DNA from: a phage
Length of the DNA stretch: 64,000 nucleotides
Direction: 5' to 3' (one strand)
Assembly (NCBI GenBank): GCA_012557565.1
Contig: GCA_012557565.1_3926.1
The notes beneath the pieces are model-generated. The model saw only the letters and a list, made by a program, of their open reading frames with translations. It made no database searches and had not been told where the DNA came from. Made by a program: the position numbers and the translations under genes. Shown piece by piece: positions 1-64,000 of this stretch; the stretch's first letter is position 1; each line of letters begins with the position of its first letter.

Positions 1-22
1 TGAAGATGGTGTCTATGATGCA

Positions 23-1729
23 ATGAAGTACAAAGAGAACTGGCGCTCAAATAGTAATAGTGTCCATTTCAACGTAATCATGGGTAATATTGCTTATCCT
101 GTTGAAATGGGTGAGTTGCTTGGTTCAGAGTTTACAAGTATTCTGCCTCAGTTCTTCCGTAGTGCTGTAGACCTTGTTAATATCTACATGCCAATTGGTT
201 CAGTGGCTATTGCTGCATCTCGTGAAGCATTACAGATGAATGAGACCACTAAGACAAAGATTGTTGAAGCCGTGAAGAAAATCACTAAGACAATCGTTGA
301 AGATGTGGTTAAAGAGATTGCTAATAAGCCAACGCTGATTGATGCTGCTCAGGCTTATGATACCATGAGGAAAGAGGCTCGTGAAATCTTTAATCACGTC
401 CAAGATTCTCTGGAGTGGCAAGGTCAGAACTTGAAAAAGCTTGAACAAAAGCTTTTGGGTATTCGTCGTGGTCAGTTAACTGAAGCAGATGGTTCTCCAT
501 CATTCTTGAAAGATGATGCAGGTAACTTAAGGCTTGACAAAGACGGTAATCCAGTTCCTAATATTGGTAATCTGTATGAACCTGTAGCATATTACAAGTA
601 CAGCAGTCTGGAGAATCGTATTCGAGCAACTTCAGCAACATATTCACAAGATGCTGCCATGTTTAGTATCTTTGGTGCAATGAGTAAAGATAAGTTGAGC
701 AACTATTTGTTCCTTATCAATGACCGTCGAAACAAGAACGGGTCTGAAAAGACGACTGGTAAAAATCAGATTATCCGTGGAGCTTGCCGTGACCGTGAAC
801 AGGAAGATTCTAACTTCCGTCGCTACAATGGTATTGCTTTCTTGTTCAGCAGTCAGCAGCAATTTGATGAATTTGTAGCTCTGCATATGCTTGACAAGAC
901 TATGTTAAGTGTGCATACAATGTCATCTAAAGAGCACCACTATGAGAAACGTACCATTGTACGTGGAGTGGTAAAACTGTATAAAGCATTCAAGTGTCCA
1001 AACTCTGACATAATCCGTTATACGGAAGTTAAGGAAAACTTTGATGATATTGAAGAACCACAATTGTACATTAAAGCACAGAGTGATGAAGTGCTAGGTG
1101 GTATCTTCTCATGCTCACCAGAACGTGCTGCAACGTTGATGACAGAATTAACTGGACAACCAGTTTATGTCTTCCGTAAAGCAAACTGGAAGAAGATTCC
1201 TGAAGATTGGACAGAAGTCAATGCACAGGTGATGAAAGATTTTATTGATAACACTCACTGGATTGAGTATCATCGTTACTTGACATATCAGTACATGACT
1301 GATAAGCATGATATCACAGATTGTAATGTTGTTGCTCGTAACTTCAACTTTGCTGGTAAGAAGAAGTCAAGAGGTCATGTATACAACAAAGACTTTGACT
1401 CAACAATCCTGTTAGAAGGGAATGAAGATGCTGTAGAAGCAATGTTTGGTCGCTTGGCATACACTGCTGCACCAATTGCTTATAAAGAAATCTACAGCAC
1501 TCTTGATACCATTCGCAGGAATATGAGAGGCTCTTGTAAGCCAAGAAAGATTCTGGACAATGCTAAGAAGCGTCTTGAAAGTAAGTTCAAATATTACTTT
1601 GAGAAACGCCGTAAAGAAAACTTCTTGCTTTCTAATCTGGATTGGAATAAAGTATCACCTGTTGAAGTTGGTAGATTCTTAGGATTTGATGTTAGAGGTC
1701 TGCCAGAAGATACCAACTGTTGGGAATAA
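23..1729 (+). CDS. hypothetical protein (568 aa from first ATG); frame is open to the window start, so may be 5'-partial
   Basis: Long ORF in track; reading frame has no stop between nt 2 and 23; no motif I can name. Confidence 0.55.
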   Translation: MKYKENWRSNSNSVHFNVIMGNIAYPVEMGELLGSEFTSILPQFFRSAVDLVNIYMPIGSVAIAASREALQMNETTKTKIVEAVKKITKTIVEDVVKEIANKPTLIDAAQAYDTMRKEAREIFNHVQDSLEWQGQNLKKLEQKLLGIRRGQLTEADGSPSFLKDDAGNLRLDKDGNPVPNIGNLYEPVAYYKYSSLENRIRATSATYSQDAAMFSIFGAMSKDKLSNYLFLINDRRNKNGSEKTTGKNQIIRGACRDREQEDSNFRRYNGIAFLFSSQQQFDEFVALHMLDKTMLSVHTMSSKEHHYEKRTIVRGVVKLYKAFKCPNSDIIRYTEVKENFDDIEEPQLYIKAQSDEVLGGIFSCSPERAATLMTELTGQPVYVFRKANWKKIPEDWTEVNAQVMKDFIDNTHWIEYHRYLTYQYMTDKHDITDCNVVARNFNFAGKKKSRGHVYNKDFDSTILLEGNEDAVEAMFGRLAYTAAPIAYKEIYSTLDTIRRNMRGSCKPRKILDNAKKRLESKFKYYFEKRRKENFLLSNLDWNKVSPVEVGRFLGFDVRGLPEDTNCWE

Positions 1730-1736
1730 AAATAGT

Positions 1737-1765
1737 TTGACAGGGGCTGAAAAGCCCCTTAGAAT
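1737..1765 (+). promoter_or_regulatory. sigma70-like promoter with hairpin in spacer
   Basis: TTGACA (1737-1742), 17-nt spacer GGGGCTGAAAAGCCCCT forming a stem-loop, TAGAAT (1760-1765); about 40 nt upstream of CDS 1809. Confidence 0.5.
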
Positions 1766-1808
1766 ACGAACCACTAAGTAACTTTAAACAACAAAGAGAG
1801 ATATTAAA

Positions 1809-2930
1809 ATGACTACTAAGACTAAAGCACAAATCGACGCAGAAATCTACGCACTGGTTAAAGAAGGTAAACTTACCAAAACTGCAATTGCTCTGAAGTA
1901 CAATACTTCAACTCGTTCTGTAGGTCGTGCTGTAGAGCGTCATGAAGCAACTTTACTGACAGGGAAAACCAAAGAAAAACCTGCGAGGACTCTGAAAGAT
2001 ATTGCAAAGGGTGCTAAGAAAGCTAAAGCAACTAAAAAGGTAGCTACTCAGAAACCTGTTGCAAAAGCTGTTAAAGAAGCAGTCAAAGCAGAACCTGTAA
2101 ATGCTCTGCACGAAGCAATGCAGAATAATAGTCAGATTGAATACATGATTACTGGTGACTCGGTTATCATGACTTTCGGTGCAGAGTCAGAGATTGTTGA
2201 ATCAACTCACCCTAACTACACTGAAATTGTTATGGCTGTTGTATCAGGTGAGTACAAGAAAGCCTTTGAACTGATGAATATTCGCAAATCCATTGAGAAC
2301 TTTACTCAGGGTGCTGTGACCATTAAAGGTGATAACCTGTACTACGGTGCTGTTCAAATGCGTTCAACTCTGGTAGACCGTATTCTGGACATGATGAAGA
2401 AAGGTGATGAAGGCTTTACCCGTCTGATTGCATTCTTCGAAAAACTGATGGAAAACCCATCAAAAGACTCTGTAGAACAACTTTGGGGCTTTGTGTCACA
2501 CCTTGATGTTGAAATCGATGAAGAAGGTTATATCATCGGTTGGAAGAAAGTCACAACTCGTAGTGGTAAACTGTTTGACTCTCGTACCTGCAAAGTTCCA
2601 AACGATTTGGGTAACATTGTTGAGATGCCACGTTGGATGGTTGATAATAACCGTCATGTAACATGCTCTCAGGGTCTGCATGTTGGGGCTTGGGACTATG
2701 TAACTAGCTTCTCTGGTGACACTATCCTGAAAGTTCGTGTTCATCCTCGTGATGTTGTTTCAGTACCAACTGACTACAACGATATGAAAATGCGAGCTTC
2801 ACGTTATGAAGTTGCAGCGATTGTGAATAGTCGCCGTGAAGTCATCAAAGAGTGGGATGGTTCAGAAGCACTTCATGTAGTTGTAGGAACTGCTGGTGAA
2901 CTGATTTCTCAGCGTAAACGTGAAGTATAA
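1809..2930 (+). CDS. hypothetical protein with Lys/Ala-rich segment near N-terminus
   Basis: 373-aa ORF; purine-rich SD (AAGAGAGA) upstream of ATG; terminator immediately downstream. Confidence 0.55.
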   Translation: MTTKTKAQIDAEIYALVKEGKLTKTAIALKYNTSTRSVGRAVERHEATLLTGKTKEKPARTLKDIAKGAKKAKATKKVATQKPVAKAVKEAVKAEPVNALHEAMQNNSQIEYMITGDSVIMTFGAESEIVESTHPNYTEIVMAVVSGEYKKAFELMNIRKSIENFTQGAVTIKGDNLYYGAVQMRSTLVDRILDMMKKGDEGFTRLIAFFEKLMENPSKDSVEQLWGFVSHLDVEIDEEGYIIGWKKVTTRSGKLFDSRTCKVPNDLGNIVEMPRWMVDNNRHVTCSQGLHVGAWDYVTSFSGDTILKVRVHPRDVVSVPTDYNDMKMRASRYEVAAIVNSRREVIKEWDGSEALHVVVGTAGELISQRKREV

Positions 2931-2947
2931 TAAGTAAATTCCTAAAG

Positions 2948-2969
2948 GGCTGCTTCGGCAGCCTTTTTT
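2948..2969 (+). terminator. rho-independent terminator
   Basis: GGCTGC-TTCG-GCAGCC hairpin followed by TTTTTT. Confidence 0.6.
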
Positions 2970-2971
2970 AT

Positions 2972-2999
2972 TTGAAAAATGTGCAGGATGATGTATAAT
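2972..2999 (+). promoter_or_regulatory. sigma70-like promoter
   Basis: TTGAAA (2972-2977), 16-nt spacer containing TGTGCAGG, TATAAT (2994-2999); precedes CDS 3007. Confidence 0.5.
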
Positions 3000-3006
3000 T
3001 GTCTGC

Positions 3007-3579
3007 ATGTTTAACAAAATAGGAGTGCAAATGAAGAAATTTGTTTTAGGTTTGTGCTTATTCTTTACAGCACATTTAGCTACAGCATCTGACTGTCCAG
3101 AACTTACAATCAGTCAGAAAGTAAATATGTTAAAAGCATATAACTATGGCGAAGGACAGATGGGAAAAGGTTGGGGAATACCTTTAGCAGCTATAGCCTT
3201 ACAAGAGTCACAATTAGGTGTCATGTTAGAAAATAAAAGGACTCATGATTATGGTGTTTTCCAGAATCACTTGAAGACTGTTGTAAAGCGTAACAAAATA
3301 TCTCCAAAGGTTGCTAAGAAGAAGTTGGTAAGTGACTTCCATTACTCAGCAAAAGAGGCTCATAAAGAGTTGCTATTCTGGACAAAGGTTCACGGTAACC
3401 CAGATGGAAAGTACTCTATGAAGCGTGTCCTAGCTTCTTATAATGCTGGTTACAAATATAAGATTCCAAAGGCTAGACAATATTCTCAAGATGTGTACAA
3501 TAACATGAAATTGCTTGCTCAATGTGAGTTTGCAACAAACATTAAAAAGGTAAAATATGAGCGAATCAAAACAATTTGA
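3007..3579 (+). CDS. secreted lytic transglycosylase-like protein (SLT-like)
   Basis: N-terminal signal-peptide-like segment MKKFVLGLCLFFTAHLATA; segment AIALQESQLG...YGVFQ resembles the SLT-domain catalytic Glu-Ser region. Confidence 0.45.
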   Translation: MFNKIGVQMKKFVLGLCLFFTAHLATASDCPELTISQKVNMLKAYNYGEGQMGKGWGIPLAAIALQESQLGVMLENKRTHDYGVFQNHLKTVVKRNKISPKVAKKKLVSDFHYSAKEAHKELLFWTKVHGNPDGKYSMKRVLASYNAGYKYKIPKARQYSQDVYNNMKLLAQCEFATNIKKVKYERIKTI

Positions 3580-4252
3580 TACGGTTCTGTGTCATGCTTA
3601 TGATATCAAACCACTTGATTTAGATATCAGTTCTGCAAGCTGGTCAGACGTTGCTAAAGCTGACTTTGCAGATACAGCAAGATGTGTTGCATGTAGCTTT
3701 GAAGACTTTCATTCAACAAAGACACAGATTCCTTGTCAAGATTTGCTAACAGGTAAGACTGTATATGTGGGTCGTAATAGTCTTATCTTGGTTGCAAAGA
3801 ACTTGGAAGAAAAACGTAAAATGGTCTTAGCAGATATTGATGGTGTTCTTACAAGTTTTGATAAGAAACTTAATGCAACTCTGTTAGATGATGGTACTTA
3901 CTCACAGTACACTAACTTGGTGGACTCTCGCAGAGCTAAACCAACTTATGTTTTTAACATCCTGTGTGGGATATCACAAAATGCTGATATAGGATTCTTA
4001 ACTGCTCGTGGTGAATCACAGAGAGTGGTCACTCATCTCTTCCTGAATGAAAATGTAGACAGTGATTTCTTACTGTTTATGCGTGGATTTGGTGACAATG
4101 AGATTAGTGCAGAAAGTTTGAAAGTTCGTATGCTTCAGTCTTGCATTCTACCTTACTATGATGTAGTATGCTTTATAGAAGATACAGTAAAGAACGTGGC
4201 AAAGGTCGAAAGAATCCTTCCACACATTAAAACAATGTTAGTTAAAAACTGA
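3557..4252 (+). CDS. HAD-superfamily phosphatase (possible nucleotidase)
   Basis: HAD motif I-like LADIDGVLT (DxDG), motif II-like FLTARG, motif IV-like GFGDNE; 231 aa. Confidence 0.5.
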   Translation: MSESKQFDTVLCHAYDIKPLDLDISSASWSDVAKADFADTARCVACSFEDFHSTKTQIPCQDLLTGKTVYVGRNSLILVAKNLEEKRKMVLADIDGVLTSFDKKLNATLLDDGTYSQYTNLVDSRRAKPTYVFNILCGISQNADIGFLTARGESQRVVTHLFLNENVDSDFLLFMRGFGDNEISAESLKVRMLQSCILPYYDVVCFIEDTVKNVAKVERILPHIKTMLVKN

Positions 4253-4263
4253 GAGAGAAAACC

Positions 4264-4728
4264 ATGCAAAATATTATAACAGTAGCTATCGATGCAACCG
4301 GAAACAAATCTGAAGTTGTTCGTCGTATCATCAAAGACAACTTTGAAGGTAAAATCTTCCGAGCAGTAAACGTCAAAGCTGACGGAGAGATTCGTGAGTA
4401 TCGTGCTCTGCTGAATGTTTCTAAACACGTTAAAGGTGTTGGTTCTACAACTGCTCACAAAGAAAATCTGATGACCATCTATGATATGGGTATGGCTTCA
4501 GAACTTGGTGCAGCAGGGATTGTAAAACAGGGAGCACCATACCGTTCCTTCAATCTGGAAACTGCTCTTATGCTTTCCTTCACAAGTGGTGAAAAGACTA
4601 CCACTTATCTGTTTACTGATGCTGCAACGGTATCAGCTATCAAGGACAGCACCATTAAATCTGGGGTTAACGCTGCTGCTAAAGCCTCAACAATGGCTGC
4701 AAATGTGCTTGCTAAAGTTCTAGGTTAA
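4264..4728 (+). CDS. hypothetical protein
   Basis: 154-aa ORF with SD-like GAGAGA upstream; followed by terminator. Confidence 0.55.
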   Translation: MQNIITVAIDATGNKSEVVRRIIKDNFEGKIFRAVNVKADGEIREYRALLNVSKHVKGVGSTTAHKENLMTIYDMGMASELGAAGIVKQGAPYRSFNLETALMLSFTSGEKTTTYLFTDAATVSAIKDSTIKSGVNAAAKASTMAANVLAKVLG

Positions 4729-4740
4729 GGTTAATATAGA

Positions 4741-4761
4741 GGCTCCTTCGGGAGCCTTTTT
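4741..4761 (+). terminator. rho-independent terminator
   Basis: GGCTCC-TTCG-GGAGCC hairpin followed by TTTTT. Confidence 0.6.
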
Positions 4762-4780
4762 CATTTATAGGAGAAGTTAA

Positions 4781-5128
4781 ATGACATTTAAAGAATTTTG
4801 TCAAGCAGCTTTTGTAATCATTTTTCTGTTAGGTGTAGGTGCTTGGGGCGGTTACACTTACAAGACTAGCCAAGTTAACGAGAAAGAGTTGACTAATCAG
4901 AAGCTTGTTAGTGTTGCTAAGGATGCTTACCAAGAAGGTTTAGCAAATCTTAGTGCTAATTATAAAAATGATTTGAAAGATGTGCTTGCTAAAAACAAAC
5001 ACACAAAAGAGGTATTGACCTATGAAAAAACTAAGACAGAGTTTTATAATATTTGTGCTACTGAGCCTTATATCGGGGTGTTCAACCAACAAAGTGAACA
5101 GTACCTTCAAAAACTCCCAAGTAAGTGA
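4781..5128 (+). CDS. i-spanin-like protein (N-terminal TM helix plus charged coiled-coil-like domain)
   Basis: N-terminal hydrophobic helix AAFVIIFLLGVGAWGG then K/E-rich region; SD AGGAG upstream; 3' end overlapped by a lipoprotein ORF in another frame. Confidence 0.45.
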   Translation: MTFKEFCQAAFVIIFLLGVGAWGGYTYKTSQVNEKELTNQKLVSVAKDAYQEGLANLSANYKNDLKDVLAKNKHTKEVLTYEKTKTEFYNICATEPYIGVFNQQSEQYLQKLPSK

Positions 5129-5291
5129 GAGTGACAAGTACACTCAGGAAGAGACTAGGTACACTGTCAAGGGTACTAAGGGTGAAGACCTTGCTAGTGC
5201 TATGGAGTTTTATCGTGATGGATTCTATGAATGTGCTATCAAGGCAAACAATTTGATTGATATGATTTTGTTAGGGAATAAACAGCAATGA
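5022..5291 (+). CDS. o-spanin-like outer-membrane lipoprotein
   Basis: Signal peptide with lipobox LISGC (MKKLRQSFIIFVLLSLISGC); start overlaps the 3' end of the i-spanin-like ORF. Confidence 0.45.
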   Translation: MKKLRQSFIIFVLLSLISGCSTNKVNSTFKNSQVSESDKYTQEETRYTVKGTKGEDLASAMEFYRDGFYECAIKANNLIDMILLGNKQQ

Positions 5292-5557
5292 CAGAAAAGA
5301 GTGAAACGTTTTATGTAGAAGGTTACTTACTTCTTCCAAGACCAAGTAACACTTATATGAGAATTGATTTCTTACCAACTATCATGGATGATGTAATGTG
5401 TCACCTGTTTATTCAGGGTATTACAGCACAGTTAAAACATGTTGGAAGAGAATGTAAGATTCGTGTTGACAATCATCCTGAAATCAACGAGAATCACTAC
5501 ATCTGGTTCGGTGAAAACTCCAAAGAAATCTACGCAACGTTAAAAACGAGGAAATGA
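5288..5557 (+). CDS. hypothetical protein
   Basis: 89-aa ORF; ATGA overlap with following small ORF. Confidence 0.45.
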   Translation: MTEKSETFYVEGYLLLPRPSNTYMRIDFLPTIMDDVMCHLFIQGITAQLKHVGRECKIRVDNHPEINENHYIWFGENSKEIYATLKTRK

Positions 5558-5724
5558 TTGTGGACAAACAGAAGCTTCTTAACTTGATTGAAGAGTATGG
5601 TGATACCCGTTTTAATATTGGTATTGCACAGGTTAAAGATTCAATTGAAAACTCTACCTTATGGGAAGAAGCTTCAGAAGCAATCTTACAACAAATTAAA
5701 GAGGTAATCTATAATGGAACTTAA
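5554..5724 (+). CDS. hypothetical small protein (56 aa, not in ORF track)
   Basis: ATG overlapping upstream stop (ATGA); SD GAGGA upstream; reads MIVDKQKLLNLIEEYGDTRF...; hand-translated. Confidence 0.35.
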   Translation: MIVDKQKLLNLIEEYGDTRFNIGIAQVKDSIENSTLWEEASEAILQQIKEVIYNGT

Positions 5725-6040
5725 TGGTAAAACCATTGTAGCCGTCTTCTCAGATAATGAGAAAGATATTGGTGTAGCCCAAGTGACATATGGCAATGGT
5801 GAGTTTCTATATGGTGTAATCGCCATGATTGGTACAAGAGGCGATACCCCAACATTCCAAGATTGTGTACATAAGCTCGAAGAGTCTGTTAGAAATCATT
5901 GGTGTCTCGTTTGGATGAACGATAATGATATCAAAGAGCGTTACGCTAAAATTGGTATTGACATTGTTGGTATTGAACATGTAGACTTATATCAACTAAC
6001 TGAAAAGGTAATGTATGAAAGTTCTAATCGTCAGAAATAA
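5714..6040 (+). CDS. hypothetical protein
   Basis: 108-aa ORF in track. Confidence 0.5.
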   Translation: MELNGKTIVAVFSDNEKDIGVAQVTYGNGEFLYGVIAMIGTRGDTPTFQDCVHKLEESVRNHWCLVWMNDNDIKERYAKIGIDIVGIEHVDLYQLTEKVMYESSNRQK

Positions 6041-6236
6041 AAAGACACGGCAAATTATAGCATCTGGTATCTATGTAGGGAGAAGTGAAGTAATCCCGTT
6101 TACCGAGGTTTTCTCACATAAAGAAACCTTCAAATATTATTTGGATGAAGGCTTCTTACGTTCAAACGTTGAAAGTTTTAAACAGACTTTCACCAGTAAT
6201 CGTACAGTCACTCAAGAGGTAATCTTAAATGGCTGA
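6015..6236 (+). CDS. hypothetical protein
   Basis: 73-aa ORF overlapping neighbours at both ends. Confidence 0.4.
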   Translation: MKVLIVRNKKTRQIIASGIYVGRSEVIPFTEVFSHKETFKYYLDEGFLRSNVESFKQTFTSNRTVTQEVILNG

Positions 6237-6429
6237 TTTCTGCAAGAGTTGTTCTATTGAAATGTTTGGACGTGATACAGGAGACTTGAAAGGTCTTATC
6301 ACTGAAGATGATTTCAAAGCTGGTTATGCTATGCCAACACTCTGTGAAGGTTGTGGTGGAATCTGGGTAGACCATGAAGGGCAACGTGTAAAACCTTCTG
6401 AAGATAAAGAATCGTGGGAGGAATGGTAA
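6229..6429 (+). CDS. small zinc-ribbon-like protein
   Basis: CKSC ... CEGC cysteine pairs; 66 aa; immediately upstream of macro-domain ORF. Confidence 0.45.
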   Translation: MADFCKSCSIEMFGRDTGDLKGLITEDDFKAGYAMPTLCEGCGGIWVDHEGQRVKPSEDKESWEEW

Positions 6430-6430
6430 C

Positions 6431-7225
6431 ATGGGTATCGTAAAAATTATTAAAGGTGATATCTTTAAAGACTTTGATAATAAGAAGTTTGATATCATTG
6501 GTCACGGTTGTAACTGCATGAACTTAATGGGTGCAGGTATTGCAGCAACAATTGCTAAACGTTATCCAAAAGCTTATGAGACTGATGCTGAAGTTTATGC
6601 TACAGTTGGTGGTGAAGGTCATAAACCTAAGCATCTTATGCTTGGTAACATCTCTGTAGCACGTTTTAAGCAGGGTCGAATTGCTAACCTTTACACTCAG
6701 GTTATCACTGGTAAAGATGCACGATACAATGCTTTAGAAGCAGCTTTGCAGCGTCTTAATAACTACTGCAAAGTAAACCAGCTTAAGAAAGTTGGACTTC
6801 CTATGATTGGTGCAGGGATTGGTGGTCTTGATAGCATGGCTGTGCTGTCTATCATCAATCAGACCATGAAAGATGTTGACGTTTATATGTATGTCTATGA
6901 AGATAAGATGTACAGTCAGTTGACTAGTCCGGTTACTGGTTGGGAAAACTTTAGTGAACCTCAATACTTTGATGGTGTTGCCGTGGTAGGCAAGGATAAA
7001 GTTACTCTCAAGGTGAAGCGTAATGGTAAGGTACACACCAGTTACCCTCCGGTTGAGAAGTACAATCGAAGTAACGCTCAAGTTACCCACCCGTTACAAG
7101 GCCATTGTCACAGAGCCGTAACATTTGGTGATGATGCAAGTGTGTATATCGGTGCTGCTACAGAAGAGTTTGCAGAGGATTATATCACACATGAGAATGT
7201 TAACTATGTTGAAGCACGTAACTAA
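6431..7225 (+). CDS. macro-domain-like protein (putative ADP-ribose binding/hydrolase) with C-terminal extension
   Basis: N-terminal KGDIF...IIGHGCNCMNLMGAGIAATI and later LPMIGAGIGGL resemble macro-domain Gly-rich motifs; by-eye match only. Confidence 0.45.
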   Translation: MGIVKIIKGDIFKDFDNKKFDIIGHGCNCMNLMGAGIAATIAKRYPKAYETDAEVYATVGGEGHKPKHLMLGNISVARFKQGRIANLYTQVITGKDARYNALEAALQRLNNYCKVNQLKKVGLPMIGAGIGGLDSMAVLSIINQTMKDVDVYMYVYEDKMYSQLTSPVTGWENFSEPQYFDGVAVVGKDKVTLKVKRNGKVHTSYPPVEKYNRSNAQVTHPLQGHCHRAVTFGDDASVYIGAATEEFAEDYITHENVNYVEARN

Positions 7226-7240
7226 TAAGTTACCTAAATA

Positions 7241-7287
7241 GACATAGACAAGCCCTCCAAAGTTTGAGTTTAAAATCTCAGGTAAGG
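7241..7287 (+). terminator. rho-independent terminator (large loop)
   Basis: AGCCCTCC ... GGAGGGCT inverted repeat followed by TTTTT. Confidence 0.45.
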
Positions 7288-7480
7288 AGGGCTTTTTCAT
7301 TTCAAATTTGTGCAGGTGCAATTGCATAGAACTCTGGACAGATTTCTTTAGCTGAACTCCAAAGGGAAAATTCATTTTCAATTTGTGCAGGTCTAGACTC
7401 CAAAGGGCTTTTTCATTTTCAATCTGTGCAGATGCAGTTGGACTCCAAAGGGAAAATTCATTTTCAATTTGTGCAGGTAG
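7281..7480. repeat. four tandem direct repeats of a 36-bp unit (42-45 bp spacing) containing TGTGCAG
   Basis: Units near 7297, 7347, 7389, 7434: CTCCAAAGGG(AAAA/CTTT)TTCATTTTCAATTTGTGCAGG. Confidence 0.7.
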
Positions 7481-7651
7481 GTAGCTATAGGAAGCAAGAC
7501 CCACCATCCCCTCTTACTCCCCTTCCTCCCAAAAGTCAAGAGAAAAATTTGTAGAGAACTGAAAAATAATTCTTGACTAGTTTTCTGTTTTCTGTTAGTT
7601 GCGTACACGCGTTTCATTCACAACTTTCCAAAAATATTTTTAAAAATTTTG

Positions 7652-7680
7652 TTGACTCTATGAATCCAGTTTTGTAGTAT
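7652..7680 (+). promoter_or_regulatory. sigma70-like promoter
   Basis: TTGACT (7652-7657), 17-nt spacer, TAGTAT (7675-7680); AT-rich upstream. Confidence 0.55.
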
Positions 7681-7732
7681 TTGCATCAACGGGGCAAGCA
7701 AGCCCCAACAATCCTAAACTGGAGAATCTAAG

Positions 7733-7939
7733 ATGTTATATCAACGTGAATTAATGATTGTTGACAACAACAAAACAAAGAAACGCCGTTTTTATATGCT
7801 AATCTGCGACGTTTGGCAACGTATCTCAGAAAAGGATTTTGATAAATATGTTGATACGTCAATCAGGTCTGATTGTTACCTGACAAATCACACAAGACAA
7901 TTTACAAGACATACGGCAATTTATTACTATAACGTTTAA
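7733..7939 (+). CDS. hypothetical early protein
   Basis: 68-aa ORF directly behind conserved leader and promoter. Confidence 0.55.
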   Translation: MLYQRELMIVDNNKTKKRRFYMLICDVWQRISEKDFDKYVDTSIRSDCYLTNHTRQFTRHTAIYYYNV

Positions 7940-7950
7940 AGGGCTTGACA

Positions 7951-8112
7951 ATGATTAAAGAAGGTTATGTAATAAAGTACAAAGGGCAAGACGGATACAC
8001 AAAGTTGGGACGTGTTTTCTATCTCTATACTTCAGTGATGGGCAATGAGTGTATAGCCCTTACAAATGGCGACAAAATAACCATGAAAGATTTTATAAAA
8101 ATTATTTCATAA
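7951..8112 (+). CDS. hypothetical small protein (53 aa, not in ORF track)
   Basis: Hand-translated MIKEGYVIKYKGQDGYTKLG...; no conserved leader. Confidence 0.3.
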   Translation: MIKEGYVIKYKGQDGYTKLGRVFYLYTSVMGNECIALTNGDKITMKDFIKIIS

Positions 8113-8117
8113 AGTAC

Positions 8118-8146
8118 TTTACATGGGGTTTATAAATTGCTAGTAT
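8118..8146 (+). promoter_or_regulatory. sigma70-like promoter embedded in an inverted repeat (representative of several)
   Basis: TTTACA, 17-nt spacer, TAGTAT; arms TGGGGTTTATA / TATAAGCCCCA; near-identical copies near 8590, 8935, 9535, 10595. Confidence 0.5.
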
Positions 8147-8197
8147 AAGCCCCAGATAAAGAGCTTTACCAACAATCCTAAACTGGAGAATCTAAAA

Positions 8198-8578
8198 ATG
8201 AAATATCGTGCGCCTAAATTTATCAACAAAGAAAACTTTCGTGATGCTCTGGAAAATTCCATGAATGAGCAGTTCAAAGGTAAAATCATTGTTGTTCACG
8301 CTTACAATTTTAAGTATGATGTAAATGGTAACAAGATAAACCACTACACCGCTACAATGTTAGATGGTACACTCTCAGGAGAAAAGGCTATTATAAATGC
8401 ACTGGCTGGACGTGGTAAAACGTTAATCCGTTGCGATAAGCGCCGCTATCAAGGAAGTGCTTATGGTTATGAGGATGCAATCTATCATCTTGATAACATG
8501 GGTTACAACGTGGTAAAAGCTGGAGTATCTCAAATGATTGGCAGTGATGGCTATGTAACAATCTTTGAAATTAACTAA
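8198..8578 (+). CDS. hypothetical early protein
   Basis: 126-aa ORF behind conserved leader. Confidence 0.6.
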   Translation: MKYRAPKFINKENFRDALENSMNEQFKGKIIVVHAYNFKYDVNGNKINHYTATMLDGTLSGEKAIINALAGRGKTLIRCDKRRYQGSAYGYEDAIYHLDNMGYNVVKAGVSQMIGSDGYVTIFEIN

Positions 8579-8663
8579 TAAAGTACTTTACATGGGGTTT
8601 ATAGTTCGATAGGATAAGCCCCAGATAAAGAACTTTATCACTAACCTAAACTGGAGTTTTAAA

Positions 8664-8921
8664 ATGGCTACTATCAAAAATATCGTAATTACTGCAAAGT
8701 CCCGTGATGACGCTCGCGCAACTGCTAAAAAATTAAATGGCAAAGTGGTTGACAACGGAAAAGAATCTGCTGTAAGATGGGGTGTGAAGACAGACAAGAA
8801 ATTAACCCTTAAACATAGTTCTTACAACATGTTTAAAGGTGTGAAAACTATCGGTAACACTAACGTATTCACAAAGCAAGGTTACAAAATGCACTTATCA
8901 TTAACTGACAATTTAATCTGA
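8664..8921 (+). CDS. hypothetical early protein
   Basis: 85-aa ORF behind conserved leader. Confidence 0.6.
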   Translation: MATIKNIVITAKSRDDARATAKKLNGKVVDNGKESAVRWGVKTDKKLTLKHSSYNMFKGVKTIGNTNVFTKQGYKMHLSLTDNLI

Positions 8922-9012
8922 TAAAGTGCTTTACATGGGGTTTATAAGTTGTTAGTATAAGCCCCAGATAAAGAGCTTTACTAACCAATAGTCCTAAACT
9001 GGAGATTCTAAA

Positions 9013-9525
9013 ATGAAAACCACTGATGCTATTTTTGAAGTTGTAAAAGAAAAATACACCATTATTTATGCAGCAGTTAATTTCTATGAGCCTTCCCATT
9101 GTGTGGATAACTGGCAATTTACTGATGAGCATAAAGGAGGGATTACAATCAAAGTTAAGAATGCAGAACGTAACAGCTACAAATATGCAATCCCTACGCA
9201 TTACCCACTTTCACAGCTTGCCAGTGACTACGCAAAACAGGGAAGGGATAACCCATCATTGGAAGCTTACAAGAGCTTACAGGATGAGCTAGAAAGGGAT
9301 TTAGAAGCTAATAGTTATATCTTGTATGCCTCAGTAATTGACGCTGAAGGGAACACGGTTTTAAATAGTTTTTCTCTTGCGTACTCTTTTGATTGGTGCT
9401 ATCTTGACGGGGAAGATTTAGAGACACGTTTAGAAGAGGAAGTGTCGAACTCTGACGGGGAGACTGAAGTGATGGAACGTTTAGAAGCCTTGAAAGATTC
9501 AGTTATGAATATCTTTAATATCTAA
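9013..9525 (+). CDS. hypothetical early protein with acidic C-terminus
   Basis: 170-aa ORF behind conserved leader. Confidence 0.6.
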   Translation: MKTTDAIFEVVKEKYTIIYAAVNFYEPSHCVDNWQFTDEHKGGITIKVKNAERNSYKYAIPTHYPLSQLASDYAKQGRDNPSLEAYKSLQDELERDLEANSYILYASVIDAEGNTVLNSFSLAYSFDWCYLDGEDLETRLEEEVSNSDGETEVMERLEALKDSVMNIFNI

Positions 9526-9608
9526 AAGTGCTTTACATGGGGTTATCAAGTTGATAAGATAGCCCCAGATAAAGAGCTTTACCAACAATCCTAAACTGGA
9601 GAATCAAA

Positions 9609-9905
9609 ATGTTTATTGCCGCAAACGTTAGAACTAAATTAAGCCAACTATTAAACAACATTCAATTCATTGAATCTATGCGCCGTCAATCTGAAGCTGT
9701 AGAGTGGTATCATGGAAAGATTAACAAAAAAGAAGTAATAGTTTGTGTATGGAACTTTTGTAGAGAATACAAAAAGCCGTTGCTTCAGGTTGATATCTAT
9801 GATAACACTAACAAGTCATCGATTAAGACCACTAGAGATATGATTGATTCATATGAAATTAGTCACACTGGAAAATTATTTCACAAAGGCGTAAACAAAT
9901 GTTAA
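9609..9905 (+). CDS. hypothetical early protein
   Basis: 98-aa ORF behind conserved leader. Confidence 0.6.
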   Translation: MFIAANVRTKLSQLLNNIQFIESMRRQSEAVEWYHGKINKKEVIVCVWNFCREYKKPLLQVDIYDNTNKSSIKTTRDMIDSYEISHTGKLFHKGVNKC

Positions 9906-10246
9906 TCACATATACAGCTATTTTTATCTCTATTGTGGCGCTCTATAAAGCCTTTAAAGCGCATCAGTTAGCTAATAAGGCAATCACAAGGGATTTAAAA
10001 ATAAACCTTGTAAGGGGCTTTATAGAGCGTTTAAGCTTGGAACAATTGAAACGTTTAGAGATGAGCTTTCGATTTAAAGCGGAGACATACAGAATCGACA
10101 ACATTCTAGCAGGTGATTTTAAGCTAATTAGTGATTATGACATACTGTTAGAAGCAATTCAAGATATAAATTTAAAAGATTATTACATCGTAATAGCTCA
10201 AGAAATTAATAAAAAAGAGCTTGCAATGAAAAACCAAAACAAGTAA
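9899..10246 (+). CDS. hypothetical membrane protein
   Basis: 115-aa ORF with N-terminal hydrophobic helix; start overlaps upstream stop; 3' end carries promoter-like TTGCAA...TAAAGT. Confidence 0.5.
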   Translation: MLITYTAIFISIVALYKAFKAHQLANKAITRDLKINLVRGFIERLSLEQLKRLEMSFRFKAETYRIDNILAGDFKLISDYDILLEAIQDINLKDYYIVIAQEINKKELAMKNQNK

Positions 10247-10311
10247 AGTATTTATCAACGGGGAGGGAAAACTCCCCCACTAAGCAAAATTCCTAAACTG
10301 GAGAATCTAAA

Positions 10312-10584
10312 ATGTATACAACTAACAATGGTCATACCCTTAATGTAACTCTAAAGCACTATGTAGACGGTGTATTGAACTTTGAAGAGTTAAGAGCAGA
10401 ACAGCATTTATTAGACTGGCAAGTAGCAGGACTGCAAAAAACTGCTACGGGGTACGGTACAAAAATTCCTACATCTTGGAAAGTACGCTATTTAGGAAAG
10501 TTACGAAGAATTTATCAAGATGTTTATAGCAATAGTGGTGTAAGTTACATTATTGTTAACGGTAAAAAGTTGTATTTAGTCTAA
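10312..10584 (+). CDS. hypothetical early protein
   Basis: 90-aa ORF behind conserved leader. Confidence 0.6.
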   Translation: MYTTNNGHTLNVTLKHYVDGVLNFEELRAEQHLLDWQVAGLQKTATGYGTKIPTSWKVRYLGKLRRIYQDVYSNSGVSYIIVNGKKLYLV

Positions 10585-10672
10585 TAAATTGCTTTACATG
10601 GGGTTATCAGGTTGATAAGATAGCCCCAGATAAAGAGATTTATCTGACACTAACCTAAACTGGAGAATCAAA

Positions 10673-11080
10673 ATGACTACTATTAATCATAAAGAAGTTG
10701 CAATTCTGAAAGCACGTTTGACTATTAACCGTATCAACATTGTCACATCAGCAGCACCAGATGAAACATTGCATAATATTATTGGTAAAATTCAGGGTGT
10801 AGTAGTAGATGTAAAACAGATTAAAGAAGCTTTACAAGACGTAGCAGCGGGGGCTATAATTGACGGCGCACAATATGAAATGCAGGAAATGCTTTCAAAA
10901 TCTAGAGTAATGAATAAAGAATTAGACTTGAAGATGTTTCGATTTGCTGTTAAAGTATGGCTATGTGTTGATTTTGATGCTAACTTTGCAATAGCTGATT
11001 TCTTTGCTACATGGTTACAGCGTAATTTACCATCAGAAAAATTTCGTGAAATTTGCGATGCAATTTATTCAGAAATTTGA
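10673..11080 (+). CDS. hypothetical early protein
   Basis: 135-aa ORF behind conserved leader. Confidence 0.6.
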   Translation: MTTINHKEVAILKARLTINRINIVTSAAPDETLHNIIGKIQGVVVDVKQIKEALQDVAAGAIIDGAQYEMQEMLSKSRVMNKELDLKMFRFAVKVWLCVDFDANFAIADFFATWLQRNLPSEKFREICDAIYSEI

Positions 11081-11161
11081 TTGACACTGCAAAAACATAG
11101 TAGTAAAGTACACATCAACGGGGCAAGCAAGCCCCAACAATCCTAAACTGGAGAATCTAAA

Positions 11162-11719
11162 ATGAAATGCTTTCATGGTACTACTCAAGAAAACTTTTTA
11201 AACCTTATCAATGGCGGTGAAAAACCATCAGGGGCTTGGAATTGCTCTGATATGGATGGATGTTTTTACGTGTACCCTGTTAATAAGTTCTATGATGTAG
11301 AAAGTTTAGACGACGAACAAATCACAAACGAAGGTATTAGAAACGCGCTTGATAGCGCAAGCATTACAGCAGCGTATCAAATGAAGTCTCAAAAACTTGT
11401 TATCTTGGAACTTGACATTCCAGAGGAAGATTTACAAGATGACTGGAGTTGTGAGAATATGAGCGACGTTGCAAGCTTTACAGAATACTTTGATAAGGCA
11501 TGGATTAAAAAGATTTACACAACTGAATTTAACGCTATGTTTTCACCTTTCTTTGTTCCTAATCTGAATAACAAAAATTTGGGGTATATGCCTGACGAAC
11601 TACACAACATTGCAACAATGGTACAGCGTAGCGATGAAATGAATAATGTGTATATAGATATCTATGAATCTATGCACGAAAACGTAGCAGAAACGGCTTT
11701 AAGCGATTTAACAGCATAA
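11162..11719 (+). CDS. hypothetical early protein (acidic)
   Basis: 185-aa ORF behind conserved leader. Confidence 0.6.
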   Translation: MKCFHGTTQENFLNLINGGEKPSGAWNCSDMDGCFYVYPVNKFYDVESLDDEQITNEGIRNALDSASITAAYQMKSQKLVILELDIPEEDLQDDWSCENMSDVASFTEYFDKAWIKKIYTTEFNAMFSPFFVPNLNNKNLGYMPDELHNIATMVQRSDEMNNVYIDIYESMHENVAETALSDLTA

Positions 11720-11782
11720 ACTATAGAATCGTACCAGTTAACTAGAAAATCCCCGCATAGGGGCTTACAAGAGGCTTAAATA

Positions 11783-12013
11783 ATGCTTACAACAATCTAT
11801 CTTATCCTGTCTATTTGCAACGGCTCACAATGTGACTTCAAAGGATTAGAAGAGTTTACAGGAAGCGAAAACAATGCTATTGTAGCATGTCAGATAGCAA
11901 GGCAAGACTATCCCACATCGGATGATATACAGTGTTACTATAAATCAGAAGATGAGGAGGGGATTTACTTTGATAGTGTGAATGGTGAATATGAAATTCT
12001 TATTGAAAAGTAG
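11783..12013 (+). CDS. hypothetical small secreted/lipoprotein-like protein
   Basis: 76-aa ORF with N-terminal hydrophobic segment MLTTIYLILSICNGSQC; own SD AAGAGG; different leader. Confidence 0.45.
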   Translation: MLTTIYLILSICNGSQCDFKGLEEFTGSENNAIVACQIARQDYPTSDDIQCYYKSEDEEGIYFDSVNGEYEILIEK

Positions 12014-12100
12014 TTGACACTGGAAACGCAAACAAGTAAAGTATTTATCAACGGGGAGGGAATGACCTTCCCCAACAATCCTAAACTGGAGAATCTAAAA

Positions 12101-12442
12101 ATGGCATACGTAACAATTATCACTGATAAAGAAAACTCTTCTTGGTCTACACAAGTAAACGACAAAATGACACCTATGCAATGCCTCAAATACTTTGAGC
12201 AATGGAACAGGGGGGAAGATGTAAGTCCTTTCCAAGTAATGCAGGTTGTGCATGTTGACAATGAAGGGAACAAAACTACACTTAACACTGAATACTATGC
12301 TACACGTTTTGATACTCGCAAAGAAGCTATGCGGGAACTAAGAGAAAAGGGCTATAGTCACATTGCCGCTTTGATTTGGTCTGATTTGCTTAAAAAACAA
12401 GCATTAACCTATGTCAAGCCAGAAAAAATCTTTATAAGCTAA
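12101..12442 (+). CDS. hypothetical early protein (start trimmed from track 12014 to the leader ATG)
   Basis: Track ORF runs through the promoter and leader; the ATG at 12101 sits immediately behind the conserved leader. Confidence 0.55.
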   Translation: MAYVTIITDKENSSWSTQVNDKMTPMQCLKYFEQWNRGEDVSPFQVMQVVHVDNEGNKTTLNTEYYATRFDTRKEAMRELREKGYSHIAALIWSDLLKKQALTYVKPEKIFIS

Positions 12443-12640
12443 TCAATGACTTACAAAAATCTTTGAAAAAACTGTTGACAATACCCCTTGACATTGATAG
12501 ATTTGTTCGAGGGGGTTTATCTAAAGGGATTCACTTAAAAGATTCTTTATAGATAAGCTGAAAATTCTCTTGCAATGGGTTATCAAAATCTGTATAGTTT
12601 CAATCAAGCAATGAAACAATCCTAAACTGGAGAATCTAAG

Positions 12641-12778
12641 ATGTTAGAAGTCATTAAAAACCCTATCTTGTGTGGAATGATTGTATCTTTCGTTATTCCT
12701 TTTGGTCTTCTGATAGCAAGTGAAATTCAAGATTATTTCTTCAATAAAAAGCTTGCAATGACCAACAAAAACAAGTAA
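12641..12778 (+). CDS. hypothetical small membrane peptide (45 aa, not in ORF track)
   Basis: Conserved leader immediately upstream; hydrophobic core; C-terminus resembles that of ORF 9899-10246. Confidence 0.45.
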   Translation: MLEVIKNPILCGMIVSFVIPFGLLIASEIQDYFFNKKLAMTNKNK

Positions 12779-12840
12779 AGTACTTATCAACGGGGAAGGA
12801 TAGGACTTCCCCACTAAATCCTAAACTGGAGAATCTAAAA

Positions 12841-13368
12841 ATGAATAAGTTTCAAGCTATCAATCATATCCGTTCCAATGCCGTGATGAGCAAGCCAGTA
12901 AAAGACACTTTCGAATTTCGCTGCAATGACAAGTTGTTTGCAGTCATTACGAAAGGGGAGGATAAAAAATATTATGTACATCGCCAAAACGTTAAGGTAG
13001 TAACAGCAGATAACTTTATGCAAGCTGTTGCAACAATCCTCCCTGATTTTATGGCACTAGTCGCAGAACTTTGTGAACATTGCATCAAATCATCAAAAGA
13101 AGAGTTAAACCGCTTTAAAATGGCTTATGAGCGCTCTATCAAGTCCCATAACATGTATATCATGCCGTTGGCACATGGGATTATGGCGATGGGTACAGGT
13201 TGCCACCCTTGCAAGCTTTACGACGTAGAAAACATCTATCTAAGCGAGACAAAAGACAGTGATTTTAACTTACAGTTAGGGCAAGCATTGAATGATATGA
13301 TTAAACTACACGAAAAATCTGTAAAAGATATGGAAAAAGAGCTTGACGAAATCATCAGAACTCTATAA
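12841..13368 (+). CDS. hypothetical early protein
   Basis: 175-aa ORF behind conserved leader. Confidence 0.6.
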   Translation: MNKFQAINHIRSNAVMSKPVKDTFEFRCNDKLFAVITKGEDKKYYVHRQNVKVVTADNFMQAVATILPDFMALVAELCEHCIKSSKEELNRFKMAYERSIKSHNMYIMPLAHGIMAMGTGCHPCKLYDVENIYLSETKDSDFNLQLGQALNDMIKLHEKSVKDMEKELDEIIRTL

Positions 13369-13427
13369 AGTACTCATCAACGGGGAGGGAATGACCTTCC
13401 CCAACAATCCTAAACTGGAGACTAGAA

Positions 13428-13691
13428 ATGAATAACGCAGAAATCACTATCCTGTTACAGATTGGTACTGACAAAGAAGATATCCAACTTTGCAAACGTA
13501 TAGAAAGTGACTGGTTTAACGGTGAAATCATCGCAGAATCTTATGAAGTAGTTGGATTCATGAATGGTGAAATTGTAAGCCATTTCGGTTTAACTAAATC
13601 TGAAGCCGTTGCAAAGTATGACGTTTTATCTTGTGAGATTCTTACAAAATACAATGAAAAAAGACTTGCAACTTATGCAGCAATGAATTAA
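13428..13691 (+). CDS. hypothetical early protein
   Basis: 87-aa ORF behind conserved leader. Confidence 0.6.
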   Translation: MNNAEITILLQIGTDKEDIQLCKRIESDWFNGEIIAESYEVVGFMNGEIVSHFGLTKSEAVAKYDVLSCEILTKYNEKRLATYAAMN

Positions 13692-13756
13692 TATTACTTT
13701 CAACGGGGAGGGAATGACCTTCCCCACTAAACAACCCTAAACTGGAGACTTAAAAG

Positions 13757-13933
13757 ATGAATTTTGAACAGCGTATGATTGCAAAATTTGGTGCTAAACG
13801 TTGGGAAGAAATGAAAAAAGAGCATGAAGAAAAGAAAAATGAAGAGATGGTAGTCATCACTGGTACAGACTTGTTAAATCATTCAGTTACTAACTACATC
13901 ATTTCCGGTAACTCTTACAAGAAAGTGATTTAA
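13757..13933 (+). CDS. hypothetical small protein (58 aa, not in ORF track)
   Basis: Conserved leader variant upstream; hand-translated MNFEQRMIAKFGAKRWEEMKK... Confidence 0.4.
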   Translation: MNFEQRMIAKFGAKRWEEMKKEHEEKKNEEMVVITGTDLLNHSVTNYIISGNSYKKVI

Positions 13934-14009
13934 AGTATTGACAAGGGGGCTTCAAAGCCCCTACTATAGAGACTCAATAAACAATAATCCTAAACTGGAG
14001 ATTCTAAAA

Positions 14010-14258
14010 ATGGCAACTATCCGCGCAACTGTTAACAATTTTGGTTTTTATGCTCTGGACGTTAAGTTTGACATGGTAAACACTGGAAATGCTTTTGATA
14101 TGGTTGATATGTGTCTGAAAGCAACTGTGAAAGAATACAACCCTGCTGAATGGTTCTGGAAAGAAACGAAAGAGGAGATTTTAGCAAATGGCGTTTTATC
14201 TTACTATTGGGGCGATTCTCTTATCTCTATCTATTACGATAAAGAAGGCCGCAACTAA
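14010..14258 (+). CDS. hypothetical early protein (start trimmed from track 13938)
   Basis: ATG at 14010 behind conserved leader; promoter with hairpin in spacer at about 13938-13970. Confidence 0.55.
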   Translation: MATIRATVNNFGFYALDVKFDMVNTGNAFDMVDMCLKATVKEYNPAEWFWKETKEEILANGVLSYYWGDSLISIYYDKEGRN

Positions 14259-14300
14259 CAAGACGCCGCAACGGGGCAAATAGCCCCAGACACCTTTACA

Positions 14301-14321
14301 GCCCCTTCAATGGGGCTTTTT
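14301..14321 (+). terminator. rho-independent terminator ending the early array
   Basis: GCCCC-TTCAAT-GGGGC hairpin followed by TTTTT. Confidence 0.6.
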
Positions 14322-14699
14322 GACGTCTATACAGAACCCTTCCTAGAATCTTACCAGACCTTTAGAATAATAACTCTATAGCTTACTCTATATCATCTTA
14401 TCAAGTCAACTAACTTTTCCCTTAAATATAAGCCCATAACCCGAAAGGGAAGGGCAATCCCTAAAACGCCCTAAAACGCTCTATACGGGCTTATCATCTC
14501 ATCTTAAGCAATCATATTAACCACTTCTTAAAAGCCCTTTATAGAGCTTTCTAGAGCCTTAAAAGAATCTTATAAGGGGTATAAGCTTTATTATCTCGTT
14601 AGTATCTTGTGAATAGTTAAACAGGGGCTTGATAATAGCTTCAAAGTATGCTATGGAGTCTAAAAAGAGCTTAAAAGTAACGTAAAAGTTAGCCCCCTT

Positions 14700-15200
14700 T
14701 ACATTCTCTTAACAAAATCTTAACAAATGCAACATAGTTATGCTTGTTAGCCCCTTGTTAAATCCTTGTTAGTGGTATGTTAAGAGCTTGTTAGACACTT
14801 TGAAGTCCCTGTATAAGCCCCTGTAAAGGGCTATAAAGAGCTATATAGTCAGTTGGGCTATAGATACTAGTAAGAACCTTAGAAGAGGTCACACAGAGCT
14901 ATACAGGGCTTTTAAGAGGTATGTTTAGAGAATCACTGAGAGGGATAGGGAACGATAAGAGAAGAGATAGTGACCATGTTAATAGATTGTTAAACATGTT
15001 AAGAACTTAATAGACACTTGTTAATAATCTTAACAAAATAACTTTTAAATTTAACATGTTAGGGACTTGTTAGCATCTTGTTAGAACCTTGTAAGAACTG
15101 TTAAGCACTTGTTACACCCTTGTTAGTTCTGTTAAGAAACTGTTAAGAACTTTAGAGACTTGTTAGGGACTTGTTAGAGTTGTAAAGAAATTGTTAATGA
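14700..15200. repeat. cluster of short phased repeats (CTTGTTAG / CTGTTAAG and inverse TTAACAA), about 10-12 bp apart
   Basis: 15 or more copies of TTGTTA(G/A) or TGTTAAG, densest at 15055-15180; no ORF over 60 aa. Confidence 0.7.
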
Positions 15201-15265
15201 TATTTTAAGATTTTGCAAAGGGGATGTTACAGGGCTGTTAAGGGCTACTAAGCAGATATACATCC

Positions 15266-15289
15266 ATGAGGTAGATTCTACCGAATCCA
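15266..15289. repeat. 24-bp element ATGAGGTAGATTCTACCGAATCCA, copy 1
   Basis: Near-identical second copy at 15889-15912; each contains an internal palindrome. Confidence 0.6.
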
Positions 15290-15589
15290 CTAGTAGATAT
15301 TTTTCAGATTCTCCCAAGAACCTAAAAAGTGACCTACCTAGTCTATTTTATAAAAATTTTATAGAACTGAATAACTATCTATACACTATCTTATATAAAA
15401 CAGGAATTAACAGGCTTATAAGATATCTTGTTAGTAACGTGTTAGACCTTGTAGGATAAGCCTTAGAAGGGAATACCTGTTTAGTGTTATATAACAGTCT
15501 ATATAGAGGCTTAGTAATCCCTAGTGATTCTGCTATATAGGGTACTATCTTGGACATAATGGGTTACTGTTAAGTAACACAGATAACCT

Positions 15590-15790
15590 AGAGATTAAGA
15601 TGGGTATAGGGGCTTCTAAGGGGCTAGGAAGAGGTTAGGAAGGTGATTGTATAGGGTTGATTAATGGTAGGCTTAGAAGGCTTTATAGAGGGCTATATAG
15701 AGAGCACTATTTAGGGACTAAGAGGCTATATAGATACTATATAATACTATATAGAGATGATGCTTAGAGAGGGTGTTTAGAAGGGTATAG
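15590..15790. repeat. second short-repeat cluster (GGCTATATAGAG-like and CTTAGAAGG-like motifs)
   Basis: Repeated CTATATAG and TTAGAAGG words; further copies near 14840, 15461, 15500, 15530. Confidence 0.6.
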
Positions 15791-15888
15791 ATATTTTATC
15801 ACATATCATGGTGACCCAAGATGAACGGAGTGAATCCCAAATTTTATAAAAATATAAATTTCGTAAATTTTACTCAATAAAAACCCCT

Positions 15889-15912
15889 ATGAGATAGATT
15901 CTATCGAATCCA
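15889..15912. repeat. 24-bp element ATGAGATAGATTCTATCGAATCCA, copy 2
   Basis: Matches copy 1 at 22 of 24 positions; lies just beyond the 3' end of minus-strand CDS 15933-16604. Confidence 0.6.
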
Positions 15913-15932
15913 TTTTAAGGGGCTGTATAGTC

Positions 15933-16604
15933 TTACATCAATTCACTAAGCATGGCTTGCAATGAAGTTTTAGAAGTCTGGAAGAAGTGTGTGAACCCAT
16001 TATGACGTTCTCTTACCTGAATCATTATCTGGTCACCCTTAATCGGGTGTGAACTAATATGGTATTCATTCATGTTCAGTACAACACCCAAACCATCTAT
16101 AATGTGTCTGAGTATGTCATATTCAACAAATTCTTCTTTACCTGTGACCTTGATACAAACACCTTTGTTGGTTCTCTTAGGGTTTATATCTTCCATAACC
16201 AGCATTTGTTGTCCACCAAGAGAAATCATAGAGAACTCTTTACGGTTCTGCTGCTTAACATACATCTCAAGTTTCTTCAAAGTATCTTCAAAGAACGGAT
16301 AAGATTTCTTGACAAAGATACCTTCAAGTGGCTCTTTACCTGAATCTTCTCGTTCCATCTTAAGTCGATTAACAAGTAATTCTAAAGACCACTTCTCACT
16401 TTCATCAAGATATGTATTGATATCATCTAGACTCAGTACCAGATACTTTCTTTCAAGTTCAAACTTTTTCATCTCTATCAAATCCTTAAAACATTTCTTA
16501 GTAATTGCTTCCCATTCTTCGGAGTTCTTTCTCTTCCTCTTCAGATGGGGAACCATATCTGTTAAGTTCTTCCAACTCTTCTTCAGTAGGTGTCCCATAA
16601 TCAC
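15933..16604 (-). CDS. hypothetical protein
   Basis: 223-aa ORF; last gene of the minus-strand block. Confidence 0.55.
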   Translation of the reverse strand: MIMGHLLKKSWKNLTDMVPHLKRKRKNSEEWEAITKKCFKDLIEMKKFELERKYLVLSLDDINTYLDESEKWSLELLVNRLKMEREDSGKEPLEGIFVKKSYPFFEDTLKKLEMYVKQQNRKEFSMISLGGQQMLVMEDINPKRTNKGVCIKVTGKEEFVEYDILRHIIDGLGVVLNMNEYHISSHPIKGDQIMIQVRERHNGFTHFFQTSKTSLQAMLSELM

Positions 16605-17086
16605 ATCTTAAGTTTGAAAGTATTTTTACCATTGACCTGAATATACCCATCATTTTCAACTATCCAGTGTGCGGTTGAGAATGCACTATATGCGTTTGCT
16701 TCACCATAACCAATAAACTTACCATTACACCCACTTTCAATAAGTATTGTACCTACTGGTTCACCTGTACCAATGGTTTCTACAATATAGAGTGTGTTTA
16801 GCTTTATGGAGCTATCTTCAGTCTCTTCTTTGAAGCGTTCAGGTAGAGACATATCAAGCCCTTCAGTTATTACAGATTGCATGTAAGCTTCTGAACACTC
16901 CCAGATAAAGCTATGAAGAAGAACCTTTGCAGCATGTCTTGAACAACCAAATTCTGCAACGATATCTTTATACATATCATCTTTAGTTCCATTGTTTAGT
17001 AAAGCTTTACGTACCACATCTTTAACATTCTTCATCGTTCCAATCCTCATCTCTCTCGATTTGAAATTCTTCAGGTAACTCTGCAA
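16601..17086 (-). CDS. hypothetical protein
   Basis: 161-aa ORF, 4-nt overlap with downstream gene. Confidence 0.55.
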   Translation of the reverse strand: MQSYLKNFKSREMRIGTMKNVKDVVRKALLNNGTKDDMYKDIVAEFGCSRHAAKVLLHSFIWECSEAYMQSVITEGLDMSLPERFKEETEDSSIKLNTLYIVETIGTGEPVGTILIESGCNGKFIGYGEANAYSAFSTAHWIVENDGYIQVNGKNTFKLKM

Positions 17087-17318
17087 CTGCTTTCAAGTAA
17101 TAAGCTTCTTGGATGCTGCAAAGGTCTTCGTAACCACCATTCATAAGCCAGTTATAACCTTGTGGCACACCTTTTTCATCACAGAATCCAGTATAGAACA
17201 TTGCTTTATGAATCATGTTAAGTGGTTTGTAAGCAACTTCCACAATATAGAAGGTATTGTCTTTCCAACCACCTTCTGGTGGATGAATACCCTTCACGCC
17301 TCTACTTTCTGGTGTCAT
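17022..17318 (-). CDS. hypothetical protein
   Basis: 98-aa ORF. Confidence 0.45.
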   Translation of the reverse strand: MTPESRGVKGIHPPEGGWKDNTFYIVEVAYKPLNMIHKAMFYTGFCDEKGVPQGYNWLMNGGYEDLCSIQEAYYLKAVAELPEEFQIERDEDWNDEEC

Positions 17319-17332
17319 AAAATTTCCTCAAT

Positions 17333-17352
17333 AAAAGGGGCTGTTACACCCC
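17333..17352 (-). terminator. rho-independent terminator (minus strand)
   Basis: GGGGTGTAACAGCCCC hairpin followed by T-tract on the minus strand. Confidence 0.45.
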
Positions 17353-17359
17353 TTCGAAA

Positions 17360-17542
17360 TTACTCTTTATCTTTCTTAGCAGATTTCTTCTTAGCCGTTG
17401 CTGCAATAGCAAGGTCTACAAGTTGCGCTAAGTCAGCTTTCAGAACCGTTACAGGTTGTTCGTTGTAGAATCCTTTGTCAAGGTATTCTTTGAACTCTTC
17501 TAAGGTTTCAAATCCAAAAGGTTTGATAGGTGTTCTAATCAT
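17360..17542 (-). CDS. hypothetical small Lys-rich protein
   Basis: 60-aa ORF. Confidence 0.4.
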   Translation of the reverse strand: MIRTPIKPFGFETLEEFKEYLDKGFYNEQPVTVLKADLAQLVDLAIAATAKKKSAKKDKE

Positions 17543-17612
17543 TTACCCTCCGAGATATCTTTTAAGATTTTCTGGTTAATCATTTCCGCAATAGCATAGC
17601 GGATACAAACTA

Positions 17613-31614: not shown

Positions 31615-33216
31615 ATGGACTTAAATGTTATTAAGCAGAAGCGAGTGGAAGATGTAAGGAAAGTCCTAGCAGGTGAGTTGGGGCTTTCTGAAGAAGTAAA
31701 AGATATTATCAAATCCTTTGGTAAAGACCCCTCTAAATTCCTTCCAACTCAAATTCTGACTTTATTAAGATACACCCCAGACCAAGTAAGACTCATCTTT
31801 AAATTGATGACTGACAAGAACTATGTAGCTCCACAGCCTGGCTCTCAAGAGGTATTCTTGAACACTAATGCTGACTTGGTACTATATGGTGGTGCTGCTG
31901 GTGCTGGTAAGACTGCTGCCCTATTAATGGACTCACTAAGGTTCATTGAAGACCCAAACTATAATGCTGTTTATTTCCGTCGAAATACAACACAGTTACA
32001 AGGTGGTCTATGGCCTGCGGCTAAGAAGTTATTTGGTAAGTTTGGTGGAGTTCCACATGAACAGAAAATGACTATCACTTTCCCTTCTGGAGCAACTATC
32101 AAGTTTACTTATTTGGAACTTGAGAAACACTCAGAAGGTCACCAAGGTATCGAATACTCAGCTATTTATTTCGACGAAGGTACACACTTCTCGGCTTCAC
32201 AGATTTCATATCTTCAGACACGTTTACGTTCTGGTGCTGAAGGTGACTCATATATGAAAATCTCAATGAACCCAGATAGAGACCACTTTATTTATGATTG
32301 GGTAGAACCTTTCCTAGATGATGCTGGATATCCAGACCCAGAGAAGTGCGGCAGGATTCGTTGGTATGTTATGAATGATGGTGTCATGGTTTCTGATTGG
32401 GATAGAGATAAAATTCTTGAAATGTTCCCTCTTGAGATTCCTCAAACATATACCTTTATTTCCGGTACAATCGATGACAACCCTATTCTAGATTTCCTTG
32501 AACCTAAGTATCGTGGTAAATTAGAAAACAACACACCAGTTAACGTTGCACGTTTACGTTTTGGTAACTGGAAAGCTCGTGCTGAAGGTTCAAACTACTG
32601 GCAAAGACAATGGTGTGAAATTGTTGATAGTGTTCCAGCAGACGTATTTGACGTAAGAGCATGGGACTTAGCAGCAACATTACCTTCTGAGGTTAACCCT
32701 AACCCTGACTGGACAGCAGGTGTTAAAATGGGTAAATCTAAAAAAGATGGTTGCTATTATGTGATTAACGTAGTAAGATTTAGAGATAGACCTTCTGGAG
32801 TTGAAACACAAATTAACCAAACTGCTGAAGGTGATGGTAAGCGCACAGGTATTTTTATCCCTCAAGACCCCGGCGCTGCTGGTAAATCCTACGCAACCTC
32901 CCTTATTAGAAAACTTGCTGAGAAAGGTTTCCGAGCAAGAGCTAAACCAACAAATAAAGATAAAGTCACCCGTTTTGCAGGTTTCTCTGCTGCTTCTGAG
33001 GCAGGACTTGTCAAAATTGTTAGAGGCTCTTGGAATGAAGCATATTTCCAAGAACTAGAAGGTTTTTGTGGTGATGGTCGTACTAAGGATGACCAAGTGG
33101 ATGCTACCAGTGATGCTTTCAACAGTCTAAACGAAGTTAAACTATTCAAGCCACCTTCAATGGGTGCTCATACAGATATTATGAAGAGTAATCCATATCA
33201 GGGGCTAAGACGATAA
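31615..33216 (+). CDS. terL: terminase large subunit
   Basis: Walker A LYGGAAGAGKT; size and position ahead of portal; start set to the ATG with SD GAGGTG (track used upstream TTG at 31600). Confidence 0.8.
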   Translation: MDLNVIKQKRVEDVRKVLAGELGLSEEVKDIIKSFGKDPSKFLPTQILTLLRYTPDQVRLIFKLMTDKNYVAPQPGSQEVFLNTNADLVLYGGAAGAGKTAALLMDSLRFIEDPNYNAVYFRRNTTQLQGGLWPAAKKLFGKFGGVPHEQKMTITFPSGATIKFTYLELEKHSEGHQGIEYSAIYFDEGTHFSASQISYLQTRLRSGAEGDSYMKISMNPDRDHFIYDWVEPFLDDAGYPDPEKCGRIRWYVMNDGVMVSDWDRDKILEMFPLEIPQTYTFISGTIDDNPILDFLEPKYRGKLENNTPVNVARLRFGNWKARAEGSNYWQRQWCEIVDSVPADVFDVRAWDLAATLPSEVNPNPDWTAGVKMGKSKKDGCYYVINVVRFRDRPSGVETQINQTAEGDGKRTGIFIPQDPGAAGKSYATSLIRKLAEKGFRARAKPTNKDKVTRFAGFSAASEAGLVKIVRGSWNEAYFQELEGFCGDGRTKDDQVDATSDAFNSLNEVKLFKPPSMGAHTDIMKSNPYQGLRR

Positions 33217-33228
33217 TAGGTAGAAAGA

Positions 33229-34695
33229 ATGGCAGATATCACAGAAACACAAGAAAGCCTTCCTCCATTCAGAATGGGTGAGGTTGGGAGTCTTGGCCTT
33301 AAAGTTCGCTCAGGAAGAATCTATGAAGAACCTAGACAGGCTTTAAGATTCCCAGAAAGTATTAAGACTTTCCAACTTATGATGAGAGACCCTTCAGTAG
33401 CAGCCTCTGTAAATATTATTAAGATGTTTGTCAGAAAGGTTAACTGGAGATTCGTACCACCGAAGGGAAAAGAGAAAGATGCCAAGATGATTGAAAGGGC
33501 TAATTTCTTTAACTCACTAATGAATGACATGGAGCACGATTGGGCTGACTTTATTAACTCTGTAATGTCATTCTGTACTTACGGTTTCTGTGTAAACGAG
33601 AAAGTTTATAAGAAACGTCAAGGTAAGAAAGGTAAGTACCCTTCAAAATATAATGATGGTTTAATTGGTTGGGCTAAATTACCAATCCGTAATCAGACTA
33701 CATTAGATAAATGGTACTTTGACTCTGACTATAGAAAAGTCATTGGTGTTAGACAGAACCTGCGTAATGTTTCCCATATTGCAGGAGCAATTAATCTTGG
33801 TGAACAACCATTGACAAGAAAGCTTCCTAGAAGTAAATTCTTATTGTTCAAATATGACGATGAGTACGGGAACCCAGAAGGACGTTCACCATTACTTAAT
33901 GCTTACGTTCCTTGGAAATACAAAGTCCAGATTGAAGAGTTTGAGGCTGTAGGTGTTTCCAGAGACTTAGTAGGTATGCCAAAGATTGGTCTTCCACCTG
34001 ATTATTTAGGTGAAGATGCAGAACCTGAAAAGAAAGCGTTTGTTAAATACTGTCAAGAAGTAGTAAATGACTTAATCGCTAACGATAGAGCAGGTTTAAT
34101 CTGGCCTAGATTTATCGACCCAGAAACTAAAGAGGATATTTTTGAGTTCTCATTAGTTTCTAGACAGGGTGCTAAAGCTTATGACACAGGTTCTATTATC
34201 GATAGATACTCTAAGCAGATTATGATGGCATTTATGTCAGACGTTCTTGCTATGGGTCAGTCAAAGTATGGTTCATTCTCTTTGGCAGATTCTAAGACAA
34301 GCTTACTGGCAATGTCAGTTGATATTCTTCTGAAACAAGTCAAGAATGTAATTAACCGTGATTTGGTTGCTCAGACTTATGCACTGAATATGTGGGATGA
34401 TGAAGAACACGTAGAAATTGTGTATGATGATATTGAGACTCCAGATTTGGAAGCTATTGCATCCTTTATTCAGAAGACCGTTGCAGTTGGTGCTCTGGAA
34501 GTTGACAAACCATTGTCTAACAAGCTTAGAGAATATCTTGACCTTGAACCTGCTGATGAGTCTAAACCAGTATCTGAGAAGCTATCTCCAAACACTCAAA
34601 GTCGTTCTGGTGATGGTTATCAAACTGCTGGAGAAGGGACTGCTAAAACTCCTTCAGCTAAAGACCCAAGTACGGCTAATAAGGCAAACAAATAA
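33229..34695 (+). CDS. portal protein (putative)
   Basis: 488-aa ORF immediately downstream of terL; no motif verified. Confidence 0.55.
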   Translation: MADITETQESLPPFRMGEVGSLGLKVRSGRIYEEPRQALRFPESIKTFQLMMRDPSVAASVNIIKMFVRKVNWRFVPPKGKEKDAKMIERANFFNSLMNDMEHDWADFINSVMSFCTYGFCVNEKVYKKRQGKKGKYPSKYNDGLIGWAKLPIRNQTTLDKWYFDSDYRKVIGVRQNLRNVSHIAGAINLGEQPLTRKLPRSKFLLFKYDDEYGNPEGRSPLLNAYVPWKYKVQIEEFEAVGVSRDLVGMPKIGLPPDYLGEDAEPEKKAFVKYCQEVVNDLIANDRAGLIWPRFIDPETKEDIFEFSLVSRQGAKAYDTGSIIDRYSKQIMMAFMSDVLAMGQSKYGSFSLADSKTSLLAMSVDILLKQVKNVINRDLVAQTYALNMWDDEEHVEIVYDDIETPDLEAIASFIQKTVAVGALEVDKPLSNKLREYLDLEPADESKPVSEKLSPNTQSRSGDGYQTAGEGTAKTPSAKDPSTANKANK

Positions 34696-35195
34696 TGGCA
34701 GAAGTTATCTCTATTTCCAATGCTACGCGAGTGCATTCTTATAGAGGTGTCTTAATTATCACTGATGAATTAACTGTAGAGGCTGGCTCAAGGGTCAGCC
34801 TTTCAGGGTATGTAAGTGATGGTGGAACCTCTGACGTTTTCACTATTTGTAGGTTACTTGATGCTCCAATGAGCGGAAAACAGTTTATTTCAAACAATTG
34901 TAACGAAATTGTTAAAATTCCATTTGACAGTTCATGCCTTTTGGGTGTAAAGTTATATAACTGTGAGAATAAACGTGTTAACGTTAATAGTGTTGAAGCT
35001 GCATTCATTACCATTGATACAGCATTTAAATCTCCAATGACAGTAAACAAAGAGTCTAACAGACTTGAGTACATTTTTTCACAAAATGATTACAAAGTAC
35101 TTGTCAAAGGTAAAGTTTATGATATGATTGTAAATGTGGTGGATGAATCTGGTAACCATTCAACAATCCTTAAACAAAAAGTAAGGTTTAATTAA
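34695..35195 (+). CDS. hypothetical head-module protein
   Basis: 166-aa ORF, start/stop overlap with portal gene. Confidence 0.5.
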   Translation: MAEVISISNATRVHSYRGVLIITDELTVEAGSRVSLSGYVSDGGTSDVFTICRLLDAPMSGKQFISNNCNEIVKIPFDSSCLLGVKLYNCENKRVNVNSVEAAFITIDTAFKSPMTVNKESNRLEYIFSQNDYKVLVKGKVYDMIVNVVDESGNHSTILKQKVRFN

Positions 35196-35527
35196 TGGGA
35201 ACATTAACGATTGATGGTAAGAATAAAATCCTAGCCACACTAACCCCAACGACTATTGTATTACACAATGTAGACCCAACGGCAGACCCTACAGCAAATA
35301 AGGTTACGCAGCCAGTGGCTATTCTATTTTCAGAACCTAATAACGGCTTAATTGCTTCAGAAGATACAGTTAATATTACTGTTCCTGCTTCTGCAACGGT
35401 TTCTCATTTTAGCCTATGGGATGACAAATCTAAGTGCGTGGCAACAGGTGCTTTAAGTAGACCTCAGTTCTTTGCTGAAGAAGGTATTTACGTTATCTCT
35501 TCAGTGTCCGTTGACTTAAACAAATAG
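35195..35527 (+). CDS. hypothetical head-module protein
   Basis: 110-aa ORF. Confidence 0.5.
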   Translation: MGTLTIDGKNKILATLTPTTIVLHNVDPTADPTANKVTQPVAILFSEPNNGLIASEDTVNITVPASATVSHFSLWDDKSKCVATGALSRPQFFAEEGIYVISSVSVDLNK

Positions 35528-35538
35528 GGTGAGTAAAA

Positions 35539-36885
35539 ATGAGTTCGAATATCTTCAGACTTGCTGATAGATTATTCAACCAACCTTTACTAGCCACAGA
35601 ATCATTAGCACACTCAGCAGCGACTTATGTAAATAACCGCTTGTTAGGTGATGTTCAAGCAGCAGTAAACTTTGATAAACCTAAAGGTGATGCAAGAAGT
35701 CTTTTAAAAGTTAAAGATGATATTGCTATTATCCCTATTATGGGTGGCCTAACACATCGTATGACCTTTATGGATGCAATGTGTACTGGTGGGCTAAGCT
35801 CTTATGAGGGTTTACGTAGAGGCTTTGACGAAGCTGTAGCAGACGAATCTATCAAGACTATCGTACTGCACGTTGATTCAGGTGGTGGTGAAGCGTCAGG
35901 TTGTTTTGAGTTGGCACGTCACATCATGGCCTGTAGAGGCAAAAAGAAAATTATTGCTTATGTAGATGAGTTTGCTTGCTCTGCTGCATATGCTCTTGCA
36001 TCTTCTGCTGAAGAAATTATTGCATCACCAGATGCAGATGTTGGTTCAATCGGTGTAATTATGGTTCACCAAGAATTGACAAAGGCTTTTGAAAAGAATG
36101 GCGTTACAATTAACGTTATTAAGGCTGGTGAATTTAAAGGTATGGGTTCTCCATTCCAAGCATTATCAGAAGAAAGCAAGAATAGACTTCAAAAGAGAAT
36201 TGATGACACCTACGAAACTTTTACTAGTTTTGTTGCAGACTCACGTAATATCTCTGAAGAAGCTGTAAAGAATACTGAGGCGAATGTTTATTCTGCTCAG
36301 GAAGCTCTTGAACTTGGTTTAATTAATTCTATCATGTCTCAAGATGATTTCTTAAATTACTTACAAGGTTCTGAAGAAGCTCCTGTAAGTTTAAACACAA
36401 ACAATTCAGGTGAAGAAATGACTGAACAAGAAAAGCAAGAACTAGAAGCTCTGCGTCTTCAGGTTGCTCAAATGAAAGCTAAGGAACAGGAAGCAGCACT
36501 TACAGATTTAACTGGTAAGATTTCTGCATATGCTGAAGCTTTTGGATTTGACGCAAAAGAAGCTGCAACAGCTATTTTAGGTGCTGGTCTTGATAACCCT
36601 CTGAGTGTTCTGTTTATGAATGCTATGGAAGGTGCTAACCAGAAACTTAATGAAACTATCGCGTCCCATGCTTCTGCCATGTCTGAGAAGGATTCTGAAA
36701 TCACTAAGCTGAAAGAAACTGCTGGTGCTGTTCTGGAACACTCAAACGCTATGGAAGAACTTGGCAATGACGGCGAAGCAGAAGTGGATGACGGTAAAGA
36801 CACCGCTCCAGAAGCAAATGCTAATGCTAACGCTGACCAACGCAAACTGGCTCTCCAGAATGCTTTGAAAACTCTTATCAAATAA
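35539..36885 (+). CDS. prohead protease (S49/ClpP-like) fused to coiled-coil scaffold-like C-terminal domain
   Basis: Segment IAYVDEFACSAAYALASSAEEIIASPDADVGSIGV resembles the S49/SppA-type serine-protease core; C-terminus is Glu/Ala/Lys-rich. Confidence 0.55.
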   Translation: MSSNIFRLADRLFNQPLLATESLAHSAATYVNNRLLGDVQAAVNFDKPKGDARSLLKVKDDIAIIPIMGGLTHRMTFMDAMCTGGLSSYEGLRRGFDEAVADESIKTIVLHVDSGGGEASGCFELARHIMACRGKKKIIAYVDEFACSAAYALASSAEEIIASPDADVGSIGVIMVHQELTKAFEKNGVTINVIKAGEFKGMGSPFQALSEESKNRLQKRIDDTYETFTSFVADSRNISEEAVKNTEANVYSAQEALELGLINSIMSQDDFLNYLQGSEEAPVSLNTNNSGEEMTEQEKQELEALRLQVAQMKAKEQEAALTDLTGKISAYAEAFGFDAKEAATAILGAGLDNPLSVLFMNAMEGANQKLNETIASHASAMSEKDSEITKLKETAGAVLEHSNAMEELGNDGEAEVDDGKDTAPEANANANADQRKLALQNALKTLIK

Positions 36886-36897
36886 GGAACACAAATA

Positions 36898-37275
36898 ATG
36901 GCATATCAAGGTTTTACACATTTAGGTAACAGAGAACCTCTTAACGATATTATCCTTTGGGAACAGATTACACCAACTGGACATTCTCGTAAAGAGTACG
37001 CTCCAGTAGCCAGCACAGAATACCGTGTAGGTGAAGTTCTGAAAGCTGATGGTACTAAGGTCGCAGCAGGTGAAGAATCTCAGGCAGACTCTGTATGTAT
37101 CGTTAACTTCTACGCAGACCTGCAACTGTCTTATCATGGTCAGTTAAAAGTCGTTGGTATCTACCGTGACGCTGAACTGAAAGACATGCTGACTTTGGCA
37201 GAAAGCGTTGATGCTGCTGCTGTCAAGACTGCTCTGAAGGCGAAAGGTATTGATTTCGTCCCAACTGGCCTGTAA
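36898..37275 (+). CDS. hypothetical head protein (decoration-protein position)
   Basis: 125-aa ORF between protease/scaffold and major capsid gene. Confidence 0.4.
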   Translation: MAYQGFTHLGNREPLNDIILWEQITPTGHSRKEYAPVASTEYRVGEVLKADGTKVAAGEESQADSVCIVNFYADLQLSYHGQLKVVGIYRDAELKDMLTLAESVDAAAVKTALKAKGIDFVPTGL

Positions 37276-37306
37276 TTAATAATAAGACATTCTGGAGAAT
37301 TTTACA

Positions 37307-38410
37307 ATGTTGACTAATTCTGAAAAAAGCAGATTTTTCCTTGCTGATTTAACTGGTGAAGTCCAGTCTATTCCAAATACTTACGGATATATCTCTGGTC
37401 TGGGACTGTTCCGTTCTGCTCCACAAACACAGACTACTTTCCTGATGGACTTGACTGATTGGGATATTAGCTTGCTGGATGCGGTAGACCGTACTAGCCG
37501 TAAAGCTGAGACTAGCGCTCCTGAGCGTGTTCGTCAGATTAGCTTCCCAATGATGTACTTCAAGGAAGTTGAAAGCATTACTCCTGATGAGATTCAGGGT
37601 GTTCGTCAGCCAGGCACTGCAAATGAACTGACTACTGAAGCAGTTGTACGTGCTAAGAAGCTGATGAAGATTCGTACCAAGTTCGATATTACTCGTGAGT
37701 TCCTGTTCATGCAAGCTCTGAAGGGTAAAGTTATTGATGCTAACGGTGTTCTGTACGCAGACCTGTACAAGCAGTTCGATGTAACTAAGAAGACTATCTA
37801 CTTCGACTTGGACAACCCGAACTCTGATATCGATGCACATATTGAAGACCTGCGTATGCACATGGAAGATGAAGCTAAGACAGGTACTGTAATCAACGGT
37901 GAAGAAATTCACATCGTTGTTGACAGAACTTTCTTCAGTAAGCTTATCAAGCATCCTAAGATTCGTGACGCATACCTTGCACAGCAGACTCCGCTGGCTT
38001 GGCAACAGATTACTGGTTCTCTGAGAACTGGTGGTACTGATGGTGTTCAGGCTCACATGAACCGCTTCTACTACGGTGGTGTTGTATTCGTACAGTACAA
38101 CGGTAAGTTCAAAGACAAGCGTGGTAAGACTCATACTCTGGTTAGCATTGACGGTGTATCTGATACTAATGTTGGTGTAGGTCACGCATTCCCTAACGTA
38201 GCAATGTTGGGTGAAGCTAACAACATCTTCGAAGTTGCTTACGCTCCATGTCCTAAGATGGGTTATGCAAACACTCTGGGTCAGGAACTGTATGTGTTCG
38301 AATATGAGAAAGACCGTGACGAAGGTATTGACTTCGAAGCCCACTCTTACATGCTGCCATACTGCACACGTCCTCAACTGCTTGTTGACGTTCGTTCAGA
38401 CGCTGAGTAA
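37307..38410 (+). CDS. major capsid protein (putative)
   Basis: 367-aa ORF after protease/scaffold and decoration-like genes; codon usage looks like a highly expressed gene; no motif verified. Confidence 0.55.
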   Translation: MLTNSEKSRFFLADLTGEVQSIPNTYGYISGLGLFRSAPQTQTTFLMDLTDWDISLLDAVDRTSRKAETSAPERVRQISFPMMYFKEVESITPDEIQGVRQPGTANELTTEAVVRAKKLMKIRTKFDITREFLFMQALKGKVIDANGVLYADLYKQFDVTKKTIYFDLDNPNSDIDAHIEDLRMHMEDEAKTGTVINGEEIHIVVDRTFFSKLIKHPKIRDAYLAQQTPLAWQQITGSLRTGGTDGVQAHMNRFYYGGVVFVQYNGKFKDKRGKTHTLVSIDGVSDTNVGVGHAFPNVAMLGEANNIFEVAYAPCPKMGYANTLGQELYVFEYEKDRDEGIDFEAHSYMLPYCTRPQLLVDVRSDAE

Positions 38411-38432
38411 TAACTTGAAAGGAGGGTTATAA

Positions 38433-38882
38433 ATGTGTTATACAGGCGACCCCGCTAATAACCCTCTTGATAGAGTTCGAATCCTCTGCACCGATACTGA
38501 CAACAATGAAATCCTCATTGACCAATCGGTGCTAGAGTGGTTCTACCAAGAATCTGGAAAGGATGAAAAGAAAGCAGCCATCAAAGCTCTTAAATATTTA
38601 CTCTTTCAAGTAGCCAAGATGGGAGATGAGAAAGTTGGTGGTGTTTATTTACGAAACTCTTCCAGATTCAAATCTCTGAAAGCTGTCTATGACGACCTAG
38701 TTAAAAGCTCTGTTAGTGGCCTCCCTTATGCGGGTGGTATTAACCAGTGTGATATTGATATGCGTCGTCAAAATCCTTGCTCTGTCAAGAAATATACTGA
38801 ATATGGCGATGCTGTTAGATACAACGGTAGAGATTACTGTGAACGTGTCAATGGTGTATTTATTATCGAGCGAGATGAATAA
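38433..38882 (+). CDS. hypothetical head-tail joining protein
   Basis: 149-aa ORF in connector region. Confidence 0.45.
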   Translation: MCYTGDPANNPLDRVRILCTDTDNNEILIDQSVLEWFYQESGKDEKKAAIKALKYLLFQVAKMGDEKVGGVYLRNSSRFKSLKAVYDDLVKSSVSGLPYAGGINQCDIDMRRQNPCSVKKYTEYGDAVRYNGRDYCERVNGVFIIERDE

Positions 38883-39364
38883 TGGTTAAAAGGGTTATTC
38901 ACCCCGCTAGAGCTAAATTAGTCGGGGCTATGAAGAACTTGCATACGGCTAATGCTCAAGTTGGGTATTTTCAGGAACAAGGTCAACATAGCTCTGGTTT
39001 TTCTTACTCTGCTTTAATGTACTTGCATGAAGTTATTGGTGTACCAGCAGCTTCAGGTAAAGTATATCGTAGGTTGTTTGAAATTACTATGATGTTACAC
39101 AGACAGACCTTGTTAGAGCAGACTAAGAAGAATCTCTATAAGCAATTAAACAGTCTTAATACTGACCCCTCAGATACTTTAGAAGCATTTGCAAAGAGTG
39201 CTCAGAAAGCAATTAAAAGAGGTTTTGGTAATACGGCTATATTGCCTCCTAACGCTCCATCTACAGTTAAAAAGAAAGGCTTCAATGCCCCTCTTGTGGA
39301 AACTGGAGATTTACGAGATAACCTTGCTTATAAAATCTCTACTAAGAAAGGTATTAAAAAATGA
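38882..39364 (+). CDS. hypothetical head-tail joining protein
   Basis: 160-aa ORF. Confidence 0.45.
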   Translation: MVKRVIHPARAKLVGAMKNLHTANAQVGYFQEQGQHSSGFSYSALMYLHEVIGVPAASGKVYRRLFEITMMLHRQTLLEQTKKNLYKQLNSLNTDPSDTLEAFAKSAQKAIKRGFGNTAILPPNAPSTVKKKGFNAPLVETGDLRDNLAYKISTKKGIKK

Positions 39365-39762
39365 GACTCTTAAATAGACACAGCTTTGTAGTTAAAAGAA
39401 AGGTATCTGAAGATGGTTATTACAATGAAGATGGTGATTGGGTAGCTTCACAGGATATTGTATCAATTAACTGTAAAGGTAATATCCAACCTTATATTAA
39501 GGGTTCTGTAAAGAATGGTACACAGATTGTTTTACCTGAAGGTATCAGATTGACAGATACAAGAATCCTTTTCACTGTAGCTGAGTTAAGAACGTCTGAT
39601 GATGTTGATTGGACTGAAGCGGATATTGTCATGATTAAGGGACACGAATACGAAGTCTTTATGACAATGGATTGGTCTGAACAATTAGCTCACACATCCC
39701 ATTATGAGTATATCATTATTAGAAGGGATAAGATGAATGCAGTTAGAAACAGCAGAACTTGA
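39361..39762 (+). CDS. hypothetical head-tail joining protein
   Basis: 133-aa ORF. Confidence 0.45.
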   Translation: MRLLNRHSFVVKRKVSEDGYYNEDGDWVASQDIVSINCKGNIQPYIKGSVKNGTQIVLPEGIRLTDTRILFTVAELRTSDDVDWTEADIVMIKGHEYEVFMTMDWSEQLAHTSHYEYIIIRRDKMNAVRNSRT

Positions 39763-40336
39763 GAAAGGTATTGTCCGAGTTTTGGTTGATGTTATTGGTC
39801 ACCGTTTAGCGAGAGACAAGAATAACAGACCAAATGTTATTAGGGCTTACCCTTCAGATAATTCCAATGATAAAGGTCTAAAACCAGACCAGCCTTTTAT
39901 TACAGTATACTGTCAAGATGCCACCACACCTTATGGTTGGGTTCTTGATAAGTTCGTGGAAGATGATGTAGTTTGTTATAGAATTGCTTTTCAGATTCCT
40001 GTACTGATTACTGTAAATGGTAAAGGTGCTCACAGTATTATGCTTGAGCTAAAACAAAGATTAGAGATGAGTACTACAAGAGATTATCTAGCTGACATGA
40101 CAGGTGCTTCAGTACTTGATACAGGGGCTATCCCAAATGATTATACTTATCTCAACACAGATTTTGAAAATTCTGCACCTCTTGTTGTAACCCTTGTAAA
40201 AAATTCAGTATTAAAAGATGAACGTGGAAGTATTATTGAACGTGTCATTGTGGATGGTGAATTGGTTTACGAGGAAGGACAGGAGCCACCAGAATATACT
40301 ATCCATCTAGATGTAGACTCCAAAGGGGTAAAATAA
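39737..40336 (+). CDS. hypothetical tail completion protein
   Basis: 199-aa ORF. Confidence 0.45.
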   Translation: MQLETAELEKGIVRVLVDVIGHRLARDKNNRPNVIRAYPSDNSNDKGLKPDQPFITVYCQDATTPYGWVLDKFVEDDVVCYRIAFQIPVLITVNGKGAHSIMLELKQRLEMSTTRDYLADMTGASVLDTGAIPNDYTYLNTDFENSAPLVVTLVKNSVLKDERGSIIERVIVDGELVYEEGQEPPEYTIHLDVDSKGVK

Positions 40337-41689
40337 ATGTGGAATCCAATTGTTAATGTAGATATTACATTGAACACAGCAGGAACTACAAGAGAAGGTT
40401 TTGGTTTACCATTATTCCTTGCTTCAACAGATAACTTTGAAGAAAGAATCCGTGGTTATACTTCATTAACAGAAGTAGCTGAAGACTTTGATGAAAGTAC
40501 TGCTGCGTATAAAGCTGCAAAACAGCTATGGAGCCAAACTCCAAAAGTAACTCAACTATATATTGGTAGAAGAACTATGCAATATACTGTTTCTATTCCC
40601 GACACAGTGGCTGAAGGAAGTGAATATTCATTGACAGTTGCTATTGGTGGTGGTGTTTCTCAGCCATTCCAGTACACTGCAAAAGAAAACGACACAGCAC
40701 TTATTGTCTTGAATGAGTTTAAATCACAGATTGAAGCAAGCCCAACAATTAAAGATGGTGTTAATGTTAGTGTAACAGGTACTGGTGCTTCTGCGGCGAT
40801 GATTATTACTAAAGCTGGTGATAACGACTTCGTAAAAGTAACGTCTATTACATCTACAACATCTATTGCAGCAACAACTGCTGACACGGCTTCCGCTGCT
40901 CTGGCATCCATTGAAGCATATTCAACAGATTGGTACTTCATCTCAGCAGAAGACAGAACTCAACAGTTTGTCTTGGCAATGGCTTCAGAGATTCAGGCTC
41001 GTAAGAAGATTTTCTTCACAGCTAATGCTGACGTTAAGGCTCTGCAAGGCACTGATTTGACCTCTGCAACAGATGTTTCGGCACAGTTAGCTAAGAGCAA
41101 GTACACTCGTACAGTTTGCTTGTGGCATCACACAGCCGAGTATGACTACCCAGAAATGGCTTACATCGCATATGGTGCTCCATATGATGCAGGTTCAATT
41201 GCTTGGGGTAACGCTCAATTAACTGGTGTTGCAGCATCTCTACAACCTGCTAACCAGAGACCACTGACAAGCATTCAGAAGTCAGCTTTAGATACCCGTA
41301 GCTGTAACTTCATTGACCTCGATGGTGGGGTTCCTGTAGTGCGTAGAGGTATCACTTCTGGTGGTGAATGGATTGATATTGTACGTGGTGTTGATTGGCT
41401 TGAATCTGATTTGAAAACATCTCTGAGAGACTTGCTAATTAATCAGAAGGGTGGTAAGATTACTTATGATGATACTGGTATTACCCGTATTCGTCAGGTC
41501 ATTGAAACATCTCTTCAGCGAGCAGTTAACAGAAACTTTTTGTCAACTTACACCGTTACTGTTCCTAAAGCCTCACAAGTTGCATTGGCAGATAAGAAAG
41601 CACGTATCCTGAAAGACGTTACCTTCCACGGTATTCTTGCAGGGGCTATCTTGGATGTTGACTTGAAAGGCACAGTGGCTTACGAATAA
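40337..41689 (+). CDS. tail sheath-like protein (putative)
   Basis: 450-aa ORF immediately followed by a 148-aa tube-sized ORF, chaperone pair and tape measure; assignment by gene order and size only. Confidence 0.4.
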   Translation: MWNPIVNVDITLNTAGTTREGFGLPLFLASTDNFEERIRGYTSLTEVAEDFDESTAAYKAAKQLWSQTPKVTQLYIGRRTMQYTVSIPDTVAEGSEYSLTVAIGGGVSQPFQYTAKENDTALIVLNEFKSQIEASPTIKDGVNVSVTGTGASAAMIITKAGDNDFVKVTSITSTTSIAATTADTASAALASIEAYSTDWYFISAEDRTQQFVLAMASEIQARKKIFFTANADVKALQGTDLTSATDVSAQLAKSKYTRTVCLWHHTAEYDYPEMAYIAYGAPYDAGSIAWGNAQLTGVAASLQPANQRPLTSIQKSALDTRSCNFIDLDGGVPVVRRGITSGGEWIDIVRGVDWLESDLKTSLRDLLINQKGGKITYDDTGITRIRQVIETSLQRAVNRNFLSTYTVTVPKASQVALADKKARILKDVTFHGILAGAILDVDLKGTVAYE

Positions 41690-41703
41690 AGGAGTAATTA
41701 GGA

Positions 41704-42150
41704 ATGGCTATGTATCAGCAATATTCCCCTAAAGATGTAGTTTGTAGCTGGAATGGCATTGCCATTGAAGGTTTTGCACCAGACTCATTCTTGCGTCTTC
41801 AGAGAACTTCTCCACTTGTTACGCCAGTTGTAGGTGCAGGTGGTCAAGTAGCTCTGACAAGAAATGCAGACAAGACAGGTACGATTGAGATTGAGCTAAT
41901 GCAGACTTCTCTATCTAACCAGATGCTTTCTGCAATTCAAGCTAAACAAGATGACATGGAACTTGAAGAAGACATTTCATCTAACTTCGTAATTTATGAC
42001 CCATCCGGTTCAGTACTGGCTACAGGTATCAATGCTTGGTTGCAAGAGCTTCCACAGATTGAACTTGGACGTGACCAGAACTCTAAAACTTGGATTTTCG
42101 GTTGTGAGAAGTTAGACTACGCTTCAACAATCCCTGCGTCAAGCGTTTAA
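41704..42150 (+). CDS. tail tube-like protein (putative)
   Basis: 148-aa ORF after sheath-like gene; strong terminator downstream. Confidence 0.4.
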   Translation: MAMYQQYSPKDVVCSWNGIAIEGFAPDSFLRLQRTSPLVTPVVGAGGQVALTRNADKTGTIEIELMQTSLSNQMLSAIQAKQDDMELEEDISSNFVIYDPSGSVLATGINAWLQELPQIELGRDQNSKTWIFGCEKLDYASTIPASSV

Positions 42151-42163
42151 CAAATCCTAATAA

Positions 42164-42198
42164 GGGGGAGACTGTAAAAGGTCTTCCCCTTTTGTGTT
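42164..42198 (+). terminator. rho-independent terminator
   Basis: GGGGGAGAC-TGTAAAAG-GTCTTCCCCC hairpin followed by TTTTGTGTTTTT. Confidence 0.6.
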
Positions 42199-42226
42199 TT
42201 TATACCAGAACTTTTAAGGAATCACA

Positions 42227-42628
42227 ATGAAAACTGAAACTAAAATGATTAATGGCAAGAAGGTAACTATTATTCTTCTTGGAGCTAGAGATGGTATCCG
42301 TATCTCTATGAAGCTTGGTAAAGCAGTTGTACCAGCATTTGCACAGATGTTCTCTGGACTAACCTCAAAAGATGGAGAGGTGAAAGTTCCCTTTAAAGAG
42401 CTTGTAGAAGCTTGCTTTGAAAAGGTTGATGAACTGGATATTGATGCAATGGCAGAGACACTATTTCAGGGGGCAACGGTTAATGACTTCCCACTGAAAA
42501 TTGATAGTTACTTCCAAGCAAACTATGGTGAATTTATTGACTTCTTAGCATTTGCTCTGGAGGCAAACTTCGGAAGTTTTTTCGAGGCAAGCATTTTCAA
42601 AAGCCTAACTTCTCAGCAGGAAGGTTAA
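42227..42628 (+). CDS. tail assembly chaperone (G-like, upstream frame)
   Basis: 133-aa ORF between tube and tape measure; contains slippery heptamer T_TTT_TTC near its 3' end. Confidence 0.55.
   Translation: MKTETKMINGKKVTIILLGARDGIRISMKLGKAVVPAFAQMFSGLTSKDGEVKVPFKELVEACFEKVDELDIDAMAETLFQGATVNDFPLKIDSYFQANYGEFIDFLAFALEANFGSFFEASIFKSLTSQQEG
42577..42583 (+). other. putative -1 programmed ribosomal frameshift site (T_TTT_TTC)
   Basis: Heptamer is in the XXXYYYZ register of ORF 42227-42628; the -1 frame is open from 42583 through ORF 42637-42864 (hand-checked, no stop). Confidence 0.55.
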
Positions 42629-42636
42629 GTTATTCT

Positions 42637-42864
42637 ATGCAGACCCCGCTGACTGACGGGGCTGTAGAGGCAACTTATCAAGAAGCAGATGAGATGAAAT
42701 TTGTGCTTGCTATTTACGGTATGGACGGGTGTAAAGAAACACTCGACCAACTTTTTAATATGACATTCGTTGACTTATTATCTCTGCGTCAGTATCTGGA
42801 AATCCAGAAGTCATATAAAGAGGAATTGGCTTACAACGAACTTAGAAAAGCAGGTAAAATTTAA
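42637..42864 (+). CDS. tail assembly chaperone frameshift extension (GT-like C-terminal part)
   Basis: 75-aa ORF in the -1 frame relative to upstream chaperone, ending at tape measure start. Confidence 0.5.
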   Translation: MQTPLTDGAVEATYQEADEMKFVLAIYGMDGCKETLDQLFNMTFVDLLSLRQYLEIQKSYKEELAYNELRKAGKI

Positions 42865-45097
42865 TGGCACAATATACAGTTGATAGTTTTATTGTTGAAC
42901 TTGGATTCAGTGAAAAGGTTGTTAAGGGTTTACAGAGAGTTGAGAAAATGGCTATGCAGTCTGCTCAACGTATCGAACGTAATATTAATAAAGCCTTTGA
43001 CGTGAAACCTAATAAGAGTTCCCAAGACGCTCTAAACAGACTTGTAAAGAATGCTCAGACTGCTTCAGGCAGAATCAATAAAGCACTCAACAACTCCCTT
43101 AACCTTGATTCACAAGGTGTTAAATCTCTTAAAAGACTGGAAACTCAAGGTAGAAAAACTGCCAAGGGAATTAACAAGGCTTTAAGAGACGCTATGAAAG
43201 TTGATGGAAAAGTAACTATTCGTGGTGGTAGAAAAGGTGGTACTGGTTTCCCTCCTACAGGTGGGAGTGGCAACCCAAGACCTACAAGACCGGATATTGC
43301 TCAGAGACAGATGGAAAGAATGTTTAACAACAACTTCTATTCTGGTCTGACACGTCGCCTTGAAACTATTGGTGGACAAGGCAACCAAATGGCAGCTTCC
43401 TTCAGAGGAAACTTACAAGGTCTTTATAACAAATATAAGGGAACTGGTAAAGTCGGTGAATATGAGATGGAAGTCAAAAAGCTCATTGACGTTACCAAGC
43501 GTTGGGTTATTGCAGAAAATGCTAGACTCAAGTCAGTCAGAGAATCAGCTTGGCTTCAGGAAAGAGCTAACTCATCTCTACGTCAGATGATTGGTGGTTT
43601 TGTTTCAGCTTATGCAGCCTTAGAATTGGCTCAGAAAACGATTGATGCAGGTGTTAAAAGACAGTCTGCACAGTTAGCCTCAACAGCTATCTTTGGAGCA
43701 GATACACAACAAGCTAGAATGTTCGCTGCAACATTTGCTCACCAGATTGGTCAGAGTTACACAAGCACTATGAAACAGTATTCAAACTTTGCTGCTGGTG
43801 CTCAACCTGCACTTGGTTTTGAAGGGACTCAAGAGTTCTACAAGAATGCTGCTATGTTCTCCCGTATCAGGGGTGCTAGTGATGAAGACTTGAAAGGTAT
43901 CATGGTTGCTTTCCAACAGATGGCATCTAAAGGTAAGATTCAGGCTGAAGAACTTCGTGGGCAGTTAGGTGACCGTTTAGCAGGTGCTGTACAGCTATTC
44001 GCTGATGCTATTGGTAAGACACCACAAGAACTTGATAAACTTATGAAAGATGGTAAGCTTCTTGCTAATGAAGTTCTACCAAAAGTCTCTGAGAGAATGG
44101 CTGAACTCGTAGAAGCAGCAGGTGGTATGAATGCCGTATCTAAGCAGACAGCTACCTCAATGGGTCAAGCAAAAGCTATGTGGGATAACACGCTTGTAGC
44201 ACTGTTCAACAACTCTAGTGAAGGTATTTCACAACTCTCTAACTCTATTGCAATGTTCTTGCAAGGTTCACTTGGTACATCTCAGGCACTTGGTACAGGT
44301 ATTGGTTACCTTTTGAAAGGTGCTAGTAACCTTCTGGACTTTGTGACAGACATTATGTATCGCATCTCTTCATTGTACTACACCTCAATGGGGTATTTCA
44401 AAGAGTTGGATGCAAGCCAACAGAAACTAATTAAAGATTCTGCTGAGTTAGTTGCAACATTCACAGCTATTGGTGTTGCAATTGCAGCTATTACAAAAGT
44501 TGCTAAAATCTTTGGTGGTACTGTAGCATTTGTCAAGAGTATTTTTGAAGAAGGTATCTTAGCTAAGATTGCACAGAAGTTTGGGTTAACTACAGCAGCA
44601 GAAACAGCAGCTACAACGGCTGGTGTATCAGCAACCAGAATGGCTCTTGGTGTAGGTGGTTCTGCATTAATGTTATCTGGTTCAGTTGACAAGAATGCTG
44701 GAAAGAGATTTAACGAGGTTAACACACCTAATCCTTTCAATGAAGCTATCTCAGGAATCACTAATCCAAAACGTCCAATGTTCTTTGACCAGAATGGACA
44801 ACTTCAGTTTGCACAATATACCACAGACACTTCTGGAAATATTCAGAGGGTTGATAATGGTTTGTCAAATTGGGATATTATCATGAACAACCTGTCTGAG
44901 TCTCTAAATAACTTTGCAAACAAGTTTAACCAGACACCTATGATGATGACTCCCTCTGGACTACCATTGCAAACTAAGCAGACGCTTAACGTTTCCTTTA
45001 ATCTGGATGGTAAGCAGATTGCTACTAAGATGGTGGATATCACTGATAAGAGTCAGGAAGATATTCTGTTAAACTCTAGCTACCCAGAGGATGAATA

Positions 45098-45098
<1 letters not shown>
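42864..45098 (+). CDS. tail tape measure protein
   Basis: 744-aa ORF after chaperone pair; helical N-terminal part and Gly/Ala-rich hydrophobic C-terminal segment. Confidence 0.65.
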
Positions 45099-47859
<2,761 letters not shown>

Positions 47860-47860
<1 letters not shown>

Positions 47861-48276
47861 TGAAAACAGATTTTGCAATCAATCTTGGTGGTGACTACGT
47901 AGCTAAATTAGGAAATGATTCTGTATACGTTGCTCACGGAGATTTAAAAATTACGGGTAATCAGATTAGAATTATCCCAGAAGACGATAAAGCTACTCAG
48001 GTAGCTCAAAGATTACATATTAGGTGTCTTCTAAGGGCTGGAGAGGTATTCTTTAATACATCTGCTGGATTCCCTTATTTACAGCTTGCTAAGTTCAAGC
48101 AGAAGACCTCTATTTTTGATAATTATATGAAAGGTTACCTTGTTGAAACGAGAGATGTAACAAACATCTACAACTACTCTTCAACAATGGATAATGCAAT
48201 GAGAAAAGTGTCAGTAAGATTTAATGCAACGACAACTACTGACGATGTTGAAATTAATACAGAGGTAAACATTTAA
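47860..48276 (+). CDS. hypothetical baseplate protein (wedge-subunit-sized)
   Basis: 138-aa ORF. Confidence 0.4.
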
Positions 48277-49745
48277 TGGCTGGATTAACAACTACAGGTT
48301 TACAAACAAAAAGATATCAAGAAATCTTGGATGATGTTAAAGCAAGTCTGTATAGAGATATCTCACCAAACCTTGATGTTTCTGAAGATAGCGAACTTGG
48401 GTTATTCTTAGCTTCTGTTTGCCGAGGTCTTGCAGACGTTCATGAAATCTTGTCAGAAATCTATGATGGTGGTACTATTGACAAAGCTGAAGGATTCAGT
48501 TTAGATGATGTAACAGCTTTGAATGCTGTATACAGATATGTGGCACAGGCTACAAGAGGTCAAGCTGAGTTCACTGGTAATTCTGGTGCTCCTGTACCAG
48601 CCACTACAAGACTAAGAAGCACAGCAGGTAATATCTTTTACCCTGTGTCAACTTTCACGCTGACTCCATCTTACTGTGTAGAGGCAAACTTAGAAGTTAA
48701 CTCTTTACGAACAGATGCAAACTATGTTATTATCATTGACAACATTGAGTATTCATATCAGCCGACTAGCTCTGATACCATTACAACATTGCTACAGAAA
48801 CTTGCAGATGCTATCAATGGTGGTATTATTGCAAAGGCTGAAGTTATTAATGATGGCTCAGTTCTAAGAATCTATAAAGACACTGGAGATATCATTGCCA
48901 GAACTAACCCTATGGTTGTTACTGCAACGACATTCTTAACATTTACAAAGATTACTTCAATCAGTGACGTTGTAGCAGATGAAACTGGAGCTATCCAGAC
49001 TCTTGCAGGAACCTTGATTGAGATTGAAACAACTGTAGATGGTCTTGATAGTGTTTTCAACAGATATGACTTGACAACAGGTCGTGATGAGGAAACTGAC
49101 ACAGAACTGAGACAGCGTTACTTAGAATCTCTGGCTGTTACTGGTGTAGGTACTCTAGATGCTATTGTAGCTGCTGTCAAGAGAGTGCAAGGTGTGTCTG
49201 ATGCTTCTGGTGTAGAAAATGATACTGAGACAACAAACGCTGACGGTCTTCCTCCGAAGTCTTTTAAGATTGTTGTAGTTGGTGGTCAGAATGATAATAT
49301 TGCACAGGCAATCTGGGACACGAAACCTGCTGGTATTCGCCCATTTGGTACAATCTTTGGTACTGCATATGACTTAGGTTCTCTTCCTCACGACGTTTAC
49401 TTTAGTAGACCAATGCCTAAATACGTTTTTGTCAAGGTTACTTACTCTCTTTACGATGAAGAAACTCTTAACATCCCTGAACAGGATATTCATGACAGAA
49501 TTGTTCAAGGCATTAATGCCTACGGTAGAACTTTGAAAGTTGGTAATGATGTAATCCCTAACAGAATCTATGGACATATCTATGATGTAATTCAGGGTAT
49601 CGAGATTAATGAGATTAAGGTTGCACTTTCAAATAACCAAGCAATTCCACCTGCTGAGGGGCAGTACACAACTTCAAGAATCACTATTGATGGTGACCAG
49701 TACACTGTTTGGGAAAGCTCACAGTATACAATTACCAAGGAGTAA
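48276..49745 (+). CDS. hypothetical baseplate protein
   Basis: 489-aa ORF. Confidence 0.45.
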
Positions 49746-49747
49746 CA

Positions 49748-50605
49748 ATGTTTAAAAAGATTGAAAACTTTTATGAGAAAACATTGGACGAAAGAACTGT
49801 AACTCAATTCAAAGATAAGTTTATTTACACAAGTCTATTGAAATCTATCACAGATGAGTTACAATTATTAGAGGATATCAGTAATCAGTTATATACTGAA
49901 AGAAATATTCGTGTAGGTGTCGGCACACAACTTGATAACATCGGGGCTTTGATTAAAGTCCCTAGACCTATTGGTGCTGATGATGACACTTACAGAGCTA
50001 TCCTCTACATTCAAATTTTCTTAAGACGTTCTGACACCACACCAAACTTCTTACAAAGGGCTGTTATGACCCTTTACAACGCATCATTCAGTCAGATTTT
50101 TGAGCACATTACGCCAATGACTGGTGGAATTGTTATCCGTGTAAACACTCGAAATAACGTGTTAGATACAGCATACACACTTTCTAAGATTGCTGCAACA
50201 ACTATTGGTTCAGCAGTTATCCTTAGAGATGTTACCTTAAATGGTACTGCTTGGACTCCTGTAGAGGTTGCTGATTCATCTCTGGCAATCACTGATGAGA
50301 ACAATAACTGGTTTGTAACAAACACTAACAAGGGTCTTATTACGAACAACACAGGTGGCTCTCTAGAAGCAAATAAATTAGGTAGTTTTGCAGATACAGG
50401 TGTAAGAGATGGTTATGTAAGAGTGGATAAAACTGGTGGAAGTACCAGTAAAGATTATTTAAAAGTCAGCAAAACAAACAATAGCAACGACTATTTCATT
50501 GCTGGTAAAGAAAAAGTAGCAGGTGGTGATTATGGGATTATGGCAGAAGTCGCCCAAATCGTCAAAGGCAGAAAAGATAAATCTCAACAAGAAGGAAGTT
50601 CATAA
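49748..50605 (+). CDS. hypothetical baseplate/tail protein (start trimmed from track 49709 to ATG with SD AGGAG)
   Basis: ATG at 49748 directly follows upstream stop. Confidence 0.45.
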
Positions 50606-50904
50606 TGTCTCTTTCATGGTCTACAGACACAGTTGATGCTGATGGTAACCAGCTTAAAGTTTTACCACCTCCAGAAATCCAAGCCACTGGCCTATTAAGG
50701 GGTGAACCTATGGGTCGTCAGTGGTTTAACTATATTATCAACTATTTGCTTAACAAAGTAAATGGTACGGTTGGAGAGGTTCGTTCATTTGCTACGGAGC
50801 AACCTGATTTAGTTTCCAATGGTTGGGAATTAATTGACACAGTAACAGGAACTGCACACACCAGCACGACTAACCTTTACACATATGAATATAAAGGGAG
50901 CTAA
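50605..50904 (+). CDS. hypothetical tail protein
   Basis: 99-aa ORF. Confidence 0.4.
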
Positions 50905-50906
50905 TA

Positions 50907-52082
50907 ATGGCAGTCGGTGAAATTCAAATTAGTGCATTGCCTCAAGCCTCATTACCGATTGATTTAAGTGATATCTTTCACCTGAAGCAAGGTATTGAGG
51001 ATAAACGATGCACACTTGAGCAATTACTTGCTCCACACGCATCTTTAAGAAATAACCCACACGGTGTTACAAAGGTTCACGTAGAACTTGGTAATGTTGT
51101 TAACGCACTCCAATTAGTGGCTGCTAATAACTTGTCAGACGTGGTTAGTGTTGAAGAGGCTAGACAGAACCTTAATATTCTATCAAGTGATGAAGTTAAT
51201 GCCCTTATTCAAAATCACATTAATGACAAGAATAACCCTCACAACACTAACAAGATTCAAGTAGGTTTGTCTAATATTCAAAACTGGACATATTCAAACT
51301 CTTACTCTGAAGACGCTGATAAGTATGCTACTGCAAAAGCTGTGAATGCTTTATACAGAGCTATCCAGAATAGCTATCCAATTGGTACTATTCATTTGTC
51401 AGTTAACCCTGCAAACCCATCTACATATTTACTTTGTGGTGGTACTTGGGAGTTAGTTTCTAAAGGAAGGTCTCTTGTCGGTTATGACACAGATACAAGA
51501 CCTGTAGAGTCAGTATTTGGTTCTGCTACTGTAACACTTACACAAAATAACATTCCAAGTCACACACACTCTGTATTGTTAACTGGTGGTGGACACTCCC
51601 ATAATGCAACAGTAGTAATTTCTAGCTTTGACTATGGGACTAAGAGCACATCAAGTTTTGATTATGGTTCTAAGGCCACAAACGACTCTGGAAGCCACGC
51701 TCATAATGTTAATGGTTATGTAAGCAGTGCTGGTAGTCACAGCCACAGGATTCCATTAAGGGGTTCTGACAGGGGTGGTGTGAATGCTATTACGGCAACG
51801 GCTGATGCAGGTGTTGGTAATGCGTCATATACAGACTTTGATGGGGTTCACACACATACCTTCAACGTTAACTCTTCAGTTGGTGGTAACCACTCTCACA
51901 GTGTGTATATCGGAGCACATGGACACAGCGTTGCAATTGGTTCACATGGACACTCAGGTACTGTGACAGTTCAATCTTCTGAGCACACTCACTCAGGTAC
52001 AACTGGTGCATTTGGTGCTGGACAAGCATTTAATATTGAGCAACCTTCTTATGTTGTATATGTTTGGAAGAGAACTGCGTAA
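50907..52082 (+). CDS. tail fibre protein with HxH repeat region
   Basis: C-terminal half has repeated HxH and SHxH units and duplicated SFDYG(T/S)K; similar C-terminal segment in next ORF. Confidence 0.55.
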   Translation: MAVGEIQISALPQASLPIDLSDIFHLKQGIEDKRCTLEQLLAPHASLRNNPHGVTKVHVELGNVVNALQLVAANNLSDVVSVEEARQNLNILSSDEVNALIQNHINDKNNPHNTNKIQVGLSNIQNWTYSNSYSEDADKYATAKAVNALYRAIQNSYPIGTIHLSVNPANPSTYLLCGGTWELVSKGRSLVGYDTDTRPVESVFGSATVTLTQNNIPSHTHSVLLTGGGHSHNATVVISSFDYGTKSTSSFDYGSKATNDSGSHAHNVNGYVSSAGSHSHRIPLRGSDRGGVNAITATADAGVGNASYTDFDGVHTHTFNVNSSVGGNHSHSVYIGAHGHSVAIGSHGHSGTVTVQSSEHTHSGTTGAFGAGQAFNIEQPSYVVYVWKRTA

Positions 52083-52127
52083 TTATTTTATAAGGGGCTG
52101 TGCAGCCCCTAGAAAGAGGATTTATAA

Positions 52128-54503
52128 ATGGCTGAATATAAGCTAAGTGAGCTAAACAGTATTGATACAGTTCGCTCAGAAGATTTACTTCACCTAAGAG
52201 TTATCAAAAGGTCTGATATGCTAGGTGATGAAGACCGTAAAATGACCTATGCAAATTTCCTTACCTCTTTCAAACTAGAAAGATTCTTACAACTAACTGG
52301 TGGAGATATGGTAGGGAATCTTGGCATCGTTAAATTAAGATACGGTGGAAAAGACTTATTAGACCCAACAGGTTCTTCTGAGGTTATTCTTGGTGATACT
52401 GCCAAAACCTTTAGAATTAATGCGAGTGCTTTAAGATTAACTGTAAACGATGCCACAAGGTCTGCAACAGTTTATCACACACTTAATAAACCATCTCCTA
52501 ATGAATTAGGTATGAGAACTAATACTGAAAATGATGCAAGATATGCTATGAAGGAAACTGAAAATACTTTCTTGGCAAGACAAATCATTAATATCAACGG
52601 TGTTGGTCTAACACTTAAAAGCATCTTACCAGATGGTGGAGCATATATTGAAGCAAGGGATTCAAATAATGCTTTAAGATTCACAGTTGGTAACTTGACT
52701 TCTAGTACTGATGTTACATTAGTTAATAGTAAGGGTGCTACGTTGACTCTTGGCACAAACTCTGTTAGTGTTGATAAGAATTTTGAAATCAATGGTCAGG
52801 TTCAGCCTAATAACTGGAATAACCTTGATGCAAGATTCTTTACACAGACTGCTGCTGACCAGAGATTTGCAAAACTTAATGCAAGTAATAACTTTGTTGG
52901 GGTTAACAACTTCAATGGTAAGACTTATGTTATTGCAGATAGTAATGCACTTAACTTAAGAGCGGTTACAGAGAATGCTGCATTATTTATGCGTGGTTAT
53001 AACAGTGCTGGGACAGGAACTTGGTATGTAGGTCAACCAGATGGTACACAGTCTGAGATTGTTTTAGCAAACCAGATGACAAATGTTAACTTGAAAATTG
53101 CTACAGAGTTTTCATTTAACAAAGCTATCAATGTAGCTGGTCAGGTAAAACCAAGTGACTTTTCTAACTTTGATACAAGATATGTTCCAAGCTCTTTGAC
53201 GAACGTTCTTGCAAGAACTAATGCTGCAAACGTTTTTACTAGTCCACAGACTATCAATACTGACAGCGACAATCCTTTTAGACTACAGGCAACAGTACAA
53301 GACTCTGGAATCTACATGTCTGCACATAATGCTAATGGGAGCAGGAGATGGTGGTTGGGTATTGGTGATGCTGGTCAAAACAATGTGGTACTTAACAATG
53401 ATGTAACAGGAAAGGCAATCAATATTGGTACTGATTTAGATGTGAATACACATGTGAATATTGTTGGACAAGTAAGACCAAGCGATTGGTCAAACTTTGA
53501 CTCAAGATACTACACACAATCTGCTTCAAACTCAAGATATATGTTGTCTGGTGTATCTGGAACTGGAACAGAAGTAGGTGATGAAACAGGTGTTGCTTGG
53601 AATGCAAAAACAGGTTTGTACAATGTTACCAACTCAACTGGTGGGTCTACTCACTTAGTTTACCAAATGTACCTTGGAGTTGGTGCATCTACACCGACTG
53701 CACAGCTTAAATTTAACTACAAGAATACTGGAATCTATTATAGAACAGCAAGGGATGGATTTGGTTTTGAAGAGGTTTGGGCTAAAATCTACACAGACCA
53801 AGACAAACCTACACCCTCTGAACTTGGTGCTTACACCAAGGCTGAAGTAGACCAACGTATTGCTTCCGCTGTAACTGATGCTACAGACCTTAAAAAAGTG
53901 TATCCAGTTGGTATTGTGACGTTCTTTGCTTCTAATGTCAACCCAAATACAGCTTTCCCAGGCACTACTTGGACTTACTTGACAGAGGGTGCAAACAGAA
54001 CTATTAGAATTGGTTCTGCAAATGGTTCCGATGTGAAAGGTCTTGGTGGTTCTGATACGGTGGCTCTAAGTGTTGGTCACATCCCTGCGCACACTCACGG
54101 ATTCTCTGGAACGACTTCTTGGTTTGACTATGGAACTAAGTACACAGATGGTCAGGGTGCTCACGACCATGACAGAGGTAACATGGAAATCTCTGGTGAC
54201 TTTGGTTTCTTCAGAAGTGACGCAAACAGCTTTTATACAGCAAGTGGGGCATTTGCTATCTCAGGTTCACAAGCCTCTAGAGGTTATACTGGTTCACAAT
54301 TTACTTATGGTACACCGGTTAACTTCTTTGCTTCCAGAACTTGGACAGGTAGAACAAGCTGGGTAGGTGCTCATGCTCACGGTGTAGGTATTGGTGGGCA
54401 CAACCACACATTCAGTGGTAATACTGGTGCAACTGGTTCTGGTGCAGCATTCAGTGTTCTTAACACTTACATTAAATTAATGGCTTGGGTAAGAACTGAA
54501 TAA
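52128..54503 (+). CDS. tail fibre protein (long) with C-terminal HxH region
   Basis: 791-aa ORF; repetitive N/T/G-rich middle; C-terminus HIPAHTHGF...FDYGTKYTDGQGAHDHD...GAHAHGVGIGGHNHTF. Confidence 0.55.
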   Translation: MAEYKLSELNSIDTVRSEDLLHLRVIKRSDMLGDEDRKMTYANFLTSFKLERFLQLTGGDMVGNLGIVKLRYGGKDLLDPTGSSEVILGDTAKTFRINASALRLTVNDATRSATVYHTLNKPSPNELGMRTNTENDARYAMKETENTFLARQIININGVGLTLKSILPDGGAYIEARDSNNALRFTVGNLTSSTDVTLVNSKGATLTLGTNSVSVDKNFEINGQVQPNNWNNLDARFFTQTAADQRFAKLNASNNFVGVNNFNGKTYVIADSNALNLRAVTENAALFMRGYNSAGTGTWYVGQPDGTQSEIVLANQMTNVNLKIATEFSFNKAINVAGQVKPSDFSNFDTRYVPSSLTNVLARTNAANVFTSPQTINTDSDNPFRLQATVQDSGIYMSAHNANGSRRWWLGIGDAGQNNVVLNNDVTGKAINIGTDLDVNTHVNIVGQVRPSDWSNFDSRYYTQSASNSRYMLSGVSGTGTEVGDETGVAWNAKTGLYNVTNSTGGSTHLVYQMYLGVGASTPTAQLKFNYKNTGIYYRTARDGFGFEEVWAKIYTDQDKPTPSELGAYTKAEVDQRIASAVTDATDLKKVYPVGIVTFFASNVNPNTAFPGTTWTYLTEGANRTIRIGSANGSDVKGLGGSDTVALSVGHIPAHTHGFSGTTSWFDYGTKYTDGQGAHDHDRGNMEISGDFGFFRSDANSFYTASGAFAISGSQASRGYTGSQFTYGTPVNFFASRTWTGRTSWVGAHAHGVGIGGHNHTFSGNTGATGSGAAFSVLNTYIKLMAWVRTE

Positions 54504-54589
54504 TTACCTTGTTGACTAACTGTCAAGATGGTGTTAATATTTCTTAGTAGGTATTCTCACCATCTTGGCTCAAGAAGTAAGGTGATTAA

Positions 54590-54784
54590 ATGCCAACCAT
54601 TCTAGCAATCCTCATGAAAAACCTTGGGGCATTCTTTTGGAAGCTTCTTTTTTCTCTTCTCAGTGAATACATGATTGAAAAAGTGTTCTTTAAGCTTGCA
54701 AGATACCTTGCGAGTAAAACAGATACACCTATTGATGATGAATTTATAGATACCTTGGAAAAGGCTTTTAAAGGTGAGAAATAA
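54590..54784 (+). CDS. hypothetical small membrane protein
   Basis: 64-aa ORF with N-terminal hydrophobic segment. Confidence 0.4.
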   Translation: MPTILAILMKNLGAFFWKLLFSLLSEYMIEKVFFKLARYLASKTDTPIDDEFIDTLEKAFKGEK

Positions 54785-55158
54785 TGAAGTGGCTTGAAGA
54801 TGCTTTTAAGAATAATATTGGTGCAATCGTTGTAGGTATTTTCAGTGTAATTGGTATGTACACTACAATGCAGGTCTCTGATGGTAAACAGGAAGTGTCT
54901 ATCACAAATAAGTTACAGCAGTTGGATGGTTACTCAAAAGGTAACTATTCAGCTATTCGTGACTTACAATCTGATATGAAGCTCCTACAATTAGGGATGG
55001 AGAACCAGAAAGTTCAGCTAGAGAATGTTAAGGGAGAAAACGCTAAGTTGACTAAGACCCTTGATAAGTTCTCTGACAGTGTTAACAACTTAGCACAATC
55101 TGTATCAGCTTTGCAAGCAATTACAGAACAAAATACCCAAAGCACTAAAAAGAAATAA
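54784..55158 (+). CDS. hypothetical membrane-anchored coiled-coil protein
   Basis: N-terminal TM helix IGAIVVGIFSVIGMYTT then Gln/Lys/Leu-rich region. Confidence 0.45.
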   Translation: MKWLEDAFKNNIGAIVVGIFSVIGMYTTMQVSDGKQEVSITNKLQQLDGYSKGNYSAIRDLQSDMKLLQLGMENQKVQLENVKGENAKLTKTLDKFSDSVNNLAQSVSALQAITEQNTQSTKKK

Positions 55159-55164
55159 TTCTAA

Positions 55165-55190
55165 GGCTCCTTTTTACGGGAGCCTTTTTT
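55165..55190 (+). terminator. rho-independent terminator between convergent gene blocks
   Basis: GGCTCC-TTTTTAC-GGGAGCC hairpin followed by TTTTTT. Confidence 0.6.
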
Positions 55191-55194
55191 GTTT

Positions 55195-56094
55195 CTACTT
55201 ACCTACTGATAAAGGTGCTTCAATCTTACCAGCATGTTTATAGCCTTTCAATCCACCTAGGAAGTCATCTGCTGTCATATGTCTCAAGTCTTCAAGAGAC
55301 TTCAAATCTTGATGAATTTCAAACTTAGGTGCTGGAAACTCTTCATTGCCAAGAAGCTGAAAAACCTGCGACATATGGTTCTGATAGATTTGAGTATCAC
55401 CATAAGTCCCTATCAGATATCGCGGTGTATATCCCGTCAGTTTACACAACACTTCCAAGATAAAGGCATAGGAAGCAATGTTAAACGGTAACCCTAAGAA
55501 TGTATCACAAGAGCGCTGATACCATTTCAAATCAACCTCATTAGTGTTCGAGATATAAATCTGAAAAAGTACATGACAAGGTGCTAATGCCATAGAGTTA
55601 CTTGAGATATCTGCTGCATTCCATGCGTTAACGAGCATGTAACGGTCTGTAGGAGACTTTCTCATCTTCTCTACAAGATTACTCAACTGGTCTACAACAA
55701 CGCCACCATGACCTTCGTAGGCTCTCCATTGGACTCCGTAGATTCTTCCTCCAGCGTCCTCCAGCCAATCATTCTCTGTAGCATAGGTTGTTTTCAACCA
55801 ACGTTTAAAATCATCTGTCCAGATAGTCCAACGCTCTCCATCGTTCTCTCCCCAAGTTCTGTAACGCAAATGCCCTAGTTGATTTTCTCCGTTCATAAAC
55901 CATAATGCTTCACCGAGAACTTGACGCATAAATGTTTGTTTTGAGGTGATTAATGGAAATCCACTACGCATATCAAAACGAAACTCAGGTGGAGCAAATG
56001 TTGAAATCACTGAGCCAGTTCGGGTATTACGCAACTCACCAACCGATAAAACATGGTTTAAAATAGCTTTGTAGCTTACATCTGCTTGTGACAT
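55195..56094 (-). CDS. thyA: thymidylate synthase
   Basis: Active-site region PCHVLFQIYI and LGLPFNIASYAFILEVL, as in ThyA/T4 Td; 299 aa; adjacent to DHFR. Confidence 0.85.
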   Translation of the reverse strand: MSQADVSYKAILNHVLSVGELRNTRTGSVISTFAPPEFRFDMRSGFPLITSKQTFMRQVLGEALWFMNGENQLGHLRYRTWGENDGERWTIWTDDFKRWLKTTYATENDWLEDAGGRIYGVQWRAYEGHGGVVVDQLSNLVEKMRKSPTDRYMLVNAWNAADISSNSMALAPCHVLFQIYISNTNEVDLKWYQRSCDTFLGLPFNIASYAFILEVLCKLTGYTPRYLIGTYGDTQIYQNHMSQVFQLLGNEEFPAPKFEIHQDLKSLEDLRHMTADDFLGGLKGYKHAGKIEAPLSVGK

Positions 56095-56095
56095 A

Positions 56096-56641
56096 TTAGA
56101 AACGTCCTCTTACTTGTGGAACATAGGTATCAAACACCACAGACTTATCTTCTGATGGTTTGGACTGTACTTTAGCAAATAATTCTGTGTCATACAAGTA
56201 CTGGAAGAAACCCTCATAAGGTAGCTTGACAGTAGCCTCTTCAGTAACTTCCTTAATAACACTGTGGAAAACTACGTCAGCATACGGCAAAGCTGAGATT
56301 AAGATATTGGCTCCACCGATTACTAAAACATCTTCATCAATAGAACTATCAATATACTTCAGGAAAGCCCCAAAAGCTTCAGGCTTAACTCTTGCTTTAC
56401 AATGAGAGTCATCTTTAAAATCCAGACCATAAAAGTCAAGAGAGTTTGTCAAGACAATATTATCACGGTTTGGCAAAGGCTTGCTCCCAAGAGTCTTCCA
56501 AGTTTCGCTACCCATCAAGACTAACTGGTTAATAGTCTGCTTCTTAAACTCTGCCATATCTTGTTTATTACGAGGCCAAGGCATTCCAGTAGCTGTGCCA
56601 AACTCCCCGTTAATACCACTTGCAAAAATTAGCTTAATCAT
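56096..56641 (-). CDS. folA: dihydrofolate reductase
   Basis: N-terminal MIKLIFASGINGEFGTATGMPWP and VIGGANILISALPYADVV match the DHFR/T4 Frd pattern; immediately upstream of thyA. Confidence 0.8.
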   Translation of the reverse strand: MIKLIFASGINGEFGTATGMPWPRNKQDMAEFKKQTINQLVLMGSETWKTLGSKPLPNRDNIVLTNSLDFYGLDFKDDSHCKARVKPEAFGAFLKYIDSSIDEDVLVIGGANILISALPYADVVFHSVIKEVTEEATVKLPYEGFFQYLYDTELFAKVQSKPSEDKSVVFDTYVPQVRGRF

Positions 56642-56910
56642 TTTGTAAATCCTTTGATAATGAACCAGTTCAGAACACGCTTCACAATCCTGTTCGGATG
56701 GTAAATAAGGTGAGGTTGTGGTTCATAACTTCCATAAGCCCAAAAAGATAAAATCTTTCCACATCCACAGCAACGGGTGTACTCTTCAGCGATGTTGCCA
56801 GAGACAATCTCTGAAACTTCACCTTGGAAGTTCTCACCTCCACAATGGCAGCATTTAACTGGCTCACCATCATTCATGTAACACTGTGATACTCCGCTTA
56901 AGATTTTCAT
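56638..56910 (-). CDS. small zinc-ribbon-like protein
   Basis: CCHCGG ... CCGCGK cysteine clusters; 90 aa. Confidence 0.45.
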   Translation of the reverse strand: MKILSGVSQCYMNDGEPVKCCHCGGENFQGEVSEIVSGNIAEEYTRCCGCGKILSFWAYGSYEPQPHLIYHPNRIVKRVLNWFIIKGFTK

Positions 56911-57422
56911 TTTTTGTTTACCTTAAAAGTGCGTTCAAATTTTAGTATGAAATCAAGGTCATCAACTTCACTTGACAGGAAATCTTCAAAGTGTTTTGGA
57001 ACAAAGTCTAAGAAACTCATAGAACCAAAGTCACCTGTCAGTTTGATAGTCCCTTGTTCATACTCAGCAGTTACTACATGACCACCTTCGGTCTGCTTAA
57101 CAATCTCTACAATATCAGCTATGAAGATGTTTAGCAATGCTTTAAAGCTTCTTGGATACTGTGTATCTGAGTACAGCTCAATACTTGGCTCCAGATTAAC
57201 TTCAATAGAACGACTATCCCGTAGCTCTGGAGTAAATAAGTGAGCAGGAAGAACACACAAGGAATCAGCAGTGTCTTCATCAATGAACTCAATAGTTCCT
57301 GCATCATAGTTAGTGTCAATCAAGAATGTCTTCTTAGTATGATTTGTGGGCTTCATATGCTCAGACAACATTGATTTCAAGAACTCTGCTTCAGGCTGAC
57401 AAAGGGTAATTCCAATTTTCAT
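56907..57422 (-). CDS. hypothetical protein
   Basis: 171-aa ORF. Confidence 0.5.
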   Translation of the reverse strand: MKIGITLCQPEAEFLKSMLSEHMKPTNHTKKTFLIDTNYDAGTIEFIDEDTADSLCVLPAHLFTPELRDSRSIEVNLEPSIELYSDTQYPRSFKALLNIFIADIVEIVKQTEGGHVVTAEYEQGTIKLTGDFGSMSFLDFVPKHFEDFLSSEVDDLDFILKFERTFKVNKK

Positions 57423-57423
57423 G

Positions 57424-57927
57424 TTAAACCTCTACAAAAGTATCCTTGTCATTATCGTACTTGAAGAATTTTATACACTTTTGTGTATTCCAGTCAACCT
57501 TTTCATCATAAACAAGACCTTTTGCTACATGCTTTCCAATAGTCTGTATGATGATTTCACGGAGTTTCATATACTCCTTCCAAGCTCTGGAGCCAATAGT
57601 TATATTAAATTTATTATAGCTCTCAACAGCTTGCTCATTCCAACGAATCTCATTTGGGCTTACAGGTTTGTAAAGATGTGGAAGCATCTCATAGCCCATA
57701 TGACCTTCTTCTTTGGCTAGTTCGAGTTGGTGAAGATACTCATTCAACCGTCCATCTTCCTCAAGCCACCTGTGAAGTGTCTGCAAGCCTAAAATGTTGT
57801 TATTGAAGTGTGATGCACGTTTCACAGAACCTAAATCACAACGGTAATCTGACTTTGGTAGTGAAAGTATGCTACCCTGTAATACACTGTAACCAAAGTA
57901 TAAATCAAGTTTTAAGGGAAGAGACAT
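57424..57927 (-). CDS. hypothetical protein
   Basis: 167-aa ORF. Confidence 0.5.
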   Translation of the reverse strand: MSLPLKLDLYFGYSVLQGSILSLPKSDYRCDLGSVKRASHFNNNILGLQTLHRWLEEDGRLNEYLHQLELAKEEGHMGYEMLPHLYKPVSPNEIRWNEQAVESYNKFNITIGSRAWKEYMKLREIIIQTIGKHVAKGLVYDEKVDWNTQKCIKFFKYDNDKDTFVEV

Positions 57928-58271
57928 TTGATATCCTCATTTTTAAACACAAAAGTTGTGTAGTTGTGACCATCAACATCTAACCAGACAGCCTTGACTT
58001 CAACACCATCTAGGTTCTCTGACAACTCTTTGATGAAGTGGTCTCGTACCTTTTTAGCACTTGTAGTTTCAAGTTTGATGTTAGAGATTGCAGAGCCAAT
58101 TGCCATATAACCTCTTACATGGTTTGCTTCAGTATGCTTCATACCACCAGTTGTGTAAACCTCTTTCAAGGTCTCCAGAATTGCATTACCATAAAGTTTC
58201 TCTGCTGGAGTTGGTTTACCATAGAAGCCAATTGCAAAGTTATCATTAAAGATTGCATTTTCACGTTTCAT
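57912..58271 (-). CDS. hypothetical protein
   Basis: 119-aa ORF. Confidence 0.5.
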   Translation of the reverse strand: MKRENAIFNDNFAIGFYGKPTPAEKLYGNAILETLKEVYTTGGMKHTEANHVRGYMAIGSAISNIKLETTSAKKVRDHFIKELSENLDGVEVKAVWLDVDGHNYTTFVFKNEDIKCLFP

Positions 58272-58272
58272 A

Positions 58273-58572
58273 TTAATCTGCCAGCCTTAAGTTAAAATTT
58301 ACACCAAGTTTTGTACAAGCATTAAGCATGTACTCTAAAGAAATCTTTTGAGGGTCGTTAATGATATTTGACACACGACTCTGTGAGATTTCACAAACAG
58401 TTGCTACTTGAGCCTGAGAAAGTTTTAGCTTCTCAATCTCTTTAGAGAATCTGAAAGATACAAAGTCTTTCATCTCTTCTATATCCATTGGACAGATATA
58501 ACTCTCCATTTCAGCCTCTCTATCAGCCTCCCAAGAATCTTGAGGTGCATATGGGTCAAAGACTTCATTCAT
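58273..58572 (-). CDS. helix-turn-helix (XRE-like) DNA-binding protein
   Basis: Segment LKLSQAQVATVCEISQSRVSNIIN resembles the Cro/C1-type HTH. Confidence 0.5.
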   Translation of the reverse strand: MNEVFDPYAPQDSWEADREAEMESYICPMDIEEMKDFVSFRFSKEIEKLKLSQAQVATVCEISQSRVSNIINDPQKISLEYMLNACTKLGVNFNLRLAD

Positions 58573-58768
58573 CTTTCTTTCTCCGTTTTCGAGAAGTGTC
58601 TATTAACGAATCAAGATTAGTTGCTCTGACGTTTTCACGAGTCCCATTGATGTAGTTATCCAAAGACTCTACAACGGTTGAGTAATCACTTGCCCAAACT
58701 CTGTAAATAACTACTCCGTCATCATTGACTACTTCACCATAGTCTGTTCTACAGATGTTCTTCTTCAT
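58565..58768 (-). CDS. hypothetical small protein
   Basis: 67-aa ORF. Confidence 0.45.
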   Translation of the reverse strand: MKKNICRTDYGEVVNDDGVVIYRVWASDYSTVVESLDNYINGTRENVRATNLDSLIDTSRKRRKKDE

Positions 58769-58770
58769 GA

Positions 58771-59157
58771 TTATAAACCTATGCAGTGACGATTTTCAAT
58801 AAAGTATTGAACACCTTTGAAAGACTCACGCATAAAGTTGTCTTTCACATCTTCTACAGTCTCAATACCTTTGCTATCAAGAAGGTCAACGTTCTGAGTG
58901 ACCATCTCATCTGCTAATCTGTCATAGTAATCTCCCATAAAATGGTAGTTGTAGTCAACCATCTTATCAGTCATTTCTTGAACAGTCTGAGCAGACAACG
59001 GTTTAGTCAACTCTCCAGCATTTGAAGCGATTTTCTGTACAATCTTACAAGATTCTAAAGCGACACCATTAAAGTTTGCTTCAGGCATCTTCATAGCTGC
59101 TGCACTAAAACTCATACCAATAGCAATGACACTAACAAGTAACTTTTTCATAAACAC
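58771..59157 (-). CDS. hypothetical secreted protein
   Basis: N-terminal signal peptide MFMKKLLVSVIAIGMSFSAAA. Confidence 0.5.
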   Translation of the reverse strand: MFMKKLLVSVIAIGMSFSAAAMKMPEANFNGVALESCKIVQKIASNAGELTKPLSAQTVQEMTDKMVDYNYHFMGDYYDRLADEMVTQNVDLLDSKGIETVEDVKDNFMRESFKGVQYFIENRHCIGL

Positions 59158-59392
59158 CTCCGAGGTTTCTGACGGGTTCCTATATAATTTTCTATATAGG
59201 TAGTATACCCGTCAGGTTACTCATGTCAACAATTTTATACTAAATACATTCTAACTGCTGCATTTACTGCAAATGACAACAGAGTAAGGGCTAAGGCTGC
59301 TTTGTATGTTATGCTTAAAAGTTTACTTATGAAGTAAGATAATGATAAAACAACAAAAACAAACAGGATAATTGTGCTAAACATACTAACCT

Positions 59393-60493
59393 CTATTCAT
59401 AATCTCGAATTACTAGCCCAACAGGGAACTGTAAAGAACCCTTACGAGTCATCTTCTGGAACTGAACCGTTAAAGGCTTCCCGATAAACTCTTCAGGATG
59501 TTCAGTAAGATACTTTTTCTTCTCGTGTGTAGTTTTCCATGAAACATCTACAAAGACGTTAGGAAGAGTCTCTACAACGAACTTACCATGACCACGTTTA
59601 TCAGTCTTTACACCAGTTACTTTAAATTCCTGTGTGTGCATCTTCTTGTGCTTAATCAGGAAGTAAGAGCGATGACCACACTCATAGAACGAATCTGGTG
59701 AGATTGACCGATACATTGCCCCTTCAAACTTGAGTTTAACCCAGTTGTCATGAGCATTATCAAATTCTTCCCAAGAGTTAACACGGATTGTCTGAACAGG
59801 TACAACCCTGCAAGCATCACCGAGTTCAACGATTGGTGAATTATCAATAACTTCACGACGCTCAGGCCAAGATTTAGTCTTGTCACAGATATCATACCAG
59901 TAGAATTTAAGAAGGTGACGGTCTGGATTGTCAGCATTCTTAATCATAGATACAATATCTTCCAAGTCCCAACCATGAGCATAAATCTCCCCGTCGAAAT
60001 CCTCAACATCTTTGTGCAGTTTCAGCATAAGAAGAACATCAGGAATCAACTCTACAGGAATGTTGTATACCGTGTTCTCACGAGAATATGCCGTAAAACT
60101 TTCTGAGTCAGCATCTCTTGAAATCCTGCAACGAACACCATCAAGTTTAGGTTGAGCATCGGCAGGGAATACCAGATACTTCTTGTGACTTATCTTGGAA
60201 GCATCCTGAGCAAGCTGTACACCAACCTTCTCAACATTCTCTGCTTCAGATTTTGTGTAAGCATATCCTTTACGGTCAACCTGCTTCTTGTACTTAGCAG
60301 CAACTTCAAAGAGAGCTTGCTGTTCAGCATTACGCTCATTCTTCTTACCGATGTTCTTAGGTTCTGCTGTGTACTCTTCAAACATCATCTTGCCATTTTC
60401 TTTACCATAAGTTGTGACGACTTTATCACCTACAGCAACACATGACCAGACGTTGAAAGAACCATCTTTGTTTTGTTTGTACAGAATTGTCAT
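59393..60493 (-). CDS. ATP-dependent polynucleotide ligase (DNA ligase likely)
   Basis: Nucleotidyltransferase motif I KLDGVR, motif III FDGEIY, motif IV-like EGAMYR, motif V LIKHKK; sits in replication gene block. Confidence 0.6.
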   Translation of the reverse strand: MTILYKQNKDGSFNVWSCVAVGDKVVTTYGKENGKMMFEEYTAEPKNIGKKNERNAEQQALFEVAAKYKKQVDRKGYAYTKSEAENVEKVGVQLAQDASKISHKKYLVFPADAQPKLDGVRCRISRDADSESFTAYSRENTVYNIPVELIPDVLLMLKLHKDVEDFDGEIYAHGWDLEDIVSMIKNADNPDRHLLKFYWYDICDKTKSWPERREVIDNSPIVELGDACRVVPVQTIRVNSWEEFDNAHDNWVKLKFEGAMYRSISPDSFYECGHRSYFLIKHKKMHTQEFKVTGVKTDKRGHGKFVVETLPNVFVDVSWKTTHEKKKYLTEHPEEFIGKPLTVQFQKMTRKGSLQFPVGLVIRDYE

Positions 60494-60574
60494 TTATTAC
60501 GTGCCTCACAAGCTAGACAACCTTTTGTGAAAAATGAGTGCCAAGAGCACCCTCCAAAATCTTCATCAATCACT

Positions 60575-60823
60575 TTAATAAAAATCTTCATGCAAGACCT
60601 CACTTGAAATCTGAGAGCATTTATTATCTGTGAAGTAATTGTCAAGAGCCTTTAAGTGTTTTTGATACTCATCACGGCTTACGGGTTCAATGTTTCGGTC
60701 TTCACAAACACACAGATAGTTACCATATGTGCAGTCATGCCCCCACAATATTGGGATTATGGATATTGCCTCATTTTTGTCATTTTGCATATCAATTAAC
60801 TGGTCTTCTCTACTCATTGCCAC
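60575..60823 (-). CDS. hypothetical protein
   Basis: 82-aa ORF. Confidence 0.45.
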   Translation of the reverse strand: MAMSREDQLIDMQNDKNEAISIIPILWGHDCTYGNYLCVCEDRNIEPVSRDEYQKHLKALDNYFTDNKCSQISSEVLHEDFY

Positions 60824-61071
60824 TTACCTTTTAAATACACATTTACAACTTGGTGGTCATAACCATCTTTAAGTTTATGCTTGACCTCTTCAACTCTGTA
60901 GTTCCAATCATTAATCTCAACAGTCTCCCCTTCTCGGGGAATAACTGGATTGCGTTGAGCTACAGTCATAGTGCTGAAGATGTTTTCATACTTATAGATA
61001 AAGTTTACCAGAACCTGCATATCAATATCCTCCATCAAAAACTGTAGTGTGTGACTGACTATTCTTTCCAT
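60814..61071 (-). CDS. hypothetical protein
   Basis: 85-aa ORF. Confidence 0.45.
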   Translation of the reverse strand: MERIVSHTLQFLMEDIDMQVLVNFIYKYENIFSTMTVAQRNPVIPREGETVEINDWNYRVEEVKHKLKDGYDHQVVNVYLKGKWQ

Positions 61072-61267
61072 ACTTGTAAGAAGTTGTAGTCTGAGAATTT
61101 GGGCAGCGAACTACAATAACATCCCTGCTAATGGCATCACCATTAAGTTTATAAATCTTGCAGTCTTGCATTTCTGGAGGAAGTCTGTAAGAAGCATCCT
61201 TATTCTCATAAGAAGGGTTGCACCCCACCAGTAAGACTACTAAAGCTGGTATCAATAATTTTAACAT
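61022..61267 (-). CDS. hypothetical lipoprotein (start trimmed from track 61399 to internal Met)
   Basis: MLKLLIPALVVLLVGC: signal peptide with lipobox LVGC; the longer track ORF would overlap the upstream gene. Confidence 0.45.
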   Translation of the reverse strand: MLKLLIPALVVLLVGCNPSYENKDASYRLPPEMQDCKIYKLNGDAISRDVIVVRCPNSQTTTSYKYGKNSQSHTTVFDGGY

Positions 61268-61277
61268 TTTAAACCTC

Positions 61278-61505
61278 TCAATAAAATAAGTCTGAAGCTT
61301 TTGGAGATTCATTAAAGATACTCCATCCAGTTTTCTGCCAAGGTTCCCCCTTGTACCATGCAGCCATTGGGTAACCCATTTCACATACAACCTTTCCATC
61401 TTTCATTTCAAAGAACTCATCAGATGTGAAATTTTCATTTCGAACTTTCTTGCCCTGTTTCATAGCTTCGAGAGCTTCTTCGTATGTCATTTTTGGTGTC
61501 TCCAA
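61278..61505 (-). CDS. hypothetical protein
   Basis: 75-aa ORF. Confidence 0.45.
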   Translation of the reverse strand: METPKMTYEEALEAMKQGKKVRNENFTSDEFFEMKDGKVVCEMGYPMAAWYKGEPWQKTGWSIFNESPKASDLFY

Positions 61506-61696
61506 AATTCAATGTCAATAAGTTCCTGTGCAATACTCTTCAGATTCCCTTTCAAGAAAACCTTTTCAGAGTTAGGTAGACTTGCATTATCAATGAGTCT
61601 ATTCATTCTGTCAAAAAGAGTTTTCTTCCGATTCTTGATAGTCTCTTTTGAAGCACCTTGCATCATAGCGAGATGAGTTCTTCCACGATGGCTCAT
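61487..61696 (-). CDS. hypothetical basic protein
   Basis: 69-aa ORF. Confidence 0.4.
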   Translation of the reverse strand: MSHRGRTHLAMMQGASKETIKNRKKTLFDRMNRLIDNASLPNSEKVFLKGNLKSIAQELIDIEFWRHQK

Positions 61697-61893
61697 AGAC
61701 GTTCACCTTTAAGGTATCCTGTCTTATCCTTGATAATCTTACCTCCAGCAATAAAAATATCAATCTTGCTAAGACTTTCATTAGAAAGCTTGAGGTGCTT
61801 ATGGCTACTGCAAATGATGATGCACATAGCCTCAATCTCACTTTGAGAATATCCAGCACATTGCAGTTGAACTTCAATTTCTGAAATAGTCAT
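61693..61893 (-). CDS. hypothetical small protein
   Basis: 66-aa ORF; an alternative overlapping frame (61611-61877) exists. Confidence 0.35.
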   Translation of the reverse strand: MTISEIEVQLQCAGYSQSEIEAMCIIICSSHKHLKLSNESLSKIDIFIAGGKIIKDKTGYLKGERL

Positions 61894-61954
61894 ACAAATC
61901 TCCTATACAATATATAGTATAAGGTACTCTTCCATGAGCACCTTGTCAACACTA

Positions 61955-63985
61955 TTAGTGGACTTCAAGCCACGATTTACCAACTTTCCCTGCACCTGTG
62001 ACCAATGTCTCTTTTCTTAGTCCAAGGTTCTTAGATGCTTGACCATAATACCAGTCAGTTACTGCTTTCACATCTGCTGTCATGCTCTCTGGACATTCCC
62101 AGCTTGTTTCATCGTGGTAAGCACAGAGTAAGCGAGCACCAATAGCTGGTTTACGACCATTCAACTTCATCAAACCCTCATCAATCATACGACGACATGC
62201 AAGGTTGATTGCTTCATTCTGAACTTGTGCTTCTGAACCCATCAACAAATAGTTCAAGAGTTTGTGTGGAGACTTACACCACAGCCAAGCCCCAGCAACC
62301 TTCACAAAACCACCTTTAGAGATTGCAGCAGTCTTACCAAACACCTCTTCAAGTGCTTTCTTAGTTGCTTTGAAATCAGCTTCCAAGTTGTCTAACAGTT
62401 TCTTAATCTTCGGTAAACGCACAAAGTAAGTCTGCTTAGTCAATGCACCTTCCTGAGTAGTTGCTGCTTTAATTGTTTTAGCAAACTTCTCATCACCTGC
62501 ACCGAACAACAGGGCATAGATACCATTCTTAGCTTTCTTACGTCCCTTGCTAATCTCATGAAGAAGATTCTCATCCTGAGTAGCACGACAAGTCAAGATA
62601 TCTTGCTCATCATTAAGGCTGAAGTAGATACTGTTCAGAGTGTGAGCATCAGTCCCTGAGTAAACTACGTACAAATCGTTTTCAGAGTCATAACGCAGAT
62701 ACTTGTCAATCTCTGGATTCAGATACTGGTCAAAGTGTTTGCAGTAGTATCTTCCATCCTCTTGACGAACAAACTCAATCTCTTCTTTACCCTCTGTTAC
62801 CGCTTTGGTGAAGTCTTTATCACCCATGAAGTTACAGAGTAGTACAAGCTGTGCAGAGTTCATATCAACAGATACTACGTTGGTTCCCTCTTCACAAATC
62901 CACACTGCCCTCATTGGCTCACCGTAAACAGCAGCACCAGAAGGTACGTTTACAATACCATACTGAGTCATACGTCCAGTAGAAGTACCAAACACCATTG
63001 CACCTGCACTCAAACGACCATCTGGACGAATCTGGTTCAGCCAACCTTTCTCATCATCCTTTGAGTTCTCAATAGTCCTGCGTCGGTGCATCAAAGTGTA
63101 GTACTTCGCAATCTTCTGTCCAAGCTCACCTTCGATTGTATCATAAGAAGACTCTGTAAGCTTTGGTGAAGTCCTAATCAAGCAAGGTTCAAGCACATCT
63201 GTGTACTTCTTAACAGACCAGTTATGCTCGATGTAATAGACACCTTCATGCTCAATATAGTTCAACCCACAACGCTCAACCATCTCATCCCACTTAGGAT
63301 GTTTGCGAATCATCTTTTTGTTGTCTTTGAATCTACAAACCTTGATAGGACGACCATCAGAATCTTTTTTATAGTTCCAATCATCAGGAATCCAGCCAAC
63401 GGATTTTAAGTAATCCTTCACCACAGCTACCTGAGTCATTCGTGAAACTTCAAACTCAATTGGTGTAAATGGTGCATCAATTAAACCAGTGTAGCGACTA
63501 GACTCTAACTCAAAGTGATTAACAACGTGAACATTGTAGTACTTCACAGTTTTCACAGTCTTAACTGGCTTCCAATCTTTACACTTCTTGCCAATCTTCT
63601 CATTCAGTTCATTACAAACTGCACGAGCATCTTTCATTGCTACAAAACCTTCAGGGTACTCTTCTTTTGTGACCGTGTTAGTTGGTGTGTAGCAGTTGCG
63701 TTTCTCAACGTTAAAAATCTTTGTAGTTGGCTTTCCATATGGCTTGATAGGGTATTGCTTCAACTCACCTTCACGCATCTGTTCACGATACTTTGTCTTA
63801 GGATACTTGGTAATCCTTTTTAACCCATCAACGTGACCAAACGTATCCACATACTCATTCCAAGACTTAGCAAACTCTTCACCTGTGACTTTACCTTTTG
63901 TCTTGATAGTCGGTGGTAGGTGTGGCTCAACTTCAGCAGCTAACTCATTAGTCAACTTGTCAAGTTCTTTAACGTGGAACTGCAT
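61955..63985 (-). CDS. family A DNA polymerase (N-terminus may extend beyond window end)
   Basis: Motif A-like DMNSAQLVLLCNFMGD, motif B-like RKKAKNGIYALLFGAG, motif C HDE near C-terminus; minus-strand frame is still open at the window edge. Confidence 0.75.
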   Translation of the reverse strand: MQFHVKELDKLTNELAAEVEPHLPPTIKTKGKVTGEEFAKSWNEYVDTFGHVDGLKRITKYPKTKYREQMREGELKQYPIKPYGKPTTKIFNVEKRNCYTPTNTVTKEEYPEGFVAMKDARAVCNELNEKIGKKCKDWKPVKTVKTVKYYNVHVVNHFELESSRYTGLIDAPFTPIEFEVSRMTQVAVVKDYLKSVGWIPDDWNYKKDSDGRPIKVCRFKDNKKMIRKHPKWDEMVERCGLNYIEHEGVYYIEHNWSVKKYTDVLEPCLIRTSPKLTESSYDTIEGELGQKIAKYYTLMHRRRTIENSKDDEKGWLNQIRPDGRLSAGAMVFGTSTGRMTQYGIVNVPSGAAVYGEPMRAVWICEEGTNVVSVDMNSAQLVLLCNFMGDKDFTKAVTEGKEEIEFVRQEDGRYYCKHFDQYLNPEIDKYLRYDSENDLYVVYSGTDAHTLNSIYFSLNDEQDILTCRATQDENLLHEISKGRKKAKNGIYALLFGAGDEKFAKTIKAATTQEGALTKQTYFVRLPKIKKLLDNLEADFKATKKALEEVFGKTAAISKGGFVKVAGAWLWCKSPHKLLNYLLMGSEAQVQNEAINLACRRMIDEGLMKLNGRKPAIGARLLCAYHDETSWECPESMTADVKAVTDWYYGQASKNLGLRKETLVTGAGKVGKSWLEVH

Positions 63986-64000
63986 AAGCTCTACATCAGC

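What the first reader, a model, noticed from the sequence alone, without database searches (positions are those of the whole stretch)
15266..15912. Two copies of a 24-bp palindrome-containing element bracket a 620-bp segment
ATGAGGTAGATTCTACCGAATCCA (15266-15289) and ATGAGATAGATTCTATCGAATCCA (15889-15912) are near-identical direct repeats, each with an internal palindrome, and the second abuts the 3' end of the minus-strand block. Direct repeats bracketing a segment can mark an insertion or deletion boundary, a small mobile element, or paired protein-binding sites.
Basis: seen in the sequence. Interest (0 to 1): 0.4.

Follow-up and report, generated by a model that had tools for sequence, protein, structure and literature searches.

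The report
Tiny hairpin cassettes scattered in phage
The two 24-base repeats are real, but they do not mark the ends of a 620-base unit: each is a separate copy of a very small hairpin-forming cassette that comes and goes at many non-coding sites in Felix O1-like phages, and one copy forms the top of a transcription terminator.

Summary
In detail: 24-mers at 15266-15289 and 15889-15912 differ at two positions, and both changes keep a 13-bp palindrome intact. The "bracketing" reading is not supported.

The window is an Ounavirinae (Mooglevirus-like) phage. In 18 relatives the DNA between the copies (599 nt in the window) is always present (544-613 nt). Either copy, both or neither can be absent as a precise 24-25 bp indel.

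The same cassette, or 25-35 nt variants, fills at least eight polymorphic sites:
- Seven lie in the ~1.7 kb non-coding DNA around the direct terminal repeat.
- One lies in a tRNA spacer. The window fills it with a third, diverged copy at 27825-27848 (-).

Compensatory changes support this fold, and the wobble pairs exist only on that strand.

Copy 2 sits at the apex of the intrinsic terminator of the leftward gene block (predicted -12 to -19 kcal/mol). Copy 1 is an orphan 16 bp outside the terminal-repeat boundary.

The likeliest reading is a miniature dispersed hairpin element that acts as an RNA 3'-end stem-loop. How it spreads is unknown. An E. coli island with Ounavirinae-like tail genes carries at least four further cassettes.

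The parts
15266..15289 (+). It is an orphan copy 16 nt to the right of the inferred right edge of the direct terminal repeat.
   Evidence: Exact sequence. It is a precise 24-25 bp presence/absence indel among relatives. 33 phage records carry it at this site. Covariance model R1 scores it at 43.2 bits.
15889..15912 (+). Cassette copy 2 (site 2), inserted at the apex of the terminator hairpin of the leftward gene block.
   Evidence: Relatives with the empty site have a plain GCCCC-AATT-AAGGGGC terminator. R1 scores it at 46.3 bits.
27825..27848 (-). Cassette copy 3 (site 7), a diverged copy: ATGA-AGTTGA-C-TCAACT-GAATCAA. It lies in the spacer between tRNA-Arg and tRNA-Ser, inside a pre-existing longer hairpin. 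The tRNA-cluster transcript (+ strand) carries the hairpin-forming orientation.
   Evidence: A scan for the generic architecture finds only these three copies in the window and none in shuffles. R1 scores it at 34.7 bits. A 23-24 nt indel at this position is absent in Henu11, BPSELC-1 and pinkbiff.
15873..15925 (-). Two-tier intrinsic terminator of the leftward block. The lower stem is AGCCCCU/AGGGGUU, the upper 8-bp stem and GAUA loop are supplied by copy 2, and a UUUUUAUU tract follows.
   Evidence: RNA fold gives -19.1 kcal/mol with z = -3.15. The orthologous 41 bp is annotated 'terminator' in the Moogle, Michonne, Mordin and Maleficent records. The simple terminator scan misses it because the loop exceeds 8 nt.
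15933..16604 (-). Last ORF (223 aa) of the leftward gene block, whose transcript ends at the terminator above.
   Evidence: Homologues were found in six related viral contigs.
14692..15249 (.). Direct terminal repeat of the phage genome, inferred by homology and present once in this window. It is filled with CTTGTTAG-type iterons at about 11-bp spacing.
   Evidence: The HP1 record annotates a 570-bp repeat at both ends, and its residues 1 and 570 align to window 14692 and 15249. The pEP20 record is linearised at exactly the same CTACC|AAGCAG junction. UAB_Phi87 has an experimentally determined 608-bp DTR (PMC4837284).
14300..14321 (+). Intrinsic terminator of the rightward block (AGCCCC-TTCAAT-GGGGCT-TTTT). 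Its loop is cassette site 4, which is empty in this window.
   Evidence: -12.2 kcal/mol. The site is filled, in the same orientation relative to transcription, in SUSP2, BPS15Q2, skuden, JK55, pinkbiff and two IMG/VR contigs, one of which has SUSP2's length.
14328..14357 (.). Empty cassette sites 5 (14328|14329) and 3 (14356|14357).
   Evidence: Site 5 is filled in KPS64 and L018, with partial-deletion derivatives in L007, ESh19, L004 and L017. Site 3 is filled in Sf18, KPS64, BPS15Q2 and skuden; Moogle's site 3 copy carries a further 31 nt in its loop.
14628..14629 (.). Empty cassette site 6.
   Evidence: Only KMM4 carries a 27-nt insert here, TATGAGATAGGACTCTATCGAATCCTA.
15462..15464 (.). 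Empty cassette site 8, which lies inside the DNA between copies 1 and 2.
   Evidence: Sf18 carries a 35-nt variant here, with stem GTTGATTC/GAATCAAC.

Best explanation
The two repeats, plus a third diverged copy at 27825-27848, belong to a family of very small (24-35 nt) hairpin cassettes dispersed in the non-coding DNA of Ounavirinae (Felix O1-like) phages. Each copy is its own unit of gain and loss, and the pair does not delimit a 620-bp element.

There the cassette reads 5'-(A/G)UGGAUUC-GRUA-GAAUCUA(Y)-CUCAU. It folds into an 8-9 bp stem with a tetraloop, followed by a short conserved tail. A second, mutually exclusive 5-bp hairpin (GRUAG/CUAYC) is also conserved.

Shown: sequence, copy number, eight polymorphic sites, structure conservation, and placement of copy 2 at the apex of an intrinsic terminator.

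Inferred: the cassettes act as RNA. Copy 2 adds an upper tier to the terminator of the leftward operon, which would strengthen termination or protect the 3' end. Copy 1 lies downstream of that terminator in the same orientation, 16 nt outside the terminal-repeat edge, and has no U-tract. It is either a read-through hairpin or a passenger.

Unknown: how copies reach new sites. Candidates are template switching or microhomology-mediated copying between hairpins, and an enzyme acting in trans. Exchange between co-infecting phages then shuffles filled and empty alleles.
For: - Identity of the window: Ounavirinae, closest relative KMM4 at 93%.
- Independence of the copies: all four presence/absence combinations occur, with the intervening DNA always present.
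- Eight polymorphic sites with unrelated flanks.
- Decay products: microhomology deletion derivatives, and extra sequence nested in cassette loops.
- The cassette is dispensable: Sf13 has no complete copy in the region around the terminal repeat, the only region fetched for it.
- Restricted distribution: only three copies in 64 kb. There are none outside the terminal-repeat region in the part of KMM4 that stands in for the ~24 kb of genome missing from the window. Each of six full-length IMG/VR contigs has one exact 19-mer match.
- Structure: the 8-bp helix is 91.3% paired, with 2 pairs changed on both sides. The 5-bp helix is 95.4% paired, with 3 pairs changed on both sides. Slid controls give 23-46%.
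One subtype has gained a whole extra base pair. The complementary strand folds better in 14 of 18 variants.
- Terminator effect: predicted -12.2 kcal/mol when empty, and -19.1, -21.5 or -24.9 when filled. Depositors annotated this region as a terminator.
- Orientation: in the three transcription units of known direction (sites 2, 4, 7) the transcript carries the stem-tetraloop orientation. Sites 1 and 3 have the same orientation with respect to read-through.
- Not previously described: no Rfam family matches and no paper in the library contains the sequence.
Against: - No RNA data were available. A strand-specific single-stranded DNA hairpin (G.T wobble) fits the covariation equally well.
- Sites 5 and 6 have the opposite orientation relative to the nearest known transcription unit.
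- Copy 1 has no U-tract, so it has no obvious terminator role.
- No target-site duplication, no consistent target motif and no candidate transposase was found, so 'mobile' rests only on distribution.
- Repeated precise loss from ancestrally filled sites, together with recombination, could produce much of the patchiness.
- The covariation comes from 13-18 related sequences and few independent events.
- The clustering of seven of eight sites around the terminal repeat is not explained by an RNA 3'-end role.
Confidence: 0.55

Rival explanations
1. The cassettes are DNA-level sites connected with genome ends. They would be hairpin- or cruciform-forming sequences recognised by the terminase or an end-processing or replication protein, or used to prime duplication of the terminal repeat during concatemer processing.
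For: - Seven of eight phage sites lie within about 700 bp either side of the terminal repeat.
- Copy 1 starts 16 nt from the CTACC|AAGCAG junction, which two independent records use as a genome end.
- An E. coli island with Ounavirinae-like tail genes shares 126 bp of non-coding DNA with the window. That stretch spans the repeat edge and the site 1 cassette. The cassette plus the next 15 nt is identical to the Moogle-type sequence (my count).
- From memory, not tested here: a hairpin intermediate next to the T7 concatemer junction was proposed by Chung, Nardone and Hinkle in 1990.
Against: - No site is filled in every phage. HP1, whose repeat is annotated, lacks site 1. Sf13 has no complete copy in the region around its terminal repeat.
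- Position, number and orientation vary.
- One site lies in the tRNA cluster, 12 kb from the repeat.
- Variants change loop length from 3 to 31 nt, which a duplex dimer site would not tolerate.
- The wobble asymmetry points to a single strand.
Confidence: 0.15
2. The cassettes are functionless by-products of mutation. Quasi-palindrome template switching and slippage in the single-stranded, recombinogenic DNA near the genome ends copies and deletes short hairpins. The apparent compensatory changes arise from self-templated correction rather than selection.
For: - The cassettes cluster near the ends.
- Partial derivatives are bounded by 3-8 bp microhomologies (TCTAT, CTAT, TAGAATCT), and nested insertions occur.
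- The cassettes are dispensable.
- No transposase or target duplication was found.
Against: - The cassette is 24/24 identical between phages whose flanks are about 75% identical.
- The conserved single-stranded tail and tetraloop are not explained by palindrome correction.
- Wobble pairs fall consistently on one strand.
- Both terminators carry the cassette in the same orientation relative to transcription.
- At least four further copies sit in an unlinked E. coli island.
Confidence: 0.2
3. This is the first reader's reading: the two direct repeats are the boundaries, or the recombination sites, of a 620-bp insertion, deletion or mobile segment.
For: The two copies are direct repeats 623 bp apart. 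Small serine recombinases act on sites of similar size; this is general knowledge.
Against: - The segment is present in all 18 relatives, whatever the state of either repeat.
- No relative lacks it.
- The repeats vary independently of each other.
- No recombinase homologue is detectable in the window.
- The palindrome has an odd centre, unlike serine recombinase crossover sites as I recall them.
Confidence: 0.02

Closest known systems
Bacterial REP/BIME-type and similar miniature intergenic hairpin repeats (REP, ERIC, Correia elements)
   Same: These are short, imperfectly palindromic, dispersed in non-coding DNA and often located just after genes. They vary in presence between strains. When transcribed they can stabilise upstream mRNA or act as terminators. 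This comparison rests on general knowledge.
   Different: The cassettes here are smaller (24-35 nt against about 35-150 nt). They sit in a virulent phage genome with only 1-3 copies per genome. Most are confined to the DNA around the terminal repeat. Some are inserted at the apex of existing hairpins. No RAYT- or IS200-type enzyme was identified. The 18-mer is absent from enterobacterial representative genomes.
PeSL (promoter-early stem-loop) cassettes of T4-type phages
   Same: Both are repeated intergenic stem-loop modules in virulent phage genomes that differ between close relatives and are thought to move by recombination. This comparison is from memory.
   Different: A PeSL includes an early promoter, is longer, and flanks variable genes. 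The cassette here has no promoter, flanks no variable gene, and is inserted on its own.
Rho-independent (intrinsic) terminators with extended or two-tier hairpins
   Same: Copy 2 together with its flanks meets the definition: a G+C-rich stem, a U-tract, and a position right after a stop codon on the transcribed strand.
   Different: The upper tier is a separable module of foreign origin. It is absent from the orthologous terminator of close relatives and is also found at non-terminator sites.
Packaging-site mimicry by phage satellites (P4 cos, PICI pac/cos)
   Same: An E. coli island of about 11.5 kb carries an integrase-type recombinase, tail genes resembling those of a candidate helper phage, and a short stretch homologous to the phage's terminal-repeat edge plus cassette.
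   Different: Nothing shows that the island is mobilised or packaged. This is a resemblance only.

Membership tests
Intrinsic (rho-independent) terminator (copy 2 with its flanks) | G+C-rich stem-loop immediately followed by a U-tract on the transcribed strand | tested here: met
   The stem is AGCCCCU...AGGGGUU followed by UUUUUAUU. The fold gives -19.1 kcal/mol with z = -3.15.
Intrinsic (rho-independent) terminator (copy 2 with its flanks) | Located just downstream of a gene on the same strand | tested here: met
   The stop codon of the minus-strand ORF at 15933 is 21 nt from the cassette. Four related records annotate this region as a terminator.
Intrinsic (rho-independent) terminator (copy 2 with its flanks) | Termination demonstrated in vivo or in vitro | not testable with these tools
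   No transcript data were available.
Intrinsic terminator (copy 1) | U-tract after the hairpin | tested here: not met
   On the minus strand the hairpin is followed by CCUCAUGGAUGUAUAUCUGC. On the plus strand the T-run lies 17 nt beyond the 13-bp palindrome's hairpin.
Miniature dispersed hairpin or mobile repeat (REP/MITE-like) | Several copies at unrelated non-coding sites | tested here: met
   There are three copies in the window, eight sites across relatives, and at least four further copies in an E. coli island.
Miniature dispersed hairpin or mobile repeat (REP/MITE-like) | Precise presence/absence polymorphism between close relatives | tested here: met
Miniature dispersed hairpin or mobile repeat (REP/MITE-like) | Target-site duplication or a consistent target motif | tested here: inconclusive
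   Four of six sites around the terminal repeat have CT before ATGAG. TAT...TAT flanks the cassette at site 5. No consistent duplication was found.
Miniature dispersed hairpin or mobile repeat (REP/MITE-like) | A cognate enzyme that moves it | not tested
   The window's proteins were not systematically screened. Only a serine recombinase was looked for, and it is absent. The island protein labelled 'transposase' has no Pfam match.
Site-specific recombination sites bracketing an excisable segment | A recombinase encoded nearby or elsewhere in the genome | tested here: not met
   tblastn of a small serine recombinase against the window gives nothing better than E = 2. Tyrosine recombinases were not screened.
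Site-specific recombination sites bracketing an excisable segment | Natural variants that lack the bracketed segment | tested here: not met
   The segment is present in 18 of 18 relatives.
Terminase recognition or packaging site | Present in every phage that uses that terminase, at a fixed position | tested here: not met
   Every site is empty in some phage, and Sf13 has no complete copy in the region around its terminal repeat.
Any curated RNA family (Rfam 15) | Score at or above the family's gathering threshold | tested here: not met
   Only tRNAs pass the threshold. Permissive scans of both regions give only chance-level hits.

The most novel reading that the evidence does not exclude
The cassette is an ultra-small element that inserts into non-coding DNA, preferentially at the apex of existing hairpins. 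It may also serve as the recognition module for an Ounavirinae-encoded factor. It is shared between strictly virulent Felix O1-like phages and an E. coli chromosomal island of about 11.5 kb between tonB and yciI. That island carries recombinases, Ounavirinae-like tape-measure and Dit-like genes, and a copy of the phage's terminal-repeat edge. On this reading the island would be a previously unrecognised satellite of Felix O1-like phages, and the cassette would be part of the language it shares with its helper.
Probability: 0.2. Interest if true: 0.75.

Novelty: new variant of a known kind. Interest (0 to 1): 0.48.

Why it matters
Felix O1-like phages are widely used for Salmonella and E. coli typing, biocontrol and therapy, yet the 1.7 kb of non-coding DNA around their terminal repeat is unannotated in most records.

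Much of the small-scale variation there turns out to be gain and loss of one 24-35 nt hairpin module. This gives a handle for strain comparison. It also offers a natural experiment on how an added stem tier changes an intrinsic terminator, and a possible example of an unusually small dispersed element in a virulent phage.

The link to an E. coli island with Ounavirinae-like tail genes, if it holds, would point to a satellite of a phage group for which none turned up in the papers searched here.

Tried and rejected
- **620-bp unit.** Rejected by the alignment of 18 relatives.
- **tRNA fragment or tRNA-like element.** ARAGORN and Rfam find nothing at either copy. My impression of a T-arm resemblance did not survive inspection.
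- **Promoter in or next to the cassette.** The only consensus match touching either copy is a 9-of-12, chance-level site whose -10 hexamer abuts copy 2 (15941-15912, minus strand). The region has 12 such sites against 7.5 expected.
- **Host origin.** An 18-mer scan of 185,579 representative genomes gave 41 hits in unrelated taxa. My estimate of the chance expectation is about 70. None were enterobacteria.
- **Metagenome scan.** My 16-mer pattern was too short. 120 mostly chance loci were returned, and only two were real: L039 and L065.
- **Weak covariance-model hits at 46673, 47144 and 55514.** The first two lie inside a 325-aa ORF. The third, at E = 1.1, was not examined. All three were set aside as chance.
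- **'repeat_region' features in skuden and pinkbiff.** These are unrelated tandem repeats.
- **Serine recombinase next to the cassette in L065.** It belongs to an E. coli island, not to the phage. It is absent from the window, and no Ounavirinae record is among the listed top hits.
- **Left edge of the terminal repeat in that island.** Not found.
- **Literature.** No paper in the library contains the sequence. The two Felix O1-group genome papers I checked do not mention hairpins, stem-loops or palindromes.

Full report
**Observation.**
They are the only matches with up to 3 mismatches in the window, against none in 100 shuffles. Each holds a perfect 13-bp palindrome. The two differences between the copies are the two sides of one palindrome pair. 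Copy 2 ends 21 nt from the stop codon of the last minus-strand ORF, 15933-16604.

**What the window is.**
The region matches 181 phage records, all but one of them named as Escherichia, Salmonella, Shigella or Citrobacter phages or Felixounavirus. The closest is Citrobacter phage BSwM KMM4 at 92.9%. Every record whose taxonomy I read belongs to the Ounavirinae, except pEP20, which carries no subfamily assignment. 25 tRNA genes lie at 25.9-31.2 kb.

The repeats sit in about 1.7 kb of non-coding DNA (14260-15930) between two converging gene blocks. The rightward block ends at 14258 and has a plain terminator at 14300-14321.

Phage HP1 is deposited with a 570-bp repeat at both ends. Its residues 1 and 570 align to window 14692 and 15249. 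The pEP20 record is linearised at the identical CTACC|AAGCAG junction. A 608-bp terminal repeat was determined experimentally for the related UAB_Phi87 by Bal31 digestion and run-off sequencing (PMC4837284).

The window therefore carries one copy of the direct terminal repeat. Copy 1 begins 16 nt outside its right edge.

**The bracketing idea fails.**
I aligned 18 relatives across 14200-15960. Between the two repeat positions every one has 544-613 nt that are 74-98% identical to the window. All four combinations occur:
- Both copies present: the window, KMM4, Moogle.
- Only copy 2: HP1, Michonne, ESh19, KPS64 and two IMG/VR contigs.
- Only copy 1: KMM2, SFPB, VpaE1, BPS15Q2 and one IMG/VR contig.
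- Neither: Sf13, Sf18 and three IMG/VR contigs.

The missing piece is precisely the 24-25 nt repeat in each case. The variable unit is the repeat, not the DNA between the repeats.

**A family with at least eight sites.**
The same cassette or close variants occupy further sites that are empty in the window:

| Site | Window position | Filled in |
|---|---|---|
| 3 | 14356\|14357, inverted | Sf18, KPS64, BPS15Q2, skuden; Moogle, with 31 extra nt in the loop |
| 4 | loop of the rightward terminator, 14306-14311, inverted | SUSP2, BPS15Q2, skuden, JK55, pinkbiff |
| 5 | 14328\|14329 | KPS64, L018 |
| 6 | 14628\|14629 | KMM4 only |
| 8 | about 15463 | Sf18, a 35-nt variant |

Partial derivatives are bounded by short direct repeats (TCTAT, CTAT, TAGAATCT), which points to slippage deletions. 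Sf13 has no complete copy in this region, the only one fetched for it, so the cassette is dispensable there.

A scan for the bare architecture, ATGA then a 5-bp stem, 3-5 nt loop and matching stem, then GAATC, finds a third copy in the window at 27825-27848 (-) and nothing in shuffles. It lies in a tRNA spacer. Here too a 23-24 nt indel is absent from Henu11, BPSELC-1 and pinkbiff, and Moogle carries another variant at the same spot.

A covariance model finds only these three convincing copies in the window. The part of KMM4 that stands in for the ~24 kb missing from the window has none outside the terminal-repeat region. Six full-length IMG/VR contigs each have a single exact 19-mer match.

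**Structure and strand.**
- Across 13 distinct 28-nt versions this helix is 91.3% paired. Two pairs are changed on both sides, and slid controls give 23-43%.
- One column pairs with a different partner in each helix, and all three columns co-vary.

This happens at three different stem positions: the canonical form; site 7 and JK55; and the subtype found at sites 5 and 6. That subtype has also gained a whole extra base pair. The complementary strand folds better in 14 of 18 variants.

This points to a single-stranded, strand-specific form. RNA is the simplest reading, but single-stranded DNA with G.T wobble is not excluded.

**Relation to transcription.**
Copy 2 and the site 4 copies sit at the apex of the two terminators that face each other across the terminal repeat, in the same orientation relative to the incoming polymerase. 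Predicted stability rises from -12.2 kcal/mol when empty to -19.1, -21.5 or -24.9 when filled. The Moogle, Michonne, Mordin and Maleficent records annotate this 41 bp as a terminator.

Copy 3 lies inside a longer pre-existing hairpin of the tRNA-cluster transcript, again in the stem-tetraloop orientation. Copy 1 and site 3 lie downstream of the two terminators in that same orientation, but they lack U-tracts. Sites 5 and 6 do not fit this rule.

**Comparison with what is known.**
No Rfam family matches. No paper in the library contains the sequence, and the Felix O1-group genome papers I checked do not mention hairpins, stem-loops or palindromes. The 18-mer is absent from enterobacterial representative genomes.

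The nearest analogues are bacterial REP-type intergenic hairpin repeats and the PeSL cassettes of T4-type phages. The cassette here is smaller, lacks a promoter, shows no target duplication and has no known enzyme. I file it as a new variant of the dispersed-hairpin-repeat kind, and copy 2 with its flanks as an ordinary intrinsic terminator with a modular upper tier.

**An unexpected relative.**
One metagenome hit, L065, is identical to E. coli 1EC213 chromosome DNA. It lies in an island of about 11.5 kb (excluding an IS21-family insertion) between tonB and yciI. The island contains:
- a large serine recombinase interrupted by an IS21-family element;
- a small serine recombinase;
- an HNH protein;
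- a tape-measure protein 33% identical to the window's gene at 42864-44525;
- a Dit-like protein 65% identical to the window's gene at 45098-45892.

The island carries at least four further cassettes, plus one weaker candidate. It also has 126 bp homologous to the terminal-repeat edge plus site 1. Within that stretch the cassette and the next 15 nt are identical to the Moogle type, while the rest is about 75% identical.

58 complete E. coli genomes hold at least 80% of L065. This fits a satellite or defective relative of Felix O1-like phages, but nothing here shows that it is mobilised.

**Verdict.**
The best-supported account is a miniature dispersed hairpin cassette that works as a transcript stem-loop. 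Copy 2 is built into a terminator. How the cassette spreads, and why it clusters at the genome ends, remains open.

Noticed in passing
L196 (E. coli 1EC213 chromosome NZ_CP061101.1, 2,668,573-2,689,358) and L197; L065 is part of it: An island between tonB and yciI holds a large serine recombinase split by an IS21-family element, a small serine recombinase and an HNH protein. It also holds a tape-measure protein and a Dit-like protein, 33% and 65% identical to the window's genes at 42864-44525 and 45098-45892. It carries at least four further hairpin cassettes and 126 bp resembling the phage's terminal-repeat edge. 58 complete E. coli genomes hold at least 80% of L065. It may be a satellite or defective relative of Felix O1-like phages.
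   Followed up: partly
window 14740-15210: The inferred terminal repeat is packed with CTTGTTAG / CTGTTAAG-type motifs, often 11 bp apart (10-12 copies per family). This looks like an iteron array of unknown role, possibly in packaging or replication.
   Followed up: no
window 14694-14728 and 15200-15234: The two edges of the inferred terminal repeat are inverted repeats of each other: 35 nt, 74% complementary, GCCCCCTTTAC... against ...GCAAAGGGGATG. This is what one might expect if a single enzyme recognises both boundaries.
   Followed up: no
window 14660-14691; relatives in the alignment: Just left of the terminal-repeat edge, a unit of about 21 bp (GCTTAAAAGTAACGTAAAAG) is present once in the window and in roughly two to four tandem copies in most relatives.
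   Followed up: no
window 15480-15760 and 14810-14920: CTATATAG / GGCTATATAGAG-type palindromic motifs are clustered here (repeat families D3, D4 and D7). They share the CTAT/ATAG half-sites of the cassette.
   Followed up: no
window 15882-15888: The lower stem of the window's terminator reads ACCCCT where all the relatives with a filled site read AGCCCCT. This replaces a G-C pair with G.U and draws two U's of the U-tract into the stem (-19.1 against -21.5 kcal/mol).
   Followed up: partly
L006 (Moogle) 3466-3521; L065 608-656: Two cassettes carry a second hairpin nested in their own loop: 31 extra nt in Moogle, and about 28 nt between the stem arms in L065. Hairpin loops therefore appear to be preferred places for further insertions.
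   Followed up: partly
window 26847-26921 and 27949-28023: Rfam's tRNA model scores 30.9 bits at 26847-26921, which ARAGORN does not list. There is also a weak tRNA-like match at 27949-28023 (E = 0.29) next to cassette copy 3. Both may be degenerate tRNA genes.
   Followed up: no

What the first reader, a model, noticed from the sequence alone, without database searches (positions are those of the whole stretch)
42577..42583. Candidate -1 programmed frameshift (T_TTT_TTC) linking the two tail-chaperone ORFs
The heptamer lies in the correct XXXYYYZ register 45 nt before the stop of ORF 42227-42628, and I verified by hand that the -1 frame is open from the slip site into ORF 42637-42864. The position between tube-like and tape-measure genes matches the conserved G/GT chaperone frameshift of tailed phages and supports the tail-module assignment.
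Basis: partly seen in the sequence, partly recalled or inferred. Interest (0 to 1): 0.4.

Follow-up and report, generated by a model that had tools for sequence, protein, structure and literature searches.

The report
Known tail-chaperone -1 frameshift site
The T_TTT_TTC site is real and very probably a ribosomal slip site that lets a Felix O1-like phage make a short and a long tail-assembly chaperone from one start, but the same site is already annotated and published for sister phages, so it is an ordinary finding.

Summary
TTTTTTC lies at 42577-42583 in the register T_TTT_TTC of ORF 42227-42628. It ends 45 nt before that ORF's stop, and the -1 frame is open from 42541 to 42864.

The window is a Mooglevirus (Ounavirinae, Felix O1-like), 99.9% identical to Citrobacter phage BSwM KMM4. 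The gene order is sheath, tube, chaperone G (Pfam Phage_TAC_15), T ORF, tape measure.

Comparison supports a programmed -1 shift giving G (133 aa) and GT (212 aa):
- The heptamer is kept in register in every intact Ounavirinae locus examined, down to 42% protein identity.
- It is kept as T_TTT_TTN in 39 of 44 more distant viral contigs.
- Codons around it are almost invariant (11 of 15 columns against 6 of 212 elsewhere).
- The ATG at 42637 is not conserved, and many relatives have no start codon for the T part.

No conserved stimulatory RNA structure was found.

The site is not new. GenBank holds the 212-aa joined product for Moogle, Mijalis and Michonne, and their genome announcements state the frameshift. 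Nobody has shown it experimentally.

One published oddity remains. In phage Sf14 particles, mass spectrometry found the T-ORF product but not G.

The parts
42227..42628 (+). Gene G: tail assembly (tape measure) chaperone, 133 aa, 14.7 kDa. This is the zero-frame product. AAGGA lies 6 nt before its ATG.
   Evidence: ORF. Pfam PF21822 Phage_TAC_15, E=4.5e-20. PHROG 1613, E=1.1e-48; mass.
42577..42583 (+). Slippery heptamer T_TTT_TTC (Ser-Phe-Phe, codons 117-119 of G). Proposed site of tandem tRNA-Phe -1 slippage.
   Evidence: sequence and register. (conservation in register). UUY A-site codons and all-pyrimidine heptamers are frameshift-prone in E. coli (PMC4066793).
42583..42864 (+). The -1-frame part of GT: 93 codons plus stop (RGKHFQKPNFSAGRLSYSMQTPL...KAGKI). 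Joined to 42227-42583 it gives the 212-aa, 23.9-kDa GT protein.
   Evidence: open frame, fusion sequence; the fusion hits PHROG 3840, 1613 and 4963; the equivalent fusion in Moogle/Mijalis is identical to GenBank AIW03804.1, ARB06563.1 and YP_009145710.1.
42541..42628 (+). Overlap in which both the zero frame (G tail) and the -1 frame are open (88 nt).
42574..42602 (+). A 29-nt block, AAGTTTTTTCGARGCAAGCATTTTCAAAA, identical in 36 of the 41 loci held, including relatives with 42-45% protein identity. Best explained by dual coding; it has no significant structure.
   Evidence: block; 11 of 15 codon columns invariant here against 6 of 212 elsewhere, Fisher p=9e-12; no structure.
42637..42864 (+). 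The 75-aa ORF that most database records annotate as a separate 'tail assembly chaperone'. Its ATG is clade-specific and its Shine-Dalgarno sequence is poor (GGAAGG 11 nt upstream).
   Evidence: the ATG aligns with CTA in Felixounavirus and TGC/TGT in Erwinia-type phages, and some relatives have no start until codon +55. Sf14 gp42.
42559..42563 (+). GGAGG, 13 nt upstream of the heptamer. A possible Shine-Dalgarno-like stimulator of the dnaX type; unproven.
   Evidence: kept in the Moogle, Felix and SUSP clades; also kept in Pectobacterium phage Wc4-1; lost in L031, which encodes the same residues as TTA GAA, and in L030/L032. SD-like elements 6-17 nt upstream count as stimulators (PMC4066793).
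41704..42150 (+). Tail tube gene (upstream neighbour).
   Evidence: E=1.5e-95 to PDB 9c39_G (Sf14 gp40) and 7e-95 to 9mt4_P 'Tube protein'..
40337..41689 (+). Tail sheath gene.
   Evidence: PHROG 205 tail sheath, E=4e-118. DUF3383.
42864..45098 (+). Tape measure protein gene. Its ATG overlaps the T/GT stop (TAATG, 42862-42866).
   Evidence: TMP_3. PHROG 4036; sequence.

Best explanation
This is a programmed -1 ribosomal frameshift of the lambda G/GT and P2 E/E+E' kind, in the tail assembly chaperone gene of a Felix O1-like myophage.

Most ribosomes read 42227-42628 and release G (133 aa). A minority behave differently. With tRNA-Phe on UUU in the P site and tRNA-Phe on UUC in the A site, both tRNAs slip back one base onto U_UUU_UU. 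The ribosome then re-reads C42583 as the first base of CGA and continues in the -1 frame to 42864. That makes GT (212 aa), which shares its first 119 residues with G.

By analogy with lambda, the G part would bind the tape measure protein encoded immediately downstream, and the T part would recruit the tube protein, so the fixed G:GT ratio would be set by slip efficiency.

Shown here: the site, its register, the open frame, the gene context, the family-wide conservation and the lack of a conserved own start for T. Inferred: that slippage actually occurs, that it is ribosomal, its efficiency, and the protein functions.
For: 1. Anatomy: register and open -1 frame; sole heptamer in the overlap.
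2. Context: sheath, tube, TAC, T, tape measure.
3. Conservation among Ounavirinae: TTTTTTC in register in all 33 sequences with the region intact (the window and 32 related Ounavirinae loci), including L030-L032 at 42-45% protein identity, and in Pectobacterium phage Wc4-1.
4. Conservation among distant relatives: in 44 viral contigs at 25-49% identity, the motif N[FY]x[ST][FV][FL] is always present. In 39 of them it is encoded NNT TTT TTN (17 TTTTTTC, 19 TTTTTTT, 3 TTTTTTA). The preceding codon changes between AGT, TCT and ACT but always ends in T, and the last codon may change Phe to Leu (TTA) while staying slippery. The -1 frame is open for 76-112 codons after the site in every complete locus.
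5. Extra constraint on synonymous sites: 11 of 15 codon columns around the site are invariant, against 6 of 212 elsewhere (p=9e-12, permutation p<5e-5).
6. T cannot generally start on its own. The ATG at 42637 aligns with CTA or TGC/TGT in other genera. L030 and L032 have no start codon in the -1 frame before codon +55, L024 none before +36, and most distant contigs none before codon 24-68.
7. Heptamer type: UUY A-site codons and all-pyrimidine heptamers are in the frameshift-prone class in E. coli (PMC4066793). P2 slips at the very similar TTTTTTG without a downstream structure (PMC3091744).
8. Others reached the same prediction independently: the joined CDS in Mijalis, the identical 212-aa proteins in GenBank/RefSeq and the genome announcements.
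9. The T-frame sequence is translated in a 93.6%-identical phage: Sf14 gp42 was detected by mass spectrometry (PMC11821841).
Against: There is no direct evidence (fusion peptide, reporter assay or mutant) for any Ounavirinae phage; papers naming the frameshift give only sequence-based predictions, and a targeted search found none.

No conserved stimulatory hairpin or pseudoknot lies 5-9 nt downstream (z=-0.24 for 42584-42635; the consensus fold is -1.9 kcal/mol with no covariation). Efficiency may therefore be low, though lambda and P2 also lack such structures.

In the window's own clade a stand-alone ATG (42637) exists. In Sf14 particles the T-ORF product was detected while G was not, which is not what a simple G-plus-GT model predicts, because GT carries 119 residues of G.

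Five KPP10-like relatives lack the heptamer (TCG GTT TTT). One of them, Pseudomonas phage G1, has a strong SD plus ATG for its T-like ORF, so the family can apparently do without the canonical site.
Confidence: 0.88

Rival explanations
1. There are two independent genes. The 75-aa T protein is translated only from its own ATG at 42637, and the heptamer merely reflects a conserved Ser-Phe-Phe motif.
For: Most database records annotate two separate CDSs. The ATG at 42637 is kept in the Mooglevirus and SUSP clades, and a GGAAGG lies upstream. In Sf14 particles gp42 (T ORF) was detected by MS but gp41 (G) was not. Pseudomonas phage G1 has a strong SD plus ATG for its T-like ORF and no heptamer.
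Against: The ATG is not conserved: it is CTA in Felixounavirus and TGC/TGT in Erwinia-type phages, while the aligned T residues on both sides are conserved. L030 and L032 have no start before codon +55, and most distant contigs none before codon 24-68. The -1 frame stays open back to the heptamer in all relatives. Synonymous sites are frozen around the site. The codon before the site varies (AGT, TCT, ACT) but always ends in T, and TTA (Leu) replaces TTC, which fits selection on nucleotides rather than on residues. The SD spacing is 11 nt, and a hairpin starts 3 nt after the ATG.
Confidence: 0.05
2. The same GT protein is made, but by transcriptional slippage. RNA polymerase inserts one extra U (or drops two) in the T6 run, and ordinary translation of the edited mRNA gives GT.
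For: The site is a homopolymer run, six T here and seven or more in 19 distant relatives. A weak hairpin (42556-42574, about -8 kcal/mol) lies 2 nt upstream of the run, loosely like the hairpin-plus-T5C5 slippage signal of a Roseiflexus IS element. The protein product would be indistinguishable.
Against: Efficient slippage by bacterial RNA polymerase is described for runs of about 9 A or T, and shorter runs need a strong adjacent hairpin (PMC5009743). The upstream hairpin is not significant (z=-1.3) and is not kept in relatives. The run is kept exactly in the X_XXY_YYZ register, although register is also fixed by the conserved residues. The closest characterised analogue (P2, TTTTTTG) is described as a translational frameshift.
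Confidence: 0.05
3. It is a sequencing artefact or pseudogene: the real gene is one continuous ORF, and the apparent frame change is a homopolymer-length error in the T run.
For: Homopolymer errors do occur in this group. The KMM4 record lacks single bases in G and C runs. The MET-P1-301 record has T4 instead of T6, which fuses G and T in frame.
Against: T6 with two frames is found in all 33 independent intact Ounavirinae sequences and in 39 of 44 distant contigs. The record with T4 also has a fragmented tape measure gene, which suggests error in that record.
Confidence: 0.01

Closest known systems
Tape measure chaperone frameshift annotated in Citrobacter phages Moogle, Mijalis and Michonne (Mooglevirus)
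   Same: It is the same gene, the same heptamer and the same junction (…GSFF|RGKHF…). The window's G/T region is 98.3% identical in DNA to Michonne. The window's predicted GT differs from the Moogle/Mijalis product by 2 residues and from the Michonne product by 3. The GenBank 212-aa products AIW03804.1, ARB06563.1 and YP_009145710.1 equal the fusion built at this site. The announcements state a translational frameshift, and Michonne's says 'to the -1 reading frame'.
   Different: Nothing of substance. The nearest record to the window (BSwM KMM4) does not annotate it, and its G ORF is broken by a one-base gap. All of these are predictions only.
Bacteriophage P2 E / E+E' frameshift (contractile-tailed phage)
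   Same: Both are -1 shifts on a run of six T (TTTTTTG in P2, TTTTTTC here) near the end of a small ORF between the tube gene and the tape measure gene of a myophage. Neither has a downstream hairpin (PMC3091744).
   Different: No sequence relationship was detected: Pfam finds only Phage_TAC_15. Sizes differ (91 and 142 aa in P2, 133 and 212 aa here). The last base is C, so the A-site codon is UUC (Phe) rather than UUG (Leu), and one tRNA species (tRNA-Phe, anticodon GAA) occupies both sites.
Bacteriophage lambda G / GT frameshift (Levin 1993; Xu, Hendrix and Duda 2004, 2013, 2014)
   Same: Same genome position, the same logic of two products sharing an N-terminus, and a low-level -1 shift that sets a fixed ratio. 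In lambda the G part binds the tape measure protein and the T part binds the tail tube protein (PMC5009743).
   Different: Lambda is a siphophage. From my own knowledge, its heptamer is G_GGA_AAG. In lambda neither product is in virions, whereas T-ORF peptides were reported in Sf14 particle preparations.
E. coli dnaX -1 frameshift
   Same: A heptamer with a possible upstream Shine-Dalgarno-like element (GGAGG, 13 nt upstream here).
   Different: dnaX also uses a strong downstream hairpin, and none is present here. The GGAGG is not conserved across the family. Here the shifted product is longer than the zero-frame product, not shorter.

Membership tests
G/GT-type tail assembly chaperone frameshift (Xu, Hendrix and Duda 2004) | Two ORFs lying between the major tail/tube gene and the tape measure gene | tested here: met
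   Tube 41704-42150, G 42227-42628, T 42637-42864, tape measure 42864-45098.
G/GT-type tail assembly chaperone frameshift (Xu, Hendrix and Duda 2004) | The second ORF overlaps the end of the first in another frame, and that frame is open back to the shift site | tested here: met
   The -1 frame is open from 42541 to 42864, an 88-nt overlap. The same holds in all relatives.
G/GT-type tail assembly chaperone frameshift (Xu, Hendrix and Duda 2004) | A slippery sequence in the correct register inside the overlap | tested here: met
   T_TTT_TTC at 42577-42583. It is the only such heptamer in the overlap.
G/GT-type tail assembly chaperone frameshift (Xu, Hendrix and Duda 2004) | The shift site is conserved among diverged relatives beyond what protein conservation requires | tested here: met
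   33 of 33 intact Ounavirinae sequences (the window and 32 related loci) and 39 of 44 distant contigs carry T_TTT_TTN. The wobble T of the preceding codon is kept across AGT, TCT and ACT. Codon invariance p=9e-12.
G/GT-type tail assembly chaperone frameshift (Xu, Hendrix and Duda 2004) | The first ORF belongs to a tail assembly chaperone family | tested here: met
   Pfam Phage_TAC_15, 72.9 bits against a cut-off of 22. PHROG 1613 and 3840 'tail assembly chaperone'.
G/GT-type tail assembly chaperone frameshift (Xu, Hendrix and Duda 2004) | Two proteins with a common N-terminus are actually made, at a fixed low ratio | not testable with these tools
   No experiment exists for Ounavirinae. Only indirect evidence: Sf14 gp42 (T ORF) peptides were found by MS.
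G/GT-type tail assembly chaperone frameshift (Xu, Hendrix and Duda 2004) | Both products are needed for tail assembly and are absent from mature virions | tested here: inconclusive
   Literature only. The Felix O1 CsCl-purified virion proteome lists gp63, gp64 and gp67 but not gp65 or gp66. Sf14 particle MS lists gp42 as detected and gp41 as not detected. Requirement for assembly was not tested.
P2 gpE / gpE+E' protein family | Sequence membership in the P2 gpE chaperone family | tested here: not met
   The Pfam scan of G and of the fusion returned only Phage_TAC_15. It works like P2 E/E+E' but is not a sequence member.
Structure-stimulated -1 frameshift signals (dnaX or IS911/IS3 type) | A stable hairpin or pseudoknot starting about 5-9 nt after the heptamer | tested here: not met
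   42584-42635 folds at -7.6 kcal/mol, z=-0.24. The consensus fold of 11 relatives is -1.9 kcal/mol with no compensatory pairs. Rfam gave no relevant hit.
Structure-stimulated -1 frameshift signals (dnaX or IS911/IS3 type) | A Shine-Dalgarno-like element 6-17 nt upstream of the heptamer | tested here: inconclusive
   GGAGG at 42559-42563, spacing 13 nt. It is kept in the Moogle, Felix and SUSP clades and in Wc4-1. It is absent from L030-L032, although L031 encodes the same residues.
Programmed transcriptional slippage | A homopolymer run of about 9 or more A/T, or a shorter run with a strong adjacent nascent-RNA hairpin | tested here: not met
   The run is T6. The upstream hairpin is weak (z=-1.3) and not conserved. 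Criterion taken from PMC5009743.

The most novel reading that the evidence does not exclude
In Mooglevirus the T module may not be only the tail of a transient GT chaperone. It may also exist as a separate species that stays with the particle, either made from ATG 42637 or cleaved from GT. That would give three products (G, GT, T) and a minor virion role for T, unlike lambda, where neither G nor GT is in the virion. The basis is the published Sf14 particle proteome (T-ORF product detected, G not), together with the clade-specific ATG and the hairpin next to it.
Probability: 0.12. Interest if true: 0.4.

Novelty: already known. Interest (0 to 1): 0.15.

Why it matters
For annotation, this window and the roughly 300 related phage records should carry a joined 212-aa GT product. 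Many records, including the nearest one (KMM4), list two unrelated 'hypothetical proteins' or a broken G gene.

For biology it adds little. It is one more instance of the conserved G/GT strategy that fixes the ratio of two tail chaperones.

The modest added value of this analysis is the finding that the slip site sits in an N-F-x-S-F-F motif and is kept as T_TTT_TTN across the examined relatives of this Phage_TAC_15 chaperone, well beyond Ounavirinae, without a stimulatory structure. That makes it a convenient marker for automatic frameshift annotation in these myophages, several of which are used as therapeutic or typing phages.

Tried and rejected
1. Downstream stimulatory structure. Folding 42584-42635 and 42584-42680 gave z=-0.24 and -1.86. 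The only good hairpin (42640-42664) starts 57 nt after the heptamer, too far to act on a ribosome at the site. The consensus fold of 11 diverse relatives was -1.9 kcal/mol with no compensatory pairs. Rejected.

2. Upstream hairpin plus T run as a terminator-like or slippage signal (42556-42583, flagged). Folding gave z=-1.3 in the window, and the hairpin was not recovered in relatives. Rejected as a conserved element.

3. Rfam scan of 42100-43000: only a chance microRNA match, E=0.46.

4. Sequence search of GT against solved structures: nothing.

5. The 29-nt invariant block as an RNA element. It is absent from Wc4-1 and from the distant contigs, which still keep the heptamer. Dual coding explains it better.

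6. The MET-P1-301 record, with G and T fused in frame (T4), as a natural GT-only mutant. The record also has a fragmented tape measure gene, so sequencing error is more likely.

7. Structure prediction of G or GT was not run. The Pfam and PHROG assignments were already decisive, and a deep alignment would have cost a whole-database search.

8. The literature turned up no experimental test of the frameshift in Felix O1-like phages: the papers that name it give only in-silico predictions, and the search for Felixounavirus with tail assembly chaperone and frameshift returned no papers.

Full report
**1. The observation**

Bases 42577-42583 are TTTTTTC. ORF 42227-42628 has codons starting at 42578 (TTT) and 42581 (TTC), so the heptamer is in the X_XXY_YYZ register T_TTT_TTC. 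It covers Ser117-Phe118-Phe119 and ends 45 nt before the end of the stop codon. The frame of ORF 42637-42864 is -1 relative to it and is open from 42541 to 42864. The overlap is 88 nt and contains no other in-register heptamer.

Is the heptamer more than chance would give? On its own, only weakly. ORFs of at least 100 aa in the window hold 46 in-register XXXYYYZ heptamers in 16,363 codon positions, so a 29-codon overlap has about an 8% chance of holding one. However, this is the only one of the 46 followed by a long open -1 frame (93 codons; the next best is 25).

**2. What the region is**

The window is a Felix O1-like myophage of the genus Mooglevirus (Ounavirinae). It is 99.9% identical over 40300-45200 to Citrobacter phage BSwM KMM4, about 94% identical to Shigella phages such as Sf14, Sf17 and ESh19, and 91% identical to Citrobacter phages Moogle and Mijalis.

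The local gene order is:
- tail sheath, 40337-41689 (PHROG 205, E=4e-118);
- tail tube, 41704-42150 (E=1e-95 to PDB chains 9c39_G 'gp40' of Sf14 and 9mt4_P 'Tube protein');
- an intrinsic terminator, 42162-42201 (annotated in Mijalis);
- G, 42227-42628 (Pfam Phage_TAC_15, E=4.5e-20; PHROG 1613 'tail assembly chaperone');
- the 75-aa ORF 42637-42864 (PHROG 4963 'tail assembly chaperone', E=9e-51);
- the tape measure gene, 42864-45098, whose ATG overlaps the preceding stop (TAATG).

**3. Comparative evidence**

(a) Close and moderately distant relatives. TTTTTTC is in the same register in all 33 sequences with the region intact, that is the window and 32 related Ounavirinae loci (Mijalis and 31 IMG/VR contigs). 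These include Erwinia/Salmonella-type relatives with only 42-45% protein identity and 55-58% DNA identity. It is also present in Pectobacterium phage Wc4-1.

(b) Distant relatives. An alignment-based scan of viral contigs gave 44 more distant loci (25-49% identity).
- All 44 carry the motif N[FY]x[ST][FV][FL].
- 39 of them encode it as NNT TTT TTN: 17 TTTTTTC, 19 TTTTTTT and 3 TTTTTTA.
- The codon before the run changes between AGT, TCT and ACT but always ends in T.
- The last codon can change residue (Phe to Leu, TTA) and remain slippery.
- The -1 frame is open for 76-112 codons after the site in every complete locus, against 93 in the window.
- The five exceptions are KPP10-like Pseudomonas-phage relatives with TCG GTT TTT, which offers only a U_UUU tetramer.

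(c) Codon usage. Given the residues S-F-F, the phage's own codon usage gives T_TTT_TTY about 30% of the time per lineage, and the exact AGT TTT TTC about 4%. Retention across many lineages that are saturated at synonymous sites is therefore not a by-product of protein conservation.

(d) Codon invariance. In a codon alignment of 30 distinct GT sequences, 11 of the 15 codon columns around the site are invariant, against 6 of 212 elsewhere (Fisher p=9e-12; no permutation out of 20,000 reached this). A 29-nt block (42574-42602) is identical in 36 of the 41 loci held. This is the signature expected where two frames are both translated.

(e) The ATG at 42637 is not a conserved start.
- It aligns with CTA in Felixounavirus, which has a different ATG four codons upstream; in L024 that codon is ATA.
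- It aligns with TGC/TGT in the Erwinia-type phages.
- L030 and L032 have no ATG, GTG or TTG in the -1 frame before codon +55, although the conserved T residues begin well before that.
- Most distant contigs have none before codon 24-68.
- In the window the putative Shine-Dalgarno sequence for 42637 is GGAAGG at an 11-nt spacing, whereas G has AAGGA at 6 nt.

**4. Mechanism**

The best-supported mechanism is tandem -1 slippage of two tRNA-Phe from UUU-UUC onto U_UUU_UU. C42583 is then read as the first base of CGA.

The host-type tRNA-Phe anticodon GAA reads both UUU and UUC. The phage itself also carries a tRNA-Phe(GAA) gene at 30165-30240.

In the systematic E. coli study, UUN and AAN A-site codons are the most shift-prone, homogeneous UUY codons are better than heterogeneous ones, and heptamers whose X and Z bases are all pyrimidines are favoured (PMC4066793).

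No stimulatory structure was found at the usual distance. This matches P2 E/E+E', which slips at TTTTTTG without a hairpin (PMC3091744).

A GGAGG lies 13 nt upstream (42559-42563), inside the 6-17-nt range used for Shine-Dalgarno-like stimulators. It is kept in the Moogle, Felix and SUSP clades and in Wc4-1. It is lost in L031, which encodes the same residues as TTA GAA. It is therefore a clade-level candidate at most.

The predicted products are G (133 aa, 14.7 kDa) and GT (212 aa, 23.9 kDa). Their roles are inferred from lambda: G binds the tape measure protein, and T recruits the tube protein (PMC5009743).

**5. Rivals**

- Independent translation of T alone is contradicted by points 3(b), 3(d) and 3(e). 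It cannot be excluded as an additional route in the window's clade.
- Transcriptional slippage on the T6 run would give the same protein. Efficient slippage is described for runs of about nine, or needs a strong adjacent hairpin. The upstream hairpin here is weak and not conserved.
- A sequencing artefact is excluded by the number of independent genomes that show the same arrangement.

**6. What is already known**

The Mijalis record annotates a joined CDS over both ORFs. The fusion I built at this site for Moogle/Mijalis is, residue for residue, GenBank AIW03804.1, ARB06563.1 and RefSeq YP_009145710.1. Michonne and Mordin have a 212-aa product with the same …GSFF|RGKHF… junction.

The genome announcements for Moogle, Mijalis and Michonne state the frameshift, and Michonne's names the -1 frame. 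The finding is therefore already known as a prediction. The papers that name the frameshift give only in-silico predictions, and a targeted search returned none.

Most of the roughly 300 related records, including KMM4, still list two separate proteins.

**7. A loose end**

The Felix O1 virion proteome (CsCl-purified) lists sheath gp63, tube gp64 and tape measure gp67, but neither gp65 nor gp66. That is what is expected for chaperones.

The Sf14 particle proteome lists gp41 (G) as not detected and gp42 (the 75-aa T ORF) as detected (gene identities confirmed). This shows that the T frame is translated in a 93.6%-identical phage. It is odd under a simple model, though, because GT carries 119 residues of G with several good tryptic peptides.

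The spectra were searched against the annotated proteome, which lacks the fusion. Re-searching them for the peptides encoded between 42583 and 42636 is the cheapest decisive test.

**8. Verdict**

The feature is a programmed -1 frameshift of a well-known kind, at a site already annotated in sister phages. Confidence that GT is made by a shift at this site is about 0.9, and that the shift is ribosomal about 0.85. Novelty: already known. Interest: low.

Noticed in passing
Literature on Shigella phage Sf14 (L039/L040; homologous to window 42227-42864): Mass spectrometry of Sf14 particles detected gp42 (the 75-aa T ORF) but not gp41 (G) (PMC11821841, Table 1). The lambda paradigm does not predict this, and a simple G-plus-GT model does not either. 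The spectra (MassIVE MSV000096931) were not searched against the fusion protein.
   Followed up: partly
window 42640-42664: A hairpin, CAG-A-CCCCG / CGGGG-CTG with an 8-nt loop, starts 3 nt after the ATG at 42637. L007 and L008 carry a compensatory pair of synonymous changes (CCG to CCA with GAC to GAT). It is absent from Felixounavirus. It is too far (57 nt) from the heptamer to stimulate the shift, but it might hinder initiation at 42637.
   Followed up: partly
window 42162-42201: A strong intrinsic terminator (12-bp stem followed by TTGTGTTTTT) lies between the tube gene and the chaperone gene, and is also annotated in Mijalis. It would lower transcription of the chaperone and tape measure genes relative to the sheath and tube genes.
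   Followed up: no
L002 (OP902293.1, Citrobacter phage BSwM KMM4) against window 42150-42900: In this stretch the nearest database record differs from the window only by three single-base gaps in G or C runs. One of them truncates its G ORF to 89 aa, and the tube gene is also annotated short. These are probably homopolymer errors in that record.
   Followed up: partly
L035 (PV700625.1, Escherichia phage MET-P1-301), locus 601-1239: This record has T4 instead of T6 at the slip site, which fuses G and T into one 212-codon ORF. Its tape measure gene is fragmented as well, so this is more likely sequencing error than a natural GT-only mutant.
   Followed up: partly
L037 (Pseudomonas phage vB_PaeM_G1) and L091, L094, L101, L110, L115: KPP10-like relatives encode the motif as NFGSVF (TCG GTT TTT), so they have no canonical heptamer. 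In G1 the T-like ORF has a strong GGGGAGGGGGG Shine-Dalgarno sequence plus an ATG. This lineage may have switched to independent initiation or to single-tRNA slippage on U_UUU.
   Followed up: partly
window 25939-31167: A cluster of 25 tRNA genes, including tRNA-Phe(GAA) at 30165-30240, the species that would occupy both ribosomal sites during the slip.
   Followed up: no
L036 (Alteromonas phage vB_AmeM_PT11-V22), locus 1474-2144: This marine myophage of another genus has T_TTT_TTT at the homologous NFQSFF motif, and its -1 frame runs exactly to the tape measure start. Its record annotates only a 39-aa 'hypothetical' ORF14 there, so the frameshift is unannotated.
   Followed up: partly
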